NCBI GenBank assembly: GCA_048485235.1
Contig: DBFWCI010000004.1
Coordinates: 3,267-67,266, forward strand
Origin: Collinsella sp.
GTDB taxonomy: Bacteria; Actinomycetota; Coriobacteriia; Coriobacteriales; Coriobacteriaceae
DNA length: 64,000 nt
Direction: 5' to 3'
In this document: positions 1 through 64,000 of the stretch, in pieces
How positions within the stretch are numbered: position 1 is the first letter of the stretch
How the letters are laid out: each line of letters starts with the position of its first letter
Notes under the pieces: generated by a model
What the model was told of the DNA's origin: nothing
The model's input: only the letters and a program-made list of their open reading frames with translations
The model's database searches: none
Program-made: the position numbers and the translations under genes

Positions 1-266
1 CAGCCGTCAATCCAGTGTTTGTTGAAGGCGTTAACGACGTACTGCGAATCGGAATGGACCTCGACCTCGCAGGGGCGGTTAAGTGCCTCGAGCGCCACGA
101 TGACCGCCATGAGCTCCATGCGGTTGTTGGTGGTCTTGGCGTAACCGCGCGAAAGCTCGGAGGTGAAGGTCTTGCCGGCGGGGTTGGTGTATTTGAGCAC
201 GGCGCCGTAGCCGCCGCGTCCCGGATTTGATCGGGCCGAGCCGTCGGTATAGATGATGACCTTCAC
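1..266 (-). CDS. rnhA: Ribonuclease HI (N-terminal part; gene runs off the window edge)
   Basis: Not in the ORF track because it is open at the edge. Reverse translation from GTG at 266 gives [70 protein letters not shown], the classic RNase H type 1 motifs. Confidence 0.85.
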
Positions 267-365
267 GGGCTTCCTTTCGTTGGGTACGTTTCGTGTGAGT
301 GACCATTGTAGCGCCATGCCCGCCGGGGGCTAGCAATCTACGATTTCTATCCCGTCTTCCGACAG

Positions 366-1277
366 TTAGTTGGCATGGATGATGCGGTTGAGCTCGTCGA
401 GGTATTGCTGCAAGAGGGGAGAGGGCTTGCGCTCGTCGTGCATGATATAGCCTACGTGCATCGTTGGGGCGTCTGCTAACGGGATCGATGCCATACCCCA
501 TTGCATTTCATTGGAGAGGACACCGGTCGACAGGGTGTAACCGTTCGACGTGATAAGTAAGTTAGTAAGTGTTCCGCGGTCCGAGATTCGTATGTTGCGG
601 TCGCAAGGGATATAGCTAAAAGGTTCCTCGGCGTAATAGAAGGAGTTTGAGGTTCCCTGTTCAAAGCTGTAGCGCGTATAGGGTGTGAGGTCGGCAAGGG
701 ACAGCTGCGGGCGGCGGGCAAGCGGGTGGCGCTCGCTAACGAAGACGTGGACCGTCGCGTCGAATAGGGGATGGAAGCTCGCGCGCGCATCGGCAAAAGC
801 CTTCTGCAGAACACGGGCGTTAAAGTCATCCAGATACAGAATGCCGATATCGCTGCGAAACGCGCGGACGTCATCGATGATCTGCGATGTGGTAGTCTCG
901 CGCATGATGAACTCGAACTTGCTGTCGCGGCAGCGCTCGACCACGTTGACAAAGGCCTCGACCGAAAAGGCGTAGTGCTGGGCGGAAATGGCGAGGCGGG
1001 CTTGCGGGGTGCCGCCGTCCTCGTAGCGCGCCTCGAGCATATCGGCCTGCTCTACGACCTGGCGCGCATAGCCCAAAAGCTCGGTGCCGTCGTTGGTGAG
1101 CGTGACGCCGCGGCTGGAGCGCGTAAAGATCTCCAGGTGGAGCTCCTGTTCCAGGCTTTTGACGGCGTTTGAGATGTTGGACTGAGCGGTATAGAGGCGC
1201 TGAGCTGCGGCATTGATTGAGCCGGACTCTGCTACGGCGATCAGGAAACGAAGCTGCTGGAGGGTCATCGGCGCCAT
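366..1277 (-). CDS. LysR-family transcriptional regulator
   Basis: 303-aa ORF. N-terminal HTH LQQLRFLIAVAESGSINAAAQRLYTAQSNISNAVKSLEQEL followed by a LysR substrate-binding-type C-terminus. Divergent from metY. Confidence 0.9.
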   Translation of the reverse strand: MAPMTLQQLRFLIAVAESGSINAAAQRLYTAQSNISNAVKSLEQELHLEIFTRSSRGVTLTNDGTELLGYARQVVEQADMLEARYEDGGTPQARLAISAQHYAFSVEAFVNVVERCRDSKFEFIMRETTTSQIIDDVRAFRSDIGILYLDDFNARVLQKAFADARASFHPLFDATVHVFVSERHPLARRPQLSLADLTPYTRYSFEQGTSNSFYYAEEPFSYIPCDRNIRISDRGTLTNLLITSNGYTLSTGVLSNEMQWGMASIPLADAPTMHVGYIMHDERKPSPLLQQYLDELNRIIHAN

Positions 1278-1287
1278 CCTTTCGAGT

Positions 1288-1308
1288 GTTATCTATATAA
1301 CCGATAAC
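1288..1308. promoter_or_regulatory. Candidate LysR-type operator (GTTATC-N9-GATAAC, T-N11-A style)
   Basis: Perfect 6-bp inverted repeat, 11 nt upstream of the LysR start, in the divergent lysR/metY intergenic region. Confidence 0.4.
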
Positions 1309-1541
1309 AGGTTAGCGCTTTTAAGTGATTGACCGAGGGAAACAATGCTCGTACTATTCAAAACACACAAAGGCGGTAGGTAATTAAACCGACCACGGAA
1401 CCGGGATGCGAAAGGAGGCCCGCATATGAATTGCTTACCAAGACGAATGCCGGGCTCCTGTTTGCGCCCGTCGGCGTGATCAGGAGACAGCGACTTACTT
1501 CTCTCTAATTTATTAACTTTTGTTCGATCAAGGAGATCATC

Positions 1542-2852
1542 ATGAGCCAGTTCATCAACAACCCCGAGCACACCTTTGGTTTCGATACCCTGCAGCTTCA
1601 CGTTGGCCAGGAGAGCGCCGATCCCGCATCCGACTCCCGCGCCGTGCCTATCTACCAGACCACGAGCTATGTGTTCCGCAACTCCCAGCACGCCGCCGAT
1701 CGCTTTGGTCTTGCCGACGCCGGTAACATCTACGGCCGTCTGACCAACTCCACCCAGGGCGTCTTCGAGGACCGTATCGCCGCACTCGAGGGTGGTGTGG
1801 CAGGTCTTGTCGTCGCCTCCGGTGCTGCTGCCATCACCTATACCCTGCAGGCTCTTGCCCAGGCCGGTGACCACGTGGTGGCTCAGAAGACCATCTACGG
1901 TGGCTCCTACAACCTGCTGGAGCATACGCTCTCCCAGTTTGGCGTCGAGACCACCTTCGTCGATGCCCACAACCTGGACGAGGTCGAGGGCACCATCAAG
2001 GACAACACCACGGTCATCTACCTCGAGACGCTCGGCAACCCCAACTCCGACATCCCCAACATCGACGCCATCTCCGAGATCGCCAAGAAGCACGGTTTAC
2101 CGGTTGTCGTCGACAACACCTTCGGCACCCCGTATCTGTTCCGTCCGCTGGAGCATGGTGCCAACATCGTCGTCCACTCCGCAACCAAGTTTATCGGCGG
2201 CCACGGCACCTCGCTGGGCGGTGTGATCGTCGACGGCGGTAACTTCGATTGGAAGGCGAGCGGCAAGTATGAGCAGATTGCCGAGCCCAACCCCTCCTAC
2301 CATGGCGTCTCGTTTGCCGAGGCTGCCGGTCCCGCCGCCTTCGCAACCTATGTCCGCGCCATCCTGCTGCGTGACGAGGGCGCCTGCATCAGCCCGTTCA
2401 ACGCTTGGATCCTGCTCCAGGGCACCGAGACTCTGTCGCTGCGCGTTGACCGTCATGTCGAGAACACCAAGAAGGTCGTTGAGTTCCTGGCTGGTGATAG
2501 CCATGTCGCCAAGGTGAACCACCCGAGCCTGTCTGAGCACCCCGATCACGAGCTCTATCAGAAGTACTTCCCCAACGGCGGTGCCTCGATCTTTACCTTT
2601 GAGATTAAGGGTGGCCAGGAGGCAGCTTGGAAGTTCATCGATCATCTGCAGGTCTTCTCGCTGCTCGCCAACGTGGCCGACGTCAAGTCGCTCGTCGTGC
2701 ACCCGGCTACCACCACGCACTCCCAGCTCTCTGCCGAGGAGCTCGCCGAGCAGAACATCACGCCCTCCACGATCCGTCTTTCCATCGGTACCGAGAACGC
2801 CGAGGATATCATTTGGGATCTGAAGCAGGCCTTCGCCGCGCTGGACGAGTAA
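1542..2852 (+). CDS. metY: O-acetylhomoserine sulfhydrylase (PLP-dependent Cys/Met metabolism family)
   Basis: 436 aa. The N-terminus FDTLQLHVGQE..DSRAVPIYQTTSYVF..GNIYGRLTNST and overall length are typical of MetY/MetZ-type enzymes. SD AAGGAG lies 7 nt upstream. Confidence 0.9.
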   Translation: MSQFINNPEHTFGFDTLQLHVGQESADPASDSRAVPIYQTTSYVFRNSQHAADRFGLADAGNIYGRLTNSTQGVFEDRIAALEGGVAGLVVASGAAAITYTLQALAQAGDHVVAQKTIYGGSYNLLEHTLSQFGVETTFVDAHNLDEVEGTIKDNTTVIYLETLGNPNSDIPNIDAISEIAKKHGLPVVVDNTFGTPYLFRPLEHGANIVVHSATKFIGGHGTSLGGVIVDGGNFDWKASGKYEQIAEPNPSYHGVSFAEAAGPAAFATYVRAILLRDEGACISPFNAWILLQGTETLSLRVDRHVENTKKVVEFLAGDSHVAKVNHPSLSEHPDHELYQKYFPNGGASIFTFEIKGGQEAAWKFIDHLQVFSLLANVADVKSLVVHPATTTHSQLSAEELAEQNITPSTIRLSIGTENAEDIIWDLKQAFAALDE

Positions 2853-2914
2853 GGCGACTTGTGCAAGGACCCCTTGCGACTCGATAGGTATAACTGCATA
2901 AAATGCCTGCTCAA

Positions 2915-2954
2915 GGCGCCTGTGCGAACAATGGTTGCACAGGCGCCTTTTTTG
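2915..2954 (+). terminator. Rho-independent terminator after metY
   Basis: GGCGCCTGTGC-loop-GCACAGGCGCC followed by TTTTTT. Confidence 0.8.
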
Positions 2955-3164
2955 CATAGAGCGGGTGCAAAAACAGGGTTTTTGGCATGCTTTATGCAAT
3001 CGAGATGTGGAAAACTCCTGTTAAGAGGATGTGAGTTTTACGCAATTGACGTGCGCCTTTTGAGTAAAAACGCAGGTCGCGATTTGCTCGGGGTACTATG
3101 CAGCGCAATCGAATCACACGCAGCTCAAACGCAGCAAAAACGCACTACGGAGGTTTCCAGCTAC

Positions 3165-3938
3165 ATGAGGATCGATTCACGAAAACCGAAAGCCGCCGCC
3201 CTTTCCGCCGCTCTGACCGTGGCACTTTTGGCGGGCGCCGGTGCAACTGATGCCCACGCGGCAACACTATCCGATACGGTTGGATCTACGCCGTCCGAGA
3301 CGACGCTGGTACAGCCCGTTGACTATCGCGGCGATGGTTATGGTTCCATGCAGGAGTGGAACGCCTCGATGGAGGCCAAGCGCGATTCCCTGGAGATGCG
3401 CGCTCAGATCATCATGAATATGTATGGCGACTATGCCACCGATGACGAGCGCGCTGTGCTGCAGGGTTGCATCGACGGTGCGGGTAGCCTGTTGACGATG
3501 GGGAAGGTCGACGCCAAGTCGACCGAGCTCGATGAGCTGCGCACTGCGCTTGAGGATGCCAAGCGCGAAGCGCTCGAGGCTGCCGCCGAGGCGGAGGCTG
3601 CCGAGGTCGCCCAGGCTTCGTACTACAACGCCGGTTACACTCCGTCCTACGCGTCTGCCGCGTCCTACGCGAACGGATCGGGCCTGACGCGCTCTGCGGG
3701 TGTCAATAACTACAACGGGCGCCGCGAGACCTATTACAGCAGCAATGTGCTTTATCACTATCGCACGGGCGAATGGACTCAGGATTCTGAGGGCTTTTGG
3801 CGCGATTCCGACGGCTATTACGTTGTTGCCGCGGGCGATATGGCCCAGGGCTCGACCTTTACGGGCTCCAAGGGTGATTGCAAGGTCTATGACTCCGGCT
3901 GCGCTGCCGGAACCACCGACTACTACACTGGCTGGTAA
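3165..3938 (+). CDS. Secreted protein: signal peptide, coiled-coil, C-terminal Tyr/Gly-rich domain resembling a 3D/RlpA-like cell-wall lytic domain
   Basis: Start moved to ATG 3165 (GGAGG 12 nt upstream), because the ORF-track start at 2859 lies upstream of the metY terminator. MRIDSRKPKAAALSAALTVALLAGAGATDAHA is a signal peptide. The C-terminal ..GYYVVAAGDMAQGSTF..GDCKVYDSGCAAGTTDYY fits the 3D-domain pattern only loosely. Confidence 0.6.
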   Translation: MRIDSRKPKAAALSAALTVALLAGAGATDAHAATLSDTVGSTPSETTLVQPVDYRGDGYGSMQEWNASMEAKRDSLEMRAQIIMNMYGDYATDDERAVLQGCIDGAGSLLTMGKVDAKSTELDELRTALEDAKREALEAAAEAEAAEVAQASYYNAGYTPSYASAASYANGSGLTRSAGVNNYNGRRETYYSSNVLYHYRTGEWTQDSEGFWRDSDGYYVVAAGDMAQGSTFTGSKGDCKVYDSGCAAGTTDYYTGW

Positions 3939-4124
3939 TTTTTCTGCATCACGGATATTTGGCGGACGGGCGTCTTTACCGAGCTTTAGGGCAACGTAAG
4001 GACGCCCGTTCTATGTATGCGTTTGAGTTAACAGAGCCCTTACCGTGGCGGTACGCTGGGCGTATGGATGCGGGGCACACTGGTTCTTGAGAAATAAGGT
4101 CTTTCTCTTGGAGGAAGTGGTCTT

Positions 4125-4331
4125 GTGAATGCTCGAGATATTGCCGTTGCCGCCATTGCATTGACGCTTGGTTGCCTTGGTCCTACGGCCGCGCTCGTCG
4201 CAGGTGTGCAGGGGTCTTGTGGGGCTGCCTCTATTGTGGTCGGCGCGTTGATCGCGGCCGCGCTGCTGGGAAGTGCGGGTGTAGTCCTTTGTCGCGACGA
4301 TGAGGGGCAGGCGTCGGAGTCGCAGCTCTAA
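4125..4331 (+). CDS. Small hydrophobic membrane protein (68 aa)
   Basis: GTG start with GGAGGAAG SD. Two predicted hydrophobic helices. No family recognised. Confidence 0.45.
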   Translation: MNARDIAVAAIALTLGCLGPTAALVAGVQGSCGAASIVVGALIAAALLGSAGVVLCRDDEGQASESQL

Positions 4332-4363
4332 CCGTTGTGAAGCTGATTTTTGGCCAAAGATGA

Positions 4364-4408
4364 AAAAGGAAGCCGCTGCGAGGGGAGTGCCCCTTGCGGC
4401 GGCTTTGC
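4364..4408. terminator. Bidirectional terminator between convergent genes
   Basis: AAGCCGCTGCGAGGGG-AGTG-CCCCTTGCGGCGGCTT, flanked by an A-run and a T-rich tail. Confidence 0.7.
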
Positions 4409-4440
4409 CATTGGATCTGTTGGCTGCAGTATGCCGAGCA

Positions 4441-5364
4441 CTACCAGCTGCTTTCTATTTCGCGAATCCTCTGGTAGAGCCAATCGTTTTGCGGCACTTG
4501 GATATCGTGTTTGGCGGCCAGGCGGCAAATGGTGCCCGCGAACTCCTCGACTTCGGTTTTTCGTTGTGCGATGCGGTCCTGCGCCATCGAGGGCATACCG
4601 GCGGGGTCGATTCCCTCGATGAGGTGCACCATTTGCGTCAGATCTGCCTCGGTCAGCTCAACGCCCTCGGCGTTGGCGACCGCAAGCGTCTCGCGCATGG
4701 CGGAGACAAAACAGCGGCGCTGCTCGGAGCCCGGCTCCGTGGCGCTTCCGTAGGTCCCGCCGTAGGCCATGCAGGTCTGGTTGATGCCGTCGTTGAGCAT
4801 GAGTTTGGCCCACATGCGGTGCGCAATGTCGCTCTCGACGGTATGGGCGATGCCGCAGCGCGTATAGAGCTCGTCGATAGCGGCGACGGTCGCGGGGTCC
4901 GTGCCGGCCGCCGCGCCAAAGCGGATCTCGCCCGCATTGGTAAAGGTGAGCGCGCCGTTGAGGAACACGGCGTCCATGCCCTGGCAGATACCAAGAACGG
5001 TATGCTCCCAGCCAAAGCGTTCGGCAATCTTTTGCTCGCTCGTAATGCCGTTGCACAGCGAGGCGATGAGCGTGTTGGGTCCCACGACACGCTCCATAGT
5101 CTTGAGTGCTTGGTCGAGACCGGTGGTCTTGACTGTCAGGATGACCAGATCGGCGGGCGTTGCCTCGCTGGCGCGGACGGACGTGAGGTCGCAGGGCTTG
5201 CCGTTGACGGTGAGCGCGTCGTTCGCATGACGCTCAAAACGGGCATCATCCATGACGTATTCGACGGCGTCGTTGCCGAGCGCCCGGGCGATCATGCTGC
5301 CGTAGAGCAGGCCGACGCCGCCCTTGCCGATAAAGGCGACCTTGTTGATCTGCATGTGAATCAT
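4441..5364 (-). CDS. panE: 2-dehydropantoate 2-reductase (ketopantoate reductase)
   Basis: VAFIGKGGVGLLYG Rossmann motif and ApbA/PanE-like length. ATG at 5355 (MQINK..) has the better-spaced SD (GGGAGA) and may be the true start. Confidence 0.85.
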   Translation of the reverse strand: MIHMQINKVAFIGKGGVGLLYGSMIARALGNDAVEYVMDDARFERHANDALTVNGKPCDLTSVRASEATPADLVILTVKTTGLDQALKTMERVVGPNTLIASLCNGITSEQKIAERFGWEHTVLGICQGMDAVFLNGALTFTNAGEIRFGAAAGTDPATVAAIDELYTRCGIAHTVESDIAHRMWAKLMLNDGINQTCMAYGGTYGSATEPGSEQRRCFVSAMRETLAVANAEGVELTEADLTQMVHLIEGIDPAGMPSMAQDRIAQRKTEVEEFAGTICRLAAKHDIQVPQNDWLYQRIREIESSW

Positions 5365-5681
5365 CTCCCCATGTAAAAGGCGCCCGCGTAAGGGGCGCCT
5401 GATGGATTGTATGCTGCCAGGGTGATTGGTGGGTGCGCGGGGCGGCTGTTATGAAAAAGAAACTATTGCGCTGTGCGCTTATGCCACGGGGCAGACCGCA
5501 AAGACATGCGCGTGGGCATGGGCGACTCCTTTCATCGGGCTTTTTGCTGGTGTTAAAGCGGTGCCGTGACGGCTCGATTTCTGCTACGTTACGATACGTT
5601 CTCGATTACGATTCCAATGTGTTTCGACGACGTGACCATTGTGTTTCGCCTCATTAGGGCTTCGAGGGGAGAGGAGGGGCA

Positions 5682-6869
5682 GTGCAATATCGCGTTGACC
5701 CCAAAAGCGGCAACCGTATCTCGGCGCTGGGGCTGGGTTGCATGAGGTTTCCCGGTGCGCCGGGACACCCCGATGCGAAGACGGCCGATGCCATCATTTC
5801 CCGTGCGGTGGAGCAAGGAATAACCTATCTGGACACGGCCTATCTCTACCCCGGTAACGAAGCTTGTGTGGGAGCTTCGCTTGAGCGCCTGGGTCTACGC
5901 GACCAGATTTTGCTCGCGACCAAGTTGCCGCACGCTTCGTGCAAATGTGCGGAGGATTTCGACCGCTTTTTTGACGAGCAGCTGCACCGTTTGCGGACTG
6001 ACCATATCGACTACTACCTCATGCACAACATCACCTCGCCCGTGCAGTGGGAGTGCGTGGCAGCGTTGGGTATCGAGGACTGGATTGCGCACCAAAAGGC
6101 TGCGGGGCGTATTCGCCAGATAGGTTTTTCGTACCACGGCAGTGCGGCGGACTTCCTTACGATGCTTGACGCGTACGACTGGGACTTTTGCCAGATCCAG
6201 TACAACTACGCTGGAGAGCGCTACCAAGCGGGAACGGCGGGACTCATGGCAGCCGCCGAGCGCGGGCTCGCGGTGTTTGTGATGGAACCGCTTTTGGGTG
6301 GACGCCTGGCGGGCAAGCTGCCTCCGCGGGCCCGTGCCGTGCTCGATGGCGTACGCGATCCGTACCTGAAGACACCGGCTGCTTGGGGCCTTTCGTGGGT
6401 GTGGAATCATCCTCAGGTCACGATGCTGCTATCGGGTATGACCGATACCGCGCAGGTGGACGAGAACGCGGCATTGGCGGATCGCGCACTGCCGGATTCG
6501 ATGACGACAGAGCAGCTCGATACCATCGCACGTGTGCTGGGAGAGTTTGAGAAATCGAATCGCGTGCCCTGTACGGGGTGCGGCTACTGCATGCCGTGCC
6601 CCAAGGGCATCAATATTCCCGGTTGCTTTGGCGCCTACAACGCGAGCTGCGCGCATAGTTGGTTTACGGGGCTGTCTCAATACTTTACGGCGAGCGCGGT
6701 GCGGACGAACGAGCCCAAGCTAGTGAGCAATTGCGTCAAGTGCGGTAAATGCGCACGTCACTGCCCGCAGCACATCGATATCCCCGAGCGTCTCGACGAT
6801 GTGCGCCGACGTTTCCAGCCTGGCCCCGTAACGGCCGCGCTTAAAGCTTTTTGCAAAACGCGCTCCTGA
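5682..6869 (+). CDS. Aldo/keto reductase with C-terminal 4Fe-4S ferredoxin-type domain
   Basis: ISALGLGCMRF..GITYLDTAYLY is the AKR core. The C-terminus has CTGCGYCMPCP and CVKCGKCARHCP cluster motifs. GTG start with GAGGAGGGG SD. Confidence 0.85.
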   Translation: MQYRVDPKSGNRISALGLGCMRFPGAPGHPDAKTADAIISRAVEQGITYLDTAYLYPGNEACVGASLERLGLRDQILLATKLPHASCKCAEDFDRFFDEQLHRLRTDHIDYYLMHNITSPVQWECVAALGIEDWIAHQKAAGRIRQIGFSYHGSAADFLTMLDAYDWDFCQIQYNYAGERYQAGTAGLMAAAERGLAVFVMEPLLGGRLAGKLPPRARAVLDGVRDPYLKTPAAWGLSWVWNHPQVTMLLSGMTDTAQVDENAALADRALPDSMTTEQLDTIARVLGEFEKSNRVPCTGCGYCMPCPKGINIPGCFGAYNASCAHSWFTGLSQYFTASAVRTNEPKLVSNCVKCGKCARHCPQHIDIPERLDDVRRRFQPGPVTAALKAFCKTRS

Positions 6870-6957
6870 TGCCCCTTTTATAAGTTGCGGTGGAATAGTT
6901 CCTGTTTGCGGCAAAATAGGGCTTAAACAGGAACTATTCCACCGCAACTGAAGGGGG
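6866..6957 (+). repeat. 92-nt palindromic intergenic element, copy 1
   Basis: Perfect 25-bp stem AGTTGCGGTGGAATAGTTCCTGTTT / AAACAGGAACTATTCCACCGCAACT plus outer CCCCTT/AAGGGG pairing. About 90% identical to 8053-8146. Confidence 0.8.
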
Positions 6958-6962
6958 CTGTC

Positions 6963-7982
6963 GTGGGCCATCGGGATTCATGTGATGATTTGCGTGAGAT
7001 TCGTTGGGGCGTTTTGGGCGCTGGGCGCATTTCGCATCGATTTGCATCGTCGCTCAAGGAGGTGGACGGGGCACGGCTTGTGGCTGCCGCCGGTCGCACT
7101 CCTTCGCATGTTGAGGAGTTTTGCAGGGCGTTTTCGATTGATGCCGCGCACAGTTATGCCACGGCTGACGATAACGGCGATGCAGCTTATGATGCGTTGA
7201 TTGCCGACCCCGATGTCGACGCAATCTACTTGGCTCTTCCACATGGCATGCATGCGCATTGGGTCTGTCGGGCACTGCGCGCGGGAAAGGCCGTGCTGTG
7301 CGAAAAGCCGGCCGTTTTGAATGAAGAAGAGGCTCTCTCGATTGCCTCCACCTCTCGCGAGCGCGGTGTGCTGTTTATGGAGGCGATGAAAAATCGGTTT
7401 TGCCCGATGCGTACTCGCGTGAAGGGCTTGCTTGCGTCGGGCGAGCTCGGCCGTATCGTCTCGATTGAAAGCGTGCAAAAACTCGATTATGGTGAGCCCC
7501 CTTCGAGTTATCTGCTCGACCCGTTGCAGGGTGGCTGTCTATATGACATGGGCTGCTATGCGGTCGGGTGGTTTGAGGATCTACTTGCGGGTGCGTGCGA
7601 TGTTTCGTCTCGTGAAGTTCGCTGGCGTGACGTATCGGGCGGCCGCGTTGATTGGGCCGACGAGATCCGTATGAGCGTCGGCGGCATACCCATTCATATG
7701 GCGTGCGACGGCAAGGCAGCATATGAAAGCCGCTTAACGATTGCCTGCGAGCGGGGCTCGTTGGAAATCGAGCGCCTCCATCGCCCCGAGCTCGCCCATG
7801 TGAAATACTCCGACGGACGAATGCTCGAAATAAATGCCCCGTTTGAGGTCGATGATTTCTACGGCGAAATCCAGCATGCGACCCAGCTCATCCGGGCGGG
7901 GAAACTCGAGAGTCCCGTCATGTCCCTTGCCGCCACACAGCGCTGCGCGCACATTATCGATGCAATCCGTCTAGCCCTCTAG
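6963..7982 (+). CDS. Gfo/Idh/MocA-family NAD(P)-dependent oxidoreductase
   Basis: IRWGVLGAGRISHRF..DAIYLALPHGMHAHW..GKAVLCEKP is the typical N-terminal Rossmann/EKP motif. GTG start. Confidence 0.85.
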   Translation: MGHRDSCDDLREIRWGVLGAGRISHRFASSLKEVDGARLVAAAGRTPSHVEEFCRAFSIDAAHSYATADDNGDAAYDALIADPDVDAIYLALPHGMHAHWVCRALRAGKAVLCEKPAVLNEEEALSIASTSRERGVLFMEAMKNRFCPMRTRVKGLLASGELGRIVSIESVQKLDYGEPPSSYLLDPLQGGCLYDMGCYAVGWFEDLLAGACDVSSREVRWRDVSGGRVDWADEIRMSVGGIPIHMACDGKAAYESRLTIACERGSLEIERLHRPELAHVKYSDGRMLEINAPFEVDDFYGEIQHATQLIRAGKLESPVMSLAATQRCAHIIDAIRLAL

Positions 7983-8052
7983 GACTTGGCGCTGACGCGT
8001 AGGGAATCATGAGGCTGGCGCCCGTAGCCGCAGTGCTTGGTGGCCCGCATCT

Positions 8053-8146
8053 CTGATGCCCCTTTTATAAGTTGCGGTGGAATAGTTCCTGTTTGCGGCA
8101 GAATAGGGGCCAAACAGGAACTATTTCACCGCAACTGATGAGGGGG
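8053..8146 (+). repeat. 92-nt palindromic intergenic element, copy 2
   Basis: Same element as 6866-6957, in the same orientation. The single stem difference gives a G-U pair if read as plus-strand RNA. Confidence 0.8.
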
Positions 8147-8154
8147 AGCTGGGG

Positions 8155-9021
8155 ATGCTGACGATCGGGTGTCACCTATCCACGACGAAGGGCTATCGGG
8201 CAATGGGGGAGACGGCGCTATCCATTGGCGCCAATACCTTTGCATTCTTTACGCGCAACCCGCGTGGTGGCAAGGCGAAAGACCTTGACATGGATGACGT
8301 GGCGGCCCTGCGCGAGCTTATGGAGCAAAACGACTTCGCCCCACTCGTGGCGCATGCCCCCTATACCTACAACCCCTGTTCTGCCAAAGAGCGGGCGCGT
8401 GAGTTTGCCTTGGAGGCAATGGCCGAAGACTTGCAGCGTCTGGAAGCACTGCCCGGCAACTACTACAACTTTCACCCCGGCGCACATGTGGGGCAGGGGA
8501 CTGATGCCGGCATTCAGATGATCGTCGACACCCTGTGCCAGGTGATGTTTGAGGGCCAGCAGACGACGGTGTTGCTCGAGACCATGGCCGGCAAGGGCAC
8601 CGAGGTGGGCCGCAGCTTTGAGGAGCTGGCGCTCATCATCGAGGGCGTTGCCGACAAGCGCCCCGAGCTGTCGGCCAAGCTGGGCGTGTGTCTGGACACC
8701 TGCCATGTGAATGACGCCGGCTATGACATCGTCTGCGATCTTGACGGTGTGCTTGACGAGTTCGATCGTGTGGTGGGTATCGAGCGCCTGCGCGCCGTGC
8801 ACATCAATGACTCCAAGAATCCCTGCGGCGCCCATAAGGACCGCCACGAATGCATCGGTAAGGGCTATCTGGGTAGTGAAGAGTTTGGCGGCGGTATGCA
8901 GGTTATGCAGAATATTGTATTGAATAGCCGCTTGCGTGCGCTTCCATTCATTTTGGAGACGCCTAACGAACTTGCAGGTTATGCAGCGGAAATTACGCTA
9001 TTAAGGTCATTGCAGCAGTAA
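8155..9021 (+). CDS. nfo: Deoxyribonuclease IV (endonuclease IV)
   Basis: 288 aa, [60 protein letters not shown] are conserved Nfo motifs. Confidence 0.9.
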
Positions 9022-9168
9022 TGACTGTCACAAAGTGGAGTGTTCCATTCACGTTATGGGTTTGTTTCAATCAGTTTTCTAATTGCAGTTTCGCATTTAC
9101 GGGTGCATAATATCCAACAGTTTTTGCAGACCTCTGAATCAAACGGGGTCACCGGAAGGAGACTGATT

Positions 9169-10029
9169 ATGAAGCTGAAGAAGCTTGGCGCATTTGCCGC
9201 CACGGGCGCCATGGCGATCGCCCTTGCACTGACGGGCTGCGGCTCGTCCAACGCCACCTCTGGTTCTGATGCCGGTTCCAGCAGCTCTGACGACGCTAAG
9301 GTCGAGAAGGTCGACGGCTCCAAGGAGTACGCGCTCGTCAAGAACGGTACGCTGACCGTCGGCACCTCTGCCGAGTACGCTCCGTTTGAGTACAAGGATG
9401 ACAACGGCGATTATCAGGGCTTTGACCTTGAGCTCATCAAGGCTATCGGCGACAAGCTGGGCCTGGATGTCGAGTACGTCAACAATGACTTCGACACACT
9501 CGTACCCGGTGTCGCTTCGGGCGCTAAGTACGACGTCTCCATCGCGGCTATCACCGACACGCCCGAGCGTGAGAAGGAAGTCACTTTCTCCGATTCCTAC
9601 TACATGGACGATCAGGCTATCGTGACCAAGGTCGATAACACCGACATCGCGGCCGACAACTACAGCGAGAAGCTCAACAACGCCGACGCTACCATCATCG
9701 TTCAGTCTGGCTCGACCGCCGAGTCCTTTGCCCAGGAGAACTTCCCCAAGGCCAAGATCGTCCCCTACAAGGACGCTACCGAGTGCTTCAGCGCCCTGCA
9801 GTCCGATAAGGGCGACGCCGTAGTCACCAACCGCTCCGTTGCCAGCCAGCTGACCGCCGAGCAGTTCAACACCTGCCAGACCATCAAGCAGATCAGCACC
9901 GGCGAGGAGTACGCCATCGCCATCAACCAGGGCAACACCAAGCTCAAGGACGACATCAACCAGGCCATCAAGGACCTGACCGACGACGGTACCGTCGACG
10001 CCCTCATGGCTAAGTACAACATCAAGTAA
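9169..10029 (+). CDS. Amino-acid ABC transporter substrate-binding lipoprotein
   Basis: Start moved to ATG 9169 (GGAAGGAG SD). Lipobox LALTGC. SBP family 3 pattern LTVGTSAEYAPFEY..GFDLELIKAIG. Confidence 0.9.
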   Translation: MKLKKLGAFAATGAMAIALALTGCGSSNATSGSDAGSSSSDDAKVEKVDGSKEYALVKNGTLTVGTSAEYAPFEYKDDNGDYQGFDLELIKAIGDKLGLDVEYVNNDFDTLVPGVASGAKYDVSIAAITDTPEREKEVTFSDSYYMDDQAIVTKVDNTDIAADNYSEKLNNADATIIVQSGSTAESFAQENFPKAKIVPYKDATECFSALQSDKGDAVVTNRSVASQLTAEQFNTCQTIKQISTGEEYAIAINQGNTKLKDDINQAIKDLTDDGTVDALMAKYNIK

Positions 10030-10050
10030 AATAGCTACTTGATTGCGTGT

Positions 10051-10083
10051 AGGCCCTTTCCGTTTTGCGGAGAGGGCCTTTGC
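10051..10083 (+). terminator. Intra-operon hairpin (weak terminator or attenuator) after the SBP gene
   Basis: AGGCCCTTT-loop-AGAGGGCCT followed by TTTGCGCTTCTC. Only a weak U-tract. Confidence 0.35.
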
Positions 10084-10146
10084 GCTTCTCTTGACGGAGA
10101 GTGCTTCCGTCTCGTTTTGCCGGCAACTTCTACGATAGGAGCCACC

Positions 10147-11508
10147 TTGTCTCGATTGAACGAAGGGGCTGCGGAGCAGCGTTTTCCACTGCCCGCCTTG
10201 CTCCAAAAGCTAGCCTGCGCCATGGCCGTGGCGCTCGCGCTGGTGTGCGTGGGGGCATATGCGCCCACGACCGCCCAGGCGCTTGAGACCGCAAAGATTA
10301 CCGCCCGACCCAACACCGGTTCGGGCAGCGCTGTGGTCGGCGGCACCGAGACGCGCATTACCTGGGAGGTCCAGGCCGATGCCGACGAGGAACTGAGTGG
10401 TCTTTCGCTGACGTTTGCCGATGGCACGACCTTTGGTGCGGACGACACACGTCTGACGATGCTCTCGGGCGATGACCTTATGGACCGTACGCCCATGAAG
10501 CCTACGTGCAAGGTCGACGGCCAGACGCTCAAGATCGATTTTGGCGAGACGGCGCCTGCCGGCGGCTTTTTCCGTGTCGAGGTTTACGGCGTGACCTTCC
10601 CCGTCGAGGGCGGCGATGAGGCCTTTAGCGGCACCTGCACTTTGGCCGATGGCTCGACCAAGAAGATCTCCAAGATTCCGTCGGTGGAGATCAAGTGCGT
10701 GACGGCATTCGATAACTTCCTGGCCGATCTTAAGGAGCAGCCGTGGGTCGAGGCCTGGAACTCCAATATGTTCCTGCGCCTGTTCTTAAACCCAGTCATT
10801 TTGGTCCAAAGCCTGCCGATCGTCTTTAAGGGCTTCCTTATGTCGCTCTCGATCGTGCTTGTGGCGTTTCCGCTGGCAATTCCCTTTGGCTTTGCCTTGT
10901 CGCTCATGCGCATCTCCAAGTCGCGCATCCTGCGCTGCCTCGCCGGCATCTATGTGAATATCATCCGCGGTACGCCGGCGTTCCTGCAGATCTATATCGC
11001 GTTCTTCGGTCTGCCGTTGGCCGGCGTTAAGGTTGATGACTACGTGCTTGGCGTTATCGTCATGGCCATGAACTCGTCTGCGTACCTATGCGAGATCTTC
11101 CGTGCCGGTATTCAATCGATCCCCAAGGGCCAAAACGAGGCCGCGCGCTCGCTAGGCATGAACGCGTTCCAGACGCTGCTCTATGTCATGATTCCGCAGA
11201 CGTTCCGTAATGTTTTGCCTACGCTGACCAGCGAGTTTATCTTGCTTTACAAGGATACGTCGCTGCTTGCCGCCGTGGGTGTGGTCGAGATCGTCATGAA
11301 CGCCCGTACCATCGTGGCCACGACGGGCTCCATTACACCGTACGTGGTTGCCGCCCTGTTCTATCTGGTCATCACCCTGCCGCTCGCTCGCTTGGTGAGC
11401 GGTCTTGAGGCGAGGCTTTTGGGCACGGCCGAGACCAAGAAGAAGCGTCCCGCCAAGAGCGCCGGACAGGTTGTCGCGACGCCCGCCGATCACATCGCCG
11501 GTCTGTAA
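10147..11508 (+). CDS. Amino-acid ABC transporter permease fused to an N-terminal extracytoplasmic domain of about 200 aa
   Basis: The C-terminal half has the His/Glu/Gln/Arg/opine permease pattern (IIRGTPAFLQIYIAFFGLP, EAARSLGM). TTG 10147 was chosen because AGGAG lies 5 nt upstream and a signal-like segment follows. The exact start is uncertain (ORF-track start 10039). Confidence 0.8.
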   Translation: MSRLNEGAAEQRFPLPALLQKLACAMAVALALVCVGAYAPTTAQALETAKITARPNTGSGSAVVGGTETRITWEVQADADEELSGLSLTFADGTTFGADDTRLTMLSGDDLMDRTPMKPTCKVDGQTLKIDFGETAPAGGFFRVEVYGVTFPVEGGDEAFSGTCTLADGSTKKISKIPSVEIKCVTAFDNFLADLKEQPWVEAWNSNMFLRLFLNPVILVQSLPIVFKGFLMSLSIVLVAFPLAIPFGFALSLMRISKSRILRCLAGIYVNIIRGTPAFLQIYIAFFGLPLAGVKVDDYVLGVIVMAMNSSAYLCEIFRAGIQSIPKGQNEAARSLGMNAFQTLLYVMIPQTFRNVLPTLTSEFILLYKDTSLLAAVGVVEIVMNARTIVATTGSITPYVVAALFYLVITLPLARLVSGLEARLLGTAETKKKRPAKSAGQVVATPADHIAGL

Positions 11509-11520
11509 GGAGGTCCTATC

Positions 11521-12273
<753 letters not shown>

Positions 12274-12295
12274 CCGCTTTATATGACTGACATAG

Positions 12296-12337
12296 CAGAA
12301 AACGGGAGCCGGATGTGATCCGGCTCCCGTTTTTGTT
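12296..12337. terminator. Bidirectional rho-independent terminator
   Basis: AAAACGGGAGCCGGA-TGTGA-TCCGGCTCCCGTTTT perfect stem with A/T runs on both sides, between convergent genes. Confidence 0.85.
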
Positions 12338-12390
12338 GGGACGCGAATGTGTTTTGTTGCAATGCGCGTTGCGGGCGGAGCTCATTGCCG

Positions 12391-12810
12391 CTAGGCGAGC
12401 TCGGCTCCAAGGGCGCGGCAGGCCGCTTCGCTCTCATCATCGGGGGCGTCGTAGCAGATGACGGAATCGACGACGTTGACGCCCTCCTCGTCGGCGTCCG
12501 CCTTCCAGTTGTCCATCCATTCGCCCTCGGCCCACGAATAAGAGCCAAAGAGGACGACCTTCTTGTCGCCGAGGGTCTCCTTGACCTCATCCCACATGGG
12601 CTGGAACTCATCATATTCAAGCTCCTCGGAACCCATGGCGGGGCAGCCGAAGGCGATAGCGTCATAGCCAGCGGCCTTGTCTGCGGAGAAGTCGGCGCAG
12701 GAGATGACCTCTGCCTCGGCGCCGGCATCGGTTGCACCTTCGGCAACGAGGTTTGCCATGGCCTCGGTGTTGCCCGTGCCGCTCCAGTAGACGACGGCGA
12801 TCTTGCTCAT
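12391..12810 (-). CDS. Flavodoxin (short-chain)
   Basis: MSKIAVVYWSGTGNTEAMA is the FMN phosphate-binding loop. 139 aa. Confidence 0.9.
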   Translation of the reverse strand: MSKIAVVYWSGTGNTEAMANLVAEGATDAGAEAEVISCADFSADKAAGYDAIAFGCPAMGSEELEYDEFQPMWDEVKETLGDKKVVLFGSYSWAEGEWMDNWKADADEEGVNVVDSVICYDAPDDESEAACRALGAELA

Positions 12811-12856
12811 GTTGAGTCCTTTCAGTTGTGCGGCAGGTTGCCACGGCTTCTATGTT

Positions 12857-13561
12857 CTATCGGGTTGCCTGGGCAAGTTGCGCCAAGCTGTAGCCCTGCT
12901 GATAGACAAAGGTGAAGTATTGGGTGCAGGCGCGGTAGGCATCAAACGTCGCAAGTGCCTGCTCGACATTTGCGTAGACCTTCCAGGCCCCAAAGACCTT
13001 ATAGTTCTCGCCGCGCTGGACGATAAACTCGTGCACGTCGTCGTAGGGATATCCTAGGAAGTAGCCTATTTCGTGCGGAAACTCGCAGGTGCAGTCGTTG
13101 CTGCAGCTAGCTTGCTGGGGTAGTGCGCATCGAGTCTGGCTACAGGCGCATTCCGCGACGTTATTACTCGCGAGCGTGATGCGTGATGCCAAATGCACAA
13201 GGCATGTCGAAAGGTCTCTCGTGTCGTAGCCTTCCGAGGCGAGCGCCGTTTTGGCGCGAGGGTCCGCGAAATAGGTGGTGAGGCTTTTGGCTCGGTACAC
13301 GTACACGAGCGCTCCGCAGGGCCGCCAGACCAAAACACTCAGGTGGATGCCAAGCGGGTCAAGCTCGCGGTTGCACTGGGCGATAACGTTGAGCAGGCGT
13401 GCTCGGCGTTCTGCGATGGTTTCTGTTGCGGTCGAGCCGTCCCCGTGGGCGTAGGTGCCTGGATAGGTAAAGAGCGATGCCGGCTTGATGCCCGCGAGCG
13501 TGGGGGAGCAGTTGCGCACGACTACTGCCTGAAACGTTGGGATGTCTATGGTTCGAGTCAC
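12857..13561 (-). CDS. DUF3793-family protein
   Basis: FPHEIGYFLGYPYDDVHEFI..GAWKVY pattern as I recall it for DUF3793. It sits upstream of the flavodoxin gene, as is common in Firmicutes. Family assignment is from memory. Confidence 0.7.
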   Translation of the reverse strand: MTRTIDIPTFQAVVVRNCSPTLAGIKPASLFTYPGTYAHGDGSTATETIAERRARLLNVIAQCNRELDPLGIHLSVLVWRPCGALVYVYRAKSLTTYFADPRAKTALASEGYDTRDLSTCLVHLASRITLASNNVAECACSQTRCALPQQASCSNDCTCEFPHEIGYFLGYPYDDVHEFIVQRGENYKVFGAWKVYANVEQALATFDAYRACTQYFTFVYQQGYSLAQLAQATR

Positions 13562-13689
13562 GTCGCTCCTTACGGATCTAAACTGTTAGCCTAGGAAAAC
13601 TTATACACGAAAGTAAGCCATGGTCAACAAAAAAGTTTGAAGAGGAAAACTAATTGACCGAACGGACATGATTTTGGGTTAAGATGGGG

Positions 13690-13706
13690 ACACCCCATGG
13701 GGGTAT
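13690..13706. promoter_or_regulatory. CsoR-type operator-like GC-tract pseudo-palindrome
   Basis: ACACCCCATGGGGGTAT lies 29 nt upstream of the HMA gene start and resembles the TACCCC..GGGGTA operators described for CsoR-family copper repressors (from memory). Confidence 0.35.
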
Positions 13707-13734
13707 CTAGATAGTGCTACTGAAAGGGGAACGC

Positions 13735-14118
13735 ATGAGTGACTTGCTCAACCCTGCGAATCTCATCGTGCTGACCGTCATTGCCGTCGGCATGTTTTTT
13801 GGACTGCGTCGCATTGCCGCTTCGACACACGGGAAGAGTTGCTGCAGCGATGGTGCGAGCGGCAAGAAGGCCAAAAAGGTTGTGGTGGCAGACACCGACG
13901 AGTCCCACTACCCCTATCGTGAGGAACTCCTTATCGGCGGCATGAGTTGCGACGGCTGCGCCCGGAATGTGACGAATGCCCTCAATGCGCTTGATGGCGT
14001 GTGGGCTACGGTAACGTACGCGGACCACACGGCACGCGTGCGCTCGAAGCGCCCGGTTGATCGCGACACACTCGAGACGGCAGTGAGGGGTGCGGGCTAT
14101 TACGTTATGAAAATGTAG
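13735..14118 (+). CDS. Membrane-anchored heavy-metal-associated (HMA) domain protein
   Basis: The N-terminal TM helix plus KSCCSDG resembles FeoB-associated Cys-rich membrane proteins. The C-terminal GMSCDGCARNVTNAL is the HMA MxCxxC motif. ATG 13735 is preferred over GTG 13714. Confidence 0.75.
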   Translation: MSDLLNPANLIVLTVIAVGMFFGLRRIAASTHGKSCCSDGASGKKAKKVVVADTDESHYPYREELLIGGMSCDGCARNVTNALNALDGVWATVTYADHTARVRSKRPVDRDTLETAVRGAGYYVMKM

Positions 14119-14312
14119 GCGTTGCCCTCTCCGGTGGGTACCAGCCTCCTGCCCATTGTGACTATCGGCATCCAAAAATTTGCGCAAAAATAACCTTTAG
14201 ATGCGGCAAAAGTGGAGTACACAGATTATTGCTGTGCTCAGATTGCAATTAACCGTGGACAGAAATGAAGAATGCTAAAACTGGGCTTTAGGACAGGGGA
14301 GGCTATAACCTT

Positions 14313-16865
14313 ATGAGACGAGTGGGAACACTTGGCTTGGTGGCAGCGCTTGCCGCTATCTTGGTATCGCCGCTGCCGGCGCACGCCGAAGACGCATCGG
14401 GTGCCGTTACCTACAATGCGGGAAATGGGTATTCCTTTGAGAAGCTCTCGCATCCTACGGTAGGAACGTCGCAGCCGGATGGCATCGTCGACTACCAGGG
14501 TAACGGTGCCGTTGCCGTTCCGGGCGCCGATGGTAATACGGCCAACAACGAAGGCGATCGCGGCCAGAGCTACACTTGGGCGGCTGCGAGCTATGGTGAC
14601 TGGCTTTATGTGGGCACCTGCTATGCGGCGATGGGCAACACGCTGACGCTCATGAACAGCACGCTGGGCGATTCCTTTGATGTCGAAACCATGCGCCTGA
14701 CGCTGGAGGCCATGTTTAACGGTACCTTCTTCTATGGACAGCAGAAGGAGGACGGCACGGCCGACAAGGACAGCGGCGGCATCTTGGTCAAGATCAATAC
14801 CAAGACCGGTGAGACCAAGCTGCTACTCTCTGAATCGCTCAACGGCGTCGCTCCTTTGTTCCGCAATGCCGTGAGCTATAAGGGTAAGCTCTATTTCTGC
14901 GGCAGCGTCAGGACCAATGACGGCAAAGGCGGCCTGCCTGCTGTATACGAGATCGATCCTAAGACGGATGAGTACAAAGTTGTCTATCAGGGCCTTTCGA
15001 GCATGCAGGATTACGGTGCTGCCTACAAGCAGGGCATTTCTACCGGTATCCGCGGCATGTGCGTCCATGATGGCCAGCTCGTCATCAGTAATGTGGGTAA
15101 AGACGCGAACGGTAATTTTGTGTCGACAATCCTGACGTCGTCTGACCCCTCGAAGGGCCAGGACAGCTTCACCGAGATTGCCAACTCGGAGACGCTGTTT
15201 GGCTATCCGGCGATTCGCTATCAGGACAGCATCTACGGCGGCGCCATTTGGGATATGGTCTCGTACAATGGCCATCTCTATGCGACCATCTGCACCGGTA
15301 CGCCCGAGAACGCTCCCGATGATAATTCCATGCAGTCGTTTGCCATGGTCCGTGGCGACAAGAATGCCGACGGCAGCTATTCGTGGACTCCCATTGTCGG
15401 CGATCAGAAGACGGACGGTGCAAAGTACTGCTTTGGCATCGATCCTGCCCGTACCCGTTCTGGCGCTGCCAACCTCATCGTCTACAACGACTACCTCTAT
15501 ATCGGTGAATACAACGACGAGGAGATTGCCCTCGAGCGCATCCTGTTCAACAAATCCAACACCGAAGAGGGCGGCAAGAGCAGCATGGGTGGCGTTGACT
15601 GCTCGTTTGTGAATGCCAATCTTGAGCAGTCGGTTAACATCTATCGCATGGACAAGGACGAGAACATGGAGCTCGTCGTTGGCGATCGCACCGACATGTT
15701 CCCCGAGGGCGGTATTTCCGGCCTGACTTCGGGCTTTGGCCGAAACGAGAACCAGTACATTTGGCGCATGCAGAAGTTCGACGGCAAGCTGTATATCGGT
15801 ACCTTTGATACCGCGAGCCTGCTTGAGCCGATCGGCCAGTTCTCCAATGGCGACATTATCGATATGACGCCCGAGGAGTGGGACTCTCAGGTTCAGCGCC
15901 TTAGGGACCTGCTCAATCACCTGCTCGACAAGAAATCGCCTGACGACCCCATCGTTCCCGTGAACACGCTTGCGGACGATGATTCAAACGAGGCCGTCGA
16001 GGTCGATGATTCGAACGAAGCTGCTGAGGTTGATGATTCAAACAAGGCCGTCGATGTCGATGACGAGAAGACCGAGGTTGCTAAGGGCTTTGGCGATCTG
16101 AGCGATGCGCTGGAGGATGCCGCGGGCGGTCTTTGCGATCAGGCCGCGACGATGTCCCAGGACTTTGAGGACGACGCCGCTTATGTCCAGAAGATCGATG
16201 GCGAGATCGCGTACTTCAAGTCCTTTGCCGACCAGTATCAGGACATGCTCGATAGCTATGAGAGCCTTAAGCAGCAGTACGAGGATGCCTATGGCACCGA
16301 GCTGCCGAGCGATATTCAGGATGCGCTCGATAAGCTGCTGAGCGAGGAGAACCTCAAGAAGTTGCAGAGTGTCCTTACGTGCATGTGTTACCTGCGCGAT
16401 GCCGAGCGCGGCTTTGATATGTATGTGACCGAGGACGGCGTGAACTTTACGACGCTGACGACCAATGGCTTTAACGATCCGTATAACCATGGTCTGCGCA
16501 CCTTTGCGGTGACCAACCAGGGTCTGTGCCTTGGTACCGCCAACCCGTTCTATGGTTGCCAGGTCTGGATCCAGCGCAAGGAGAATTCGGAGAATCCGGT
16601 TGATCCCGGTACTCCGGATCCGACGGAACCCACCGATCCTTCGCAGCCGGGTGGCGGCGATCAGCCTGGCGGCAGCCAGACGGGTGGCAACGACCAGTCG
16701 AGCAGCACCACGACCACCGTCACGACGACCGCTAAGAAGACTCCGAAGGACGGCTCGCTGCCTCGCGCTGGCGACTCGACCCTCACGCTGGTCTTGGGAT
16801 TGCTGGTTGCAGCTGCCGCAGTGCTTGGCATTGCTCTCGTCTTGCGCAAGCGTTCTCGTCGCTAG
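14313..16865 (+). CDS. Large cell-wall-anchored surface protein (beta-propeller-like repeats, acidic linker, LPRAG sorting signal)
   Basis: Signal peptide MRRVGTLGLVAALAAILVSPLPAHA. Recurrent Y.G.LY.G motifs. The C-terminus LPRAGDS + hydrophobic helix + RKRSRR is a sortase-type anchor layout. Confidence 0.8.
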   Translation: MRRVGTLGLVAALAAILVSPLPAHAEDASGAVTYNAGNGYSFEKLSHPTVGTSQPDGIVDYQGNGAVAVPGADGNTANNEGDRGQSYTWAAASYGDWLYVGTCYAAMGNTLTLMNSTLGDSFDVETMRLTLEAMFNGTFFYGQQKEDGTADKDSGGILVKINTKTGETKLLLSESLNGVAPLFRNAVSYKGKLYFCGSVRTNDGKGGLPAVYEIDPKTDEYKVVYQGLSSMQDYGAAYKQGISTGIRGMCVHDGQLVISNVGKDANGNFVSTILTSSDPSKGQDSFTEIANSETLFGYPAIRYQDSIYGGAIWDMVSYNGHLYATICTGTPENAPDDNSMQSFAMVRGDKNADGSYSWTPIVGDQKTDGAKYCFGIDPARTRSGAANLIVYNDYLYIGEYNDEEIALERILFNKSNTEEGGKSSMGGVDCSFVNANLEQSVNIYRMDKDENMELVVGDRTDMFPEGGISGLTSGFGRNENQYIWRMQKFDGKLYIGTFDTASLLEPIGQFSNGDIIDMTPEEWDSQVQRLRDLLNHLLDKKSPDDPIVPVNTLADDDSNEAVEVDDSNEAAEVDDSNKAVDVDDEKTEVAKGFGDLSDALEDAAGGLCDQAATMSQDFEDDAAYVQKIDGEIAYFKSFADQYQDMLDSYESLKQQYEDAYGTELPSDIQDALDKLLSEENLKKLQSVLTCMCYLRDAERGFDMYVTEDGVNFTTLTTNGFNDPYNHGLRTFAVTNQGLCLGTANPFYGCQVWIQRKENSENPVDPGTPDPTEPTDPSQPGGGDQPGGSQTGGNDQSSSTTTTVTTTAKKTPKDGSLPRAGDSTLTLVLGLLVAAAAVLGIALVLRKRSRR
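15978..16058 (+). repeat. 3 x 27-bp in-frame tandem repeat (DDSNEAVEV units) inside the surface protein gene
   Basis: GATGATTCAAACGAGGCCGTCGAGGTC and two close variants occur back to back. Confidence 0.85.
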
Positions 16866-17299
16866 GCTCGTCCGCGTAGCTCAATGTCCTGGATATCGTC
16901 GAAGTTGATGGCGATATCCCTGAGTTTGAGCAGCTTGAATGCGGGTAACGCTTCGTCGAGAATGCCCGTGCGGCTACGATAGCCGTACGTATCGTAATAG
17001 GTGACGCGCACCAAGTCGCCGCGTTTGAGGCCCTCGAGCTTTTGCGAAAGCTCGAGGGCTTTTTCTTCCGTGAGCTCACGTTTTTGCTCGACGGTGATTT
17101 CCTGCTTGCGCACGAGTTCGTAGTATCCCGTGAGGGCGGCAAAGGGCATAAACTGTGCGGCGCGGTTGGCGCGCACGGCACCGTTGGCAGTGAGGTTGGG
17201 GTCGGCTGCGCGGCGTCTGCCCTCGGGGTCCGCCAGGCGCTCGAAGGCGGTCGGCGGGCGCATGGGCTGTTGTTTGGGTTTAGGCACGGTGTCCTCCAA
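16862..17299 (-). CDS. YolD-like protein (accessory to Y-family polymerase)
   Basis: 145 aa with the FMPFAALTGY core typical of YolD-like proteins. Overlaps the upstream polymerase gene by 20 nt. Confidence 0.75.
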   Translation of the reverse strand: MEDTVPKPKQQPMRPPTAFERLADPEGRRRAADPNLTANGAVRANRAAQFMPFAALTGYYELVRKQEITVEQKRELTEEKALELSQKLEGLKRGDLVRVTYYDTYGYRSRTGILDEALPAFKLLKLRDIAINFDDIQDIELRGRA

Positions 17300-18785
17300 C
17301 TTGATCGTTGCGCTCGCGCGCGGTGGCGCCGGCGGTAAAGCTTAATCCCTTGACGAGCGCGTTCTTGCCGTACTTGCCTTTCACGGCCAGGACGGCGCGC
17401 GCCAGGTCGCGCTCGCGCTCATCGGCCTCGATATCGCTGAACAGATCGATGGTGGCAAATTCCTCGGGCACAAGATTGCTAAAGCCCAGGTTGATGCGCT
17501 TGACCGGTCGTTTGGGATCGACAGTCTGCGCCCAGAGCTCATCGAAATAGCCCATGATCTTCTTAAACGAATTGGTACGCTCGGGCAGCTTGCGCGAGGC
17601 GTTGGAGTGCGCAAAGAGCGCGGCATAGCCACCACGCGGTTTGCCACCATGCTCTCCCACAAAGATGCCATCGATTGCCTGCGCTTCGCGCACCAGGCGG
17701 CGCCGTTCGTCATCGCGCTGGACGGGCTTGGGAGCACGGGGCGCGAGCTCGGGGCCGGCGGTTGCGGTGGGTTCGATGCTCGACGTACTCGAGCGCAGGT
17801 GTCCGCATCCGTCCACATATTGTGCAGTACCGCTGGCATCAAGCCTGCGTATGTCGGCGCGCTCGCTCGCGTAGCCCACAAAGAGCGAGATGCTGTCGCA
17901 GACCACGTGCTTATCGATCAAGTCCAACACGGCGTTGTCGACCATCTCGCGCAAGACGGTGTAGGCCTGCTCGTAGGCATAGCCCTTCGAGAGCACCTGT
18001 CCTGTGGTGGTCGAAGTTGCTTGCGGGCGATAGGCTTGGATATCGGCGATGGTTGTCGGCTCGCGTCCGAAGGCGTGGTCGATGAGATACTCGGCATTGA
18101 CGCCGAGCTCGTCGTAAAGCAGGTTTTCGTCGAGCGCCGCGACGCCCATCAGATCGTAGACGCCGTATTTTTCGAGTCGTGCTGCCACGCCGGGGCCGAT
18201 GCCCCAGATATCGGTGATGGGACGATGGGGCCAGATTTCCTTGCGAAAGGTCTCATCGTCGAGTATGCCGATGCGGCTGGGTACGTGCTTGGCGGTGATA
18301 TCGAGTGCAACTTTGGCCTGGAATAGGTTGGGGCCGATGCCGACCGTCGCCGTGATGCCGGTGCGCGCCAGGACCTCGTCGCGCAACATGCAGGCGAAGC
18401 CTTCCGCATCGGTGTGATAGAGGTCCAGATAGGGTGTCACGTCGATAAAGCACTCGTCAATTGAGTAGACGTGAACGTCTTGCGGACTGACGTATTCCAG
18501 GTAGATACCGTAGATCTGCGCCGACACCTCCATGTAGTGCTGCATGCGCGGTACGGCCTTGATGTAGTCGATGCCGTCGGGAATCTCGAATAGGCGGCAG
18601 CGGTTGTGAATACCTAAGTCCTTCATGGCCTGCGTGATGGCGAGGCAGATGGTCGTGCGTCCGCGCGATTCGTCGGCAACGACTAGGTTGGTGGTGAGCG
18701 GATCGAGCCCACGGTCGACGCACTCGACGCTGGCATAAAACGTCTTGAGGTCGATGCAGATATAGGTGTGCTGCTCGTGCGCCAT
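17280..18785 (-). CDS. Y-family DNA polymerase (UmuC/DinB/UvrX-like)
   Basis: YICIDLKTFYASVE..SIDECFIDVT are catalytic motifs of the ImpB/MucB/SamB family. Start moved to ATG 18785 (GGAGGG SD). Confidence 0.9.
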   Translation of the reverse strand: MAHEQHTYICIDLKTFYASVECVDRGLDPLTTNLVVADESRGRTTICLAITQAMKDLGIHNRCRLFEIPDGIDYIKAVPRMQHYMEVSAQIYGIYLEYVSPQDVHVYSIDECFIDVTPYLDLYHTDAEGFACMLRDEVLARTGITATVGIGPNLFQAKVALDITAKHVPSRIGILDDETFRKEIWPHRPITDIWGIGPGVAARLEKYGVYDLMGVAALDENLLYDELGVNAEYLIDHAFGREPTTIADIQAYRPQATSTTTGQVLSKGYAYEQAYTVLREMVDNAVLDLIDKHVVCDSISLFVGYASERADIRRLDASGTAQYVDGCGHLRSSTSSIEPTATAGPELAPRAPKPVQRDDERRRLVREAQAIDGIFVGEHGGKPRGGYAALFAHSNASRKLPERTNSFKKIMGYFDELWAQTVDPKRPVKRINLGFSNLVPEEFATIDLFSDIEADERERDLARAVLAVKGKYGKNALVKGLSFTAGATARERNDQVGGHRA

Positions 18786-18815
18786 CCGTGTCCCTCCATC
18801 AAACACATGTTCTTA

Positions 18816-18831
18816 TCGAATACTTGTTCGA
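18816..18831. promoter_or_regulatory. LexA (SOS) box TCGAATACTTGTTCGA
   Basis: 16-bp palindrome matching the actinobacterial/Gram-positive LexA consensus TCGAAC-N4-GTTCGA at 15 of 16 positions, 31 nt upstream of the polymerase start. Confidence 0.6.
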
Positions 18832-18857
18832 TAATACCCGCTCGTCCGAACATCGTC

Positions 18858-18895
18858 AAAACCTGTCAAAAAGGGACTGGTTTGTTTTGGTAGGT
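18858..18895 (+). repeat. Short hairpin repeat, GGGACAGGTT-core family (alpha type), copy 1
   Basis: AAAACCTGTCAAAAAGGGACTGGTTTGTTTTGGTAGGT, nearly identical to 61012-61048. Confidence 0.5.
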
Positions 18896-18972
18896 ATGAT
18901 CGTGCGGTTGGATCGGGTTTTTAACGCAGCTCTAAAGAGTGCGAAACAGCTCGGAAAACCTCGCCTCGTAGC

Positions 18973-19548
18973 ATGAGCCTAACGATTGATACCGCCTATG
19001 CGCACGGAAGGGTTGTGGGAAAGATGGTCAATTATGGGTTTGGTATGCCGACGCGCCTTGTTGCGGATGGAGACGTGGCTCGCTGGTGCGGACGATTGGT
19101 CGCTCACTACGGTGGCACCAAGGCACTGGTCGTGCTGGGCGGTGACAAGCATACGCGCGATGAGCTTGTCTCGGCGGCACTTGGCTCGCTTGATCGAGCT
19201 CTGCTCGAGCGCGTGCTTTTTCGCTGCGGCTCGGTTGAGGGTGACGGGGGAGACGAACTGATCGACGAAGCCGTGGCCCTGGCGACCGACGAAGGCATGG
19301 ACTTTGTCCTGGCGATTGGCGATGTCGATACTGCTGGCTTTGCACGCGAGCTCGCGCGGCGCATGGCGGCGCTCGATGCCGGCGAAGACGGCTTTGTGCC
19401 TTATGGATGCATTCTCTCGGAGGGCAAGGCGCCTGCTGTCGTGGGCACCGGTGAGGTTCCCGTTTTTGCCATTATCGCGCCCGAACTGCTGGAGGGCATC
19501 GGGTCTCCTCTGCGTGAGTTGCTCGGTAGCATCTGCGCCGCGGCCTAA
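18973..19548 (+). CDS. Hypothetical protein resembling only the N-terminal half of iron-containing alcohol dehydrogenases
   Basis: F..PTRLV..G..KALVVLGGD...VLAIGDVD layout, with the GGGS motif degenerated. 191 aa against about 380 aa for the family. Confidence 0.5.
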   Translation: MSLTIDTAYAHGRVVGKMVNYGFGMPTRLVADGDVARWCGRLVAHYGGTKALVVLGGDKHTRDELVSAALGSLDRALLERVLFRCGSVEGDGGDELIDEAVALATDEGMDFVLAIGDVDTAGFARELARRMAALDAGEDGFVPYGCILSEGKAPAVVGTGEVPVFAIIAPELLEGIGSPLRELLGSICAAA

Positions 19549-19556
19549 TATTTGCC

Positions 19557-19622
19557 ATAAAAGGACGGGTTATTTTTGGTTGGTAAAGCGTTTGACCTGC
19601 CAAAATAAGCCTGTCCCTTTTT
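19557..19622. terminator. Long imperfect hairpin with T-run (terminator-like); its right arm is an alpha-type GGGACAGG-core repeat
   Basis: AAAAGGACGGGTTATTTTTGG ... CCAAAATAAGCCTGTCCCTTTTT. Confidence 0.55.
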
Positions 19623-19747
19623 AATCGGTTGCCGTTTGGAGGCCGATTGGCAACGCTCGCTGATTGTAGTCTTGACCTGCGCTAGAATAGTGGCATCTGA
19701 ATGTCCGGGCGCATGGAGGCGTGCGCCCGTATGCTGAGGAGGACTCT

Positions 19748-21442
19748 ATGGCAACTGTTGCCGCACCTATCGATGCTACGTCGACTGCCGCTTGGAAGGC
19801 ACTCGAGGCTCATCAGGAGAAGCTTGAGGCCGATGGCATCGACCTCAAGGCCTGGTTCGCCGCCGATGCCGAGCGCGTGAACAAGCTGAGCTTTGACGCC
19901 GGTGACCTGCACTTCGATCTGTCGAAGAACCTGGTGACCGATGAGACCGTCAAGCTGCTGTGCGATCTTGCCCGCGAGGTGAAGCTCGAGGAGCGCCGCG
20001 ACGCCATGTTCTCCGGCGAGCACATCAACACCACCGAGGACCGCGCCGTCCTGCACACCGCGCTTCGCCGCCCGGCAACCGAGAAGGGCCAGCTCATCGT
20101 CGACGGCCAGGACGTCGTCGCCGACGTGCACGAGGTCCTCGATCGCATGTATGCCTTCGCCGAGCGCGTGCGCTCCGGTGAGTGGAAGGGCGTTACCGGC
20201 AAGAAGATCGAGCACCTGGTGTCCATCGGCATCGGTGGCTCCGATCTGGGCCCGGTCATGGCCTACGAGGCCCTGCGTCCCTATGCCGACGCCGGTATCG
20301 ACTGCCGCTACATCTCCAACATCGACCCCAACGACCAGGCCGAGAAGCTCAAGGGCCTGGATCCCGAGACCACGCTCGTGATCATCGTCTCCAAGACCTT
20401 CACCACGCTCGAGACCCTCACCAACGCCCGCGAGGTCAAGACCTGGATGCTCGAGCAGCTCAAGGCTCAGGGCGCCATCGACGGCTCCGATGAGCAGAAC
20501 GCCGAGGCCGTGGCAAAGCACTTCGTCGCCGTTTCCACCGCACTCGAGAAGGTCGAGGCCTTCGGTATCGACCCCGCCAACGCCTTCGGTTTCTGGAACT
20601 GGGTCGGCGGCCGCTATTCCGTTGACTCCGCCGTGGGCCTGTCGCTGATCGTCGTGCTCGGCCCCGAGCGCTTCCAGCAGTTCCTCGAAGGCTTCCACGC
20701 CATCGACGAGTACTTCTGCAACACCCCGCTCGAGAACAACGCCGTCGCGCTGATGGGCCTGCTCAATGTCTGGTACGTCAACTTCTTCGGTTCCAAGAGC
20801 CACGCCGTGCTTCCGTACTGCCAGTATCTGCACCGCTTCCCGGCCTACCTGCAGCAGCTCACCATGGAGTCCAACGGCAAGCACGTCCGCTGGGACGGCA
20901 GCGCTGTGACCTCCGATACCGGTGAGATCTTCTGGGGCGAGCCCGGCACCAACGGCCAGCATGCCTTCTATCAGCTGCTGCACCAGGGCACTGTGGTGGT
21001 CCCGGCCGACTTTATCGCTTTCGCCAACACTGCCAACCCTGCGACCGACAGCGGCCAGGATGTCCACGAGCTGTTCCTGGGCAACTTCCTGGCCCAGACC
21101 AAGGCGCTCGCCTTTGGTAAGACGGCCGATGAGGTGCGCGCCGAGGGCACACCCGAGCAGATCGTCCCGGCCCGTTGCTTTGAGGGCAACCGTCCGACGA
21201 CTTCGATCTTCGGCGACACGCTGACCCCGTTCGCGCTCGGCGAGCTCATCGCCCTGTACGAGCACATCACGTTTGTCGAGGGCACGGTCTGGGGCATCGA
21301 CTCCTACGACCAGTGGGGCGTTGAGCTGGGCAAGCAGCTTGCCAAGCAGATTACCCCTGCCTTACACGATGACGCCGCCAAGGCCGAGCAGGACGCTTCG
21401 ACCCAGGCGCTTATCGAGTTCTACCGCGCTCACCGTAAGTAG
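19748..21442 (+). CDS. pgi: Glucose-6-phosphate isomerase
   Basis: 564 aa from ATG 19748 (GAGGAGG SD). Conserved [15 protein letters not shown] and ESNGK motifs. Confidence 0.95.
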
Positions 21443-21474
21443 TCGCTGCTGTTAACGCATCGCGCCTTATAGTC

Positions 21475-21514
21475 AGGGGCCCGTATCCTATTGGATGCGG
21501 GCCCCTTTGCTTTG
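21475..21514 (+). terminator. Terminator after pgi
   Basis: AGGGGCCCG-loop-CGGGCCCCT followed by TTGCTTTG. Confidence 0.75.
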
Positions 21515-21583
21515 CCGTAGTCCCGGGGCGCACGGCCTTTGTGGAACATCGCCGGGGCGCCGCGCGCCGCGAGAACCCTGCGC

Positions 21584-22888
21584 CTAGATCTCGGCCTCCG
21601 CATGGCCTCGCTGCGCCTCGGGCAGCTCCCCGTAGAGCGGATGGTCTTCGAGCCTAAAGCGCTCGACCTGTTCGGGAGTGCGACCGCGTACAAAGAGCCA
21701 CGAGCGATCAATCGGCGTCGCCATGAGCGTGCTGGGCAGCGCGTCAGCGCGGTCGGAAAACACCCGGGCACTCTCGGGATCCTGGAACGCCAGCACCAGA
21801 TGCGTGTCGCAGTTGCCCATGATGGAGCGTGCGCGTGCCTCGCCATAGAGCGCATCGAGCTGGTTGGTCGACTGCAGCAGCAGCGTTGCCCAGATGTTGC
21901 GGCTTCGGATAATCGAGAGCACGTTGTCGATCTGGGGGATCTGCAGATTTGCGAAGTCATCGAGCATAAAGCGCACGGGCACGGGCAGGCTGCCGTCGGG
22001 CTGCCTATCGGCTTCGCGAATGAGGCCCATAAACGCCTGCGTAATAAAGAGGCCGGTCAGCGGATCGAGATTGCGGTCAATATCGCTCACGGTTACAAAC
22101 AGGGCGCAGGGGGTGTGTCCCATGGAAGCGAAGTCCACCTGATGGCACTCACGATAGAGCTGTGCCACACCGTCGAATCCCAGACACATGACCTTTTCGG
22201 CAAGGATGCCGACGATGCTCGCGTGCATGCGCTCGGCATTTTGCGTAATGGCGTAGCGCCGCCATAGCGAGAGGGCATAGCTTTGGGGGTCGGTCGTGAT
22301 CAGGTCGTCAAACAATCGACCCGTGGCACCGTCTTGCAGGTGCTCGATCAGCTTGATGACCGAGCTGATCGTCTGCTCGCCGGCGGGTAGCTGTTCGGTG
22401 ACGTAGGCGATAAGACACGACAGCAGGTTTGCCGCGGCATGATCCCAAAAAGGCTGGTTGTTGTCCTCGATGGGGCAGATGGCCTTTGCCACCGAGAGGA
22501 TGTCCTGCTGGTTGGGCCTGCCGTCCGCCTTGCGGCGAATGTGCCTCAGGGGGTTGTAGCCGCAGCGCTCGATGCCGGACGCAAGGGCCGGGACGGTGTT
22601 GAGGTCGGCGAAGTTGAGACATTGCACGCGGTAGCCGTGGGCTGCCAGCACGGGTCCCACTTCGTGACAGAGCGTGCCTTTGGTGTCGAGCACGATGTAG
22701 CTTGCGTTCATTTGCAGCAGGTTGGGCTTGAGGACGTTTCGGGTCTTGCCGGCTCCCGAGGGGCCGATCACAAGTGCGTTGTTGTTGAGTCCCGTTTGGC
22801 GGGTGTTGCAGGAAAGCGTTCGATCCTTGGCAAGGATGGTGGACGATGCGGACTCAGATGCGGCGAGGCGGCTGGCGAGGTTAGACAT
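21584..22888 (-). CDS. Soluble VirD4/TraG-family (type IV coupling protein-like) ATPase
   Basis: Walker A VIGPSGAGKTR, Walker B RFMLDDFANL, overall T4SS-DNA-transfer family pattern, no N-terminal TM helices. Start moved to ATG 22888 (AAGGAGG SD), which overlaps the clpP-like stop. Confidence 0.8.
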   Translation of the reverse strand: MSNLASRLAASESASSTILAKDRTLSCNTRQTGLNNNALVIGPSGAGKTRNVLKPNLLQMNASYIVLDTKGTLCHEVGPVLAAHGYRVQCLNFADLNTVPALASGIERCGYNPLRHIRRKADGRPNQQDILSVAKAICPIEDNNQPFWDHAAANLLSCLIAYVTEQLPAGEQTISSVIKLIEHLQDGATGRLFDDLITTDPQSYALSLWRRYAITQNAERMHASIVGILAEKVMCLGFDGVAQLYRECHQVDFASMGHTPCALFVTVSDIDRNLDPLTGLFITQAFMGLIREADRQPDGSLPVPVRFMLDDFANLQIPQIDNVLSIIRSRNIWATLLLQSTNQLDALYGEARARSIMGNCDTHLVLAFQDPESARVFSDRADALPSTLMATPIDRSWLFVRGRTPEQVERFRLEDHPLYGELPEAQRGHAEAEI

Positions 22889-23498
22889 GGGCGACCTCCT
22901 TGGTGGCCGAGAGGATTTCGTGGGCAAAGCCGAGCTCGACGGCGCGCTCGGCCGAAAGGTAGGTGTCTTTTGCAGTGAGGGACTGGATGCGCTTGGGCGT
23001 GAGGCCGCTGCGGTCCGAGAGGATTTGCGTGAGGATCTTGCGGGTCTGCATGAGACGCCGGCTGGTTTCCTGCAGCGCAAGTGCCGAGCCGCCTGCCCCC
23101 TGGGGGATCAGCGGGTCGTGAATCATGAGCTCTGCATGGGGCGCCATACGGCGATCGTCGCCGCCCATAAAGATCACGGCGCCCATGGACGCGGCGAATT
23201 CCAGGCAGACGGTGCGGATGGGGCACGATGCGAGACGCATGGCGTCATAGATCGCAAGACCCGATCGCACGCTTCCGCCGGCGCTGGCGACAAATATGGT
23301 GATGGGGCGGCTGGGGTCGGTGGCATCGAGCAGGCGAATCTGCTGGCATAGGTCGTGGGCCATCGGGGTTTCGATGTTTCCCATGACGGAGAGCTCGCGA
23401 CGGGCGAGCATCTCATCGTAAATGCTGGTGAGCGTGATACCTCGGGCGGATTCACGCATGGTGAGGGGGCTGATGATGGGGGAATGATTGGTGTCCAT
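22881..23498 (-). CDS. ClpP-family serine protease paralog
   Basis: 205 aa and alignable to ClpP throughout: ..SAGGSVRSGLAIYDAM.., Ser in AASMGAV, His in MIHDP, Asp in AKDTYLSAERAVELGF. Confidence 0.85.
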   Translation of the reverse strand: MDTNHSPIISPLTMRESARGITLTSIYDEMLARRELSVMGNIETPMAHDLCQQIRLLDATDPSRPITIFVASAGGSVRSGLAIYDAMRLASCPIRTVCLEFAASMGAVIFMGGDDRRMAPHAELMIHDPLIPQGAGGSALALQETSRRLMQTRKILTQILSDRSGLTPKRIQSLTAKDTYLSAERAVELGFAHEILSATKEVAHV

Positions 23499-23561
23499 GA
23501 GGACTCCTTTCTGTTGGTGGTGTTGTGGAATAGAGTCGCTGCCCGCGGAGGGGCTGGCGGG

Positions 23562-24452
23562 CTACAGGGTTCGTCCGAGCCTGAGATCGAGCTCGGTTGT
23601 GGGGCAGGCTGCCTGTCCGTGCGGCTCGCAAGCGCCAAGGGCTCCAAAGCGATGGAGCGTTGCGACGGGCGTGGTGTAGGCGAGCCGCAGCTGATGCTCG
23701 ATAGGGGCACATCCGTCATTTTTGTAATGAGCCGCGTAGTACTGCGCGATGCTGGCGTTCATCTCGCTGCCATTGCGATGGCGCTCAAACTGGCGTCTGC
23801 AGGTCTCGATGATCTTTGCTACCGACTTGGGTGCCGTCGCGGGAACAAGGGCGAGATAGCCCTCAAATAGCTCGTTGATGTTCAGGAGGCACAGCAGGTC
23901 GATCAGCGTCCTTATGGCTGCTCCCTCGGCGGAAAAGTGCGCGGTCATGCGGTTATATCGGTTGCGGTCGACGATGGCCGCATGGGGTCTTGGAGTTTTC
24001 TGCCCCGTGGTCCCGGGCTTTTGCAGCACCTGTGTATTGAGCTCGACGTTGCAGCGCTTGAGGCCGTCCAACGGAAGGAGCAGTGCGGTGCGCAGGGTGT
24101 TCCGCTTGCTTTCGAGTTCATGACGCTCGTCGGGTTCCCATTCGAGCTTGAGTTTCGTGTCGAGCGCCGTAAGCATATGGGCTAGGCAGCCTACGGTAAG
24201 AACGTACGAATCGTTGTCGCGTTTTGGGGCATAGGGGTCTGTCAGCTTGCGAATGTCGGGGTCGCCCATGATCTTTGTGCAGCGCTTCAGCAGTTGAGGG
24301 TGGTCGGCCAAGATCGTCGCGAGCGGTAGCGACGCGTAGTTCTTGATGGTCGCGGCGGCAAAGGCGGCGTCATATTCGTTTGCATATGCTCGCTCAATGC
24401 GGGCATCCAGAATGCTTTTCTGATCGCCGTCTTCAGCGTGGTGGTTTGTCAT
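23562..24452 (-). CDS. Hypothetical protein (296 aa), first gene of the ClpP/VirD4-like operon
   Basis: Start moved to ATG 24452 (GGAGAA SD). No domain recognised by eye. Confidence 0.55.
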   Translation of the reverse strand: MTNHHAEDGDQKSILDARIERAYANEYDAAFAAATIKNYASLPLATILADHPQLLKRCTKIMGDPDIRKLTDPYAPKRDNDSYVLTVGCLAHMLTALDTKLKLEWEPDERHELESKRNTLRTALLLPLDGLKRCNVELNTQVLQKPGTTGQKTPRPHAAIVDRNRYNRMTAHFSAEGAAIRTLIDLLCLLNINELFEGYLALVPATAPKSVAKIIETCRRQFERHRNGSEMNASIAQYYAAHYKNDGCAPIEHQLRLAYTTPVATLHRFGALGACEPHGQAACPTTELDLRLGRTL

Positions 24453-25060
24453 AGCTTCTCCAATCGGTTGATGTTCGTGCTGTTTGTTGATGTGTTGGTT
24501 GTCGTGAGTGATGTGCTTGCCGTGGGTGATGTGCTGACGTTGGGGTGCTATGCGGTTTTCAATGAGCCCGTGAGACAGTTGCTGCAGGGGCGGGATGGAA
24601 CGGCCCATGCAAGGCGGAAGGCATCGTGCTCAAAATCGAGACAGCAATGCCCTGGGTGCCTCACATGTGGCAGTTACCTCATTAAGTTGTCATTGCGTTT
24701 GGGGTTGTACTTTGCCGATCTTCCTTCTCTTACACGCTGAAAACTGAAACTGAATATGCTCGATCAAACGATGACCACCGGAGCGGTCATCTTTAAAGTA
24801 CGTTCGTTTTGCTGATTTGACAAGAACTAATTTTGAAATTTATTTCTCCGGGATGAAATGAGGTCGGTGGGGCGGCCGCGTTTAGCGTCGTTAGCTTTGC
24901 ATGTGGTGGCTCGGCGTTTGGGCTGGAACGACTGAGCCCCGAGATGGCGTCCCGTCCATGTTTGAGACAATATATGACTTTTTGCCCGTTGCAAACGGAG
25001 TCGCGGTGGGTGTTCTGTATGATGGCTCAGACAAGGTTGTTCAATGACATGGAGGCATAT

Positions 25061-25903
25061 ATGGCAATCAAAGCCATCGCGATGGATATCGACGGTACGC
25101 TCACCAACGATCAGAAAGTGATTAGCCCGCGTACGCGCGAGAAGCTGCTCGCGGCGCAGGAGTCGGGCATTAAGCTCATTTTGGCTTCGGGCCGTCCCGC
25201 ATGGGGGCTGCACGCGTTGGCACAGGAGCTCGACCTTCAAAACCATGACGGTCTGCTGGTGGCCTTTAACGGCGCTCACGTCGTCGATGCCCAGACCGAC
25301 GAGGTGCTGTTCGATCAAGCTATGCCTGTCGACGAATTGCATCGCCTGATTGATCACCTGCGTAATTTTGACGTGATCCCTATGATTTCGCTTGGTCGCG
25401 ATCTGCACGTCGAGGACTCGTACCATTGCATGATCACGCTGCCTGACGGCTCGCAGAAGAATATCGTCAAGTATGAGCGCGACGCGTGCGATCTTAAGAT
25501 TCGCGAGGTGGAGAGTCTGCATGAGGTCGCTGATGCTTATCCCGTGGACAAGCTACTCACTGCGGGCGACCCGGCCTATTTGCAAGCGCATCACGAGGAG
25601 ATGTACGCGCCCTTTACTCAGACGCTTTCGGGTATGTTTACGGCCGACTGGTACTTCGAGTTTACGGCGCCCGGTATCGACAAGGCCCGTGCGCTCGAGG
25701 GTGCCCTGCCCAAGCTCGGCATCGATGCCAGCGAGGTCGTATCGTTTGGCGACGGCCAGAACGACAAGTCCATGATTGAGTGGGCCGGCACCGGTGTTGC
25801 CATGGGCAACGCGGTCGATGAGGTTAAGGCCGTGGCCCAGATGGTGACCGCCAATAACAACGAAGACGGCATTGCGGTGGCGCTGGATAAGCTGCTGGGT
25901 TAG
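25061..25903 (+). CDS. Cof-type HAD-IIB family hydrolase (sugar phosphatase-like)
   Basis: IAMDIDGTLTND, LASGRP and GDGQNDKSM motifs. Start at ATG 25061 (GGAGG SD). Confidence 0.88.
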   Translation: MAIKAIAMDIDGTLTNDQKVISPRTREKLLAAQESGIKLILASGRPAWGLHALAQELDLQNHDGLLVAFNGAHVVDAQTDEVLFDQAMPVDELHRLIDHLRNFDVIPMISLGRDLHVEDSYHCMITLPDGSQKNIVKYERDACDLKIREVESLHEVADAYPVDKLLTAGDPAYLQAHHEEMYAPFTQTLSGMFTADWYFEFTAPGIDKARALEGALPKLGIDASEVVSFGDGQNDKSMIEWAGTGVAMGNAVDEVKAVAQMVTANNNEDGIAVALDKLLG

Positions 25904-25925
25904 AATCGCCGATAATGCATGGTTC

Positions 25926-25951
25926 GGGCGCCTGCTTACAGGCGCCCTTTT
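25926..25951 (+). terminator. Terminator after the Cof hydrolase gene
   Basis: GGGCGCCTG-CTTA-CAGGCGCCC followed by TTTTG. Confidence 0.7.
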
Positions 25952-25966
25952 GTTAGGGAGGGTGCC

Positions 25967-26626
25967 GTGTCCGCATTTCCGTTCGACGCCGTTATCTTTG
26001 ACATGGACGGCGTGATTGTCGATACCGAGTATTACTACCTGGGCGAGACTGCCGCGTTTGCCAAGGAGCTTGGGCTTAATCTGACTCAAGAGGAGTTGAA
26101 TGGGCAGGTCGGTACCTCGCATCAGTTCTTCCTGCATTTGCTGGTCGATTGGTTTGAGCGCGCCGGTAAGGGGCATTTCACTGGCGAGGAAGCGTTGACC
26201 CGTTGGGACGAGTGGGCGCATAAGCGTCCGCGCGACTATCAGGCTTTGATTAACCCAGGCGCCGTGGATACGATTCGAGAGCTGCCGCGCCGTGGCGTTC
26301 GCGTGGCGCTTGCCAGCTCGTCTCCCATGGTTAGCATCGAGGAAGTGCTCAATGCGTGCGGGCTGTCGGATGCCTTTGAGTATGTGGTGAGCGGCGAGCA
26401 GTTTAAGGAGAGCAAGCCCGAGCCCGACATCTACCTGCATGCGCTGGATCTCCTGGGGCTGCCCGCGAATCGCTGCTGCTGCGTTGAGGATTCGGTGCCT
26501 GGCATCACTGCCGGCAAGCGAGCCGGCCTGACAGTCATTGCCAAGCGCGAGGAGCGCTTTGGATTTAGCCAAGATGCCGCGGACAAGATTATCGACCAGC
26601 TGCCCGATTTGCTGAAGCTTGCGTAG
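25967..26626 (+). CDS. HAD-IA family phosphatase (beta-phosphoglucomutase-like)
   Basis: VIFDMDGVIVDTE, ALASSS and VEDSVPGITAGKRAG motifs. GTG 25967 follows the terminator and a GGGAGGG SD. Confidence 0.85.
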   Translation: MSAFPFDAVIFDMDGVIVDTEYYYLGETAAFAKELGLNLTQEELNGQVGTSHQFFLHLLVDWFERAGKGHFTGEEALTRWDEWAHKRPRDYQALINPGAVDTIRELPRRGVRVALASSSPMVSIEEVLNACGLSDAFEYVVSGEQFKESKPEPDIYLHALDLLGLPANRCCCVEDSVPGITAGKRAGLTVIAKREERFGFSQDAADKIIDQLPDLLKLA

Positions 26627-26686
26627 GGCCAGGGCGGCACGGCGGCCATTACGGCGATCTCGTTAGGACGAGAAAGGGACGGCGCT

Positions 26687-27550
26687 ATGACATTCAACGT
26701 TAACGCTCTTGGGTTTGGCGACAACGTCGTCGACCGCTACGAGCATATCAACACAATGTATCCGGGTGGCAATGCGGTGAACTTTGCCGTGTATGCCAAG
26801 AAGTGCGGTGCCGCGCGCTCCGCGTATATGGGCATCTTTGGTAATGACGCTGCTGCCGAGCATGTGATTGCGAGTCTTGAGGATGAGGGCGTTGAGCTAG
26901 CCAAATGCAAGCAGCTCAACGGCGAGAACGGTGCGGCTCGCGTTACTGTGGTTGATGGTGACCGTGTATTTCTGGGGTCTAACGAGGGCGGCATCCGTGG
27001 TGATGCACGCTATGTGCTCGATCGTTTTGATCTGGCGTATATGAAACAGTTTGATGTGGTCCATTCGGGCAACTACTGCTTTACCGAGCGCGAGCTGCCC
27101 AAGCTGAAGGCAGCGGGTATTACCGTTTCGTTTGACTTCTCGGATGATTCGACCGACGAGTACTACGAGCAGATTGCTCCCTACGTTGACTTCGCGTTCT
27201 TTAGCGCGGCAGACGCTGCGAGCGAGGATGAGATTCGCGAGCGTCTTGCCTGGGTGAAGGGCTTGGGCCCATGTTTTGTGTCCGCAACGGCTGGCGCTGA
27301 GGGCTGCATTGCCTATGACGGCGAGCGTTACTATCGACAGCATGCCAAGCCCGTGACAGACATGAAGGACACCATGGGTGCGGGTGACTCGTTCCTGACT
27401 TCGTTTCTGATGTGCTATCTCGATTCCGCCAAGCGTGGCAAGGATGGTGCCGAGGCCATCGAGCGCGCACTCGACTTTGCGGCGGGGTTTGCTTCGACCG
27501 TATGCGGTATGGAAGGCTCCTGGGGCCATGGGGCACCGATTTCCGAATAG
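26687..27550 (+). CDS. PfkB-family carbohydrate kinase (fructoselysine-6-kinase/FrlD-like)
   Basis: GDNVVDRY...YPGGNAVNFAV N-terminus and DTMGAGDSF near the C-terminus. Confidence 0.85.
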   Translation: MTFNVNALGFGDNVVDRYEHINTMYPGGNAVNFAVYAKKCGAARSAYMGIFGNDAAAEHVIASLEDEGVELAKCKQLNGENGAARVTVVDGDRVFLGSNEGGIRGDARYVLDRFDLAYMKQFDVVHSGNYCFTERELPKLKAAGITVSFDFSDDSTDEYYEQIAPYVDFAFFSAADAASEDEIRERLAWVKGLGPCFVSATAGAEGCIAYDGERYYRQHAKPVTDMKDTMGAGDSFLTSFLMCYLDSAKRGKDGAEAIERALDFAAGFASTVCGMEGSWGHGAPISE

Positions 27551-27596
27551 GTGAGCAGTCCCGGGGAGCTGTATTGGTGCCTTCCCGTGACTCGGT

Positions 27597-27822
27597 GGTC
27601 AAAAAAAGCCAAATATGAGTACTGTGACTAATTTAGTCGCAGCAAAATCGACCCCTTCAGACGTGATTTGAGCGTTTGGAGGGGTTTAAGATTGCGAAAA
27701 TACAGGATGAGTGACTGTGAAAGTGTTAGTTAATGGACAATCGTAGATTAATCTGGTGGCCGGAAAGCTCAAAGTAATGTATCCATTTCGCTAGCAGTAC
27801 TCATATTTGACGTTTTTTGACC
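27597..27822. mobile_element. MITE-like non-coding element with 28-bp terminal inverted repeats
   Basis: GGTCAAAAAAAGCCAAATATGAGTACTG (27597-27624) against the reverse complement of 27795-27822, GGTCAAAAAACGTCAAATATGAGTACTG: 26 of 28 identical. The AT-rich interior is about 170 bp with no ORF. Confidence 0.5.
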
Positions 27823-27829
27823 ACAGGGG

Positions 27830-28612
27830 TCAGCGAAGGCTAAAAACAGAGCGTGCATTTGCTAAAACCGCTGACTCAATATGCTTTGCGTCACAGTTTT
27901 TGAGTGAGGCGATGCGTTCTGAGGTCCATGCAAGCGATCTGATGAGCGACTGCGCGCTTGTTTCTGTGTTTGGCTCGGTCGGCGCATCGGTCTCGAGCAG
28001 TAAACGGTCGAGTGGAATCTGTCGTGCGTATTCGCGTCCTCGTTTGGACGCGAGCATGCGTTCGTTGACAGAAAAATAGCAGCCCGCATTACGCGCGCGG
28101 ACGAGCTCGTCTGAGGTGCCGCTAAACCAGTGGAAGATGATAGCGGGGGAGTCGGGGTTTGGGATGAGTAGCCCGTGCGATTCTAGGGCGTCCAGCGCAG
28201 TTCCTGCCGAACGAACGGCGTGAATTGATATCACGCGCCCGGTAAGAGGATGCTGCGCGAGTGTATCGCAGAGCCGATCAAGTGCCTGTATTTGTAGCGG
28301 CTCGCTTCCTGCAAAGCGCGCGGAAAAGTCGAGTCCGACTTCGCCGATGTAGCGCTCTTGGGCAGCAGCTTCGCAAAGCAGATCGACTTCGGTAGAACCA
28401 CAGCGGCCGTCGGCGAGCCACCAGGGGTGAAGCCCAATGCCGGCGATGATGTCTGGTTGGCGACGGGCGCGCTCGTTTGCGGCCGAAAAGTCACGTGGAT
28501 CGACGCCGCAATCAAATAGACCCAAGCCCAGCGCCGTTGCCTCATCGGCAACGGCGTCGGGGTGAGCCATTAAATCAAGATGGCAGTGTGCATCAAATAA
28601 CCGGGGCTCCAT
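27830..28612 (-). CDS. TatD-family metal-dependent hydrolase
   Basis: FDAHCHLD N-terminal motif. 260 aa TIM-barrel hydrolase pattern. Confidence 0.9.
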   Translation of the reverse strand: MEPRLFDAHCHLDLMAHPDAVADEATALGLGLFDCGVDPRDFSAANERARRQPDIIAGIGLHPWWLADGRCGSTEVDLLCEAAAQERYIGEVGLDFSARFAGSEPLQIQALDRLCDTLAQHPLTGRVISIHAVRSAGTALDALESHGLLIPNPDSPAIIFHWFSGTSDELVRARNAGCYFSVNERMLASKRGREYARQIPLDRLLLETDAPTEPNTETSAQSLIRSLAWTSERIASLKNCDAKHIESAVLANARSVFSLR

Positions 28613-28626
28613 CTCGGCGCGCTCCG

Positions 28627-29427
28627 CTAGTCTAGGCGCTGGCCATCGGCGCGCACGCGTTCGGTACCACGCCCACTGATCTGGCGGATAACCTCGCCGG
28701 CAATCATCTGACCCATGATGGGCGGCATAAAGCTGGCGGTTCCGAGCTCGGTACGCTCGTGGATATTGGAAGGGTCGCGGGGCTGTGTCTTAACCGATTC
28801 CTCACAGCTAAACAGTACATGCAGGCTCTTGATTCCGCGCTTCTTGCATTCTTTGCGCATGATGCGGCTCATGGGGTCACGTACCGTATCGAAGATGTCG
28901 GCAAAGCGGAGGCACTCGGGATGGAGCTTGTTGGCCCCGCCCATGGAGCTAACCAAACGGATGTCGTGGTCCTGAGCATATTTGGCAATGGTGAGCTTGG
29001 CCGAGATGGTGTCGATGGCGTCGACGACGTAGTCGAGCTTGCCGTCCGTCTGCTCCAAAACGCTCGCAAAGAACTCGTCGATGTTATCGCTCAACAGGCA
29101 TTCAGTTCGCTTGATGACGGTGGCGGCAGGATTGATATCGTGGATCATGGCCTCCATCACGTCAACCTTGCGCTTGCCGACGGTGCTGTGAAAGGCGATG
29201 GCCTGGCGATTGATATTGCTGGGCGCGATGATGTCCTTATCCAGAATGACGAAATGTCCGATGCCGCCGCGGGCGAGTGCCTCGCAGCAGTTGGAGCCCA
29301 CGCCTCCGCAGCCGAGCACCAGTACCGTAGCATCGGCGAGCTTGTCGAGTGCCTCGCGGCCCATGATGATTTCGAGCTTGGTATCGCGCGTCTCGACGAG
29401 AGCAGTAGCGTTTTCGGTCATAGACAT
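28627..29427 (-). CDS. tcdA: tRNA threonylcarbamoyladenosine dehydratase (ThiF/E1-like)
   Basis: VLVLGCGGVGSNCCEALARGGIGHFVILDKDIIAPSNINRQ is the ThiF-family nucleotide-binding motif. TcdA/CsdL-like length. Confidence 0.88.
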   Translation of the reverse strand: MSMTENATALVETRDTKLEIIMGREALDKLADATVLVLGCGGVGSNCCEALARGGIGHFVILDKDIIAPSNINRQAIAFHSTVGKRKVDVMEAMIHDINPAATVIKRTECLLSDNIDEFFASVLEQTDGKLDYVVDAIDTISAKLTIAKYAQDHDIRLVSSMGGANKLHPECLRFADIFDTVRDPMSRIMRKECKKRGIKSLHVLFSCEESVKTQPRDPSNIHERTELGTASFMPPIMGQMIAGEVIRQISGRGTERVRADGQRLD

Positions 29428-29629
29428 CCTCCGATGGGGAAGCGAATCGTGTTTTAGCTATCGTCATTATAGGTATTATCGCGATTTCATTTGAGCCCTT
29501 GGGGTTTGTTGAAATGGGATCGGGATTCGCATAAGATTGAAGCAGATGGCACCCGTTGCAGCGGGTTGGCCAACTCCGAAACACGTTTATGGCGTGAGAA
29601 GTGGCCGTCTTCGCATTACGCGGGGGCGG

Positions 29630-29716
29630 CTATTTCATTCGACCTCCAATGTGGATGCCGAGCTCCACAGCCGCGATTACAAGCAATAACAACGTCAGGA
29701 CATCGTCAATACTCAT
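29630..29716 (-). CDS. Unannotated 28-aa hydrophobic peptide ORF (type I toxin / holin-like toxin candidate)
   Basis: Read manually: MSIDDVLTLLLLVIAAVELGIHIGGRMK, with AAGGAGA SD 6 nt upstream of the ATG at 29716. Below the ORF-track size cutoff. Confidence 0.35.
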   Translation of the reverse strand: MSIDDVLTLLLLVIAAVELGIHIGGRMK

Positions 29717-29796
29717 AGTCCATCTCCTTCTTGGGTAGAGGGAGCTGGCCCATCTGCTTCAACTTCCATTGTAACTAAACACGAACGAATGTTCTA

Positions 29797-29833
29797 TAGA
29801 TGTTACTGTATTAGACAGTTAGACAAACATCTA
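29797..29833. promoter_or_regulatory. Nested palindrome, candidate ArsR/SdpR operator
   Basis: TAGATGTT-ACTGT-ATTAG-ACAGT-TAGACA-AACATCTA, 50 nt upstream of the sdpR-like start. Confidence 0.4.
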
Positions 29834-29882
29834 AATATCGAGTATAGTGTGCACGTCATGAGAGATGATGAGAGGAGGTCTT

Positions 29883-30161
29883 ATGCCGGGAGAGGGTTTT
29901 AAGGCGCTTGCCGATCCAACGCGACGGCGCATTTTGGAGTTGCTGCGCGAGGGCAATTGCACGGCGGGGGAGCTTGCCGAGCATTTCGATATCAGTAAGC
30001 CGTCGCTGAGCCATCACTTGGCGACGCTCAAAAACGCCGGGTTGGTGACCGACGAGCGCCATGGCCAAAACATCGTATACAGCTTAAACACCACCGTCAT
30101 GCAGGATTTAATTGGCTGGTTTATGGGCTTTACAAACACTGAAGGTGATAAGGATGAATAA
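29883..30161 (+). CDS. ArsR/SmtB-family transcriptional regulator (SdpR-like autorepressor)
   Basis: FKALADPTRRRILELL..CTAGELAEHFDISKPSLSHHLATLKNAGLV winged-HTH. An alternative start is ATG 29865. Confidence 0.85.
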   Translation: MPGEGFKALADPTRRRILELLREGNCTAGELAEHFDISKPSLSHHLATLKNAGLVTDERHGQNIVYSLNTTVMQDLIGWFMGFTNTEGDKDE

Positions 30162-30858
30162 CGAAAACAAGGGCATTCACCCCACGGGGGTATCGTCGCG
30201 CGTGTGGATTGCGCTGGTCGCTCTGTGCGTCGCCAATGTCGTAGCGCACCTCATGGTGATGCCGAGCTTGCCTGCGCAGATTCCCACGCACTGGGGCGCG
30301 AACGGCGCCGTCGACGGTTGGGGTCCTAGCTGGATGGCCTCCGCGCTCGGCGTGCTGCCTCTGGCGCTTCTCGCAATGTTCTGCGTGGTGCCGCGCATCG
30401 ACCCCAAAGGTGAGGCATATCGAACCTCGGGCAAGTTCTACCAGGGCTTCGTAATCGCCTTCACCTTGTTCATGTGCGCCATAAGCTGGCTGGGAGAGCT
30501 TACGGTCTGGGGCGTGGTGCCGGCGGTCGGTTCGGTTAACGTGCTGATTTCCGGTGTTGTCGGTTTGCTGTTCATCGGCGTAGGCAACTACTTGCCGCGT
30601 GTGAAGCAGAACTATACGCTCGGTATCAAGACACCTTGGGCGCTTGCCGATCCCGAGAACTGGCGCCGTACGCAGCGTTTTGGCGGCGCCTGCTTTATGG
30701 TGCTGGGTATTGGCCTGATTGTGATGGGCGTGGCAGGTAGCGTGCTTTCGAGTGAAGTCGTCGCCGCGGTGATTGCGGTTCTGGCGTTTGGTTCGGTTGG
30801 AGCCGTCTACGTCTACTCGTATCTGCTGTGGCGCAAATCGCAGCGAGCCGCTCGCTAA
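30154..30858 (+). CDS. SdpI/DUF1648-family membrane protein
   Basis: PAQIPTHWGANGAVDGWG (DUF1648 signature), then multiple TM helices and NYTLGIKTPWAL (SdpI motif). 8-nt overlap with the sdpR-like gene. Confidence 0.8.
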   Translation: MNNENKGIHPTGVSSRVWIALVALCVANVVAHLMVMPSLPAQIPTHWGANGAVDGWGPSWMASALGVLPLALLAMFCVVPRIDPKGEAYRTSGKFYQGFVIAFTLFMCAISWLGELTVWGVVPAVGSVNVLISGVVGLLFIGVGNYLPRVKQNYTLGIKTPWALADPENWRRTQRFGGACFMVLGIGLIVMGVAGSVLSSEVVAAVIAVLAFGSVGAVYVYSYLLWRKSQRAAR

Positions 30859-31043
30859 GGTTGCGGAAAACTAGCGTACGCAGTTCATAGTATGTTCCGG
30901 GGGAACTTTTCCCAGGTAGTATTAGGGGGTATGGGCAACCATGCCCCTATTTCGTTACGTTTCAGAGCTGGTTTTTCCATTTCGTTTCCACTAAAGCGAA
31001 ACAAGAATAGGAAAACAGCAGGTAGAAAGGATAAAACAGGCAT

Positions 31044-32723
31044 ATGGCGGAGTTTATCTACCAGATGTATCAGGCTCGCAAGGCCCATGGCGACAAGGTG
31101 ATCCTTGACGACGTGACCCTGAGCTTCTACCCCGGTGCCAAGATCGGAGTTGTGGGTCCCAACGGCATGGGCAAGTCGACCCTGCTCAAGATCATGGCCG
31201 GCATCGAGGAGGTCTCCAACGGCGATGCCAGGCTCACCCCCGGCTACACTGTGGGCATCCTGCAGCAGGAGCCGCCGCTCGATGACGACAAGACCGTCAT
31301 CGAGAACGTGCGCATGGCGTTTGGCGATATGATCGCCAAGGTCGATCGCTTCAATAAGATCGGCGAGGAGATGTGCGACCCGGACTGTGACATGGACGCA
31401 CTCATGGCCGAGATGGGAAAGCTCCAGGACGAGATCGATGCCGCCGACGGCTGGGATATCGATTCCAAGCTCGGTCAGGCCATGGACGCCCTGCAGCTGC
31501 CCGATTCTGACATGCCGGTCAACGTGCTTTCCGGCGGCGAGTGCCGCCGCGTGGCCCTGTGCAAGCTGCTGCTCGAAGCTCCCGACCTGCTGCTACTCGA
31601 CGAGCCCACGAACCACCTGGACGCCGAGTCGATCCTGTGGCTCGAGCACTTCCTGCACAACTACCAGGGTGCCGTTCTGGCCGTCACGCACGATCGCTAC
31701 TTCCTGGATAACGTTGCCGAGTGGATCTGCGAGGTCGACCGCGGTCACCTTTATCCCTACAAGGGCAACTACTCCACGTATCTGGAGACCAAGGCCGCCC
31801 GTATCGAGGCGCAGAGCAACCGCGACGCCAAGCTCGCCAAGCGCATGGAGGCCGAGCTCGAGTGGGTGCGCAGCTCGCCCAAGGCCCGTCAGGCCAAGAA
31901 CAAGGCCCGTCTGGCTCGCTACGAGGAGATGGAGGCCGAGGCCCGCGCAAGCCAGAAACTCGACTGGACCGACATCCGCATCCCTGTGGGCCCGCGTCTG
32001 GGCAACAAGGTGCTTGAGGCCCATCACCTGCACAAGGAGTTCGACGGCCGCGTGCTCATCGATGACCTTTCGTTCACCCTGCCGCGCAACGGCATCGTGG
32101 GCGTCATCGGCCCCAACGGTGTCGGTAAGACCACGCTGTTCAAGACGATTGTGGGTCTGGAGCCGCTGACTTCGGGCGAGCTCGAGGTGGGCGAGACCGT
32201 CAAGATTTCTTACGTCGACCAGAACCGTTCCGGCATCGATCCCGATAAGAACCTGTGGGAGGTCGTCTCGGACGGCCTGGACCACATGATGGTCGGCGAG
32301 ACCGAGGTTCCGAGCCGCGCTTATGTGGCGAGCTTTGGCTTTAAGGGCCAGGACCAGCAGAAGCGCGCTGGCGTGCTCTCCGGCGGCGAGCGCAACCGTC
32401 TGAACTTGGCGCTTACGCTCAAGCAGGGCGGCAACCTGCTGCTTCTCGACGAGCCCACGAACGACCTCGACGTCGAGACGCTGTCCTCGCTCGAAGCGGC
32501 GCTGCTCGAGTTCCCGGGCTGCTCGGTGGTCATTAGCCACGATCGTATGTTCCTGGACCGCGTCGCCACGCACATCCTGGCGTGGGAGGGCACCGACGAG
32601 AATCCGGGCAACTGGTATTGGTTCGAGGGCAACTTCGAGGCCTATCAGGCCAACCGTATCGAGCGCCTGGGCGAGGACGCAGCCCAGCCTCATCGTATCC
32701 ACCGCAAGCTCACGCGTGACTAG
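31044..32723 (+). CDS. ettA: Energy-dependent translational throttle protein EttA (ABC-F)
   Basis: 559 aa. MAEFIYQMYQARKAHGDKVILDDVTLSF N-terminus, two ABC cassettes and the arm/linker region typical of EttA. Confidence 0.93.
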   Translation: MAEFIYQMYQARKAHGDKVILDDVTLSFYPGAKIGVVGPNGMGKSTLLKIMAGIEEVSNGDARLTPGYTVGILQQEPPLDDDKTVIENVRMAFGDMIAKVDRFNKIGEEMCDPDCDMDALMAEMGKLQDEIDAADGWDIDSKLGQAMDALQLPDSDMPVNVLSGGECRRVALCKLLLEAPDLLLLDEPTNHLDAESILWLEHFLHNYQGAVLAVTHDRYFLDNVAEWICEVDRGHLYPYKGNYSTYLETKAARIEAQSNRDAKLAKRMEAELEWVRSSPKARQAKNKARLARYEEMEAEARASQKLDWTDIRIPVGPRLGNKVLEAHHLHKEFDGRVLIDDLSFTLPRNGIVGVIGPNGVGKTTLFKTIVGLEPLTSGELEVGETVKISYVDQNRSGIDPDKNLWEVVSDGLDHMMVGETEVPSRAYVASFGFKGQDQQKRAGVLSGGERNRLNLALTLKQGGNLLLLDEPTNDLDVETLSSLEAALLEFPGCSVVISHDRMFLDRVATHILAWEGTDENPGNWYWFEGNFEAYQANRIERLGEDAAQPHRIHRKLTRD

Positions 32724-32726
32724 ATC

Positions 32727-32870
32727 GTTACGCGGTTTTCCAAACCGCGTAACTGCTCGACGCTGCGCGGGCCGCAAGCACCCCATCTTGCCGTTCAAGC
32801 CGTCGCTCGCGTACCGTAGTACGCGTCGCTCCTCTTTCACGGCAACCTGGGGCACTTGCGGCCCGCTCGC
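32727..32870 (-). repeat. Structured intergenic repeat, copy B (long hairpin of about 100 nt plus a 12-bp GTTACGCGGTTT hairpin)
   Basis: In minus-strand orientation: GGGCCGCAAG..CCCCA GG TTGCCG TGAAAGAGGAGCGA CGCGTAC-TACG-GTACGCG AGCGACGGCTTGAA CGGCAA GA TGGGG..CTTGCGGCCC. Related copies at 47646-47771 and 63728-63829. Confidence 0.7.
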
Positions 32871-32937
32871 TGTTGGTTGCGCAACATCAACAAATAAAAA
32901 CGGCTCAAATCCTGATTTGGATTTGAGCCGTTTGTCG

Positions 32938-34284
32938 TTACTGCTCGGGTTCTTCGACTTTATCGATGGTCCAGGCGGCTCCGAGGCCGCCGGTGGTGCT
33001 GCGGCGGATACGCACGGTAACCTCGCGGCGCTCGCCGGCCTGCGTGTAGCGCAGGGGGAAGCTTGCGCGGTTTCGCGCGGCCTCGATGGTACCGCGCTCG
33101 CGGGCGATCCAGTAGTACTCGCCGACGATGCCGAGCGTGTCGGCGCCGTAGGGGAGATAGGTCGACAACTGGTGCAGAAGCGGGCCGGGGCAGAAGACCT
33201 CGGTTGCGAAATCGACGGGGAAGTCCTCGGGGATGGCGGGCGCTACGGGTGCGGGGACCGGTACTGCAGCGGGAGCCGAAGCCGGTGCTGGTGCGGGAAT
33301 TTGGTCGCAAGCAGCGGTGGGCACGGATTCGATGACGGGTGCGGGCTCCAGCGTCGCTTCCGGCTTGATCGTGGAATCTGCGGGCTCCAGCGTCGTCTTC
33401 GGCTTGGTTGTGGAATCTGCGGGCTTCACGGTGACGGGCGCGTCTGCAGCTGCAGTTTCAACCTCAACCTGCGTCGCGCTCTCATTCTCGACGCTCGACT
33501 TTGCCTCGATGGGCGTGGATGCCATGGTGGTGATGCCGGCGTTGGCATTCTCGGGGTCATAGACGACCGTGAGCGAGATGGCGGGCTGCGGCGTCTCGGG
33601 CTCCGGTGTCGACTCGGTGGCGTCTTGATCGTCGGGCTCGTCGGGTTGATCGTCCTCGGGCTCGTCGCCAAAGACATCGCTGTTTTGGAACGCAGACGTC
33701 TCGGGTTGGTTGGCGGCTTCTTCGGTTGTCGACTTGGGAGCTTCGTTGAGCTCCGCAGTGGCTTCCTGCTCGGATATGACTTCGGGATCGGTCGTAGCGG
33801 TGATTTCGGTTTCGGCTTCTGCCGTTACCTCAATAGCGACTTCGATCTCGGGCTCGGGCTCGGATTCTGGCACGGCTTCAACCATGGCTTCAGGCTCGGG
33901 ACGCTTAACGTGCTTGGGGCGCACGGCCTTGAGGTCCTTCTCGCCGCGTTTTTTCTTTTTGTAGGACTGCTTGGCTCCCTTGGCAGCCTTGGGCTTGTCC
34001 TCGCCCTTGGCAAGGGCGGCATCCCAGGCCTCGTTGGCGATGACCGTGGCATACAGGCGACCGCCCTTAAAGACGGTCAGCTTAATGCAGTCGTCGAGCT
34101 CCTCGAGCAGCTCGCGCGTGGACTCGAAGCCCAGGTCATAAGCGGCCATGTCACCAGCGGCGAGTGCCTCCTCGACCTGCGTCATAAACGTTTGCTTGCC
34201 GCATCCAATCGCATCGCGCAGCAGGCGATACAGATAGATGTGGTTGCCCAGCGAAAGCGTGGGCGTAACTATTGTCTTGCTCAT
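32938..34284 (-). CDS. Hypothetical protein with a long acidic Pro/Glu/Thr-rich repetitive linker
   Basis: Start moved to ATG 34284 (GAGGAGA SD). Globular N-terminal domain of about 110 aa, low-complexity centre, globular C-terminal domain of about 110 aa. No family assigned with confidence. Confidence 0.6.
   Translation of the reverse strand: MSKTIVTPTLSLGNHIYLYRLLRDAIGCGKQTFMTQVEEALAAGDMAAYDLGFESTRELLEELDDCIKLTVFKGGRLYATVIANEAWDAALAKGEDKPKAAKGAKQSYKKKKRGEKDLKAVRPKHVKRPEPEAMVEAVPESEPEPEIEVAIEVTAEAETEITATTDPEVISEQEATAELNEAPKSTTEEAANQPETSAFQNSDVFGDEPEDDQPDEPDDQDATESTPEPETPQPAISLTVVYDPENANAGITTMASTPIEAKSSVENESATQVEVETAAADAPVTVKPADSTTKPKTTLEPADSTIKPEATLEPAPVIESVPTAACDQIPAPAPASAPAAVPVPAPVAPAIPEDFPVDFATEVFCPGPLLHQLSTYLPYGADTLGIVGEYYWIARERGTIEAARNRASFPLRYTQAGERREVTVRIRRSTTGGLGAAWTIDKVEEPEQ
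33341..33427 (-). repeat. 2 x 42-bp in-frame tandem repeat inside the hypothetical gene
   Basis: GCGGGCTCCAGCGTCG(C/T)CTTC(C)GGCTTG(A/G)T(C/T)GTGGAATCT occurs twice, encoding ADSTxKPxxTLEP units. Confidence 0.7.
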
Positions 34285-34419
34285 GGCAAATCTCCTCTTT
34301 ACACACCAAAGCATCTTACCATCGCGCGGGGCTTGCCATCTCGTCGCCCAAGGCAAACGGGCGCGAACCGCTATCGATTCGCGCCCGTTGTACAGGTTGC
34401 CTATCTGGGGATGCAGCGC

Positions 34420-35370
34420 CTAGTTGTCCGATGTCGTGCCTTGGCTTGAACTGTCAGATGCCGTGCCCGATGTGGTGCCACTCGAATTGCTGTTGTTGCT
34501 GTCTGCTGTGCCCGTTCCCGACGTGGTGTCGCTCGTCTGGCCTCCCGTGTTCGGCTGCGAACCGTCAGTCGTTTGGCTTGAGTCGGTCGTGCCGGATTGC
34601 GCGCCGCTGTTGTTCACAGAAGAATCGGCGCCCTGCGATTGGTTTTGGGTATTCGAGGACGAATCGGTAGAGGTGGAACTGTCTTGCGTGCCGTCCGTCT
34701 GTGCCTGCTGGTCTTGCGACTGGGTGTTGCCATTTGCATCGCTTTCCGTCGTGCGCGACGAAAGGATTGGCTCGGGGCGCTCGCCCAGACCCTCACCGGC
34801 GGTGGTGATAAGGATGGCGCCGGCGCAGGCGATGACCGCGACGATGGCGATGGCGATCGAGAAGATGATGACCTTCTTTTGCGTCTGGCTGCGCTCTGCC
34901 GCCGCCTTGGCGCGCAGGCTGTCGGGGGCGACGCGCGCCGTGGTCGCGCGCCCTTCAATCTGGCGCATCTCCTGGGTAGTCGCGGCGCCGCCTAAGTGCT
35001 CCTCGGCATTTAATTCAACGGGTTCATAGGCGCCGGCGGGGTAGTCGACGGTGGCGTGCGTACCTTTGAGGGCTTCGGCGCTGGCAGAGATAAAGTGGCG
35101 GTAGACCTGCGAGGACACAACGGTGATGACCGAGCTCACAGCGGCACCGATCACCGATCCGGCGATACCGATCTTGGAGGCAAGCGCGACGCTCGTAGCG
35201 GCAGCTGCGGCGCCGGCGATGATCTGGGGAATGGAAATGTCGTCAAACAGGCCCTTTTTGGGCGCGATGGCCATGGTCTGGCCGATGGAATGGTTTTCGT
35301 GAACGCCGTTGTTGAGCGATGCCGGCGTCATGACACGTGTGCGCGGCGCGTCGGTGTACTTGGTTGTCAT
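34420..35370 (-). CDS. Membrane protein with a Ser/Thr/Gln-rich C-terminal tail
   Basis: Start moved to ATG 35370 (GGGAGGA SD). Two hydrophobic segments, then a low-complexity DSS/TSG-rich tail. Confidence 0.6.
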   Translation of the reverse strand: MTTKYTDAPRTRVMTPASLNNGVHENHSIGQTMAIAPKKGLFDDISIPQIIAGAAAAATSVALASKIGIAGSVIGAAVSSVITVVSSQVYRHFISASAEALKGTHATVDYPAGAYEPVELNAEEHLGGAATTQEMRQIEGRATTARVAPDSLRAKAAAERSQTQKKVIIFSIAIAIVAVIACAGAILITTAGEGLGERPEPILSSRTTESDANGNTQSQDQQAQTDGTQDSSTSTDSSSNTQNQSQGADSSVNNSGAQSGTTDSSQTTDGSQPNTGGQTSDTTSGTGTADSNNSNSSGTTSGTASDSSSQGTTSDN

Positions 35371-35544
35371 ACGGGGTCCTCCCGGTGTAAATCTGCTTCG
35401 TTTCGTGTAGCCATCAGGGTACCCACCAGATGTGAATCGTACGTGACATTTAACAGATACCATCAACTCATCAAGGGGGCTTGCTGTCTTTGGTGCAATA
35501 GCTTGATGCTAAACTGGATTAACGATTGCGAGGTGGTTTACGTG

Positions 35545-35763
35545 ATGTACCCGTATATGACATTCGAAGACGGTACCGAGGTCGTTCATTCTGACCTGAT
35601 AACAGATGGGGATATCGAAAAGGTTATCGTGCATTTTGAACGACCGACGGTAGAGGGCTTCGACTCCGCTCGCTGTGAGTTGCCTTCCTGTTCGTGGACT
35701 GACTGGGAAGGGCATTTTACTCAGAGTGAAAAACGAGCTTTCGAAGAGTGTTTGAGCAAATAA
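35545..35763 (+). CDS. Small hypothetical protein (72 aa) at the left edge of the AT-rich island
   Basis: Only the last 72 codons of ORF 35056-35763 lie outside the opposite-strand gene. ATG 35545 follows a GAGGTGG SD. MYPYMTFEDGTEVVHSDL.. resembles small accessory proteins from Firmicutes mobile elements (vague recollection). Confidence 0.5.
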   Translation: MYPYMTFEDGTEVVHSDLITDGDIEKVIVHFERPTVEGFDSARCELPSCSWTDWEGHFTQSEKRAFEECLSK

Positions 35764-35863
35764 TTTAGATTAGTTCGAGTTTAGTTCGAATAAAGAAGCC
35801 GAATACGATGACCTAAAGCGTATGCATTTTTAGTATTAGATGCGTATGAAATGGAGGATGTGA

Positions 35864-36145
35864 ATGGATGAGCTAATAGACTTTAAAAAACGATTTCTCA
35901 AGAATGGCGAGCTGGTTTCAATTCCAAAAAAGGAAAGCTATAAAAGAATCATGCTGCTATGGGCCGTCTCTTTCTTTGAATTAAATACAAGTTATACGGA
36001 GCTTCAGGTTAATCGTGTGCTGTCACAGCTCTATCCTGATTATGCCGTGTTGAGGCGGTACTTGGTTGATTATGGATTCCTATTAAGGGATGAGCGAGGC
36101 CTGAAATACGAGGTTAATCCTGATGTTCACGGTATTGAGAGCTAG
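35864..36145 (+). CDS. DUF2087 domain protein (stand-alone, 93 aa)
   Basis: ..IPKKESYKRIMLLWAVSFFE..YTELQVNRVLSQLYPDYAVLRRYLVDYGFLLRD matches my recollection of the DUF2087 pattern, which is usually fused to HTH regulators. Confidence 0.7.
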   Translation: MDELIDFKKRFLKNGELVSIPKKESYKRIMLLWAVSFFELNTSYTELQVNRVLSQLYPDYAVLRRYLVDYGFLLRDERGLKYEVNPDVHGIES

Positions 36146-37307
36146 CCGTCCGGTTCGGGTCCTATATATTGCTAGAGGGATAAGCGAAATAGGCAATTGG
36201 TGTGCGAATATTGCTTTGCCAATGCTGATTTACGAGGTAACTCACGATGTTTCTGCAACTGCTTTGATGGTCTGCTGCAGATTTGCCCCCTCTCTGTTTT
36301 CAGTTGCGCTCGCGCAGCTGCCTCAGAAGATGGGTATCGGGACACTGCAGGCCATGAGATTGGCAGACTTAATTCGCGCGGGATTATTCGTTTGCTATAT
36401 TTTTGTTGATAGTAAATGGAGTATGTTTGCTATTACGTGCGCGGTATCGCTTTGCCGAACGGTTGAAATGCCCTGCTTTTACTCGTTGTTAAGAGCCAAT
36501 ACGAATAGTATCAATCGCGACGTAATTAATAATTCGTTTGGGTTTCTGCAGAATTTGATGATGGTTCTGGGGCCAGTTGCCGGCGGTTTTGTTGTCGCTC
36601 AATTTGGGGCGGAGGCTGTTCTTGCATTAGACGCGCTTTCTTTTGCCGCGTCGTTCTGGTTGCTGCGAGATGTTCCGTCGGTTATCGAGGTTAATGATAA
36701 AGAGGGGATAAGCAAAAATGAAAAAAACAGGACTGCATTTAGTGATCTTAGCGCGAAGCACTTGGCAATTGGTTTCCTATTAATCGATATTTCTAGTGGC
36801 GTGGCATTCGGCTCTCTGAATTCTCTTTTGCCAGCTATAGCGCAATTGCAATTTGACTCGTCATCGATACAATACGGATTCCTTCAGAGTAGTCTTACAA
36901 TCGGACTGTTGTTCGGAAATACAATATATGGTCGTTTAATCAGTGGTTCCGATTGCGTTAAATCATATTGTTTTGTGACGTATCTTGCGCTCGGTGCGTA
37001 TCTGGCGTTTGGCTATCGCTATGCGTCTGGGATATCGTTTATTTTCCTTTTTATTGTCGGTGCCGGAAACGCCATTCAAGATGTGCTTCTCATAACATCG
37101 CTGCAGGATTTGGCGAGAGACGGATCTGAATCGATAAGCCTGTTTTCAATTAGGGAGTCTTTGCAATCGGTTGCTGTTGTTATTTCAACACTCCTTGTTT
37201 CGCTGTTCACGAGCATCGCGATGTTCTCAATTCTCGTTACAGGACTTGGTGTATTTTCAATTATGATGGTAGTTGTGTTTCAATTGAATTATTTGCGAAA
37301 GATGTGA
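36123..37307 (+). CDS. MFS transporter (efflux type)
   Basis: 394 aa, about 12 hydrophobic segments. The N-terminus ..LYIARGISEIGNWCANIALPMLIY resembles EntS/macrolide-efflux-like MFS proteins. AT-rich codon usage. Confidence 0.85.
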   Translation: MFTVLRASRPVRVLYIARGISEIGNWCANIALPMLIYEVTHDVSATALMVCCRFAPSLFSVALAQLPQKMGIGTLQAMRLADLIRAGLFVCYIFVDSKWSMFAITCAVSLCRTVEMPCFYSLLRANTNSINRDVINNSFGFLQNLMMVLGPVAGGFVVAQFGAEAVLALDALSFAASFWLLRDVPSVIEVNDKEGISKNEKNRTAFSDLSAKHLAIGFLLIDISSGVAFGSLNSLLPAIAQLQFDSSSIQYGFLQSSLTIGLLFGNTIYGRLISGSDCVKSYCFVTYLALGAYLAFGYRYASGISFIFLFIVGAGNAIQDVLLITSLQDLARDGSESISLFSIRESLQSVAVVISTLLVSLFTSIAMFSILVTGLGVFSIMMVVVFQLNYLRKM

Positions 37308-37314
37308 CGTTGAT

Positions 37315-39637
37315 ATGCCTAAAACGCTTTTAGTATTTCCCCCAGGATGGAGTCCAGTGGGGCCGTATCTTGCCTTGCCTGTTTTTGAAGTCATATCTTC
37401 AAGAGGTTGAACAATACAAAGTTGACATTGTTGACTTAAACGTGGAATTTTACGATGACCTCCTATCTTTTAGACATGTCGAAGAGTGCTGTAAAAGGTA
37501 TCGGGAATCAAAGGATTCGTTTAGTTCGAATGTTCAATTAACAATCGAGTTGATACAAAAGTCAGCACTTAATGTTGACGAAGCAAAAGATATTTTCAGA
37601 TCAAAGAGATACTTTAATCTAAAAGAAAGACAATATGCTGAAAACATTTTTAGAAATGCACTCTATATCATAAATCACGTCTCATATGGAGTTAAATACA
37701 CGTTCAACTCCATAGATCTGCCCTATGATTATTATTCGACACCAGAAATAATGAAATCGCTTGCGGATACCTTGCATAATCCGTTTATTTCCTTCTATGA
37801 AACTGCCTTTCTTAAGCGTATTCAGAGGGAAAAAATCGAGTTTATTGGGATTTCGGTGAGCGGCTGTTTCCAATTGATTTCCGCAGTTACGTTAGCGAAA
37901 CTGATTAAAGAAGAATGTCCATCTGTTAAACACGTCTCATTGGGCGGCAATTACATTACTCGTTTAGCAGATGACTGCATGAAAGAATGGCATCCCTTTT
38001 TTGAATACATTGATTCGATAATGATGTATGACGGCGAAGAGCCGCTTGCACGTCTTCTTGAGGCTCTTGACTCTGGTGATGACAATCTCGACTGTGTTCC
38101 AAACCTTTGCCATGCTAAAGGTGGAAAGATATATAAAAACCATCGGATTGAGCAAACATTTATCAACGATACAGTTCCCGATTTCGATGGCTTCGCCCTT
38201 TCTAAATACTTCATGCCTGAGTTAATATTGCCGGTTTATTCCTCTAGGCAGTGTTTTAATCATTGCGCCTTCTGCACCATTCCCGGTGCTACTGGTGGTT
38301 GTTACCGAAAGATGCCCATATCGAGAGTATTTGAAATAATGTGTCGGTTAAATGAAAAATACGGCACGAGAGTTTTCTCTTTTGTGGATGAAACATTCGA
38401 AGGCAAAAGAATGGAGCAACTCGCGGATGAAATAAACGCATCGGGAAAAACGTTTTTCTGGCATGGAGAAACGAGGTTCTCTCCAACCCTAAGTACAGAC
38501 GTTTTCAACAAGATATACCAAAGTGGATGTAGGCAGATTCAGTTTGGCCTCGAGTCATACAACCAAAGAGTTCTTGATCTAATGAAGAAGAACACGAGAG
38601 TTGATTGGATTGATCGCAATATCCATGATTGTCTCAATGCGGGTATTCCTGTTCATCTATTCTTTATGATTGGCTTTCCGACCGAAACTAAAGAAGAGGC
38701 TCTGAACACCTTAGCTTATACAGAGAATGTTTTGAATTATTCAAAACAGGTATGTGGTGTTCCATATTCCACGAGAGGATTTACGAATTTTGGTCTCGTT
38801 ATGGGGTCGGATGTTTGGAATCATCCCGATAAGTATGGTGTCTCTGTAATGCCGAAGTCCCAATATGAGGATTTGCGCCTCGAAGTGGATTATGTTTCAG
38901 GCACTGGTTTAACTTTAAATGAAGCAAAATCCTTATCTGATGAGCATCATATTGATTTTTATATGCAAGAGGTCATAAACGGTAGCGACACAATTGATTT
39001 GCCCCAGCGGCTTCATATTTCAGAGGTGACCTGGATCCTAGATTCTATTCACGCTGTCAGGTATAAGGGACATTTGACCAAAGTAAAGCGACGGCTAACT
39101 AGTCTAAATCCAGCTGATCGAATCTGGCTGGATTCCAAGACCTCTGTCGTGCTCGTTGAGCCATTTGCCTACTTCTATAATTCTGAATACCATCATGTCT
39201 ATGCTGTTTCCCAGTTGGTATACCTTAAGTTGGCCCGTTTATTGGAGGCTGATTGTAGCATTTCTCTTATCCTTGATCAGGGCGATCTCGAGCTGACAAG
39301 GGCGATAGAAGAACTGTTGCATTATGGATTGCTGAATACAAATATCGATGCCGATTATGTAATGCACGATAATGGTTTTCAATTGGTTAAAAGTTCGTTT
39401 GTGAAAGAAGTCGGACGCTCAAAAGAGGGGTTAAGAGTACTGCTGAGTTGTGCCACCCATAGAATGTGTGCGGTTAATGATTTTTCGTTCGCTTTGCTTT
39501 CGTTGTTTGAAAAGCCGATTACTAAGAACGAGGTGCGCGACATTTTGAAAAAAGAGGGACTATCGGCAAACGAGGAGCAATTAAACAAGTTGGTTGATAA
39601 TTGCATGAAAGCAGATATACTACAATTGATTAGATAG
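37315..39637 (+). CDS. Cobalamin (B12)-binding-domain radical SAM enzyme with two C-terminal PqqD/RRE-like domains; reading frame interrupted by a 1-nt shift at T5 run 37382-37386
   Basis: The ORF-track ORF 37370-39637 (TTG start) holds the CX3CX2C motif (SSRQCFNHCAFCTIP) after a Rossmann-type segment (IGISVSGCFQ..VSLGGNY). ATG 37315 in the -1 frame encodes MPKTLLVFPPGWSPVGPYLALPV, the expected first strand of the B12 domain. Removing one T joins the two frames. Confidence 0.85.
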
Positions 39638-39650
39638 AGGAGGTTTCTGC

Positions 39651-39761
39651 ATGGACGTTATTAACAAAGATCTCTTGGAGCAACTGAAAGAGTTTCAGGA
39701 AGAGGGCGTCGTGGTAGAAGTGTTCGACTTTGAGGACTACATGGATAAATTCTGCCATTAG
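39651..39761 (+). CDS. Unannotated 36-aa acidic peptide, candidate RiPP precursor
   Basis: Read manually: MDVINKDLLEQLKEFQEEGVVVEVFDFEDYMDKFCH. GAGGAGG SD 7 nt upstream, 14 nt after the rSAM stop, and a terminator follows. Confidence 0.6.
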   Translation: MDVINKDLLEQLKEFQEEGVVVEVFDFEDYMDKFCH

Positions 39762-39785
39762 TTTCGGAATTTACTCGCCTCGCTT

Positions 39786-39820
39786 AAAGGAGAAGTCGAT
39801 TATCGATTTCTCCTTTTTTA
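39786..39820 (+). terminator. Rho-independent terminator closing the island operon
   Basis: AAAGGAGAAGTCGAT-T-ATCGATTTCTCC followed by TTTTTTA. Confidence 0.8.
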
Positions 39821-39949
39821 ATTAAAGATTTTTTTGAAATACATGCTCTTAGCACAGGTTGGCCTCTCAGTAAACTGGGAGGTTGCTTTGGCTAGTTAGA
39901 GGTATGTGAACGTTCGTTAGACTGAATCTCAGGGTAGAAGGGGCCTCCA

Positions 39950-41950
39950 GTGTCCAGATCAACAAGGCAATGCTGCGTTTCGGCTAATAAGAACGATGGC
40001 TTTTTGCGTGTGGCGGCGGCGTCGCCGCAGATTCGCGTTGCCGATGTCGAGGGCAATGCCGAGGTTGCGTTGGCGGCTGTTCGCGAGGCTGCCGAGCGCG
40101 GCGTTCGTGCTCTGGTGCTGCCCGAGCTTAACTTGTGCGGCTATACCGCGGCCGATCTGTTCCATAACCGCACATTACTGCATGCCTGCGAGGCTGCTTT
40201 GGTGCATATCCTCGATGAGACTCGTGAGCTGCCGATTGTCTTTACCATCGGTCTTCCCGTTGCAGTTGCCGAGAATATCTACAACTGCGCCGCCGTGTGC
40301 TGCGCGGGTGAGCTTTTGGGCCTCACGGCCAAGAAGTATCTGCCCAACTATGGCGAGTTCTACGAGCGCCGCTGGTTTGCTCCGGCGCCCACAGATCCCG
40401 TGTGGGTTGAATTTGCCGGTCAGGGTCCGGTTCCGCTGGGTTCGGGGCTTGTCTACCGCTGCTGTGATGAGGGCGCCGAGGACCTGGTGCTGGGCGTTGA
40501 GGTCTGCGAGGACCTGTGGGTGCCGGCGCCCCCTTCGACCGAGATGGCGCTTGCCGGTGCGACGGTGATCCTCAACCCGTCGGCCTCGGACGAGATTATC
40601 GGTAAGGCAGACTATCGCCGCAGCCTCATCTCCAATCAGAGTGCGCGCCTGTACTGTGCCTATGCCTATGCGGACGCGAGCGAGGGCGAGTCCACGACCG
40701 ATATGGTCTTTGCGGGCGAGAACCTCGTCTACGAAAACGGCTCTAAGCTGGCGGCGACGAAGCTCCTTACCTGCGATATGGCGGTTGCCGATGTTGACCT
40801 CGACCGTCTGGTTGCCGAGCGCCGTCGCTCGACGACGTGGACGCGCGCGGACGATGCGCCGGAGGCCACAACCGTTGAATTTTCGTTTGAGGGCGTGCTG
40901 GCAGACGAGCCTGTCCTGCGCGATGCACTCGACATTTACCGTGTCTTCCCCCGCGCGCCCTTTGTGCCGGCTGACCATGGCGACCTGGCCGAGCGTTGCG
41001 AGACGATCCTCAATCTGCAGACTGCGGGCCTCAAGACCCGCCTTGCCCATACGGGTACCAAGGCTGCGGTCATCGGCCTTTCGGGTGGCTTGGACTCCAC
41101 GCTGGCGCTGCTTGTGACCGTGCGTGCCTTCGATGCTCTGGGGCTTCCGCGCACGGGTATCACGGCGGTCTCCATGCCCGGCTTTGGCACGACGCATCGC
41201 ACCAAGTCGAATGCCGAGTCGCTCGCTCGCGACCTTGGCGTGAGCTTCCGTGAGGTTTCGATCCACGCGGCTGTGGAACAGCACTTCAAGGACATTGAGC
41301 ACGATTCGGCCGTGCAGGACGTGACCTACGAGAACAGCCAGGCCCGCGAGCGTACGCAGATTCTGATGGACCTGGCCAACCAGGCTGGTGGTTTTGTCAT
41401 TGGCACGGGCGACCTGTCGGAGCTGGCGCTCGGCTGGGCTACCTATAACGGCGACCACATGAGTATGTATGCCGTCAATGCGAGCGTGCCCAAGACGCTT
41501 GTGCGCCATCTGGTGCGCTATGCCGCCGATGTCTTTGGCGGGCGCATTGCCGAGGTCTTGCTCGACATCCTCGATACGCCGGTGTCCCCTGAGCTTCTGC
41601 CGCCCACGGGCGACGGCGAGATTGCGCAGAAGACTGAGGATTTGGTGGGCCCGTACGAGTTGCACGACTACTTCCTCTACTACCTGCTGCGTTTTGGCTT
41701 TGAGCCGGGCAAGATCTACCGCATGGCGCTCAAGAGCTTCGAGGGCGTCTACGACGCCAAGACCGTCCACACGTGGCTACGTACGTTCTACCGTCGCTTC
41801 TTTGCCCAGCAGTTTAAGCGCAGCTGCCTGCCCGATGGCCCCAAGGTGGGCTCGGTGACGCTCAGCCCGCGCGGCGATTGGCGTATGCCGAGTGACGCTA
41901 GCTCGCGTCTGTGGCTTTCGCAGATCGACGCGCTCAATCCAGTTGACTAA
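39950..41950 (+). CDS. nadE: Glutamine-dependent NAD+ synthetase
   Basis: 666 aa. N-terminal nitrilase/CN-hydrolase domain (VLPELNLCGY), C-terminal NAD synthetase domain (VIGLSGGLDSTLAL). Confidence 0.92.
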   Translation: MSRSTRQCCVSANKNDGFLRVAAASPQIRVADVEGNAEVALAAVREAAERGVRALVLPELNLCGYTAADLFHNRTLLHACEAALVHILDETRELPIVFTIGLPVAVAENIYNCAAVCCAGELLGLTAKKYLPNYGEFYERRWFAPAPTDPVWVEFAGQGPVPLGSGLVYRCCDEGAEDLVLGVEVCEDLWVPAPPSTEMALAGATVILNPSASDEIIGKADYRRSLISNQSARLYCAYAYADASEGESTTDMVFAGENLVYENGSKLAATKLLTCDMAVADVDLDRLVAERRRSTTWTRADDAPEATTVEFSFEGVLADEPVLRDALDIYRVFPRAPFVPADHGDLAERCETILNLQTAGLKTRLAHTGTKAAVIGLSGGLDSTLALLVTVRAFDALGLPRTGITAVSMPGFGTTHRTKSNAESLARDLGVSFREVSIHAAVEQHFKDIEHDSAVQDVTYENSQARERTQILMDLANQAGGFVIGTGDLSELALGWATYNGDHMSMYAVNASVPKTLVRHLVRYAADVFGGRIAEVLLDILDTPVSPELLPPTGDGEIAQKTEDLVGPYELHDYFLYYLLRFGFEPGKIYRMALKSFEGVYDAKTVHTWLRTFYRRFFAQQFKRSCLPDGPKVGSVTLSPRGDWRMPSDASSRLWLSQIDALNPVD

Positions 41951-42016
41951 GGTTGGCTAAATTGAACCAATACGGGGGTTGCAAGCGTTACACTTTTGCA
42001 ATCTGATGGCCCGTAT

Positions 42017-42049
42017 CGCGCGGCGCTCTTGTCGGAGCGCCGCGTTTTT
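42017..42049 (+). terminator. Terminator after nadE
   Basis: CGCGCGGCGCTC-TTGTCG-GAGCGCCGCG followed by TTTTT. Confidence 0.8.
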
Positions 42050-42068
42050 CATATCGAAAGGTGGCACC

Positions 42069-43232
42069 ATGCAGGCATCGCAGCGTCTCGACCGCTTTGG
42101 CGCGGAGGTCTTCGCCTCGCTCAACAACAAGCTTCTCGCGTTGAAGGCTCAGGGCAAGACCATTTACAACATGAGCGTGGGCACGCCCGACTTTAAGCCG
42201 TACGACCACGTGGTCGAGGCGCTCACGCAGGCAGCCCAAGATCCCGAGATGTGGAAGTATGCCCTGCGCGACCTGCCCGAACTCAAGCAAGCCGTGTGCG
42301 ATTACTATGAGCGTCGCTTTGGCGTTTCGGGCATTACGCCGTCCATGGTGCAGTCGTGCAACGGCACGCAGGAGGGCGTGGGCCATTTGGGCCTGGCTCT
42401 GCTCGATCCGGGTGACACTATTTTGGTTCCCGATCCGTGCTATCCGGTCTTTGAGGCGGGCGCCAAGATCGCTAATGCCAAGCTCGAGTACTATCCGCTG
42501 GTTGCCGAGCACAATTACCTGCCCTATGTGGCGGGCATCGATCCCGAGGTGGCCGACCGTGCCAAGTACATGATCGTGTCGCTGCCCGCCAACCCGGTGG
42601 GCTCGGTGGGCACGCCCGAGATCTACGAGGAGATCATCGCTTTTGCCCGCGAGCACGACCTGCTGATCGTTCACGACAACGCATACTCCGACATTGTGTT
42701 CGACGGCGAGCCGGGCGGCAGCTTCTTGCAGTATCCCGGCGCGCTCGAGGTGGGCGTCGAGTTTTTCTCGCTCTCCAAGTCGTTTAACGTCACCGGTGCC
42801 CGCATCGGCTTTTTGGTCGGCCGAGAGGACGTGGTCTCTGCCTTTGCCAAGCTGCGCAGCCAGATTGACTTTGGTATGTTCTTCCCGATCCAGAAGGCCG
42901 CCATCGCGTGCCTTAATGGCCCGCGCGATGAGGTCGAGGCGCAGCGTCTGAAGTACCAGGAGCGCCGCGATGCCCTGTGCGACGGTCTTGAGGGTCTGGG
43001 CTGGGAGCGTCCCAACGCGCATGGCTCTATGTTTGTGTGGGCCAAGCTTCCCGGTGGTCGCACCGATTCCATGGCGTTTTGCGAGGAGCTCATGGAGAAG
43101 GCCGGCGTTGTGGTGACGCCGGGCGCGAGCTTTGGTCCTTCGGGCGAGGGGCACGTGCGCATGGCGCTGGTCTTGCCGCCCGACCAGATCGCTTTGGCTG
43201 TCGAGGCCATTCGCGAGGCGGGCCTGTATTAG
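42069..43232 (+). CDS. Class I/II PLP-dependent aminotransferase
   Basis: Start at ATG 42069, downstream of the terminator. SLSKSFNVTGARIGF carries the PLP lysine. 387 aa. Substrate not assignable; it could be the N-acetyl-DAP aminotransferase of the acetylase lysine pathway. Confidence 0.88.
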   Translation: MQASQRLDRFGAEVFASLNNKLLALKAQGKTIYNMSVGTPDFKPYDHVVEALTQAAQDPEMWKYALRDLPELKQAVCDYYERRFGVSGITPSMVQSCNGTQEGVGHLGLALLDPGDTILVPDPCYPVFEAGAKIANAKLEYYPLVAEHNYLPYVAGIDPEVADRAKYMIVSLPANPVGSVGTPEIYEEIIAFAREHDLLIVHDNAYSDIVFDGEPGGSFLQYPGALEVGVEFFSLSKSFNVTGARIGFLVGREDVVSAFAKLRSQIDFGMFFPIQKAAIACLNGPRDEVEAQRLKYQERRDALCDGLEGLGWERPNAHGSMFVWAKLPGGRTDSMAFCEELMEKAGVVVTPGASFGPSGEGHVRMALVLPPDQIALAVEAIREAGLY

Positions 43233-43433
43233 AAAGCCATTTCGCCTCGTCAATATATCGAAACCGATTTCGTGCAGTTATTTTACGAATCCTGCAAACA
43301 ATTTCGGTAAACGGTCGATTTTTGGCTGCGAATAGGAGCATAATCAAAGTCCCGATTGGATGTATTGGGATTACGACAAGCCGCTCGGGTCGTTCCCAGG
43401 CGGCTTGTTTGTGGAGTGAGATGGGAGTTTCTA

Positions 43434-44384
43434 ATGGTTAACGAGAAGAAGGTCGCTATTGTCGGCTGCGGTTTCGTCGGTTCGTCTTCGGCGTTCGCGC
43501 TGATGCAGAGCGGTCTGTTCTCCGAGATGGTCCTCATCGACGTGGACAAGAACCGCGCCGAGGGTGAGGCCCTGGATATCGCGCACGGCATGACGTTTGC
43601 CGAGCCGATGAAGATCTACGCCGGCGATTATTCCGATGTCGCCGACGCCGCCATGATCGTCGTCACCGCCGGCGCTGCCCAGAAGCCCGGTGAGACCCGC
43701 CTGGACCTGGTCAACAAGAACGTCAGCATCTTTAAGTCCATTATCCCCGAGATTAAGAAGTCCGGCTTCGACGGCATTCTGCTCATCGTCTCCAACCCGG
43801 TCGATGTTCTGACCTACGCCGCCATCAGGATGTCCGGCCTGCCCGAGGGCCACGTCATCGGTTCCGGCACTGTGCTCGACACCGGCCGCCTGCAGCAGAT
43901 GCTTGGTGCCCACGTCGAGGTTGACCCGCGCGATGTCCAGGCCTATGTCATGGGCGAGCACGGCGACTCCGAGTTTGTCGCTTGGTCCAGCGCTCAGGTT
44001 GCCGGCGTTCCGCTGAACACCTTCTGTGAGCTTCACGGCCACCTGGAGCATGAGGCTGCCGAGAAGCGCATTGCCGAGGACGTCAAGAACTCCGCCTACA
44101 CCATCATCGAGAAAAAGCACGCCACCTACTATGGCGTCGCCATGGCCGTCAAGCGCATCTGCACCGCCGTCATGCGCGATGAGCAGACCGTTCTGCCTGT
44201 CTCCTCGCTCATGGTGGGCGAGTATGGCCTGTCCGATCTTGCCATCTCCATGCCGACCGTCGTTGGCCGCGACGGCGTTGTCTGCCGCGTCCCCGTGCCG
44301 CTGAACGATGACGAGCAGCATGAGCTCACCGTCTCCGCCAAGGCCCTCAAGGACATCATCGACAGCGTTGATTTCTCCTGCTAA
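43434..44384 (+). CDS. ldh: L-lactate dehydrogenase
   Basis: KVAIVGCGFVGSSSAFAL, ITAGAAQKPGETRLDL and catalytic GEHGDSE motifs. 316 aa from ATG 43434. Confidence 0.93.
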   Translation: MVNEKKVAIVGCGFVGSSSAFALMQSGLFSEMVLIDVDKNRAEGEALDIAHGMTFAEPMKIYAGDYSDVADAAMIVVTAGAAQKPGETRLDLVNKNVSIFKSIIPEIKKSGFDGILLIVSNPVDVLTYAAIRMSGLPEGHVIGSGTVLDTGRLQQMLGAHVEVDPRDVQAYVMGEHGDSEFVAWSSAQVAGVPLNTFCELHGHLEHEAAEKRIAEDVKNSAYTIIEKKHATYYGVAMAVKRICTAVMRDEQTVLPVSSLMVGEYGLSDLAISMPTVVGRDGVVCRVPVPLNDDEQHELTVSAKALKDIIDSVDFSC

Positions 44385-44418
44385 ATCAAGCTCGCTAGAG
44401 CGAAAAGCTACAATGAAG

Positions 44419-44451
44419 GCGTCCGGGTCCACACGGCCCGGGCGCCTTTTT
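44419..44451 (+). terminator. Terminator after ldh
   Basis: GCGTCCGGG-loop-CCCGGGCGC followed by CTTTTT. Confidence 0.7.
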
Positions 44452-44482
44452 GGTGCAAAGTAACCTGACCCCAATGCACCAT
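44450..44482 (+). repeat. Short hairpin repeat, AACCTGTCCC-core family (beta type), copy 1
   Basis: TTGGTGCAAAGTAACCTGACCCCAATGCACCAT. Partner copy at 45664-45696. Confidence 0.5.
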
Positions 44483-44498
44483 AGTTGATGGGAGGGCC

Positions 44499-45659
44499 AT
44501 GTCGGATTCGCCTATTTTTTTGACCTATGCCCAGACAGCGTTTGATCCGTTTGAGGAGCGGCCGTTCTGCGCGGTGGATAGCCTGGTCTTTGCGTGGTTG
44601 TCCTATTTGCGTTTGCCGGGTGATATGGCGGAACTGACGAACTGGCAGGGCCTAGACGTACGCGAGCTGCTGCGTGCCGAGTGCTACCGGGACATGATTG
44701 ACGACTTGTGGGATCCGGAGGGGAGCAGGGCCTTGTTGGAGGCCGTGGCAGCAAGCCCTCGCTACCGTGGCGTGCACGTTTGCGGCTATCGTGCCGTGAG
44801 CGATGTGGTGGCGACAGAGCAGTTTGCAGCCATGGCGTTCCGGTTTCCTGCGGGGTTTAGTTATCTTTCCTTCCGGGGGACCGACAGCACGATTGTGGGC
44901 TGGAAAGAGGACTTTAACATGGCGTTCCGGTGTCCTGTGCCGGCCCAGGAATCCGCGGCGCGTTATGTGGACGAGGCGGCGGTTGCGATTGACGGGCCGC
45001 TTTTGTGCGGGGGTCATTCCAAGGGTGGAAACCTTGCGGTGTACGGTGCGGCGATGTGCTCCGATGTCGCCCGTGAGCGAATCGAACGGGCGTATTCCCA
45101 TGATGGTCCGGGCTTCGTCGAGGAGTTTCTGAACGGCAACGCCTTTGCCGATCTTTCCGGTCGAATCGACAAGACGCTACCTCGGTCGTCGATCTTTGGC
45201 ATGATGTTCGAGACACAGGAGGACTATGCCATCGTTGAGAGCACCGAGTTCAGCCTGCTGCAGCACAATCCCTTTAGCTGGGTGGTTGATGGTCGCGACT
45301 TCGTGTACTGTGAGCGCCTGTCTGCCGGTGCTCGATACGTTGATGGCTCCATTCGCGAGATGCTGCTTGCAGTGTCGCCTAGCGAGCGCGAGCGTTTTAT
45401 AGATGCGTTGTTCTCCGTGTTTGAGGCTACGGGTGCTGAGCGGTTTGCGGATATCGCTGGGAATCTGCGCGAGAGCCTGCCCGTGATGCTCCAGGCTGCG
45501 CAAGGCTTTGACAAGGATACGCGTCGTTTTGTCTCGCAGACCATTGCGGCAATCCTTAAATGTGCGCTGCTGCCCAAACGCCCTCAGATCGACATGCCCG
45601 CTGCCGGCAAGAGTTTGGCAGAACAGCTCGAGGCTTGGCAGTCCGAGCTCCTGCGCTAG
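44499..45659 (+). CDS. DUF2974 (Mbeg1-like) alpha/beta-hydrolase family protein
   Basis: LCGGHSKGGNLAVYGA is the nucleophile elbow (GHSxG). Size and layout are as in Mbeg1-like proteins. Confidence 0.75.
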   Translation: MSDSPIFLTYAQTAFDPFEERPFCAVDSLVFAWLSYLRLPGDMAELTNWQGLDVRELLRAECYRDMIDDLWDPEGSRALLEAVAASPRYRGVHVCGYRAVSDVVATEQFAAMAFRFPAGFSYLSFRGTDSTIVGWKEDFNMAFRCPVPAQESAARYVDEAAVAIDGPLLCGGHSKGGNLAVYGAAMCSDVARERIERAYSHDGPGFVEEFLNGNAFADLSGRIDKTLPRSSIFGMMFETQEDYAIVESTEFSLLQHNPFSWVVDGRDFVYCERLSAGARYVDGSIREMLLAVSPSERERFIDALFSVFEATGAERFADIAGNLRESLPVMLQAAQGFDKDTRRFVSQTIAAILKCALLPKRPQIDMPAAGKSLAEQLEAWQSELLR

Positions 45660-45663
45660 CCAT

Positions 45664-45696
45664 TGGTGCAAAGCAACCTGTCCCCGATGCGCCAAC
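45664..45696 (+). repeat. Short hairpin repeat, AACCTGTCCC-core family (beta type), copy 2
   Basis: TTGGTGCAAAGCAACCTGTCCCCGATGCGCCAA, in the same orientation as 44450-44482. Confidence 0.5.
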
Positions 45697-45770
45697 CTTT
45701 GATGCACGTGGGGTGAGCTCGACCGCTATACTGGTTCGTGCCGAAATCGATCTAGAACGGAATGCCGTAT

Positions 45771-46775
45771 ATGAAAATCAATCATGCGATTCTGCATATC
45801 CTGGACTTTGACTCTGCCGTCAATGTTATGAGCCAGCGCGAGTTGGATATCGAAAGCCGTACCGTGCGCAACTTCGTGACCACGCATCTGCGCCGCGCAC
45901 GTACCTCGGCCGACAATAAACGCGCCACGTTTGCCGAGAACTCTGCGTTTGGCGGCGAGCTCAAGGGCTATTTCTTTGGCGAGCGCGAGTTCGTGGACCT
46001 GTCGCAGCAGATTGCGGAGTTTATCTCCTCCGAGCTCACCAAGGCAGAGAAAGCCGAGTCCACCGACGTGCTCGTGGCCGATTTTGACGATGATGAGGAT
46101 GCCCGCTGGTTTGCCGTGATGCTGCTGGGCTCCAAGCAGGCTTTTATGCACGAAGTGGGCCGCGAGGAGGGGGAGGTGCGCAACGACATCGCACGCCACT
46201 ACGCCATTCTGCCGAACCCCTCGCAAAAGGTGCCGAGCTATGCCATCGTGCGTGCGAGCACCATGGAGATCGGCTACGTGGACAAGAAGCGCAAGATTGC
46301 CGGCGAGGACCGTATGCTTATCCCCGATGGCTTGCTGCAGTGCGACACGGGCGTATCGGGCAAGGAGGTTATCGACACCGTGACGCGTGTGGTCGAGGAA
46401 GTCGCCGAGGAGCACGGTGCCAACACGGCTGTAGCGCTCGCTAAGGTTAAGGCTGCCGTTGCCGAGAAGGTTGAGGATGACGAGGAGCTGCCGCCTTGGG
46501 ATATCGTCGATGAGGTCTTTGAGGACGAACCGGTTATCAAGGAGAGCGTGCGCGCGGCACTGACCGAGGAGAAGGTGCCTGAGCGTGTGCCCGTGGAGCG
46601 CAAGCAGGTCGAACGTGCGGCGGTGCGCAATCACAAGATCCGTACCGACACGGGTATCGAAATCAGCTTCCCGGCCGAGATGGGTTCGAACTCCGAGTAC
46701 ATCGAGTTTGTCAACGAACCCAACGGCCTTATCTCCATCGAGCTCAAAAACATCGGCAGCATCGAGAACCGATAA
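45771..46775 (+). CDS. Nucleoid-associated protein (NdpA/YejK-like, NA37 family)
   Basis: MKINHAILHILDF.. N-terminus typical of the Gram-positive members. An alternative start is ATG 45762. Confidence 0.8.
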   Translation: MKINHAILHILDFDSAVNVMSQRELDIESRTVRNFVTTHLRRARTSADNKRATFAENSAFGGELKGYFFGEREFVDLSQQIAEFISSELTKAEKAESTDVLVADFDDDEDARWFAVMLLGSKQAFMHEVGREEGEVRNDIARHYAILPNPSQKVPSYAIVRASTMEIGYVDKKRKIAGEDRMLIPDGLLQCDTGVSGKEVIDTVTRVVEEVAEEHGANTAVALAKVKAAVAEKVEDDEELPPWDIVDEVFEDEPVIKESVRAALTEEKVPERVPVERKQVERAAVRNHKIRTDTGIEISFPAEMGSNSEYIEFVNEPNGLISIELKNIGSIENR

Positions 46776-46798
46776 GGCTTTTTGCTTTTGAATAAAAG

Positions 46799-46840
46799 TC
46801 TGGATTATATTTTGAAGTATACTTTGAAATATAATCCAGA
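46799..46840. promoter_or_regulatory. 42-bp palindrome (TA operator and/or terminator of the upstream gene)
   Basis: TCTGGATTATATTT-TGAAGTATACTTTG-AAATATAATCCAGA with perfect 14-bp arms, followed by TTATTTTTT and the antitoxin SD. Confidence 0.6.
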
Positions 46841-46859
46841 TTATTTTTTGGAGGCCAAA

Positions 46860-47210
46860 ATGTCCCCACTTGTTCTGGAAAAACCGGTGTTTACAAAAGA
46901 CCAGGTTGTTTCTGCTACCGAAGCAAGCAAGTCCTTATCCGCCATTCGTAAACGCGCAAAACGCGCGCCTCAGTTCATTGCTGATCATAATGATATCGAT
47001 ACCGTGATTATCGACTATGCTGCCTATGAGGAAATGTACGGCGCGCTGCAGTATCTGCGTGAACTTGAGATAAATCGCATCGCTGCGGATCGAGTCAAGC
47101 ATGGTCCGCATGAGTTTGTTCCGTTTGAGGATGCCTTAACTGCCGAGGAGCTCGCGGAGCTTGAGTCGATGGATCCGGACGCGATTCCCGACGAGGATCT
47201 TTTCGAATGA
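46860..47210 (+). CDS. Phd/YefM-type antitoxin
   Basis: 116 aa from ATG 46860 (GGAGG SD). The ..SATEASKSLSAIRKRAKRAPQFIADHNDIDTVIIDYAAYEEM layout is typical. 4-nt overlap (ATGA) with the toxin gene. Confidence 0.75.
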   Translation: MSPLVLEKPVFTKDQVVSATEASKSLSAIRKRAKRAPQFIADHNDIDTVIIDYAAYEEMYGALQYLRELEINRIAADRVKHGPHEFVPFEDALTAEELAELESMDPDAIPDEDLFE

Positions 47211-47551
47211 GCGGGCATTTTGTTGTCGGCTTTTTGAATCGAGACGTCGAGAAGGAATATCAAAAACTAGATGGATCCCAGCGCAGGCTCGTCCGTATTG
47301 CCGTCGCAAAATTAAAGACGCGCGCTGATGAAATCGGAACGCCGCTTCACGGCGAGCTCGCCGGCTGCAAAAAGATTAAATGGCGGAATGCGGGACTCAG
47401 AATGGTTTTCCGAATCCGAGAGGACGGAATGGTTGAGATTGCCGAGATCGTGGCAATAGGGCGGCGCGATCGTTCCGAGGTCTATAAGACGGCCGTAGGG
47501 CGCCTGTCAAAGCAATCCGCCATGGTTGAATACGACGGAACCCTGAGATGA
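47207..47551 (+). CDS. RelE/ParE-family type II toxin
   Basis: 114 aa. ..LAGCKKIKWRNAGLRMVFRIREDGMVEIAEIVAIGRRDRSEVY matches the RelE/ParE fold pattern. Confidence 0.8.
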   Translation: MSGHFVVGFLNRDVEKEYQKLDGSQRRLVRIAVAKLKTRADEIGTPLHGELAGCKKIKWRNAGLRMVFRIREDGMVEIAEIVAIGRRDRSEVYKTAVGRLSKQSAMVEYDGTLR

Positions 47552-47552
47552 T

Positions 47553-47591
47553 GAAGGCCGAAGCCTCGGACGAGGGCTTCGGCCTTTTTAC
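47553..47591 (+). terminator. Terminator after the toxin gene
   Basis: GAAGGCCGAAGCC-loop-GGCTTCGGCCTT followed by TTTA. Confidence 0.8.
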
Positions 47592-47645
47592 TTGGGGCTT
47601 AATTACGCTACTGGTTGAGCATACGTCAGCGAAAACGCCCCTAAG

Positions 47646-47771
47646 CGAGCAAGGTGACGTGAAAGAGGAGGGAAGCGTACTTCGGTACGCGACCGACGAT
47701 TGAACGTCAGATTGCCGCTCTGGGTCGTTTGTAGCGTCGACTAGTTACGCGGTTTGGTAAAACCGCGTAAC
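47646..47771 (+). repeat. Structured intergenic repeat, copy A (diverged hairpin plus a 12-bp GTTACGCGGTTT hairpin)
   Basis: ..GCAA GG TGACG TGAAAGAGGAGGGAA GCGTAC-TTCG-GTACGC GACCGACGATTGAA CGTCA GA TTGC.. then GTTACGCGGTTTGGTAAAACCGCGTAAC, which abuts the dapH stop codon. Confidence 0.6.
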
Positions 47772-47772
47772 C

Positions 47773-48492
47773 CTACAGCTGGCGCAGGCCTTCCTCGAGA
47801 CCGGTCTTGCTGTCGGTCTTCTCATCGCGCATCTTGATGACGCGGGCGGGGACACCGGCCACGACGGCACCGGCGGGGACGTCCTCGACGCACACGGCAC
47901 CGGCAGCCACGACGGCGCCCTTGCCCACGCGCACGCCCTCCAGGACCACGGCGTTGGCGCCAATCATGACATCATCCTCGATGATGACGGGCGTGGCACT
48001 CGCGGGCTCAACGACGCCTGCCAGTACGGTGCCGGCGCCGATGTGGCAGTTCCTGCCCACGGTGGCGCGGCCGCCCAGGACGGCGCCCATATCAATCATA
48101 GAGCCCTCGCCGATAACGGAGCCGATGTTGATGATAGCGCCCATCATAATGACGGCGCGGTAGCCGATCTCGACGCGGTCGCGGATGATCGCACCCGGCT
48201 CAATGCGGGCGTTGATGCCCTTAAGGTCTAGCATGGGGACGGCGGAATTGCGGCAGTCATTTTCGACGTCGTAGTAGTCGATGGAGTCGGCATTGGCATC
48301 GAGGATGGCTTTGAGCTCATCCCAGTCGCCAAAGACGGTCTTGCCGCGACGACCGCCGTAGACGTGCGCATTGCCCCACTGGACCTTCATGCCGGGCTTT
48401 TCACGCACGTACAGCTTGACGGGCGTCTTTTTGGGCGCGGTGGCGATGTAGTTGATAATCTCCTGTGCATCCATCTCGGCTGCGCTGCTCAT
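47773..48492 (-). CDS. dapH: 2,3,4,5-tetrahydropyridine-2,6-dicarboxylate N-acetyltransferase
   Basis: N-terminus ..[21 protein letters not shown].. plus hexapeptide repeats, as in DapH/YkuQ. Confidence 0.9.
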
Positions 48493-48531
48493 TTGCTATC
48501 TCTCCTTTGGGTGGATTCGGTTGATACCTGG

Positions 48532-49272
48532 TTAGGCAAACATGACCTGATCAAACGTATAGAAGCCGTGCTCACGGGTGACGAGCTTCTGCGCGGCTGC
48601 CAGGGCGCCGTTGACGAAGATCTGACGGCTCGTGGCGCGATGCGTGAGCGTGACTTCCTCGTCCTGGCCAAAGAAACTCACTTCGTGCACGCCGGCGACA
48701 GTGCCACCGCGCAGCGAGTGCATGCCGATCTCCTTGGGGTCGCGCGCTCCGCACATGCCCTCGCGGCCATAGACGGGGCGGTAGCCTGCCTCGGGCTCGG
48801 CTTCGACGACGGCATCGAGCAGCAACTTGGCTGTGCCGCTGGGGGCATCGACCTTTTGGTTATGGTGCGTCTCGACGATTTCGCAGTCAAAGCCGGGCAG
48901 TTCGCGCGTGGCCTGGGCAACCAGATGGCGCAGGGCGGCGATGCCGATAGAGTAGTTGCCCGAGTGCATGACGCGGGCGTTCTGACCCAGCTCGCGCAGG
49001 CGGTCCATCTGATCGGGTGTGTAGCCCGTGGTGCCCGAGACCAACGCGGCGCCCGTGCGCTCGACATAGGCGACGACGGCATCGAAGGTAACGACGTTCG
49101 AGAAGTCGATGATGACGTCGGCTGCCGGGGCGCTCTCGAGCTCGGACAGATCAAAACCGATCTGGGCGACGATATCAAAAACGGGCTGACCGGCGGCGTC
49201 GACAATGCCCTCGGCGGTAGTGCGGATGAGCGAGCCCATGCGGCCCGTTCCCATAATGACGGTCTTAATCAA
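48532..49272 (-). CDS. dapB: 4-hydroxy-tetrahydrodipicolinate reductase
   Basis: MIKTVIMGTGRMG Rossmann start and E(T)HHNQKVDAPSGTA motif. Confidence 0.9.
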   Translation of the reverse strand: MIKTVIMGTGRMGSLIRTTAEGIVDAAGQPVFDIVAQIGFDLSELESAPAADVIIDFSNVVTFDAVVAYVERTGAALVSGTTGYTPDQMDRLRELGQNARVMHSGNYSIGIAALRHLVAQATRELPGFDCEIVETHHNQKVDAPSGTAKLLLDAVVEAEPEAGYRPVYGREGMCGARDPKEIGMHSLRGGTVAGVHEVSFFGQDEEVTLTHRATSRQIFVNGALAAAQKLVTREHGFYTFDQVMFA

Positions 49273-51574
49273 GTAGACCAGCTCCCTTCAGAGCATCGGT
49301 AAGTGCGGCTCGCGTGTCGTTGGCCATGGGGCACAGCGGCATGCGGTAGTTTGCCTCGATCATACCCATCTGGGCGAGCGCCTCTTTGACGGGGATGGGG
49401 TTGACCTCACTAAAGAGGGCATTGATGAGCGGCTGGCCGGCAATTTGGATATCGCGGGCACGTGCCACGTCACCGTCCAAATAGGCGCGGCACATGTCAT
49501 GCACGAGCTGCGGCTGAACGTCTGCCCACACGCTGATGGTGCCCGAGGCGCCCAGGCTCATGAGCGGCACGGTAAGCGCGTCCTCGCCCGAGTACATGCG
49601 GAAGTCGTCTGACAGCAGGTGGGCGATCTTGGCCGCGTAGGCGACGTTGCCCGAGGCCTCCTTGATGCCCATGATGTTGGGGTGCGCGGCCAAGCGCTCT
49701 ACGTTGCGCTCGCTGATACCGCAGCCGCAGCGGCCGGGAATGTTGTACAGGATGCAGGGGATGTCCACGGCATCGGCGACGGTCTTAAAGTGCTGATAGA
49801 TACCCTCTTCATTGGACTTGTTGTAGTAGGGGGTAATGAGCAGCAGGCCGTCAGCTCCCAAGCCCTGGTAGGTGAGCGACTTGGTGAGCATGGTTTGCGT
49901 GGAGTTGGAGCCCGAGCCGGCGATGACGGGGACGCGTCCTGCAACATGCTTGACCACGGCGGCGACGACGGAGTTGTCCTCGTCGTCGGTCATCGTAGCG
50001 CTCTCGCCGGTGGTGCCCAGAGTGAGGATGGCGTCGGTGCCGTTTTGCAGGTGGAAATCGATAAGGCGCTCGAGTGCGTCAAAGTCGACGCTGCCGTCCT
50101 TTTTAAACGGCGTAACAAGGGCGACGATTGAGCCCTCGAGATTGCGGATATCCATGTTCTTCTCCTTCGCTTCCGCGATCTGGATGCGCTTATTCCATTG
50201 GGCGGCGACGGCCAGGCGCTCGTCCTGAGCGCGACGACGAGCGCTTTCGGCACGCGATTTGGCCAGCAGCTCTCGGCCGCACGGCAGCACGTCGAGCGTG
50301 GCAAAATAGTCGCCCGGGCGCTCGGCGCGGCGGATAAGGTCGGCCGAGCCGTCGGGACGCAGCAGCACCTCGGCGGAGCGCAGGCGGCCGTTGTAGTTGT
50401 AGCCCATGGAGTAGCCATGCGCGCCGGTATCGTGAATCACGAGCAGGTCGCCCATGTCGATCTGCGGCAGCTCGCGATCGATGGCGAACTTGTCGTTGTT
50501 TTCGCACAGATTGCCCGTAATGTCGTACGTGTTTGTGACAGGAGCCGCGGTCTTGTCGGAGCCACCCGGCTGGCCCATCACCGTAATGTGGTGGTAGGCG
50601 CCATACATGGCAGGGCGGATCAGATCGACGGCGCTTGCGTCGACACCGATATAGTCCTTGTAGATTTGCTTCTCGTGGATGGCCTTGGTGACCAGGCAGC
50701 CGTAGGGGCCCATCATAAAGCGGCCCATCTCGGTGCAGATGGCCACATCGCCCATGCCGGCGGGAACCAGGATCTCGTCGTAGGCCGCGTGCACTCCCTC
50801 GCCGATGGCGTGAATGTCGTTGGCCTGCTGCTCGGGCAGATAGGGGATGCCGACGCCGCCGGATAGATTGATGAAGGCGACATGTGCGCCGGTCTCGCGC
50901 TCCAGGCGCACGGCAAGCTCAAAGAGGATGCGCGCAAGCTTGGGGTAGTAGTCGTTGGTGACGGTGTTGCTGGCAAGGAATGCGTGGATGCCAAAGTCCT
51001 CGGCGCCCTTGGCCTTGAGCATGCGGAAGGCCTCGAAGAGCTGCTTGGTGGTCATGCCGTACTTGGAGTCGCCGGGGTTATCCATGATGCCGTTGGAGAG
51101 TTGGAACATGCCGCCCGGATTAAAGCGGCAGCTGACCGTCTTGGGGATGGGTCCCGCAACGCGCTCAAAGAACTCGATGTGGCTGATGTCGTCAAAGTTG
51201 ACGATGGCGCCCAGCTTGTCGGCGAGCTCAAAGTCCGCCGCCGGCGTGTCGTTGGACGAGAACATGATGTCGTGTCCCGTGATGCCCAGCGAACGGGCGA
51301 TCATGAGCTCGGTATAGCTCGAGCAATCGCAGCCGCAGCCGTATTCGTTGAGAATGGAGATGAGCGCCGGGTTGGGGTTGGCCTTGACGGCAAAGTATTC
51401 CTTAAAGCCCGGGTTCCATGCAAAGGCGTCGCGCACTTCTTGCATGTTGCGGCGGATGCCCGCCTCGTCGTATAGATGAAACGGCGTGGGGAACTGCTCG
51501 ACGATATGCTCGAGTGTCTCTTTGTCCACAAACGGCTGCTTGGCCGCATATGCCTCGTTGGGGGTCAATGCCAT
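49265..51574 (-). CDS. lysA-dapA: Fusion protein: diaminopimelate decarboxylase (N-terminal, about 473 aa) + 4-hydroxy-tetrahydrodipicolinate synthase (C-terminal, 296 aa)
   Basis: One uninterrupted 769-codon frame. N-terminal FAVKANPNPA (PLP Lys) and ..HDTGAHG.. are LysA motifs. C-terminal ALVTPF..GTTGE..YNIPGR..IMGIKEASG are DapA motifs. Internal ATG at 50155 is preceded by an AAGGAGAA SD. Confidence 0.88.
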   Translation of the reverse strand: MALTPNEAYAAKQPFVDKETLEHIVEQFPTPFHLYDEAGIRRNMQEVRDAFAWNPGFKEYFAVKANPNPALISILNEYGCGCDCSSYTELMIARSLGITGHDIMFSSNDTPAADFELADKLGAIVNFDDISHIEFFERVAGPIPKTVSCRFNPGGMFQLSNGIMDNPGDSKYGMTTKQLFEAFRMLKAKGAEDFGIHAFLASNTVTNDYYPKLARILFELAVRLERETGAHVAFINLSGGVGIPYLPEQQANDIHAIGEGVHAAYDEILVPAGMGDVAICTEMGRFMMGPYGCLVTKAIHEKQIYKDYIGVDASAVDLIRPAMYGAYHHITVMGQPGGSDKTAAPVTNTYDITGNLCENNDKFAIDRELPQIDMGDLLVIHDTGAHGYSMGYNYNGRLRSAEVLLRPDGSADLIRRAERPGDYFATLDVLPCGRELLAKSRAESARRRAQDERLAVAAQWNKRIQIAEAKEKNMDIRNLEGSIVALVTPFKKDGSVDFDALERLIDFHLQNGTDAILTLGTTGESATMTDDEDNSVVAAVVKHVAGRVPVIAGSGSNSTQTMLTKSLTYQGLGADGLLLITPYYNKSNEEGIYQHFKTVADAVDIPCILYNIPGRCGCGISERNVERLAAHPNIMGIKEASGNVAYAAKIAHLLSDDFRMYSGEDALTVPLMSLGASGTISVWADVQPQLVHDMCRAYLDGDVARARDIQIAGQPLINALFSEVNPIPVKEALAQMGMIEANYRMPLCPMANDTRAALTDALKGAGLLD

Positions 51575-51639
51575 GTCCCGTAAACCTCGCTATCCAGACG
51601 GCGCCATCTGCGCATCGAATCCGCATAACGTGGACCCAA

Positions 51640-51805
51640 TGTCCGGATAGCGCTCCCGCATTGCTGCAGACAGTCCTGTGGGTGTTTCCCACAGGCCCAC
51701 CAGGTTGTTCGTGCCCGTAAAACCCAGTTCGGCGGGTTTCGCCTCCCCACGGGGTCAAAGCCTGCCGGCTCGCCCGCGGCTCTTCGTGCCCGCGCCTCTA
51801 TCAAG
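51640..51805 (-). promoter_or_regulatory. Lysine riboswitch (L-box) in the leader of the lysA-dapA/dapB/dapH operon
   Basis: The minus-strand read contains GATAGAGGCGC..., GGGGAGGCGAAACCCGCCGAAC, CCTGGTGGG, GGACTGTC and closing GGGAGCGCTATC, in the order and spacing of L-box conserved cores (compare B. subtilis lysC leader AGAGGUGC / GGGGAGCGUCGCCGAAG / GCUGG / GGCUGUCA). Confidence 0.85.
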
Positions 51806-51952
51806 TGGTAAAGACCCTATCACGTTGCACTTTACCAAACAAGAGTATTCGTATATAACGTTTAAAAAATGCAGGGATATGCTGGAAACATGTGCGCCAC
51901 AATCCTGTATCACAATAAGTTGCAACAGATGTGCCTCACGAAGGGATCCTCT

Positions 51953-53140
51953 ATGACCGAGCTCCAAGAACTCCGTCGCTATCGCCGCGATCTCCATCGC
52001 ATTCCGGAGCTCGATTTCGATCTTCCGCAAACCATTGCCTATATCGAGGGCGTGCTGGCACCGCTCACCTGCGAAGTGACCCATCCGTGCCCCAGCTGCG
52101 TCTGCGCTTTCTTCGACGCCGGCGTTGATGCCGCGCATGCCACGGCGATTCGCGCCGATATGGATGCGCTGCCCATCGCGGAAGCGACGGGAGCGGCCTT
52201 TGCCTCAACCCATCCCGGCAAGATGCACGCTTGCGGACATGACGGACACATGGCCATGGCGCTTGCCGCCGCGACGTATGTCGACCGTACGATTCGCGAG
52301 CATCCGGGCGCCATTAGGCGCAATGTTCTCTTTGTGTTCCAGCCGGCCGAGGAAACGACCGGTGGTGCCAAGACGGTATGCGAGAGCGGTGTGTTCGAGC
52401 GCTATGGGGCCGACCGCATTTTTGGCTTCCATGTGTGGCCCGATCTGCCCGCCGGCACGTTGGCGAGCTGCCCCGGTCCGCTGCTAGCGCGTTCGAGCGA
52501 GACGCATGTGCACATTCACGGGACGAGCATCCATATCGCCAAGACCTACGGCGTTCCCGTTGGCGAATCGCACGATGCGGCATTGGCGGCTGCCAAGTTC
52601 TTGGTTTCCGAGCGCGAACTCATGGACAAGCTGGGTGCCGACGAGCCCTGCATTGGTAAGTTCGGCTTGCTGCAGGCCGGTACCGTCTGCAATGCGGTGG
52701 CAGGGGAGGCCCATGTTGCCGGCAGCCTGCGTGTGTTTACGGACGACATGTTCGACCGTGCGCGCGAGGGCGTACGCCGTGTACTCGACGAGGCGTGCAC
52801 CGCAACGGGCTGCACGTATGATCTCGACTTTGCCGAGGGCTATCCACCGGTCGATAACGACCCCGAGCTGTTTGCCAACATCACGCCTGCCTTGCCCGGG
52901 CTGCAGCTTGTAGAGGAGCCGCTGTTAATTGCCGAGGACTTTGCTTTCTATCAGCGCCATCTGCCGGGCGTGTTCTTCTTGCTGGGCACGGGTATGCCAG
53001 AGGACCAAGACAACCCGAGTGATTCGGATGGCTGCCCCGCCTATGCCACAAGCGCTCTGCATACCGATAGCATGCTCTTCGACGAGGAAATCCTACTCAA
53101 AAGCCTCGATGTCTACAAACGATTACTTTCGCTTGACTAA
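51953..53140 (+). CDS. M20-family amidohydrolase (probable N-acetyldiaminopimelate deacetylase)
   Basis: LRRYRRDLHRIPELDF.., IRADMDALP and HACGHDGH motifs of the M20D family. It is divergent from the dapH operon. Start at ATG 51953. Confidence 0.85.
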   Translation: MTELQELRRYRRDLHRIPELDFDLPQTIAYIEGVLAPLTCEVTHPCPSCVCAFFDAGVDAAHATAIRADMDALPIAEATGAAFASTHPGKMHACGHDGHMAMALAAATYVDRTIREHPGAIRRNVLFVFQPAEETTGGAKTVCESGVFERYGADRIFGFHVWPDLPAGTLASCPGPLLARSSETHVHIHGTSIHIAKTYGVPVGESHDAALAAAKFLVSERELMDKLGADEPCIGKFGLLQAGTVCNAVAGEAHVAGSLRVFTDDMFDRAREGVRRVLDEACTATGCTYDLDFAEGYPPVDNDPELFANITPALPGLQLVEEPLLIAEDFAFYQRHLPGVFFLLGTGMPEDQDNPSDSDGCPAYATSALHTDSMLFDEEILLKSLDVYKRLLSLD

Positions 53141-53304
53141 GGCGTGAAGGACTATTTGTTCTAGAAAACACGAACAAACGTACGATATAATAGAGATGTA
53201 AGTCTATAGAAACGTTTGACGTTACTAACGTAAGGCGATACTATGATTGCATCGTAATGAGCGCTATCGGGTCTGTTTTGAGTGGAGACAGGAGATGGCT
53301 TGGA

Positions 53305-53646
53305 ATGTCGAAATCGTCGATTATCACAAGTGATGAGACCTCGGCCGATTTGCTGTCGCCGGTGACTCCTGGTGAGCTTCTCAAAGAGGAGTTTCTTGTT
53401 CCCATGGGCATTTCTCAATATCGCCTTGCGAAAGAGACCGGGATTCCGGCTCAGCGTATCGGGCAGATTGTCTTGGGAAAACGTCGCGTGACGGCCGACA
53501 CCGACCTCCGTCTTTGCCGTTATTTTGGCCTGACGGATGGTTATTGGCTGCGCGCTCAGGTGGCGTTTGACCTTGAGGCCGAGAAAAGGCGGATCGAACC
53601 GGAACTCGACAAGATCGTTCCTGTTCAGCAGGCTATCGCACTGTAG
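53305..53646 (+). CDS. HigA-family antitoxin-like XRE HTH protein (no HigB partner seen)
   Basis: PVTPGELLKEEFLVPMGISQYRLAKETGIPAQRIGQIVLGKRRVTADTDLRLCRYFG is the canonical HigA/VapI core. Confidence 0.8.
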   Translation: MSKSSIITSDETSADLLSPVTPGELLKEEFLVPMGISQYRLAKETGIPAQRIGQIVLGKRRVTADTDLRLCRYFGLTDGYWLRAQVAFDLEAEKRRIEPELDKIVPVQQAIAL

Positions 53647-53999
53647 TGCTCAAAGATGATGGGGGTGGCGCGGCGATGAGGCGACGCCGACAGTCTGCCG
53701 TATATAGTCCGGGTGGATGCGGGTGCGGTTTGCTGCTGCTTCCGGTCATCGCTGTGGGCATTGGCGTGATGTTTGTGCTTGCTGGGCTGGCTACGGCGGC
53801 ACTCGTACTGTTTATCACTGCTATCGGCGTGACGATTTGGCTTTATCGCAGTCGTGAGCAGCGCCGCGCCGACGGTAAGACCAATGTAGGATGGATTGCC
53901 TTTTTGGTCATCGCCTACCTGCTGAGCATCAGCTATTTGGCCTTCTTTATCCTGTTGCTTGTGAGCACCTTTACCGGGGAATCCGTCACGGTGGGTTGA
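53646..53999 (+). CDS. Hypothetical membrane protein
   Basis: Three hydrophobic helices. Start uncertain (GTG 53646 or ATG 53676). Confidence 0.45.
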   Translation: MLKDDGGGAAMRRRRQSAVYSPGGCGCGLLLLPVIAVGIGVMFVLAGLATAALVLFITAIGVTIWLYRSREQRRADGKTNVGWIAFLVIAYLLSISYLAFFILLLVSTFTGESVTVG

Positions 54000-54104
54000 T
54001 GCACTGCCAGCAGACGGTTGCGCAAAGTGCGTTTGCTCGGCGTTTGGATAACTGCATTGGCCGTTTACCGCAGCCTTAGCTCTCAGCTAATGAATTCAAG
54101 TTTA

Positions 54105-54158
54105 ATCCTTCCTACGATGTGCTGTGTGCCGGCACGGTAGCCGGATCGTAGGAAGGAT
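54105..54158 (+). promoter_or_regulatory. Perfect 14-bp stem that sequesters the SD of the downstream lipoprotein gene
   Basis: ATCCTTCCTACGAT (54105-54118) pairs with ATCGTAGGAAGGAT (54145-54158). The right arm contains GGAAGGA, 3-6 nt before ATG 54161/54164. Confidence 0.5.
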
Positions 54159-54160
54159 GC

Positions 54161-54706
54161 ATGATGAAAAAGCTCGAAAACGAAGTGCTGCTGAGCCGTC
54201 GCGCTGCACTGGGCGCATTCGCCACCGTCGCCTTGGGGACTGCCGGTCTTCTTACCGGTTGTGGTAGCGATAAGGCGACCGTCACCGAGGACGCTGGCGA
54301 TGGCGACAAGAAGGAAGAGGCGAAGAAGGAAGAGCAGTCTACGACTGACCTGGCGGTTGGTGCGACGGTGACCACGGCTGCCGGTCTTTCCGTCGTTGTC
54401 GATTCCGTCCAGCCCGGCCTCACAAATTATGACGGTTCGACCATGACGGGTATTCACGTCACGTACGTCAACAATGGTGATGAGGGCGCAGATTACAACA
54501 TCTACGACTGGAAGGGCGAGGACGCCAACGGCGCTCAGCAGAATCAGGGTTACTACAGCGAGGGCTCCGATGAGCTGCAGTCTGGTACCCTTGCCGCTGG
54601 TGGCTCTGTGGCGGGCAATATCTACTTTGATGGCGATATCAAGAAGGCACTGTATTTTGCCAACATGTTTGATAAGTCTGCCACTGCAAGCTGGGTGTTG
54701 GCCTAG
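54161..54706 (+). CDS. DUF4352-family lipoprotein with Tat-like signal
   Basis: SRRAALGAFATVALGTAGLLTGC combines a twin-arginine motif with a lipobox. The beta-rich C-terminus resembles DUF4352. Confidence 0.8.
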   Translation: MMKKLENEVLLSRRAALGAFATVALGTAGLLTGCGSDKATVTEDAGDGDKKEEAKKEEQSTTDLAVGATVTTAAGLSVVVDSVQPGLTNYDGSTMTGIHVTYVNNGDEGADYNIYDWKGEDANGAQQNQGYYSEGSDELQSGTLAAGGSVAGNIYFDGDIKKALYFANMFDKSATASWVLA

Positions 54707-54745
54707 CATGTCGCTACCGTTGCGCCGTATGGGAGGTGAAGTCGT

Positions 54746-55168
54746 ATGCCCGATAAAAAGCTGACTGACGAGTTACTCAATGAGCTTCTCGACGCGCCAA
54801 ACATCGATGGCTATATCAAAGAACACGACTTTACCGCCCCGTCGCTTTCGAACTACCTGAAGCAGCTACTGCAGGAAAAGGGCTTGGAGCGCTCGCGCGT
54901 GGTTCGTATGGCCGATCTCAATGAGACCTTTGGCTATCAGATTTTTACCGGTGCGCGGCATCCGAGCCGCAATAAGGTGCTGCAGATTGCCTTTGCGATG
55001 GCGCTGACGCTCAAAGAGACTAACCGTGCGCTGACGGCTGCCGGGGTAAGCGTCCTTAACTGCAAGGACCGCCGCGATGCGATTATCATCTTTTGCATCG
55101 ATCGCGGGTGCAGCCTCCAAAAGGTCAACGAGGAGCTGTATCGCTTTGGCGAGGAGACGGTGAGTTAG
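54746..55168 (+). CDS. XRE-like helix-turn-helix domain protein
   Basis: ..LKQLLQEKGLERSRVVRMADLNETFGYQIFTGARHPSRNKVLQIAFAM.. HTH pattern. 140 aa. Confidence 0.7.
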   Translation: MPDKKLTDELLNELLDAPNIDGYIKEHDFTAPSLSNYLKQLLQEKGLERSRVVRMADLNETFGYQIFTGARHPSRNKVLQIAFAMALTLKETNRALTAAGVSVLNCKDRRDAIIIFCIDRGCSLQKVNEELYRFGEETVS

Positions 55169-55236
55169 CGGCTGATATCTGAGCCGGCGGAGCTGCCGAA
55201 CAACGATGCAAACGAACGGGGCGCGGATGCCATGGG

Positions 55237-56646
55237 GTGTCTGCGCCCTGCGCTATGATGGAGGCTATGGATACTCAGACTCCAACATATTCCGATGACG
55301 AGCTGACCGCAGCGCTTGCCGAGCACCTGGCGTCGCTCGATTGCGACGACAGCTATCGCGTGGAGCGTGTACTTAAGCGCTCGACCGTTGAAACAACCGA
55401 GCTCGTGTACTTTGAAGGAACCGGCGGTGGCTCGCTCGGCCCCTTTGTCCGTAAACGCATCGATGCTTCGGCTCAAATCGGCGGGGCATACGAGCGTCTG
55501 TTTGCCGTTCAGCGGGCAGGCAGGCGTTTTGAGCACCTGCCCAGAATCGTCGATTGTCGTCGTGTGGGCGACGAGCTCAACGTGGTTATGGAATACATCG
55601 AAGGGGAGACGCTCGGGGCGCTGGTGGACCGTCTGGGAGCCACCCCCGATTATGCGCGTGAATTGTATCCTGCCCTATGCGATGCCGTGGGCGAGCTCCA
55701 TGCCGGTTTTGCAATGGTGGGGGAGACGTCGGCGCCGGTGATCCATCGCGACCTCAAGCCGTCGAATATCATCGTGACAGGTGCCAACTATACGCCTGAT
55801 GACGGCCTGACATTTTCATCGCTGGTGATTATCGACCTGGGGATCGCGCGCGTATGGCGCGATGGCGCCGATGCCGACACCGTCAAGTTTGGCACGCGAC
55901 CCTATGCGCCGCCTGAGCAGTATGGGTTTGGGCAGACGAGTGTGCGCAGCGACGTCTACGCACTTGGCGCCCTGTTGTTCTTCTGCTTGACGGGAGTCGA
56001 CCCTAAACCAGGGCTTGACATGCGAGAGCAATGCGAGGCGCGCGGCATTCCCTCTCCACTTGCCGATGCCGTCTGCATGTCGATGGCGCTCGACCCGGCC
56101 AAGCGTTTTGCGAGCGCGGAAGCGTTGGGACGGGCGACGCGCGCGGCATACGATCTAAGTCGCCCCGTACGGCCTCCTGCGCCTGTGCTTGTCCGTACTC
56201 CGGCCTCGGAGACGGTGTTGACGCCCCAAGGGCTCCAGAACCCCACAGGGCTTCCTAGGCCTGCCGCCTTCGCTGCATGCGGTCTGCTCTCTCGCGTTCC
56301 GGAGTCTCTGGGGCGTATTTGGAATACGCTCGTCTGCTTCTCGCTGCTTGTGTTCTTTGCCGGAAGTCACTTTGCCGTCTTTCACCCCACCGGAGCAAAC
56401 CAAAGCTACCCGACGTGGCTTCTCATAATCGAGTATTTTTTCTTTGTCGATGGCCTTATGGTGCTTATGCATTTTGCGCTGCTCGATAAGCGCCGTCTTC
56501 GTCGGCGATTCGCACTGCTCGACAGCTATCGCGGCAAGAAACTCGCGAAACTCTGGTTCAAGGCATTGGGTGTGCTTCTCCTATGCATGATCGTCATAGT
56601 CGCGGTTGCCAATGCGACCGGCGTCGTTGATACCTCCGCTACCTAA
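55237..56646 (+). CDS. Membrane-anchored Ser/Thr protein kinase (Hanks type)
   Basis: HRDLKPSNIIV catalytic loop, DLGIAR, GTRPYAPPEQ, then C-terminal TM helices. Start codon uncertain. Confidence 0.88.
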   Translation: MSAPCAMMEAMDTQTPTYSDDELTAALAEHLASLDCDDSYRVERVLKRSTVETTELVYFEGTGGGSLGPFVRKRIDASAQIGGAYERLFAVQRAGRRFEHLPRIVDCRRVGDELNVVMEYIEGETLGALVDRLGATPDYARELYPALCDAVGELHAGFAMVGETSAPVIHRDLKPSNIIVTGANYTPDDGLTFSSLVIIDLGIARVWRDGADADTVKFGTRPYAPPEQYGFGQTSVRSDVYALGALLFFCLTGVDPKPGLDMREQCEARGIPSPLADAVCMSMALDPAKRFASAEALGRATRAAYDLSRPVRPPAPVLVRTPASETVLTPQGLQNPTGLPRPAAFAACGLLSRVPESLGRIWNTLVCFSLLVFFAGSHFAVFHPTGANQSYPTWLLIIEYFFFVDGLMVLMHFALLDKRRLRRRFALLDSYRGKKLAKLWFKALGVLLLCMIVIVAVANATGVVDTSAT

Positions 56647-56675
56647 AAGAAAAGGGCCCCATTGGGGCCCTTTGC
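56646..56675. terminator. Bidirectional terminator between convergent genes
   Basis: AAAAGAAAAGGGCCCCATTGGGGCCCTTT. Confidence 0.75.
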
Positions 56676-56683
56676 AGTTGCAC

Positions 56684-57817
56684 TTAGATGCGGTTCATCT
56701 GAGCGGCGACTTTGTTGTACCAGTCCTGCCATGTGGGCGGGCAGTACTTTTTGGCTGCAGCCGGGGTAAGGGTGGAGCCGTAGTTGGCGCCCAGATAGGC
56801 AACGTGAGCGGAGATGCCCTCGCTCCAGCTGCCAAAGCTGCGCCAACCGCCGCCACGTGCACTCCAGCCCCAGGCGTTGTAAGAATTGGCGCAATAAGCA
56901 CCCTTGGTGCTCTCGATACAGGCGATGGCGGGGGACCAACGGGGGTCGACACCGGTATTCCAAGCGGCGACGGCAAAGTTATAGCCCTGGCCTGCCATGG
57001 GGGAGCCGGCGAGATAATTGTCGATGCGGCTCGTCCACTCATTAATGAACGAATCGTAATCGGAGCTACCGGTATTGGCGTTGTTCACCGTGGTGTCGAT
57101 GGTGGTGTTGGTGTTGGTGGCCTGGCTGCTGGAATTGCTGCCGCTCACGCCCTCGCCCGAGAGCTTCTCGGCGGCAGCGGCCTTATCGGCCTCAAGCTTG
57201 GCAAGCTCGGCGGCATTTTCCTGCTCGGCTTTTGCCTGTGCCTCGCTGCGAAGCTGCTGGGCCTGCGCCAGCGCATCCTCGGCGTTTTTCTGCTCTGCCT
57301 CAAGCTGAGACTTGGCCTGCTGGAGCTCGGCCTTGTTCTGCTCGAGTTCGGTTTGCATGTTATTGAGCTGTTCGATCTCGTCGACGCTCGAGCTCGTGAT
57401 CTGGTTGGTGTATTTGCAGGTCGTGATGAACTCACCCAGGCTCTGTGCGTTGACCAGGAAGCTCACGATGGGATTGGTGCCCTTCTGATACTTGTACAGA
57501 TCGCGCATGGCGGAGCTTGCCTTGGCCTGCTGCTCGGGAAGCTTGGCCTCGATTTCCTCGATGCTTGCCTCATTGGAGTCAATCTGCTTTTGCAGGTCAT
57601 CGAGTTTGGTGCGGGCGTCGTTGTAGGCGCTCGTGGCGGCTTCGATCTTCTGCTGGGCTGCGGAAAGCTGGTCCTGCGTTGCCTGCGAGGCGGCATACGC
57701 CGCAACGGGGGAGAGCATCGGCGTGGCCGTCAGCGCAACGGCGAGCACGGCGCTCGTGATGATACGAGCCGGCTTCGACGCAATGAACGCTGCGGTGCGA
57801 TGATTCGAATGCTGCAT
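56684..57817 (-). CDS. Secreted coiled-coil protein with C-terminal putative peptidoglycan hydrolase (glucosaminidase-like) domain
   Basis: Start at ATG 57817 (GAGGG SD). Signal peptide ..AVALTATPMLSPVAAYA. Long Q/E/A-rich coiled coil like PcsB-type proteins. The C-terminal ..ACIESTKGAY..NAWGW..SWSEGISAHVAYL fits glucosaminidase motifs loosely. Confidence 0.7.
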   Translation of the reverse strand: MQHSNHRTAAFIASKPARIITSAVLAVALTATPMLSPVAAYAASQATQDQLSAAQQKIEAATSAYNDARTKLDDLQKQIDSNEASIEEIEAKLPEQQAKASSAMRDLYKYQKGTNPIVSFLVNAQSLGEFITTCKYTNQITSSSVDEIEQLNNMQTELEQNKAELQQAKSQLEAEQKNAEDALAQAQQLRSEAQAKAEQENAAELAKLEADKAAAAEKLSGEGVSGSNSSSQATNTNTTIDTTVNNANTGSSDYDSFINEWTSRIDNYLAGSPMAGQGYNFAVAAWNTGVDPRWSPAIACIESTKGAYCANSYNAWGWSARGGGWRSFGSWSEGISAHVAYLGANYGSTLTPAAAKKYCPPTWQDWYNKVAAQMNRI

Positions 57818-58051
57818 CCAGTCCCTCTGCAATCAATCGTAGGTTATGGTTCGAACGGTATTCTACTACTGCTTTCGACCTCAACTTGAACCTTAAAGGT
57901 TCCAAAGGGTCAAGTTGAACTTGAGGCTTTGGCTTTGACCTGCAGTTATGATGAATTGTTGAGAAACCATAGAGTTCAACTTTAACGTTACAGAGCTCTG
58001 TTTGAGAGGAGTTTTGGGCTGTAAAAGCCATCTCAACGTGGGGTTTTATAA

Positions 58052-58684
58052 CTACAGCGTGCCCTTCTGGCGAGCCTGCTCAATCTCTTCGAGGGCCTCG
58101 GCGGGGGTGAACGAACAGGTGCCGTCGCCGAGCTTGACTACCTGGATTTCGTCACCGGCGTTGACCTCTCCGCCCTTTAGTACCACGCCGAAAACGCCCT
58201 CGTGGGGAAAGATGCAGTCGCCGGCGAGATAGTAGATGGCGCAACGGGTGTGGCAGACCTTGCCGATTTGGCTGATTTCGACGAGCACGTCGCTTCCAAG
58301 CTTGAGCTGTGTGCCCAAAGGGAGCGAGAGCAGGTTGATGCCCCGGGTTGTGAAGTTCTCCCCAAAGTCACCCTCGTGTACGTCGAGCCCGCGTGCCTGC
58401 GCCGTCTGGATGGACTCCGCGGCTAAAAAGGAAACCTGACGGTGCCAATGTCCGGCGTGCGCATCGGTGGCGAGGCCAAATTGCTCTATAACGGTGTCGC
58501 GTCCATCGGCGACGGGCGACTTGCGAGTGCCCTTGTGTACCGACGTGTTGATCGAGACGATGTGGGCGGGTCCGTTGTAGGCGTCGTTTGCCGTGCACAG
58601 GGGAGCGGTCGCTTTCGCACGTTTCGCCAGCTCGCGCCTCGCGGCATTGAGGATGGGATTATCGGTCGGATGGTCTTGGGGCAC
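58052..58684 (-). CDS. MOSC domain-containing protein
   Basis: ..HAGHWHRQVSFLAAES..GDFGENFTTRGI..LGSDVLVEISQIGKVCH.. is the MOSC beta-barrel pattern. Confidence 0.85.
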   Translation of the reverse strand: MPQDHPTDNPILNAARRELAKRAKATAPLCTANDAYNGPAHIVSINTSVHKGTRKSPVADGRDTVIEQFGLATDAHAGHWHRQVSFLAAESIQTAQARGLDVHEGDFGENFTTRGINLLSLPLGTQLKLGSDVLVEISQIGKVCHTRCAIYYLAGDCIFPHEGVFGVVLKGGEVNAGDEIQVVKLGDGTCSFTPAEALEEIEQARQKGTL

Positions 58685-58918
58685 GTGCGCGCCTTTCGCT
58701 CGAGGATGTCAATACACTGAATCCTACAACAATGGTAGGTTCATTGCCCGTTGTCATACAACGGTGAGCGCCGTCTTCGTGCTGGCCTTCGTGCTGGACG
58801 ATTACGTCGATTGCCATAGATACGGTGGAGCTTTGGGCGCCGGCGGCTTGGCACGCTAGAATAAATCAGTTGCGCAAAGACCGCCCGTTGTGTGGGCAGT
58901 TCATGATAGGAAGTTTCC

Positions 58919-60175
58919 ATGGCATTGCAATTTACAGAGCGCGAGTTCATTCCCGTGCTGCTTGGTGGCGACATCAACGCCTATTCGGTGGCGCGCGCCT
59001 TCTACGAGGAGTACCAGGTCAAGAGTCTGGTCTTTGGCAAGTATCAGACGGGTCCCGCGTACCGCAGCCAGATTATCGACTACACGCCCAACGTGGATAT
59101 CGACACCATGCCCGTGATGCTCAAAACCGTCAACGGCATTGCCCAAGCGCATGCCGACAAGACTATTGTCCTTGTGGGCTGCGGCGACAACTATGTCGCT
59201 CTCGTGGCTCAAGCCAAGGATGCTCATGAGCTGGCGGATAACATCGTCGCTCCCTACGCGCCCTACAGCATGCTCGAGCAGTGCCAGAAGAAGGAGATCT
59301 TCTACGAGCTGTGCGAGAAGCATGGCGTGCCCTATCCACACACGTTTACCTTTACCAAGGCGATGCTCAATGCTCAGGGTGAGGCGCCTGCCGAAGTGCT
59401 CGACCAGATCGATTTTCCTTACCCGATGATTCTGAAGCCTTCTGACGGCATCATGTGGTGGCAGCATGAGTTCGAGGGCCAGAAGAAGGCCTATGAGATT
59501 GCCGACCGCGCCGAGCTGGAACAGGTCATTCGCGATTCGTATGCCAGCGGCTACACCGACGATCTGATCTTGCAGGATCGCGTGCCCGGCAACGACGAGT
59601 ACATGCGCGTGCTCACCAGCTATTCCGACCGCAACGGTAAGGTCCGCATGATGTGCCTGGGCCATGTGCTGCTCGAGGAGCATCAGCCCCACGGTGTCGG
59701 CAACCATGCCTGTATCATTACCGAGCCTAACGACGAACTCATGGGCGGCGTGCGCAAGTTGCTCGAGGACCTTCACTTTGTGGGCTATTCCAACTTTGAC
59801 GTTAAGTACGACGAGCGCGATGGCTCGTTTAAGTTCTTCGATTTCAACACGCGCCAGGGCCGCAGCAACTACTACGTCACCAACAGCGGCTTTAACGTTG
59901 CCAAGTATGTGGTGGACGAGTATGTGTTCAACCGCCCGTTTGAGCCGGAGTTTGTGACGGCGCAGGACGAGGCCCTGTGGATGGTCGTTCCCATGGGCGT
60001 CGTCGACAAGTACGTCAAGGATCCCGAGCTGCGCGCTAAGGTGCATCGCCTGGACAAGGAAGGCAAGGGCGCCGACCCTTCGTTTATGAAGGGCGACTTT
60101 GTCTTTAACCGCTGGCTGCGCATGTGGCACACCAAGCTGCGCCACTTTAAGCTGTTCAAGACGTATTACAAGTAG
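58919..60175 (+). CDS. ATP-grasp ligase (D-aspartate ligase-like)
   Basis: 418 aa. IPVLLGGDINAYSVARAF N-terminus and central ATP-grasp segment (PMILKPSDG..). Adjacent to an aspartate racemase gene, as for the enterococcal and lactococcal D-Asp ligases. Confidence 0.8.
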   Translation: MALQFTEREFIPVLLGGDINAYSVARAFYEEYQVKSLVFGKYQTGPAYRSQIIDYTPNVDIDTMPVMLKTVNGIAQAHADKTIVLVGCGDNYVALVAQAKDAHELADNIVAPYAPYSMLEQCQKKEIFYELCEKHGVPYPHTFTFTKAMLNAQGEAPAEVLDQIDFPYPMILKPSDGIMWWQHEFEGQKKAYEIADRAELEQVIRDSYASGYTDDLILQDRVPGNDEYMRVLTSYSDRNGKVRMMCLGHVLLEEHQPHGVGNHACIITEPNDELMGGVRKLLEDLHFVGYSNFDVKYDERDGSFKFFDFNTRQGRSNYYVTNSGFNVAKYVVDEYVFNRPFEPEFVTAQDEALWMVVPMGVVDKYVKDPELRAKVHRLDKEGKGADPSFMKGDFVFNRWLRMWHTKLRHFKLFKTYYK

Positions 60176-60259
60176 ATGAGCGCGGCGCCCGTCCGGTTTG
60201 CATCGGGCGGGCGCGGGTATGATACGCGCAATTGCGCAAGCGTCACCAAGGAGGCGGCG

Positions 60260-61006
60260 ATGGAAAAGCTGGGAGTTATCGGCGGCATGGGCGCCGAGGC
60301 CACGTCGTATTACTACGACCAGGTGGTGCGTCATACGGCTGCTGCCTGCGATCAGGAACATATCGACATGGTGGTGCTCTCCAAGTCGACCATGCCCGAC
60401 CGCACGTTGGCCATTAAGACCGGCGAGCATGCCAAGCTGCTGGCGACCATGAAAGAGTGTGCCCAGGCACTCGAGTCGCTGGGCTGTGCGCACATTGCCA
60501 TTCCCTGCAACACGTCGCACTACTTCTACGACCAGATCCAGTCGTTTACGAAGGTGCCGATTATCCACATGCCGCGTGAGTCGGTGCGCTATGCCCTTGC
60601 GGGTGCGGTGATGGGGGAGTGCGAGTTCGACCCCAACCTGAGTATGCCGGCCGAGCCGGTGCACAAGATTGGCATTATGGGAACCGATGGAACCGTGGGC
60701 GCGGGCGTCTACGGACGCGAATGTAAGGCTGCGGGTGTTGAGGTTGTCTATCCCAGCGAGAAACGTCAGAACGATGTGATGTCGCTTATCTACGATGACG
60801 TGAAGGCCGGACGTGAGCCCGATATGGATAAGTTCGACCGCGTGATGTGGGAGTTCGCCCGTAGCGGCTGCGACCGCGTCATTCTGGCCTGCACCGAGCT
60901 CTCGGTGCTGCAGAAGTACCGAGAGATGCCCGAGGTCACCCTCGACGCCATGGACGTCCTGGTGCGCGAATCCATCATCCGCAGCGGCGCCCCCTACCGC
61001 CTCTAG
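60260..61006 (+). CDS. Aspartate/glutamate racemase family protein (aspartate racemase-like)
   Basis: LGVIGGMGAEAT and IPCNTSHYF, with the second Cys in ILACTELS. Start at ATG 60260 (AAGGAGG SD). Confidence 0.88.
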   Translation: MEKLGVIGGMGAEATSYYYDQVVRHTAAACDQEHIDMVVLSKSTMPDRTLAIKTGEHAKLLATMKECAQALESLGCAHIAIPCNTSHYFYDQIQSFTKVPIIHMPRESVRYALAGAVMGECEFDPNLSMPAEPVHKIGIMGTDGTVGAGVYGRECKAAGVEVVYPSEKRQNDVMSLIYDDVKAGREPDMDKFDRVMWEFARSGCDRVILACTELSVLQKYREMPEVTLDAMDVLVRESIIRSGAPYRL

Positions 61007-61011
61007 CTTCC

Positions 61012-61048
61012 GACCTGCCAAAAAGGGACAGGTTTATTTTGGTAGGTT
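61012..61048 (+). repeat. Short hairpin repeat, GGGACAGGTT-core family (alpha type), copy 3
   Basis: GACCTGCCAAAAAGGGACAGGTTTATTTTGGTAGGTT. The stem ACCTGCCAAAA/ATTTTGGTAGGT is followed by TTTAT. Confidence 0.5.
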
Positions 61049-61065
61049 TTATCTGGTGAAACAGT

Positions 61066-61104
61066 AAAGGCTTCGGCTCGTTTGGTGCGAGCCGAAGCCT
61101 TTTG
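61066..61104. terminator. Bidirectional terminator between the racemase gene and ecfT
   Basis: AAAGGCTTCGGCTCG-TTTGGTG-CGAGCCGAAGCCTTT, a perfect 15-bp stem. Confidence 0.85.
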
Positions 61105-61131
61105 CGTTGGGTGGTTGCTGTCGGTGGCGAA

Positions 61132-61911
61132 CTAGAACAGGAAGCCGATGGCGATGAGGGCGATGCTGACGATGAGCACGGCGATGTCCAGACCCTTGAT
61201 GGGATAGCGCTTGTACGAGCTGGCGCGCGTACGCAGATAGAAGCCGCGCTGCTCTGCCGCCAAGGCTGTGGCATCGGTCTTGCCCACGCTCGAGATGAGC
61301 AGTGGCACACACAGTGGCAGCATGAGCTTAAGCTTCTTGATGGGGTTCTTGGTGTCGTACTCGACGCCGCGTGCGGTCTGCGCCTCCATGATGGCGTTCA
61401 TCTCCTGACCAAACACCGGCACAAAGCGCAACGCCGTGGTAAAGGTGAAGGCATAGCGATACGGCACGTGCAGCACCTCGACGCAGGCGTTGGCAAGGTC
61501 GTTGAGTTTGGTCACCATGAGCATGAGGATGAGTGGTAACGCCACGCCCAGTAGGCGCAGACAGGCCTTCGATCCTGTGATGAGGCCCGTGTCGGTGATA
61601 AAGCCCCACACCACGTTGCCATCGCGCATAAAGGCCAGCTGGAGCACCAGCATGATAAGCGCGAGTGGGATCAGCAACTTGAGCAGCGAGAACAGACGGT
61701 CGACGACGCCGGCATAGGCACCCAGCGCAAGGGTGAGTGCCAAAAAGCCCAGCAGCGCCACGTAGGTGTCGGACAAGAAGATGCCGACGATGATGGCGGC
61801 GGCGAGGCCCAGTTTGACGACGGGGTTCAGGCGATGCAGCAGCGTGTCACCCGGCATGTAGTCGATGACGTTAACCACGGTGGACCATCTCCTTGGTAAT
61901 TCGAACGACAT
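61132..61911 (-). CDS. ecfT: ECF transporter transmembrane (T) component
   Basis: 259 aa, CbiQ/EcfT-like. ..LHRLNPVVKL.. N-terminus and the conserved ARG..Y coupling-helix region (EAQTARGVEYD). Confidence 0.88.
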   Translation of the reverse strand: MSFELPRRWSTVVNVIDYMPGDTLLHRLNPVVKLGLAAAIIVGIFLSDTYVALLGFLALTLALGAYAGVVDRLFSLLKLLIPLALIMLVLQLAFMRDGNVVWGFITDTGLITGSKACLRLLGVALPLILMLMVTKLNDLANACVEVLHVPYRYAFTFTTALRFVPVFGQEMNAIMEAQTARGVEYDTKNPIKKLKLMLPLCVPLLISSVGKTDATALAAEQRGFYLRTRASSYKRYPIKGLDIAVLIVSIALIAIGFLF

Positions 61912-63622
61912 CGGAGACCTCGCTCACCTGTGTAAAGGCGGGTGAGACGTTGGATGCCAGACGGCGCGAGAGTTCGATGACCTGGGGCGGCTCAACGTAG
62001 GCACGCCGCATGAGATCGATGTTCGAGAACAGCTCGTGCGTGCGGCCGCGGTCGAGGATGCGACCGTCGGCCATTACCACAATGCGCTCGGCAAAATCCG
62101 AGACGACTTCCATATCGTGGCAGACCATGATTACGGCGCAGCCACGCTCGGCCATGGTACGCACCGTTTCCATGACGGTCATGCACTCGCGGTAATCAAG
62201 GCCGCTCGTGGGCTCGTCGAGCACCACGATTTTGGGCTCTACGACCACGACGGAGGCGAGTGCCACCATTTGTCGCTGGCCGCGCGAAAGCGAGAAAGGC
62301 GCCTCGTCGGCCGGCAAGCCAAAGCGGTCGATGACGAGTTGGGCACGACGCAGAGCCTCGGCGCGGTCCATGCCGCCAAGCTCCAAGCCAAAGGCGACCT
62401 CGTCGAGCACGGTGTCCTTGCAGATTTGACGGTCAGGGTTTTGGAAGAGGGTTGCGACCTCGCGGGCAATGCGGCTCGTGGGGACGGTTGCAGTATCCAG
62501 TCCCGTGACGCGCACGCTGCCCGAGGCGGGCTTGAGCAGACCCGTGAGCAGCTTGGTGAGCGTGGTCTTGCCGGCACCGTTCTGGCCGACGATGCCCACG
62601 AGCTCGCCGGGATAGAGCGTCAGGCTAAGGTCGTGTACGGCGGCGCCGCCATTGGGATAGGCAAACTCAACATGGTCGAAGGTGAGTACGGGTTCTGCGT
62701 CCTTGGCATGAGGGCGCAACGACGGTGCATGCGGGGAACCGGCGGGCGCCTGGGCTTCGATGGCCGCGTGTGCGGGGTCGACGATGCCCGAAATCAGGCG
62801 CTCGGCCTCATCGACATCCAAGCAAGGGGTACCACTTGCCAGACCATCGGCCTCGAGGCTATTGAAGATGCGCGTGACGCGAGGGCAGTCGACGCCGATG
62901 ACACGGAGCTCGTCGGTATGCGCAAAGACCTCGTGTGGCTCGCCCTGCAGCGCGATTTCGCCATGGTTGAGCACGAGCACGCGGTTGCAGTACTCCGAGA
63001 GCAGGGCGACCTTTTGCTCAACGACGACGATGGTGATTCCAAGTGCGCGGTTTGCCTCACGCAGCGTCTCGAAAACCAACGTGGAGCTGGCGGGGTCGAG
63101 TGCCGCGGTGGGCTCGTCGAGAACCAAGACGCGCGGACGCATGGCGAGGATGGCGGCGATGGCTACCTTTTGCTTCTGTCCGCCCGAGAGGGTGGCGATC
63201 TCGCGGTCGCGCAGGTCGCTGATGCCGACGGTCTCGAGCGTTTCGCTCACGCGCTGCTCGATCTGGTCGTGGGGAACGCCAAAGTTCTCGAGGCCAAAGA
63301 GCATCTCGTCCTCGACGACCGAGGCGACCATCTGCGTGTCGATGTCCTGCAACACGCTGCCGACGATCTGCGACACATCGGTGAGCGAGACTTCGCAGGT
63401 GTCGTGGTCGTCAACCATGACGGACCCAAAGAACGTGCCGGTGTAGTGGTGGGGCACGGCACCCGACAGGCAGGCGGCAAGCGTGGACTTGCCGGCGCCC
63501 GAGGGCCCGATGATACCGATGAAATCTCCCTTGTTCACGCCGAGCGAGATGTGGCTGAGCGCCTGTTCGGTCTGCGTGCCGTAGGAGAACGAGACATCGT
63601 CGACGTTGATGATCGTTTCCAT
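61871..63622 (-). CDS. ecfA: ECF transporter ATPase, fused tandem EcfA-EcfA' (two ABC cassettes)
   Basis: 583 aa with two Walker A sites (GPSGAGKST, GQNGAGKTT), two signatures (LSGGQKQKVAIA, LSRGQRQMVALA) and two Walker B sites (LVLDEPTA, VVLDEPTS). Confidence 0.9.
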   Translation of the reverse strand: METIINVDDVSFSYGTQTEQALSHISLGVNKGDFIGIIGPSGAGKSTLAACLSGAVPHHYTGTFFGSVMVDDHDTCEVSLTDVSQIVGSVLQDIDTQMVASVVEDEMLFGLENFGVPHDQIEQRVSETLETVGISDLRDREIATLSGGQKQKVAIAAILAMRPRVLVLDEPTAALDPASSTLVFETLREANRALGITIVVVEQKVALLSEYCNRVLVLNHGEIALQGEPHEVFAHTDELRVIGVDCPRVTRIFNSLEADGLASGTPCLDVDEAERLISGIVDPAHAAIEAQAPAGSPHAPSLRPHAKDAEPVLTFDHVEFAYPNGGAAVHDLSLTLYPGELVGIVGQNGAGKTTLTKLLTGLLKPASGSVRVTGLDTATVPTSRIAREVATLFQNPDRQICKDTVLDEVAFGLELGGMDRAEALRRAQLVIDRFGLPADEAPFSLSRGQRQMVALASVVVVEPKIVVLDEPTSGLDYRECMTVMETVRTMAERGCAVIMVCHDMEVVSDFAERIVVMADGRILDRGRTHELFSNIDLMRRAYVEPPQVIELSRRLASNVSPAFTQVSEVSDVVRITKEMVHRG

Positions 63623-63727
63623 GGATACCTTTCATAGTCATTGGGGACAGTCTTAAATGACCAGTCGTTTAAGAACGTCCCCAAAAGCTCGTTGTTTGGG
63701 ACAGTCTTTGGTGGTGAAGTACGGAGA

Positions 63728-63829
63728 CGGCTTTACGAGGTGCCCCAGGTTGGCGCGAAAGAGGAACGAAGCGTACTTGGGTACGCGAGCGACGAATGAA
63801 CGCCAAGATGGGGTGGCTCGTAAAGCCGA
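63728..63829 (+). repeat. Structured intergenic repeat, copy C (hairpin of about 100 nt)
   Basis: CGGCTTTACGAG..CCCCA GG TTGGCG CGAAAGAGGAACGAA GCGTAC-TTGG-GTACGC GAGCGACGAATGAA CGCCAA GA TGGGG..CTCGTAAAGCCG. Confidence 0.7.
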
Positions 63830-63834
63830 GCAGG

Positions 63835-64000
63835 TTAGTTGAGCTTAAGGGCCTTCTGGATGGGCATGTAGAGGGCGCCGACCAGAATGGCGTCAAAGAC
63901 GGCGGTCATGGCGACGACGGGCAACATGGCGGCGGCGAGCTCGCCTACCACGCCGAGCATGGCCATCTTGATGACCATGAAGATGACGCCGGAGACAAAG
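63835..64000 (-). CDS. Membrane protein, C-terminal part (probable ECF S component; gene continues beyond the window)
   Basis: Reverse translation ends ..FVSGVIFMVIKMAMLGVVGELAAAMLPVVAMTAVFDAILVGALYMPIQKALKLN-stop. The position upstream of ecfA-ecfT suggests an S component. Confidence 0.5.
   Translation of the reverse strand, partial: FVSGVIFMVIKMAMLGVVGELAAAMLPVVAMTAVFDAILVGALYMPIQKALKLN

What the first reader, a model, noticed from the sequence alone, without database searches (positions are those of the whole stretch)
35470..39830. AT-rich 4.4-kb island with an uncharacterised RiPP-like cassette: small protein, DUF2087, MFS exporter, B12-type radical SAM with fused RRE-like domains, 36-aa peptide
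Seen in the sequence: between the core genes at 34420-35370 (-) and nadE (39950, +), base composition drops abruptly. By eye it is roughly 35-40% G+C against about 60% in the flanks (not computed), and codon choice switches to A/T-ending codons. Five same-strand ORFs are packed with almost no spacing. They are 35545-35763, 35864-36145, 36123-37307 (23-nt overlap), 37315-39637 (starts 8 nt after the MFS stop) and 39651-39761 (14 nt after the rSAM stop, GAGGAGG SD). One strong terminator follows at 39786-39820. The large protein has a Rossmann-type cobalamin-binding-like N-domain, the CX3CX2C radical SAM motif (CFNHCAFC), and a C-terminal extension of about 190 aa that looks like two PqqD-type winged-helix (RRE) repeats. 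Established knowledge: class B (cobalamin) radical SAM enzymes install C-methylations and related modifications on RiPPs (polytheonamide PoyB/C, bottromycin methyltransferases, TsrM). PqqD-like RREs bind leader peptides. MFS or ABC pumps commonly provide export or immunity. Inference: this is a horizontally acquired locus, plausibly of Firmicutes origin, that makes a modified peptide (bacteriocin or signal). I do not recognise the precursor or this domain fusion as any named RiPP class. The island has no integrase, transposase, leader peptidase or C39 transporter, so both processing and mobility are unexplained.
Basis: partly seen in the sequence, partly recalled or inferred. Interest (0 to 1): 0.86.

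Follow-up and report, generated by a model that had tools for sequence, protein, structure and literature searches.

The report
Collinsella AT-rich radical-SAM peptide cassette
A 4-kb foreign-looking gene block in the gut bacterium Collinsella encodes an uncharacterised system for chemically modifying and exporting a 36-residue peptide; it is nearly identical across the whole genus, but the key enzyme is broken by a one-base insertion in this copy.

Summary
The block is 41% G+C against 59% elsewhere, more than 10 SD below any other 4-kb window.

The functional unit has four genes, not five: DUF2087, an MFS pump, a class-B-type radical SAM enzyme and a 36-aa peptide (about 35825-39825). The 72-aa ORF behaves like flanking DNA.

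The enzyme is split in this window by an extra T (T5 at 37382-37386). All 80 related Collinsella genomes are in frame there.

A confident AlphaFold model matches TsrM, OxsB, TokK and CysS. Its C-terminus forms two tandem RRE domains of the PqqD type.

In all 10 clades examined (Collinsella, Lachnospiraceae, Desulfosporosinus, Lactococcus, Fusobacterium and others), a 33-37-aa ORF follows the enzyme and an MFS gene is nearby. The peptides share an acidic leader and a C-terminal (S/T)-T-(K/Q)-Y-x motif; Collinsella has D-K-F-C-H.

My best guess is cobalamin-dependent C-methylation at or near the conserved Tyr/Phe, as ApyD does, followed by export. This is inferred, not shown.

The cassette sits at the same site in all 80 genomes and is about 12-fold less diverse than its flanks. 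Loss-of-function alleles of the enzyme recur. No paper or curated model describes this family.

The parts
35825..39825 (+). AT-rich, low-diversity cassette: DUF2087, MFS, rSAM, peptide and terminator
   Evidence: G+C is 0.414 against 0.591. Mean diversity among 70 Collinsella sequences is 0.0075 over 35800-39990 (mean pairwise 0.0068 over 35825-39825), against 0.09 and 0.08 in the flanks. The edges of the low-diversity block lie at about 35825 and 39825.
35864..36145 (+). DUF2087 protein (93 aa), a putative modulator of cassette or precursor expression
   Evidence: PF09860 E = 4.6e-20. Intact in 77 of 78 genomes, dN/dS 0.29. DUF2087 is also found in the cassettes of L081, L082, L091 and, fused to an ArsR-type HTH, L083. 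BtmL of bottromycin is a DUF2087 protein that raises precursor transcript levels (PMC7113386).
36123..37307 (+). MFS transporter (394 aa), the putative exporter
   Evidence: MFS_1 E = 7e-16, MFS_3 E = 6e-12, EntS-like. Intact in 79 of 79 genomes, dN/dS 0.11. An MFS gene lies next to the rSAM in all 10 clades examined.
37315..39637 (+). Class-B-type radical SAM enzyme with fused tandem RRE domains. It is 773 aa when repaired and frameshifted in this window.
   Evidence: Radical_SAM E = 1e-17. Best NCBIfam hits are rSAM_ocin_1 at 115 bits, PhpK at 107 and ApyD at 85, all far below their cutoffs. AF2 pLDDT is 91.5. Top Foldseek hits are TsrM, OxsB, MgmA, CysS and TokK. dN/dS is 0.05.
37382..37386 (+). 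T5 run, the site of the frameshift (one extra T)
   Evidence: 78 of 80 related genomes have T4 here and 2 of 80 have ATTTT; both are in frame. This is the only indel in the cassette among 70 aligned sequences. Intact homologues read ...LALPVLKSYLQ.
38252..38275 (+). CX3CX2C motif (CFNHCAFC) for the [4Fe-4S] cluster
   Evidence: Read directly from the sequence. C295 and C302 are invariant and C299 is at least 90% conserved across 42 homologues.
39077..39340 (+). First RRE-like domain (several beta strands followed by three helices)
   Evidence: DSSP of the models. The alignment to ThcOx covers both repeats, 201-205 columns, E = 5e-4.
39380..39634 (+). Second RRE domain, of PqqD type
   Evidence: Fold hits to TbiB1 with its leader, the PbtF RRE, TglI, lasso B1 and MccB. 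The C-terminal profile reaches stand-alone proteins of about 90 aa, and 7 of 10 tested are Pfam PqqD above the cutoff. PqqD hits 4 of 25 homologous C-termini.
39651..39761 (+). 36-aa precursor peptide MDVINKDLLEQLKEFQEEGVVVEVFDFEDYMDKFCH
   Evidence: A GAGGAGG ribosome-binding site lies 7 nt upstream. The ORF is intact in 80 of 80 genomes, and the C-terminal 17 residues are invariant in 79 of 80. The last 14 residues are identical in L081 although its rSAM is only 59% identical. Homologous short ORFs follow the rSAM in 10 of 10 clades.
39786..39822 (+). Intrinsic terminator
   Evidence: 14-bp stem, 3-nt loop and T-run. Folding energy is -18.3 kcal/mol, z = -2.4.
35545..35763 (+). 72-aa ORF next to the cassette; probably not part of it
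   Evidence: No Pfam, NCBIfam or PHROG hit. pS is 0.13, like the flanks, and dN/dS is 0.08. The C-terminus varies in length: 72, 79 or 86 aa. It is unrelated to the 82-aa ORF at the same position in L081.

Best explanation
This is a four-gene operon for a ribosomally made, post-translationally modified peptide (RiPP). It was acquired horizontally by the Collinsella lineage, plausibly from low-G+C Firmicutes.

Proposed mechanism:
1. The 36-aa peptide is the substrate. Its acidic leader is a helical LLExLKE segment followed by an amphipathic strand, V-V-V-E-V-F-D.
2. The leader docks on the tandem PqqD-type RRE domains fused to the C-terminus of the radical SAM enzyme. This presents the C-terminal core (...FEDYMDKFCH) to the active site.
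3. The enzyme has the architecture of cobalamin-dependent class B radical SAM enzymes. It most likely installs one or more C-methyl groups at unactivated carbons at or next to the conserved aromatic residue. That residue is Tyr in most clades and Phe in Collinsella. ApyD does this for Tyr and the bottromycin methyltransferase for Phe.
4. The MFS pump exports the product.
5. The small DUF2087 protein tunes expression, by analogy with BtmL.

Shown here: gene content, the predicted fold, co-conservation of the genes, purifying selection and the foreign composition. Inferred: the chemistry, leader binding, export, regulation and the biological role (bacteriocin or signal).

In this window the enzyme gene carries a +1 frameshift. 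If that is real rather than a homopolymer sequencing error, this strain cannot modify the peptide.

The cassette is about 12-fold less diverse than its flanks across the genus. This suggests it spread recently by recombination under positive selection.
For: Composition.

Domains.

Structure: the AF2 model has pLDDT 91.5 and pTM 0.91. Its best fold matches are TsrM, OxsB, MgmA, CysS and TokK, at E of about 1e-14 to 1e-12. The C-terminal model (pLDDT 89.8) matches RiPP RREs only: the tandem RREs of ThcOx, TigE, TbiB1 with its leader, TglHI, PbtF, MibB, CteB and MccB. The C-terminal profile reaches stand-alone PqqD proteins.

Conserved neighbourhood: rSAM, a 33-37-aa ORF and an MFS gene occur together in 10 of 10 clades. 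DUF2087 is present in 5 of 10.

Precursor alignment: an acidic leader, an amphipathic strand and a C-terminal (S/T)-T-(K/Q)-Y-x motif.

Selection: the core is invariant in 79 of 80 genomes and in about 65 further metagenome contigs with one exception. The core is identical in L081 although its enzyme is only 59% identical. dN/dS is 0.05 for the rSAM and 0.11 for the MFS.

Closest curated models are all methyltransferases: RiPP C-methyltransferase TIGR03975, PhpK and ApyD.

Precedent: ApyD is an RRE-containing B12-rSAM that beta-methylates the penultimate Tyr of its precursor (PMC11117315). MpcB (with its partner MpcC) plus an MFS pump make clavusporins (PMC10849626). BtmL is a DUF2087 protein (PMC7113386).

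Sweep: pairwise diversity is 0.0068 in the cassette against 0.08-0.09 in the flanks. The maximum is 0.011 against 0.14. Tajima's D is -1.8 against 0 to +0.5.
Against: - No product has been observed.
- The window protein itself has no Pfam PqqD hit. Its B12-binding hit is below the cutoff at 17 bits against 32.
- Fold relatives include AprD4 and MiaB, which share the N-terminal domain; AprD4, as I recall, does not use cobalamin, so cobalamin dependence is not proven.
- All curated methyltransferase models score far below their cutoffs.
- Some class B enzymes do not methylate. Reported reactions include ring contraction, cyclisation, and C-S and biaryl bond formation (PMC12931638, PMC12257519).
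- No leader peptidase is encoded, so maturation is unexplained.
- The enzyme is frameshifted here, and 7 of 80 genomes carry nonsense alleles. The function is therefore dispensable in some hosts.
- The diversity contrast was measured on one representative genome per species, not on a population sample.
Confidence: 0.62

Rival explanations
1. The RiPP logic is the same, but the enzyme does not methylate. Instead it forms a crosslink or another rearrangement in the core, for example a bond between an aromatic residue and Cys, His or Lys. Cobalamin would then play a non-methyl-donor role or be absent.
For: Class B-type enzymes also catalyse biaryl crosslinking in biphenomycin-like peptides (PMC12257519), ring contraction and C-S bond formation (PMC12931638). 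The Collinsella core is rich in F, Y, C and H, and 5 of 10 precursors have Cys directly after the Tyr/Phe. AprD4, a diol dehydratase, is among the fold hits.
Against: The residue after the aromatic one varies (C, S, T, A or V), so a Cys-dependent crosslink cannot be general to the family. The three best curated-model hits are methyltransferases. The closest functional precedent with an RRE fusion, ApyD, is a Tyr beta-methyltransferase (PMC11117315).
Confidence: 0.22
2. The peptide is a sacrificial scaffold for a small molecule such as a cofactor or siderophore-like compound, as PqqA is for PQQ and MftA for mycofactocin. The conserved C-terminal Tyr would be excised after modification.
For: The family has a conserved Tyr near the C-terminus and an rSAM with a PqqD-type RRE, as PqqE/PqqD and MftC/MftB have (established knowledge of those pathways). 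The MFS is EntS-like.
Against: None of the 10 loci encodes the follow-up enzymes those pathways need, such as a peptidase, oxidase or dehydrogenase. The enzyme is of the B12 type rather than the SPASM type. A pump is always present, and regulators of the Rgg or two-component type are present in two loci. These point to a secreted peptide.
Confidence: 0.06
3. In this strain the cassette is a decaying relic. The rSAM is a pseudogene and nothing is made.
For: The T5 frameshift removes the invariant N-terminal FPPGW..GPY segment from the long ORF. Independent nonsense alleles occur at 6 sites in 7 of 80 genomes. MFS-rSAM deletion fusions exist in metagenomes (P0002-P0007).
Against: A one-base homopolymer difference seen in only one of 81 sequences is also the typical signature of a sequencing or assembly error. 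No other lesion is present. The other three genes are intact.
Confidence: 0.4
4. The short ORF is not a substrate. The enzyme acts on a non-peptide metabolite that the MFS transports.
For: Many class B rSAMs act on small molecules, including PhpK, HpnR, TokK and CysS.
Against: A short ORF with a shared motif is conserved at the same position in 10 of 10 clades. The enzyme carries tandem RRE domains, which are peptide-binding modules. The core peptide is identical between enzymes that are 59% identical.
Confidence: 0.03

Closest known systems
ApyD, the RRE-containing B12-dependent radical SAM of aminopyruvatide biosynthesis (PMC11117315; NCBIfam NF050148)
   Same: A class-B-type rSAM fused to an RRE. 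It acts on a short precursor and modifies an aromatic residue next to the C-terminus, beta-methylating the penultimate Tyr.
   Different: The match is only 84.8 bits against a cutoff of 750. The window locus has no MNIO, P450 or SAM methyltransferase partners. The RRE here is tandem and C-terminal. The precursor family and host phyla differ.
TIGR03975 rSAM_ocin_1, RiPP maturation radical SAM C-methyltransferases (proteusin PoyB/C type)
   Same: It is the best-scoring curated model, aligning over residues 72-501. Both have B12-like and rSAM domains.
   Different: The score is 115 bits against a cutoff of 282. The precursors here are 33-37 aa and not of the Nif11/NHLP type, as far as I know. The tandem-RRE C-terminus is extra.
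Bottromycin gene cluster (btm): MFS BtmA, DUF2087 BtmL and three class B rSAM methyltransferases (PMC7113386)
   Same: It has the same trio of accessory parts: a DUF2087 protein, an MFS transporter and B12-type rSAMs, acting on a short peptide. One of its methyltransferases beta-methylates Phe (from my own knowledge).
   Different: There are no YcaO, P450, hydrolase or aminopeptidase genes here. BtmL is about 20 kDa with an ArsR-like N-domain, whereas this protein is 93 aa of DUF2087 only.
Clavusporin mpc cluster: MFS, S9 peptidase, precursor, B12-rSAM MpcB and DUF5825 (PMC10849626)
   Same: A compact operon of a B12-rSAM, an MFS pump and a short precursor, with leader-dependent C-methylation.
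   Different: There is no S9 peptidase or DUF5825 here. Instead a fused RRE probably takes the role proposed for MpcC. The core is acidic and aromatic rather than hydrophobic.
Streptide-type rSAM RiPP operons of streptococci, regulated by quorum sensing (PMC9389541)
   Same: A minimal three-gene layout of precursor, rSAM and transporter. The Lactococcus lactis homologue sits directly downstream of an Rgg regulator.
   Different: Those enzymes are SPASM-type cross-linkers, not B12-type. The Collinsella locus has no Rgg.

Membership tests
Radical SAM superfamily | CX3CX2C motif and the Radical_SAM core domain | tested here: met
   CFNHCAFC lies at 38252-38275. PF04055 scores E = 1e-17, 65 bits, against a cutoff of 29.5. 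C295 and C302 are invariant and C299 is at least 90% conserved in 42 homologues.
Class B (cobalamin-dependent) radical SAM enzymes | N-terminal Rossmann-type cobalamin-binding domain, recognised by sequence | tested here: inconclusive
   PF02310 scores 17.2 bits, E = 0.0046, below its cutoff of 32.1. 7 of 15 relatives hit it weakly. Some homologues carry a precomputed PF02310 hit.
Class B (cobalamin-dependent) radical SAM enzymes | Overall fold of a B12-binding domain followed by a partial TIM barrel | tested here: met
   The AF2 model (pLDDT 91.5) has TsrM, OxsB, MgmA, CysS and TokK as its best PDB matches, at E = 2.5e-14 to 1e-12. AprD4 and MiaB also match; AprD4, as I recall, does not use cobalamin.
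Class B (cobalamin-dependent) radical SAM enzymes | Binds and requires cobalamin | not testable with these tools
   This needs reconstitution or UV-vis/EPR of the purified protein.
RRE-dependent RiPP biosynthetic gene cluster | PqqD-like RRE domain (three-stranded sheet plus three helices) | tested here: met
   The C-terminal model (pLDDT 89.8) shows two such units. Fold hits are RiPP RREs. The profile reaches stand-alone PqqD proteins, 7 of 10 tested. The window protein itself has no direct Pfam PqqD hit.
RRE-dependent RiPP biosynthetic gene cluster | A short precursor gene next to the modifying enzyme and co-conserved with it | tested here: met
   This holds in 10 of 10 clades, with a shared leader and C-terminal motif.
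RRE-dependent RiPP biosynthetic gene cluster | The peptide is modified in a leader-dependent way | not testable with these tools
   This needs co-expression and MS.
ApyD equivalog (NF050148) | Score at or above the curated cutoff of 750 bits | tested here: not met
   84.8 bits.
TIGR03975 rSAM_ocin_1 | Score at or above the curated cutoff of 281.85 bits | tested here: not met
   115.3 bits.
Bottromycin-type cluster | YcaO cyclodehydratases and the other btm enzymes | tested here: not met
   Only DUF2087, MFS and rSAM are present. No other ORF in 35400-39990 has such domains.
Clavusporin (mpc)-type cluster | S9 peptidase and a DUF5825 partner | tested here: not met
   Both are absent from the window locus and from all 10 related loci.
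Mobile genomic island | Integrase or transposase, flanking direct repeats, insertion at a tRNA | tested here: not met
   There is no such gene in or beside the block, no tRNA in the window and no flanking repeat longer than chance would give. Relatives L091 and L083 do lie next to integrases.

The most novel reading that the evidence does not exclude
This is the Collinsella member of a so-far undescribed RiPP class. The class would be defined by a B12-type radical SAM enzyme with a fused tandem RRE and by precursors ending in (S/T)-T-(K/Q)-Y-x. It occurs in gut and oral Firmicutes, Fusobacterium and Coriobacteriia. Its product would give a strong enough advantage in the human gut that a single allele swept by recombination through the whole Collinsella species complex. 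Recurrent loss-of-function 'non-producer' alleles would have arisen afterwards.
Probability: 0.4. Interest if true: 0.8.

Novelty: new variant of a known kind. Interest (0 to 1): 0.62.

Why it matters
Collinsella is one of the most prevalent Actinomycetota of the human gut. The 90%-identity cluster of this enzyme holds 12,784 sequences from public assemblies.

A conserved, selectively maintained peptide-modification cassette in every genome examined is a concrete candidate for a bacteriocin or signal that shapes colonisation. It is small enough, at four genes, to test directly.

The family offers a compact system for studying how a class B radical SAM enzyme uses fused tandem RRE domains. The Lactococcus lactis homologue, next to an Rgg regulator, gives a genetically tractable entry point.

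The 12-fold diversity deficit relative to the flanks, together with recurrent nonsense alleles, is a natural experiment on producer/non-producer dynamics.

Tried and rejected
- The genome-contig scan returned only Collinsella among the 80 loci kept. The metagenome scan, re-centred on a distant clade, still returned mostly Collinsella contigs. Neighbourhood diversity therefore rests on 10 clades fetched one at a time.
- A profile of the C-terminal domain against PDB sequences found nothing. Only the fold comparison worked.
- The first attempt to align the C-terminal fragment against full-length homologues misaligned and was replaced by sliced sequences.
- PLSDB plasmids gave no hit at E <= 1e-40.
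- PHROGs gave nothing for the 72-aa ORF, the DUF2087 protein or the left flanking gene.
- Rfam found no RNA element in the cassette.
- Literature searches on Collinsella, Lactococcus/Rgg, DUF2087, B12-rSAM with RRE, and the literal precursor strings found no description of this family. The 'bioinformatic atlas' of rSAM RiPPs is not in the library, so I could not check whether it lists this family.
- I tested whether the Streptomyces hits were clavusporin MpcB-type. The context of P0090 lacks the S9 peptidase and DUF5825, so I rejected that.
- I rejected programmed frameshifting at T5. The run is short, the site is T4 in all other genomes, and no slippery heptamer fits.

Full report
**1. The observation**

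The composition shift is real and large. In 400-nt windows, G+C falls from 0.59-0.65 to 0.34-0.48 between about 35400 and 39999. The block 35825-39825 is 0.414 G+C and the rest of the window 0.591. The 206 other 4-kb windows have mean 0.588, sd 0.016 and minimum 0.556. Third-position G+C is 0.41-0.45 in the DUF2087, MFS and rSAM genes (0.62 in the short peptide ORF), against 0.74-0.76 in the neighbouring genes.

The large gene is split in this window. 37315-37410 ends in a stop after 31 codons, and the 755-codon ORF 37370-39637 is in another frame. Removing one T from the run T5 at 37382-37386 joins them into 773 codons.

The GAGGAGG site before the 36-codon ORF and the CFNHCAFC motif can be read directly. 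The terminator is a 14-bp stem with a T-run, at -18.3 kcal/mol and z = -2.4.

**2. Host and distribution**

A scan of one genome per bacterial species found 441 relatives. The 80 best are all Collinsella or unclassified Coriobacteriaceae. Each aligns with window 34000-41000 at 95.4-98.5% identity. The block therefore sits between the same two genes throughout the genus: a low-complexity protein gene on the left and nadE on the right. NAD_synthase and CN_hydrolase domains confirm nadE.

At the frameshift site, 78 of 80 genomes have T4 and 2 of 80 have ATTTT. Both are in frame. The extra T is the only indel in the block among 70 aligned sequences. It is either a private mutation or a homopolymer error, and I cannot tell which.

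**3. What belongs to the cassette**

Nucleotide diversity among 70 sequences is 0.0075 over 35800-39990 (mean pairwise 0.0068 over 35825-39825), against 0.092 on the left and 0.082 on the right. The edges lie at about 35825 and 39825, that is, from 40 nt before the DUF2087 start to the terminator.

Synonymous divergence from the window, by gene:

| Gene | pS |
|---|---|
| DUF2087, MFS, rSAM, peptide | 0.017-0.028 |
| 72-aa ORF | 0.13 |
| Left flanking gene | 0.16 |
| nadE | 0.22 |

The 72-aa ORF has no family hit. It is unrelated to the small ORF at the equivalent place in the nearest non-Collinsella cassette. I therefore treat the unit as four genes, with the 72-aa ORF as a neighbour.

**4. 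The enzyme**

By sequence:
- Radical_SAM scores E = 1e-17. B12-binding is weak, at 17 bits and below its cutoff.
- The best curated models are RiPP C-methyltransferase TIGR03975 (115 bits), P-methyltransferase PhpK (107) and ApyD (85). All are far below their cutoffs, so none can claim the protein as a member.

By structure:
- A 42-sequence alignment gave a confident model, with pLDDT 91.5 and pTM 0.91.
- Its best PDB matches are the cobalamin-type radical SAM enzymes TsrM, OxsB, MgmA, CysS and TokK. AprD4 and MiaB share the domain layout; AprD4, as I recall, does not use cobalamin.
- The class-B architecture is thus supported. Cobalamin use is inferred.

**5. The C-terminal extension**

The model shows two successive units, each a small sheet followed by three helices. 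The separately modelled 208-residue tail (pLDDT 89.8) matches RiPP recognition elements almost exclusively. The matches are ThcOx, whose alignment of 201-205 columns spans both repeats, and TigE, TbiB1 bound to its leader, TglHI, the PbtF RRE, MibB, CteB, lasso B1 and MccB.

Pfam PqqD does not hit the window protein. It does hit 4 of 25 homologous tails. A profile of the tail was searched against 1.84 billion representative proteins:
- It finds only 19 proteins at E <= 1e-10; the full-length ones (eleven) are 628-818 aa enzymes of this family and the other eight are fragments of 86-290 aa.
- It then finds stand-alone proteins of about 90 aa that match the second repeat.
- Seven of ten of these tested are PqqD above Pfam's cutoff.

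The tandem-RRE tail is a narrow, distinctive family.

**6. The peptide**

I fetched the neighbourhoods of enzymes from ten clades, at 33-59% identity to the window enzyme.

| Locus | Source |
|---|---|
| window | Collinsella |
| L081 | an unidentified high-G+C host |
| L082 | Hungatella |
| L088 | Dorea |
| L083 | Desulfosporosinus |
| L085 | Lactococcus lactis |
| L087 | Fusobacterium nucleatum |
| L090 | a Paraclostridium plasmid |
| L089 | metagenome contig |
| L091 | metagenome contig |

Every one has a 33-37-codon ORF directly after the enzyme gene and an MFS gene beside it. Five also have DUF2087; in L083 it is fused to an ArsR-type HTH.

The peptides align. Each has an acidic, helix-prone N-terminus (for example LLEQLKE), an amphipathic strand (VVVEVFD, IEFEEID, IKFDVMA) and a C-terminal motif. 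The motif variants are NSTKYC, NTKYC, TTKYA, STKYTSPE, TTQYCLK, STQYV, TTQYSP and MKYSP, with DKFCH in Collinsella.

Evidence that the core is constrained:
- Within Collinsella, the last 17 residues are invariant in 79 of 80 genomes. All common polymorphism is in the leader.
- About 65 further metagenome contigs agree, with one exception.
- L081 has an enzyme only 59% identical, yet the last 14 residues of its peptide are identical.

**7. Mechanism**

The parts fit the usual RiPP logic. The leader is captured by an RRE, probably as an added strand. The core is modified by the fused enzyme, and the product is exported by the MFS.

For the chemistry the best precedent is ApyD. It is an RRE-containing B12-dependent radical SAM enzyme that beta-methylates the penultimate Tyr of its precursor (PMC11117315). 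Iterative beta-C-methylation by MpcB (with its partner MpcC), with an MFS exporter, gives clavusporins (PMC10849626). The bottromycin cluster combines class B methyltransferases, an MFS and the DUF2087 protein BtmL, which raises precursor transcript levels (PMC7113386).

I therefore favour C-methylation at or next to the conserved Tyr/Phe. Non-methylating chemistry is a real alternative, because class B enzymes also make crosslinks and rearrangements (PMC12931638, PMC12257519). Because the residue after the aromatic one varies among C, S, T, A and V, a Cys-dependent crosslink cannot be general to the family.

No leader peptidase is encoded in any of the simple loci, so maturation is unexplained. 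A housekeeping protease may do it, or there may be no cleavage at all.

An Rgg regulator lies beside the L. lactis operon and a two-component system beside the Dorea one. These fit a secreted signal or bacteriocin.

**8. Evolution**

The composition and the taxonomy of relatives fit acquisition from low-G+C Firmicutes. This is not a strain-specific island.

Pairwise divergence within the cassette never exceeds 0.011, while the flanks reach 0.14. Isolates alone give the same picture: 0.0072 against 0.099 and 0.079. Rare variants are in excess. Tajima's D is -1.8, against +0.45 and +0.01 for the flanks.

The simplest reading is that one allele spread recently through the species complex by homologous recombination at the flanks. 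Distances in the left and right flanks barely correlate (rho = 0.10), which shows that recombination is frequent here.

Two caveats apply. The sample is one genome per named species, and many of the genomes are metagenome-assembled.

Since the spread, the genes have been under purifying selection: dN/dS is 0.05 for the enzyme and 0.11 for the MFS. Even so, 7 of 80 genomes carry nonsense mutations at six different codons of the enzyme. Metagenomes contain MFS-enzyme deletion fusions, and this window has the frameshift. Loss of production therefore recurs.

No mobility gene, tRNA or flanking repeat marks the block. Two distant relatives lie next to integrases.

**9. Novelty**

RiPP clusters built around RRE-fused class B radical SAM enzymes are known. 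This family is not covered by any NCBIfam or Pfam model for the enzyme or the peptide. It has no close solved structure. It does not appear in the searchable literature, including literal searches for the precursor strings. One relevant survey is not in the library, so prior listing in a bioinformatic catalogue cannot be excluded.

I rate it a new variant of a known kind. It is of moderate to high interest because of its prevalence in a core human gut genus, its small testable size and its unusual population-genetic signature.

Noticed in passing
window 51640-51808 (-): A lysine riboswitch aptamer, at 76.5 bits against a gathering score of 30. It is the only Rfam match in the window.
   Followed up: no
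window 32938-34356 (-) and 34420-35370 (-): Two low-complexity proteins rich in S, T, P and E, with no family hit. They are the most variable stretch among Collinsella genomes, with diversity up to 0.16 and several indels. They may be surface proteins.
   Followed up: partly
window 35545-35763 (+): A 72-aa ORF under purifying selection (dN/dS 0.08). Its stop codon is lost in about half of the genomes, giving variants of 79 or 86 aa. It has no known family.
   Followed up: partly
L009, L012, L025, L048, L056, L077, L080 (rSAM gene); proteins P0002-P0007: Independent nonsense mutations occur at six codons of the enzyme: C59, K60, Q81, W225, K348 and G384. In-frame deletions also fuse the MFS to the enzyme, giving 1053-aa proteins.
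   Followed up: yes
L089 3909-12238: A related enzyme and its precursor (MSMEQLRSLVVEESIEFEEIDVKEPNSTKYTSPE) sit next to a LanB-like dehydratase and an MNIO (PF05114). This looks like a larger hybrid RiPP cluster.
   Followed up: no
L091 149-5469; L083 12169-13050: In L091 a tyrosine recombinase gene lies directly upstream of a cassette with the same gene order as Collinsella. In L083 another lies downstream of the Desulfosporosinus cassette. These hint at how the cassette moves.
   Followed up: no
L081 2500-6500: The nearest non-Collinsella cassette (enzyme 59% identical) is likewise an AT-rich block, at 0.38-0.51 G+C. Its host is unidentified, with flanks of 0.59-0.68 G+C and different neighbouring genes.
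   Followed up: partly
window 35779-35791 and 37519-37531: An exact 13-nt direct repeat, GTTTAGTTCGAAT. One copy lies in the spacer before the DUF2087 gene and one inside the enzyme gene. This may be chance, since about 0.2 such matches are expected in 5 kb.
   Followed up: no

What the first reader, a model, noticed from the sequence alone, without database searches (positions are those of the whole stretch)
39651..39761. Unannotated 36-aa ORF MDVINKDLLEQLKEFQEEGVVVEVFDFEDYMDKFCH as candidate precursor peptide
Seen in the sequence: the ORF is below the 60-aa track cutoff. It has a near-ideal SD (GAGGAGG, 7-nt spacer) and sits between the rSAM stop and a rho-independent terminator. The first 24 or so residues are helical and acidic (leader-like: DLLEQLKEFQEEG). 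The last 12 (FDFEDYMDKFCH) are aromatic-rich, with a single Cys next to the C-terminal His, which is core-like. Inference: the leader is recognised by the fused RRE-like domains and the C-terminal aromatic/Cys segment is the modification site. I cannot match it to known precursor families (streptide, ranthipeptide, sactipeptide, Nif11, NHLP).
Basis: partly seen in the sequence, partly recalled or inferred. Interest (0 to 1): 0.75.

Follow-up and report, generated by a model that had tools for sequence, protein, structure and literature searches.

The report
Conserved precursor peptide of B12-radical-SAM cassette
The 36-codon ORF is a real, selected gene that very probably encodes the substrate peptide of the neighbouring vitamin-B12-type radical SAM enzyme, defining an uncharacterised modified-peptide family found in gut Collinsella, Lactococcus lactis and Fusobacterium; in this genome the enzyme gene carries a frameshift.

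Summary
ORF 39651-39761 (+) encodes MDVINKDLLEQLKEFQEEGVVVEVFDFEDYMDKFCH. It has a GAGGAGG Shine-Dalgarno 7 nt upstream, lies 13 nt after the rSAM stop, and is followed by a 14-bp hairpin with a T-run.

It is the last gene of a 4.3-kb low-GC island (GC 0.40 against 0.61 in the flanks) in a Collinsella chromosome. The island carries DUF2087, an MFS exporter, an rSAM and the peptide.

The rSAM is a cobalamin-type (class B) enzyme, not a SPASM enzyme, and ends in two PqqD/RRE-like domains.

In all 13 divergent rSAM lineages I examined (34-68% identity; Clostridia, Lactococcus, Fusobacterium), a 32-40-aa ORF with a strong SD follows the rSAM directly. Twelve of these share a leader motif (E-x-L-x-x-L-K-E) and a C-terminal [K/Q]-[Y/F] dipeptide.

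Against three orthologues, the last 14 codons show 5-8 synonymous and 0 nonsynonymous changes. The leader shows 8-12 nonsynonymous changes.

K33-F34 is.

My best reading is a RiPP precursor, bound through its leader by the RRE and modified at K33-F34. Beta-C-methylation, as by ApyD, is the most likely chemistry, but this is inferred only.

One caveat applies to this window: its rSAM has a +1 frameshift (T5 instead of T4 at 37382-37386).

The parts
35864..36145 (+). DUF2087-only protein (93 aa). First gene of the low-GC cassette and a putative regulator or modulator.
   Evidence: Pfam PF09860, E=4.6e-20. A DUF2087 gene, alone or fused to HTH/GerE, is present in 8 of the related loci. BtmL, the DUF2087 protein of the bottromycin cluster, modulates precursor gene expression (PMC7113386).
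36123..37307 (+). MFS transporter (394 aa, MFS_3/EntS-like). Putative exporter of the product. It overlaps the DUF2087 gene by 23 nt.
   Evidence: Pfam MFS_1 E=7e-16 and MFS_3 E=6e-12; NCBIfam TIGR00900 and EntS, both below cutoff. An MFS_3 gene sits next to the rSAM and peptide in every complete related locus.
37315..39637 (+). Class B (cobalamin-type) radical SAM enzyme with two C-terminal RRE-like domains. It is 773 aa when intact. Here it is split by a +1 frameshift into 37315-37410 (31 codons) and 37370-39637 (755 codons from a TTG).
   Evidence: Pfam Radical_SAM E=1e-17. The best NCBIfam hits are all B12-rSAM families: TIGR03975 115 bits, PhpK 107, ApyD 85. The AF2 model has pLDDT 92. 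The top Foldseek hits are OxsB, TsrM, MgmA, CysS and TokK.
37382..37386 (+). T5 homopolymer. One extra T relative to the T4 in intact alleles causes the frameshift in the rSAM gene.
   Evidence: Window CCTGTTTTTGAAG against CCTGTTTTGAAG in 144 of 146 other Collinsella loci. Only L144 and L145 share T5.
38252..38275 (+). CX3CX2C motif (CFNHCAFC) for the radical SAM [4Fe-4S] cluster.
   Evidence: Translation. The three Cys are invariant or nearly invariant in alignments A1 and A2.
39071..39358 (+). RRE-like domain 1 (residues about 572-667 in P0001 numbering).
   Evidence: The AF2 model shows a beta-strands-plus-three-helices module. hhalign against domain 2 gives probability 88%, E=2.9e-6. There is no direct PDB sequence hit.
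39359..39634 (+). RRE-like (PqqD-like) domain 2 (residues about 668-759).
   Evidence: The domain profile hits the lasso-peptide RREs TbiB1 (E=1.4e-3) and TfuB1 (E=4e-3). Eight of 34 aligned homologous domains hit Pfam PqqD, best E=9e-9. The AF2 domain model has pLDDT 91. Its top Foldseek hits are the TigE RRE, TbiB1 with leader, TglI, PqqD, TfuB1, CteB, TbtB and MibB, with TM 0.55-0.71.
39594..39621 (+). Promoter-like site (TTGATA-16-TATACT) inside the 3' end of the rSAM gene. It could be an internal promoter for the peptide gene. This is speculative.
   Evidence: Consensus scan, 10 of 12 matches. The number of such sites in the region is not above the shuffled expectation.
39637..39643 (+). 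Shine-Dalgarno sequence GAGGAGG, 7 nt before the ATG.
   Evidence: All 12 family peptides have GGAGG-type SDs 5-9 nt upstream.
39651..39716 (+). Leader region of the precursor (residues 1-22, MDVINKDLLEQLKEFQEEGVVV). The boundary is approximate.
   Evidence: The family-wide motif E-x-L-x-x-L-K-E...E-x-V aligns here. Substitutions are tolerated: 8-12 nonsynonymous codons against orthologues.
39717..39761 (+). Core region (residues 23-36, EVFDFEDYMDKFCH) plus the stop codon. K33-F34 (39747-39752) is the family-conserved [K/Q]-[Y/F] dipeptide.
   Evidence: The core is identical in orthologues whose rSAMs are only 59-68% identical. It shows 5-8 synonymous and 0 nonsynonymous codon changes. The [K/Q]-[Y/F] dipeptide near the C-terminus is found in 12 of 13 lineages and in P0176.
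39786..39822 (+). Intrinsic terminator-like hairpin (14-bp stem) plus T-run, marking the end of the operon.
   Evidence: sequence.

Best explanation
ORF 39651-39761 encodes the precursor (substrate) peptide of a minimal four-gene RiPP cassette: DUF2087 modulator, MFS exporter, class B radical SAM enzyme and precursor. An ancestor of this Collinsella lineage acquired the cassette horizontally from a low-GC bacterium.

Proposed mechanism:
1. The amphipathic acidic N-terminal part (about residues 1-22, motif E-x-L-x-x-L-K-E) acts as a leader. It is bound by one or both PqqD/RRE-like domains at the C-terminus of the rSAM.
2. This places the invariant C-terminal core (EVFDFEDYMDKFCH) in the active site.
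3. The cobalamin/[4Fe-4S] enzyme modifies the family-conserved [K/Q]-[Y/F] dipeptide (K33-F34).
4. The most likely chemistry is methylation of an unactivated carbon, for example C-beta of Phe34. This is by analogy with ApyD, an RRE-containing B12-rSAM that beta-methylates the penultimate Tyr of its precursor.
5. The product, after trimming by a protease not encoded in the cassette, is exported by the MFS.

What is shown: the gene is real, conserved, under purifying selection and strictly linked to this rSAM family; the enzyme has a class B fold; RRE-like domains are present.

What is inferred: leader-RRE binding, the site and type of modification, export, and cobalamin use.

In this particular window the rSAM gene is frameshifted, so the pathway is probably inactive here unless the T-run is read through by slippage.
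For: Gene reality and linkage:
- The ORF, SD and terminator are confirmed.
- The ORF is intact in 80 of 80 Collinsella genome loci.
- A 32-40-aa ORF with a GGAGG-type SD lies immediately 3' of the rSAM homologue in 13 of 13 lineages examined: L081, L082, L083/84, L085/86, L092, L087, L088, L093, L089, L090, L091, L147 and L174.

Selection:
- The core is identical in L081, L082 and L174 although the rSAMs are 59-68% identical.
- Core codons show 5-8 synonymous and 0 nonsynonymous changes. Leader codons show 8-12 nonsynonymous changes.

Family motifs:
- The leader motif E-x-L-x-x-L-K-E and the C-terminal [T/M/V/D]-[K/Q]-[Y/F]-x motif both align across the family.

Enzyme:
- It has the CX3CX2C motif.
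- Its best NCBIfam hits are RiPP C-methyltransferase TIGR03975 (E=3e-33), PhpK and ApyD.
- In the Foldseek search, cobalamin-dependent rSAMs (OxsB, TsrM, MgmA, CysS, TokK) and the related AprD4 fill the first 17 rows, followed by MiaB.

Precedents:
- ApyD is an RRE-containing B12-rSAM that makes beta-methyl-Tyr next to the C-terminus (PMC10635010).
- B12-rSAM beta-methylation is also known in polytheonamides, bottromycins and clavusporins, the last in a cluster with an MFS transporter (PMC10849626).
- A DUF2087 modulator occurs in the bottromycin cluster (PMC7113386).

Operon structure:
- The genes overlap or are separated by at most 13 nt, with a single terminator.
Against: - There is no experimental evidence of translation, binding or modification.
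- The cassette has no protease and the peptide has no recognisable cleavage motif.
- The enzyme scores far below the curated cutoffs of every characterised B12-rSAM family: 115 against 282 for TIGR03975, and 85 against 750 for ApyD. The chemistry therefore cannot be transferred by homology.
- Some enzymes of this fold do not methylate. AprD4 is a diol dehydratase, BchE is a cyclase, and the biphenomycin enzyme forms a cross-link.
- The Pfam B12-binding hit in the window protein is sub-threshold, 17 against 32 bits.
- One distant lineage (L147) has a peptide without the [K/Q]-[Y/F] motif.
- The window's rSAM is frameshifted, and roughly a quarter of Collinsella loci have shortened rSAM ORFs. 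This hints at relaxed selection on the enzyme in this genus.
Confidence: 0.75

Rival explanations
1. The peptide is the rSAM substrate, but the enzyme forms a cross-link or ring rather than adding a methyl group. Candidates are a bond between the K/Q side chain and the Y/F ring, between Tyr30 and Phe34, or, in this clade only, a Cys35 thioether.
For: The two adjacent conserved residues [K/Q]-[Y/F] resemble donor-acceptor pairs of known rSAM cross-links such as Lys-Trp and Arg-Tyr in streptococcal RaS-RiPPs (PMC13361665). A B12-rSAM is assigned cross-linking in biphenomycin-type clusters (PMC12257519). BchE and OxsB show non-methylating chemistry in this fold. The window's clade has a second conserved aromatic, in DY-x-x-K-[YF].
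Against: Most characterised RiPP B12-rSAMs are C-methyltransferases. The known Lys-Trp and Arg-Tyr cross-linkers and thioether formers are SPASM or twitch enzymes, and this protein has no such domain. Cys is replaced by Ser, Ala or Val in other lineages, so a Cys thioether cannot be the family's chemistry.
Confidence: 0.2
2. The peptide is a scaffold from which a small molecule is made, as with PQQ, mycofactocin or pearlins. The conserved [K/Q]-[Y/F] is modified and then excised, and a small metabolite or signal is what the EntS-like MFS exports.
For: Only two or three C-terminal residues are conserved family-wide. The RRE is PqqD-like. From general knowledge, PqqA (Glu...Tyr) and MftA (Val-Tyr) are small acidic peptides with a conserved C-terminal Tyr. 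The transporter resembles small-molecule exporters, with an EntS hit. An M29 aminopeptidase lies directly downstream in L083/L084.
Against: Within the window's clade all 14 C-terminal residues are invariant with no nonsynonymous changes. This argues that a longer peptide is functional. No peptidase or further tailoring enzyme is conserved in the cassette. PqqE and MftC are SPASM enzymes, unlike this one.
Confidence: 0.1
3. The ORF encodes a small protein that is not the rSAM substrate, for example a regulatory peptide or pheromone sensed by the DUF2087 or Rgg regulators, or an accessory subunit of the enzyme.
For: Rgg regulators flank the Lactococcus and Bacilli loci, and Rgg systems respond to small peptides (PMC13361665). 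No modification has been shown.
Against: Rgg pheromones (SHPs) are short hydrophobic peptides (PMC13361665, abstract), whereas these peptides are acidic and hydrophilic. Most loci have no Rgg. The strict position directly 3' of an rSAM that carries two RRE domains, and the leader/core conservation pattern, are what a RiPP precursor predicts.
Confidence: 0.04
4. The ORF is a chance open frame in an AT-rich intergenic spacer.
For: It is only 36 codons long and lies in 40% GC DNA, where short ORFs are common.
Against: The frame, SD and position are conserved across lineages with 34-68% rSAM identity. The core has only synonymous substitutions. The other frames and the antisense ORF are not conserved.
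Confidence: 0.01

Closest known systems
Aminopyruvatide ApyA/ApyD (Burkholderia thailandensis)
   Same: ApyD is an RRE-containing cobalamin-dependent rSAM acting on a short precursor. It modifies an aromatic residue next to the C-terminus, making (2S,3R)-beta-methyl-Tyr at the penultimate position (PMC10635010). The NCBIfam ApyD model gives the third-best hit to the window enzyme.
   Different: The score is 85 bits against a cutoff of 750, so the window enzyme is not an ApyD orthologue. The apy cluster also has MNIO, P450 and SAM-methyltransferase genes. The precursors are unrelated (GYLYD against ...DKFCH). The window enzyme has two RRE-like domains at its C-terminus.
Bottromycin (btm/bot) cluster
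   Same: It combines B12-rSAM C-methyltransferases, an MFS transporter and a DUF2087 protein (BtmL) that modulates precursor expression (PMC7113386; PMC10849626). From general knowledge, one bottromycin rSAM beta-methylates Phe.
   Different: The bottromycin cluster is much larger, with YcaO enzymes, hydrolases and a P450. Its precursor has a follower peptide rather than a leader. It is actinobacterial, and the precursors share no sequence similarity.
Clavusporin mpc operon (MpcB/MpcC)
   Same: It is a compact operon with an MFS transporter, a B12-rSAM and a short precursor, and performs beta-C-methylation (PMC10849626).
   Different: MpcB has a CX7CX2C motif and a separate DUF5825 partner, and the operon encodes an S9 peptidase. 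The window enzyme has the canonical CX3CX2C motif and fused RREs, and the cassette has no peptidase.
TIGR03975 rSAM_ocin_1 (RiPP maturation radical SAM C-methyltransferases)
   Same: This is the best-scoring curated family for the enzyme, E=2.8e-33 over residues 72-501.
   Different: The score is 115 bits against a cutoff of 282. Neither Pfam nor NCBIfam assigns the peptide to any precursor family. By NCBIfam's own criterion the enzyme is not a member.
Streptococcal Rgg-associated RaS-RiPPs (streptide and the 16 subfamilies)
   Same: These are short precursors next to an rSAM and a transporter. The Lactococcus and Bacilli members of the present family sit next to an Rgg regulator.
   Different: Those enzymes are SPASM or twitch rSAMs. 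[quoted passage not shown]
PqqA/PqqD/PqqE and mycofactocin MftA/B/C
   Same: Both use a PqqD-type RRE that presents a small acidic peptide with a conserved C-terminal Tyr to an rSAM (RRE fold; the rest from general knowledge).
   Different: Their rSAMs are SPASM enzymes. Their products are intracellular redox cofactors and they have no exporter. The precursors share no sequence similarity.

Membership tests
RiPP precursor peptide (generic definition) | Short ORF co-located and co-oriented with its modifying enzyme across taxa | tested here: met
   The ORF lies directly 3' of the rSAM in 13 of 13 lineages and in 80 of 80 Collinsella genome loci.
RiPP precursor peptide (generic definition) | Bipartite leader/core organisation with a recognition motif and a conserved modification motif | tested here: met
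   The leader motif E-x-L-x-x-L-K-E and the C-terminal [K/Q]-[Y/F] both align. The core has 0 nonsynonymous changes against 8-12 in the leader.
RiPP precursor peptide (generic definition) | Enzyme-dependent post-translational modification of the peptide | not testable with these tools
   This needs co-expression and mass spectrometry.
RRE (PqqD-like RiPP recognition element) in the enzyme | Winged-helix module of a three-stranded sheet plus three helices, similar to PqqD or lasso B1 proteins | tested here: met
   Domain 2: PDB profile hits to TbiB1 and TfuB1; Pfam PqqD in 8 of 34 homologous domains; Foldseek top hits are RREs with TM 0.55-0.71. Domain 1: hhalign to domain 2 gives probability 88%.
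RRE (PqqD-like RiPP recognition element) in the enzyme | Binds the leader peptide | not testable with these tools
Class B (cobalamin-dependent) radical SAM enzymes | CX3CX2C radical SAM motif | tested here: met
   CFNHCAFC is present, and the Cys are conserved in 43 of 44 aligned homologues.
Class B (cobalamin-dependent) radical SAM enzymes | N-terminal Rossmann-like cobalamin-binding domain preceding the rSAM barrel | tested here: inconclusive
   In the Foldseek search, OxsB, TsrM, MgmA, CysS and TokK (with AprD4) fill the first 17 rows, aligned over 410-530 columns. PF02310 is found in many homologues. In the window protein the Pfam hit is sub-threshold, 17.2 against 32.1 bits. AprD4, which has the same fold, is not a methylase. 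Actual cobalamin binding was not tested.
TIGR03975 rSAM_ocin_1 RiPP C-methyltransferase | Score at or above the curated NCBIfam cutoff (281.85 bits) | tested here: not met
   115.3 bits.
ApyD (NF050148) | Score at or above the curated cutoff (750 bits) | tested here: not met
   84.8 bits.
SPASM/twitch rSAM RiPP systems (streptide, sactipeptide, ranthipeptide) | C-terminal auxiliary Fe-S (SPASM/twitch) domain in the rSAM | tested here: not met
   There is no SPASM hit in Pfam or NCBIfam. The C-terminal 190 residues fold as two RRE-like modules.
Nif11 / NHLP leader peptide families | Match of the peptide to the curated leader models | tested here: not met
   The peptide has no Pfam hit at E<=10. 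Its only NCBIfam hit at E<=1 is a chance-level match to VcpD, 13.7 bits against a cutoff of 90.
Streptococcal Rgg/RaS-RiPP subfamilies | Core motif belongs to one of the 16 named subfamilies | tested here: not met
   The list in PMC13361665 contains no [K/Q]-[Y/F] or DKFCH-type motif.

The most novel reading that the evidence does not exclude
The family's class B radical SAM enzyme does not simply methylate. Instead it performs a so far undescribed transformation of the invariant adjacent [Lys/Gln]-[Tyr/Phe] pair, either a side-chain-to-ring cross-link or excision into a small aromatic metabolite. The exported product would be a new type of signal or antimicrobial made by abundant gut, oral and dairy bacteria (Collinsella, Fusobacterium nucleatum, Dorea, Lactococcus lactis).
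Probability: 0.25. Interest if true: 0.8.

Novelty: new variant of a known kind. Interest (0 to 1): 0.62.

Why it matters
Collinsella is one of the most prevalent human gut genera. The rSAM cluster alone has more than 12,000 member sequences in public assemblies. The same cassette type occurs in Lactococcus lactis, Fusobacterium nucleatum, Dorea and Hungatella. In this window the peptide fell below the 60-aa ORF cutoff and so went unlisted, and where a source names a family peptide (the Lactococcus one) it is called only a hypothetical protein. As a result the cassette's nature as a peptide-modification system is invisible in annotation.

The system is minimal and therefore experimentally tractable: one enzyme with a built-in RRE, one peptide and one exporter. 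It could show what a class B radical SAM enzyme does to a conserved Lys/Gln-Tyr/Phe motif. It could also give access to a microbiome-derived modified peptide of unknown activity.

The repeated frameshifts in Collinsella alleles raise a further question: whether the trait is being lost or is phase-variable.

Tried and rejected
- **Co-folding the RRE domains with the peptide.** I submitted them as a linker-fused construct.
- **Searching with the peptide alone.** An alignment led by a 40-aa member worked, but it found only variants of lineages I already had.
- **Profile search of the peptide against 1.84 billion representatives.** It returned 11 clusters and one new member, P0176. The family is either small or rarely called by gene finders.
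- **Genome and metagenome scans with the rSAM.** Both were swamped by near-identical Collinsella loci. The diversity came from exact-protein look-ups instead.
- **Full-length Foldseek search.** It showed only the catalytic fold, so the RRE needed a separate domain model.
- **RRE domain 1 against PDB sequences.** No significant hit. Only profile-profile similarity to domain 2 supports it.
- **Rfam scan of the island.** There is no cobalamin riboswitch or other RNA family.
- **Search for flanking repeats or integration scars around the island.** Nothing convincing.
- **Plasmid database.** No DNA match to the island and only a distant Rhizobium rSAM.
- **Literature searches.** Searches for this family (Collinsella/rSAM/RiPP; Lactococcus/Rgg/B12; B12-rSAM/RRE; DUF2087/rSAM) found no description of it.
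- **Cys35/His36 as the family-wide modification site.** I considered this and rejected it, because these residues are not conserved outside the window's clade.
Full report
**Observation.** The window has an ATG-initiated 36-codon ORF at 39651-39761 (+) encoding MDVINKDLLEQLKEFQEEGVVVEVFDFEDYMDKFCH. GAGGAGG lies at 39637-39643, 7 nt before the ATG. The upstream rSAM ORF stops at 39635-39637. A 14-bp hairpin followed by a T-run lies at 39786-39822. Neither Pfam nor NCBIfam recognises the peptide.

**Setting.** The ORF is the last of four tightly packed, co-oriented genes:
- a DUF2087-only protein (35864-36145);
- an MFS_3/EntS-like transporter (36123-37307);
- a large radical SAM protein (37315-39637);
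- the peptide.

A single terminator follows them. The block is a low-GC island, about 0.40 GC against about 0.61 in the flanks. The host is Collinsella: the rSAM was found at 99-100% identity in 80 Collinsella or C. aerofaciens genome loci.

A more distant Coriobacteriia contig (L174) carries the cassette at the same chromosomal site, upstream of the NAD synthase, aminotransferase and LDH genes. Its rSAM is 68% identical, and the island GC is 0.42 against 0.64-0.66 in the flanks. The acquisition therefore predates the split between this lineage and L174, and the cassette has been inherited vertically since. Relatives sit next to a relaxase and coupling protein (L082) and on a Paraclostridium plasmid (L090), which fits a mobile origin.

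**The enzyme.** Besides PF04055, the protein's best NCBIfam hits are all cobalamin-dependent rSAM families: TIGR03975 RiPP C-methyltransferase at 115 bits, PhpK at 107, ApyD at 85 and HpnJ at 85. All are far below their curated cutoffs.
- An AlphaFold model built on 44 homologues has pLDDT 92.
- In the Foldseek search, the cobalamin-dependent rSAMs OxsB, TsrM, MgmA, CysS and TokK, together with AprD4, fill the first 17 rows.
- The CX3CX2C motif is canonical.
- There is no SPASM or twitch domain.

Instead, the last 190 residues or so form two beta-sheet-plus-three-helix modules.
- The distal module (residues 668-759) matches the lasso-peptide RREs TbiB1 and TfuB1 by profile search.
- Its counterpart in 8 of 34 homologues hits Pfam PqqD.
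- Its separate model (pLDDT 91) retrieves RREs as the leading Foldseek hits: TigE, TbiB1 with leader, TglI, PqqD, TfuB1, CteB, TbtB and MibB.
- The proximal module is homologous to the distal one (hhalign probability 88%) but has no direct PDB sequence hit.

**Comparative evidence for the peptide.** I retrieved the genomic context of rSAM homologues spanning 34-68% identity. In every lineage, a 32-40-aa ORF with a GGAGG-type SD 5-9 nt upstream follows the rSAM directly.

| Locus | Source | Peptide |
|---|---|---|
| L081 | metagenome contig, organism not identified | MLPIDLEIIEKLKETCEEGVKIEVFDFEDYMDKFCH |
| L082 | metagenome contig, organism not identified | MDSIDFEILEKLKETCEEGVQIEVFDFEDYMDKFCH |
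| L174 | Coriobacteriia | MDVISRDLLEKLKDSQKEGVKIEVFDFEDYMDKFCH |
| L083 | rSAM P0015, 45% identical | MTPEMIKDLQNFSQEGVHAEIMENLDYVTKYVDLTK |
| L085 | rSAM P0017, 45% identical | MDKQLLEKLKELEEKEIIAESLENQDYVMKYAT |
| L092 | rSAM P0019, 44% identical | MEKELIERLKELEAQDIFAENLENEDYVVKYST |
| L087 | Desulfosporosinus | ...SKEILKQLQEEALTKEVTAEVFDTCSNSTQYV |
| L088 | L. lactis | MDFEKIKSLAEVMEVQSTKDSAQAVDSEMNTKYC |
| L093 | Bacilli | MDFEKIKELSKNMEVKSTKESTRAVESEVNTKFV |
| L089 | F. nucleatum | MKKLILIEIKKLSEKEGVEVKNCDLGSSLTTKYA |
| L090 | Paraclostridium | MSQSKLNKLKNYKEKTIKFDKNIVSQSTTQYCLK |
| L091 | Dorea | MLELLQEIKEMVNEEIKFDVMANQSVNDAMNTTQYSP |

A database member, P0176, ends in NTTKYCP. The alignment shows a shared N-terminal motif (E-x-L-x-x-L-K-E ... 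E-x-V) and a shared C-terminal [T/M/V/D]-[K/Q]-[Y/F]-x motif. Only one distant lineage, L147, has a peptide with the leader motif but a different C-terminus. All complete loci also encode an MFS_3 transporter. The regulators vary between DUF2087, with or without an HTH, and Rgg.

**Selection.** Between the window and L081, L082 and L174, the last 14 codons carry 5, 8 and 6 synonymous differences and no nonsynonymous ones. The first 22 codons carry 12, 10 and 8 nonsynonymous differences. The antisense ORF and the other frames are not conserved. This settles that the ORF is a translated, selected gene and that its C-terminal segment is the most constrained part.

**Mechanism.** The parts fit the standard RiPP logic:
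1. The leader is bound by an RRE.
2. The core is delivered to the radical SAM active site.
3. The product is exported by the MFS.

These steps are inferred from anatomy and none was tested.

The site of chemistry is most plausibly the only family-wide core feature, the adjacent [K/Q]-[Y/F] pair (K33-F34 here). Tyr and Phe are interchangeable, so the phenol oxygen is not needed.

The closest functional precedent is ApyD, an RRE-containing B12-rSAM that converts the penultimate Tyr of its precursor into beta-methyl-Tyr (PMC10635010). Beta-C-methylation by B12-rSAMs is also the rule in polytheonamides, bottromycins and clavusporins (PMC10849626). I therefore put about 45% on C-methylation at or next to Phe34. 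I put about 20% on a cross-link; a B12-rSAM is implicated in the biphenomycin cross-link (PMC12257519). I put about 10% on processing into a small excised metabolite.

**Caveats specific to this window.**
- The rSAM gene has one extra T in a T-run (T5 at 37382-37386, against T4 in 144 of 146 other Collinsella loci; L144 and L145 share T5).
- This separates the conserved N-terminal 22 residues (MPKTLLVFPPGWSPVGPYLALP) from the rest of the protein.
- Of 138 Collinsella loci that cover the whole region, 89 have the intact 773-aa ORF and 13 have a 759-aa ORF. About 30 have shorter ORFs.
- Deletion alleles that fuse the MFS to the rSAM also exist (P0002-P0007).
- L174's rSAM is split at a T7 run.

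Some of these disruptions may be assembly errors. The pattern nonetheless suggests decay or phase variation of the enzyme gene, while the peptide ORF stays intact.

**Comparison with known systems.** The enzyme fails the curated thresholds of TIGR03975 and ApyD. The peptide matches no Nif11, NHLP or other curated leader family. The system lacks the SPASM domain that defines streptide-, sacti- and ranthipeptide-type maturases. Its motif is not among the 16 streptococcal RaS-RiPP subfamilies (PMC13361665). Seven literature searches found no description of this family.

It works like an ApyD-type or bottromycin-type B12-rSAM RiPP step, but it is a member of no defined family. I therefore class it as a new variant of a known kind.

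Noticed in passing
window 37382-37386 (rSAM gene 37315-39637): The window has a +1 frameshift in a T-run (T5 instead of T4). This detaches the conserved N-terminal 22 residues of the rSAM from the rest. The same T5 allele occurs in two metagenome loci (L144, L145), so it is probably a real lineage allele rather than a read error.
   Followed up: yes
Collinsella loci L001-L080 and L095-L173; proteins P0002-P0009, P0012: About 30 of 138 Collinsella loci have shortened rSAM ORFs through frameshift or nonsense changes. Some alleles carry a deletion that fuses the MFS to the rSAM (1053 aa). The peptide ORF stays intact in these loci. This could reflect gene decay, phase variation at homopolymers, or assembly error.
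   Followed up: partly
window about 35500-39950; L174 3800-7800: The four-gene cassette is a low-GC island (0.40-0.42 against 0.61-0.66 in the flanks). It sits at the same chromosomal site in two Coriobacteriia lineages whose rSAMs are only 68% identical. This points to an old horizontal acquisition from a low-GC bacterium. No flanking repeats or integrase were found.
   Followed up: partly
L061 8294-8404: One Collinsella MAG has a core variant, EELDYEDNKHKFCH, produced by six nucleotide changes clustered within 24 nt, five of them T-to-A. It keeps the KFCH end. It could be a real diversified core or a MAG artefact.
   Followed up: no
P0038 (Lactococcus lactis rSAM, locus L088 5001-7259): The most common L. 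lactis allele has Ser in place of the middle Cys of the CX3CX2C motif (CVNKSTFC). Relatives P0036 and P0047 keep the Cys. The widespread L. lactis enzyme may be unable to bind the radical SAM cluster.
   Followed up: no
window 51640-51808 (-): A lysine riboswitch (Rfam RF00168, 76.5 bits) lies here. It is unrelated to the finding.
   Followed up: no
window 35770-35789: A tandem direct repeat, TTAGTTCGA (35770-35778 and 35781-35789), lies in the AT-rich region upstream of the DUF2087 gene. It could be an operator or promoter element of the cassette.
   Followed up: no
L083 6331-7572; L084 7663-8904: An M29 aminopeptidase gene lies directly downstream of the precursor in the lineage whose rSAM (P0015) is 45% identical. 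It is a candidate leader-trimming enzyme that the Collinsella cassette lacks.
   Followed up: no
L147 4652-4750: A distant rSAM relative (804 aa) is followed by MEQKILDALKKETDNTIDIDGYDDNTSHKDKE. This peptide has the family leader motif but no C-terminal [K/Q]-[Y/F], so core chemistry may differ between subfamilies.
   Followed up: no
L082 6322-9124; L090 (plasmid CP161001.1): Relatives of the cassette sit next to a relaxase and a T4SS coupling protein, and on a 137-kb Paraclostridium plasmid with a Rep3 gene. Both fit horizontal mobility.
   Followed up: partly
window 39594-39621: A sigma-70-like promoter match (TTGATA-16-TATACT) lies inside the 3' end of the rSAM gene, just upstream of the peptide's SD. 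It might raise precursor transcription relative to the enzyme. The number of such sites in the region is not above the shuffled expectation.
   Followed up: no
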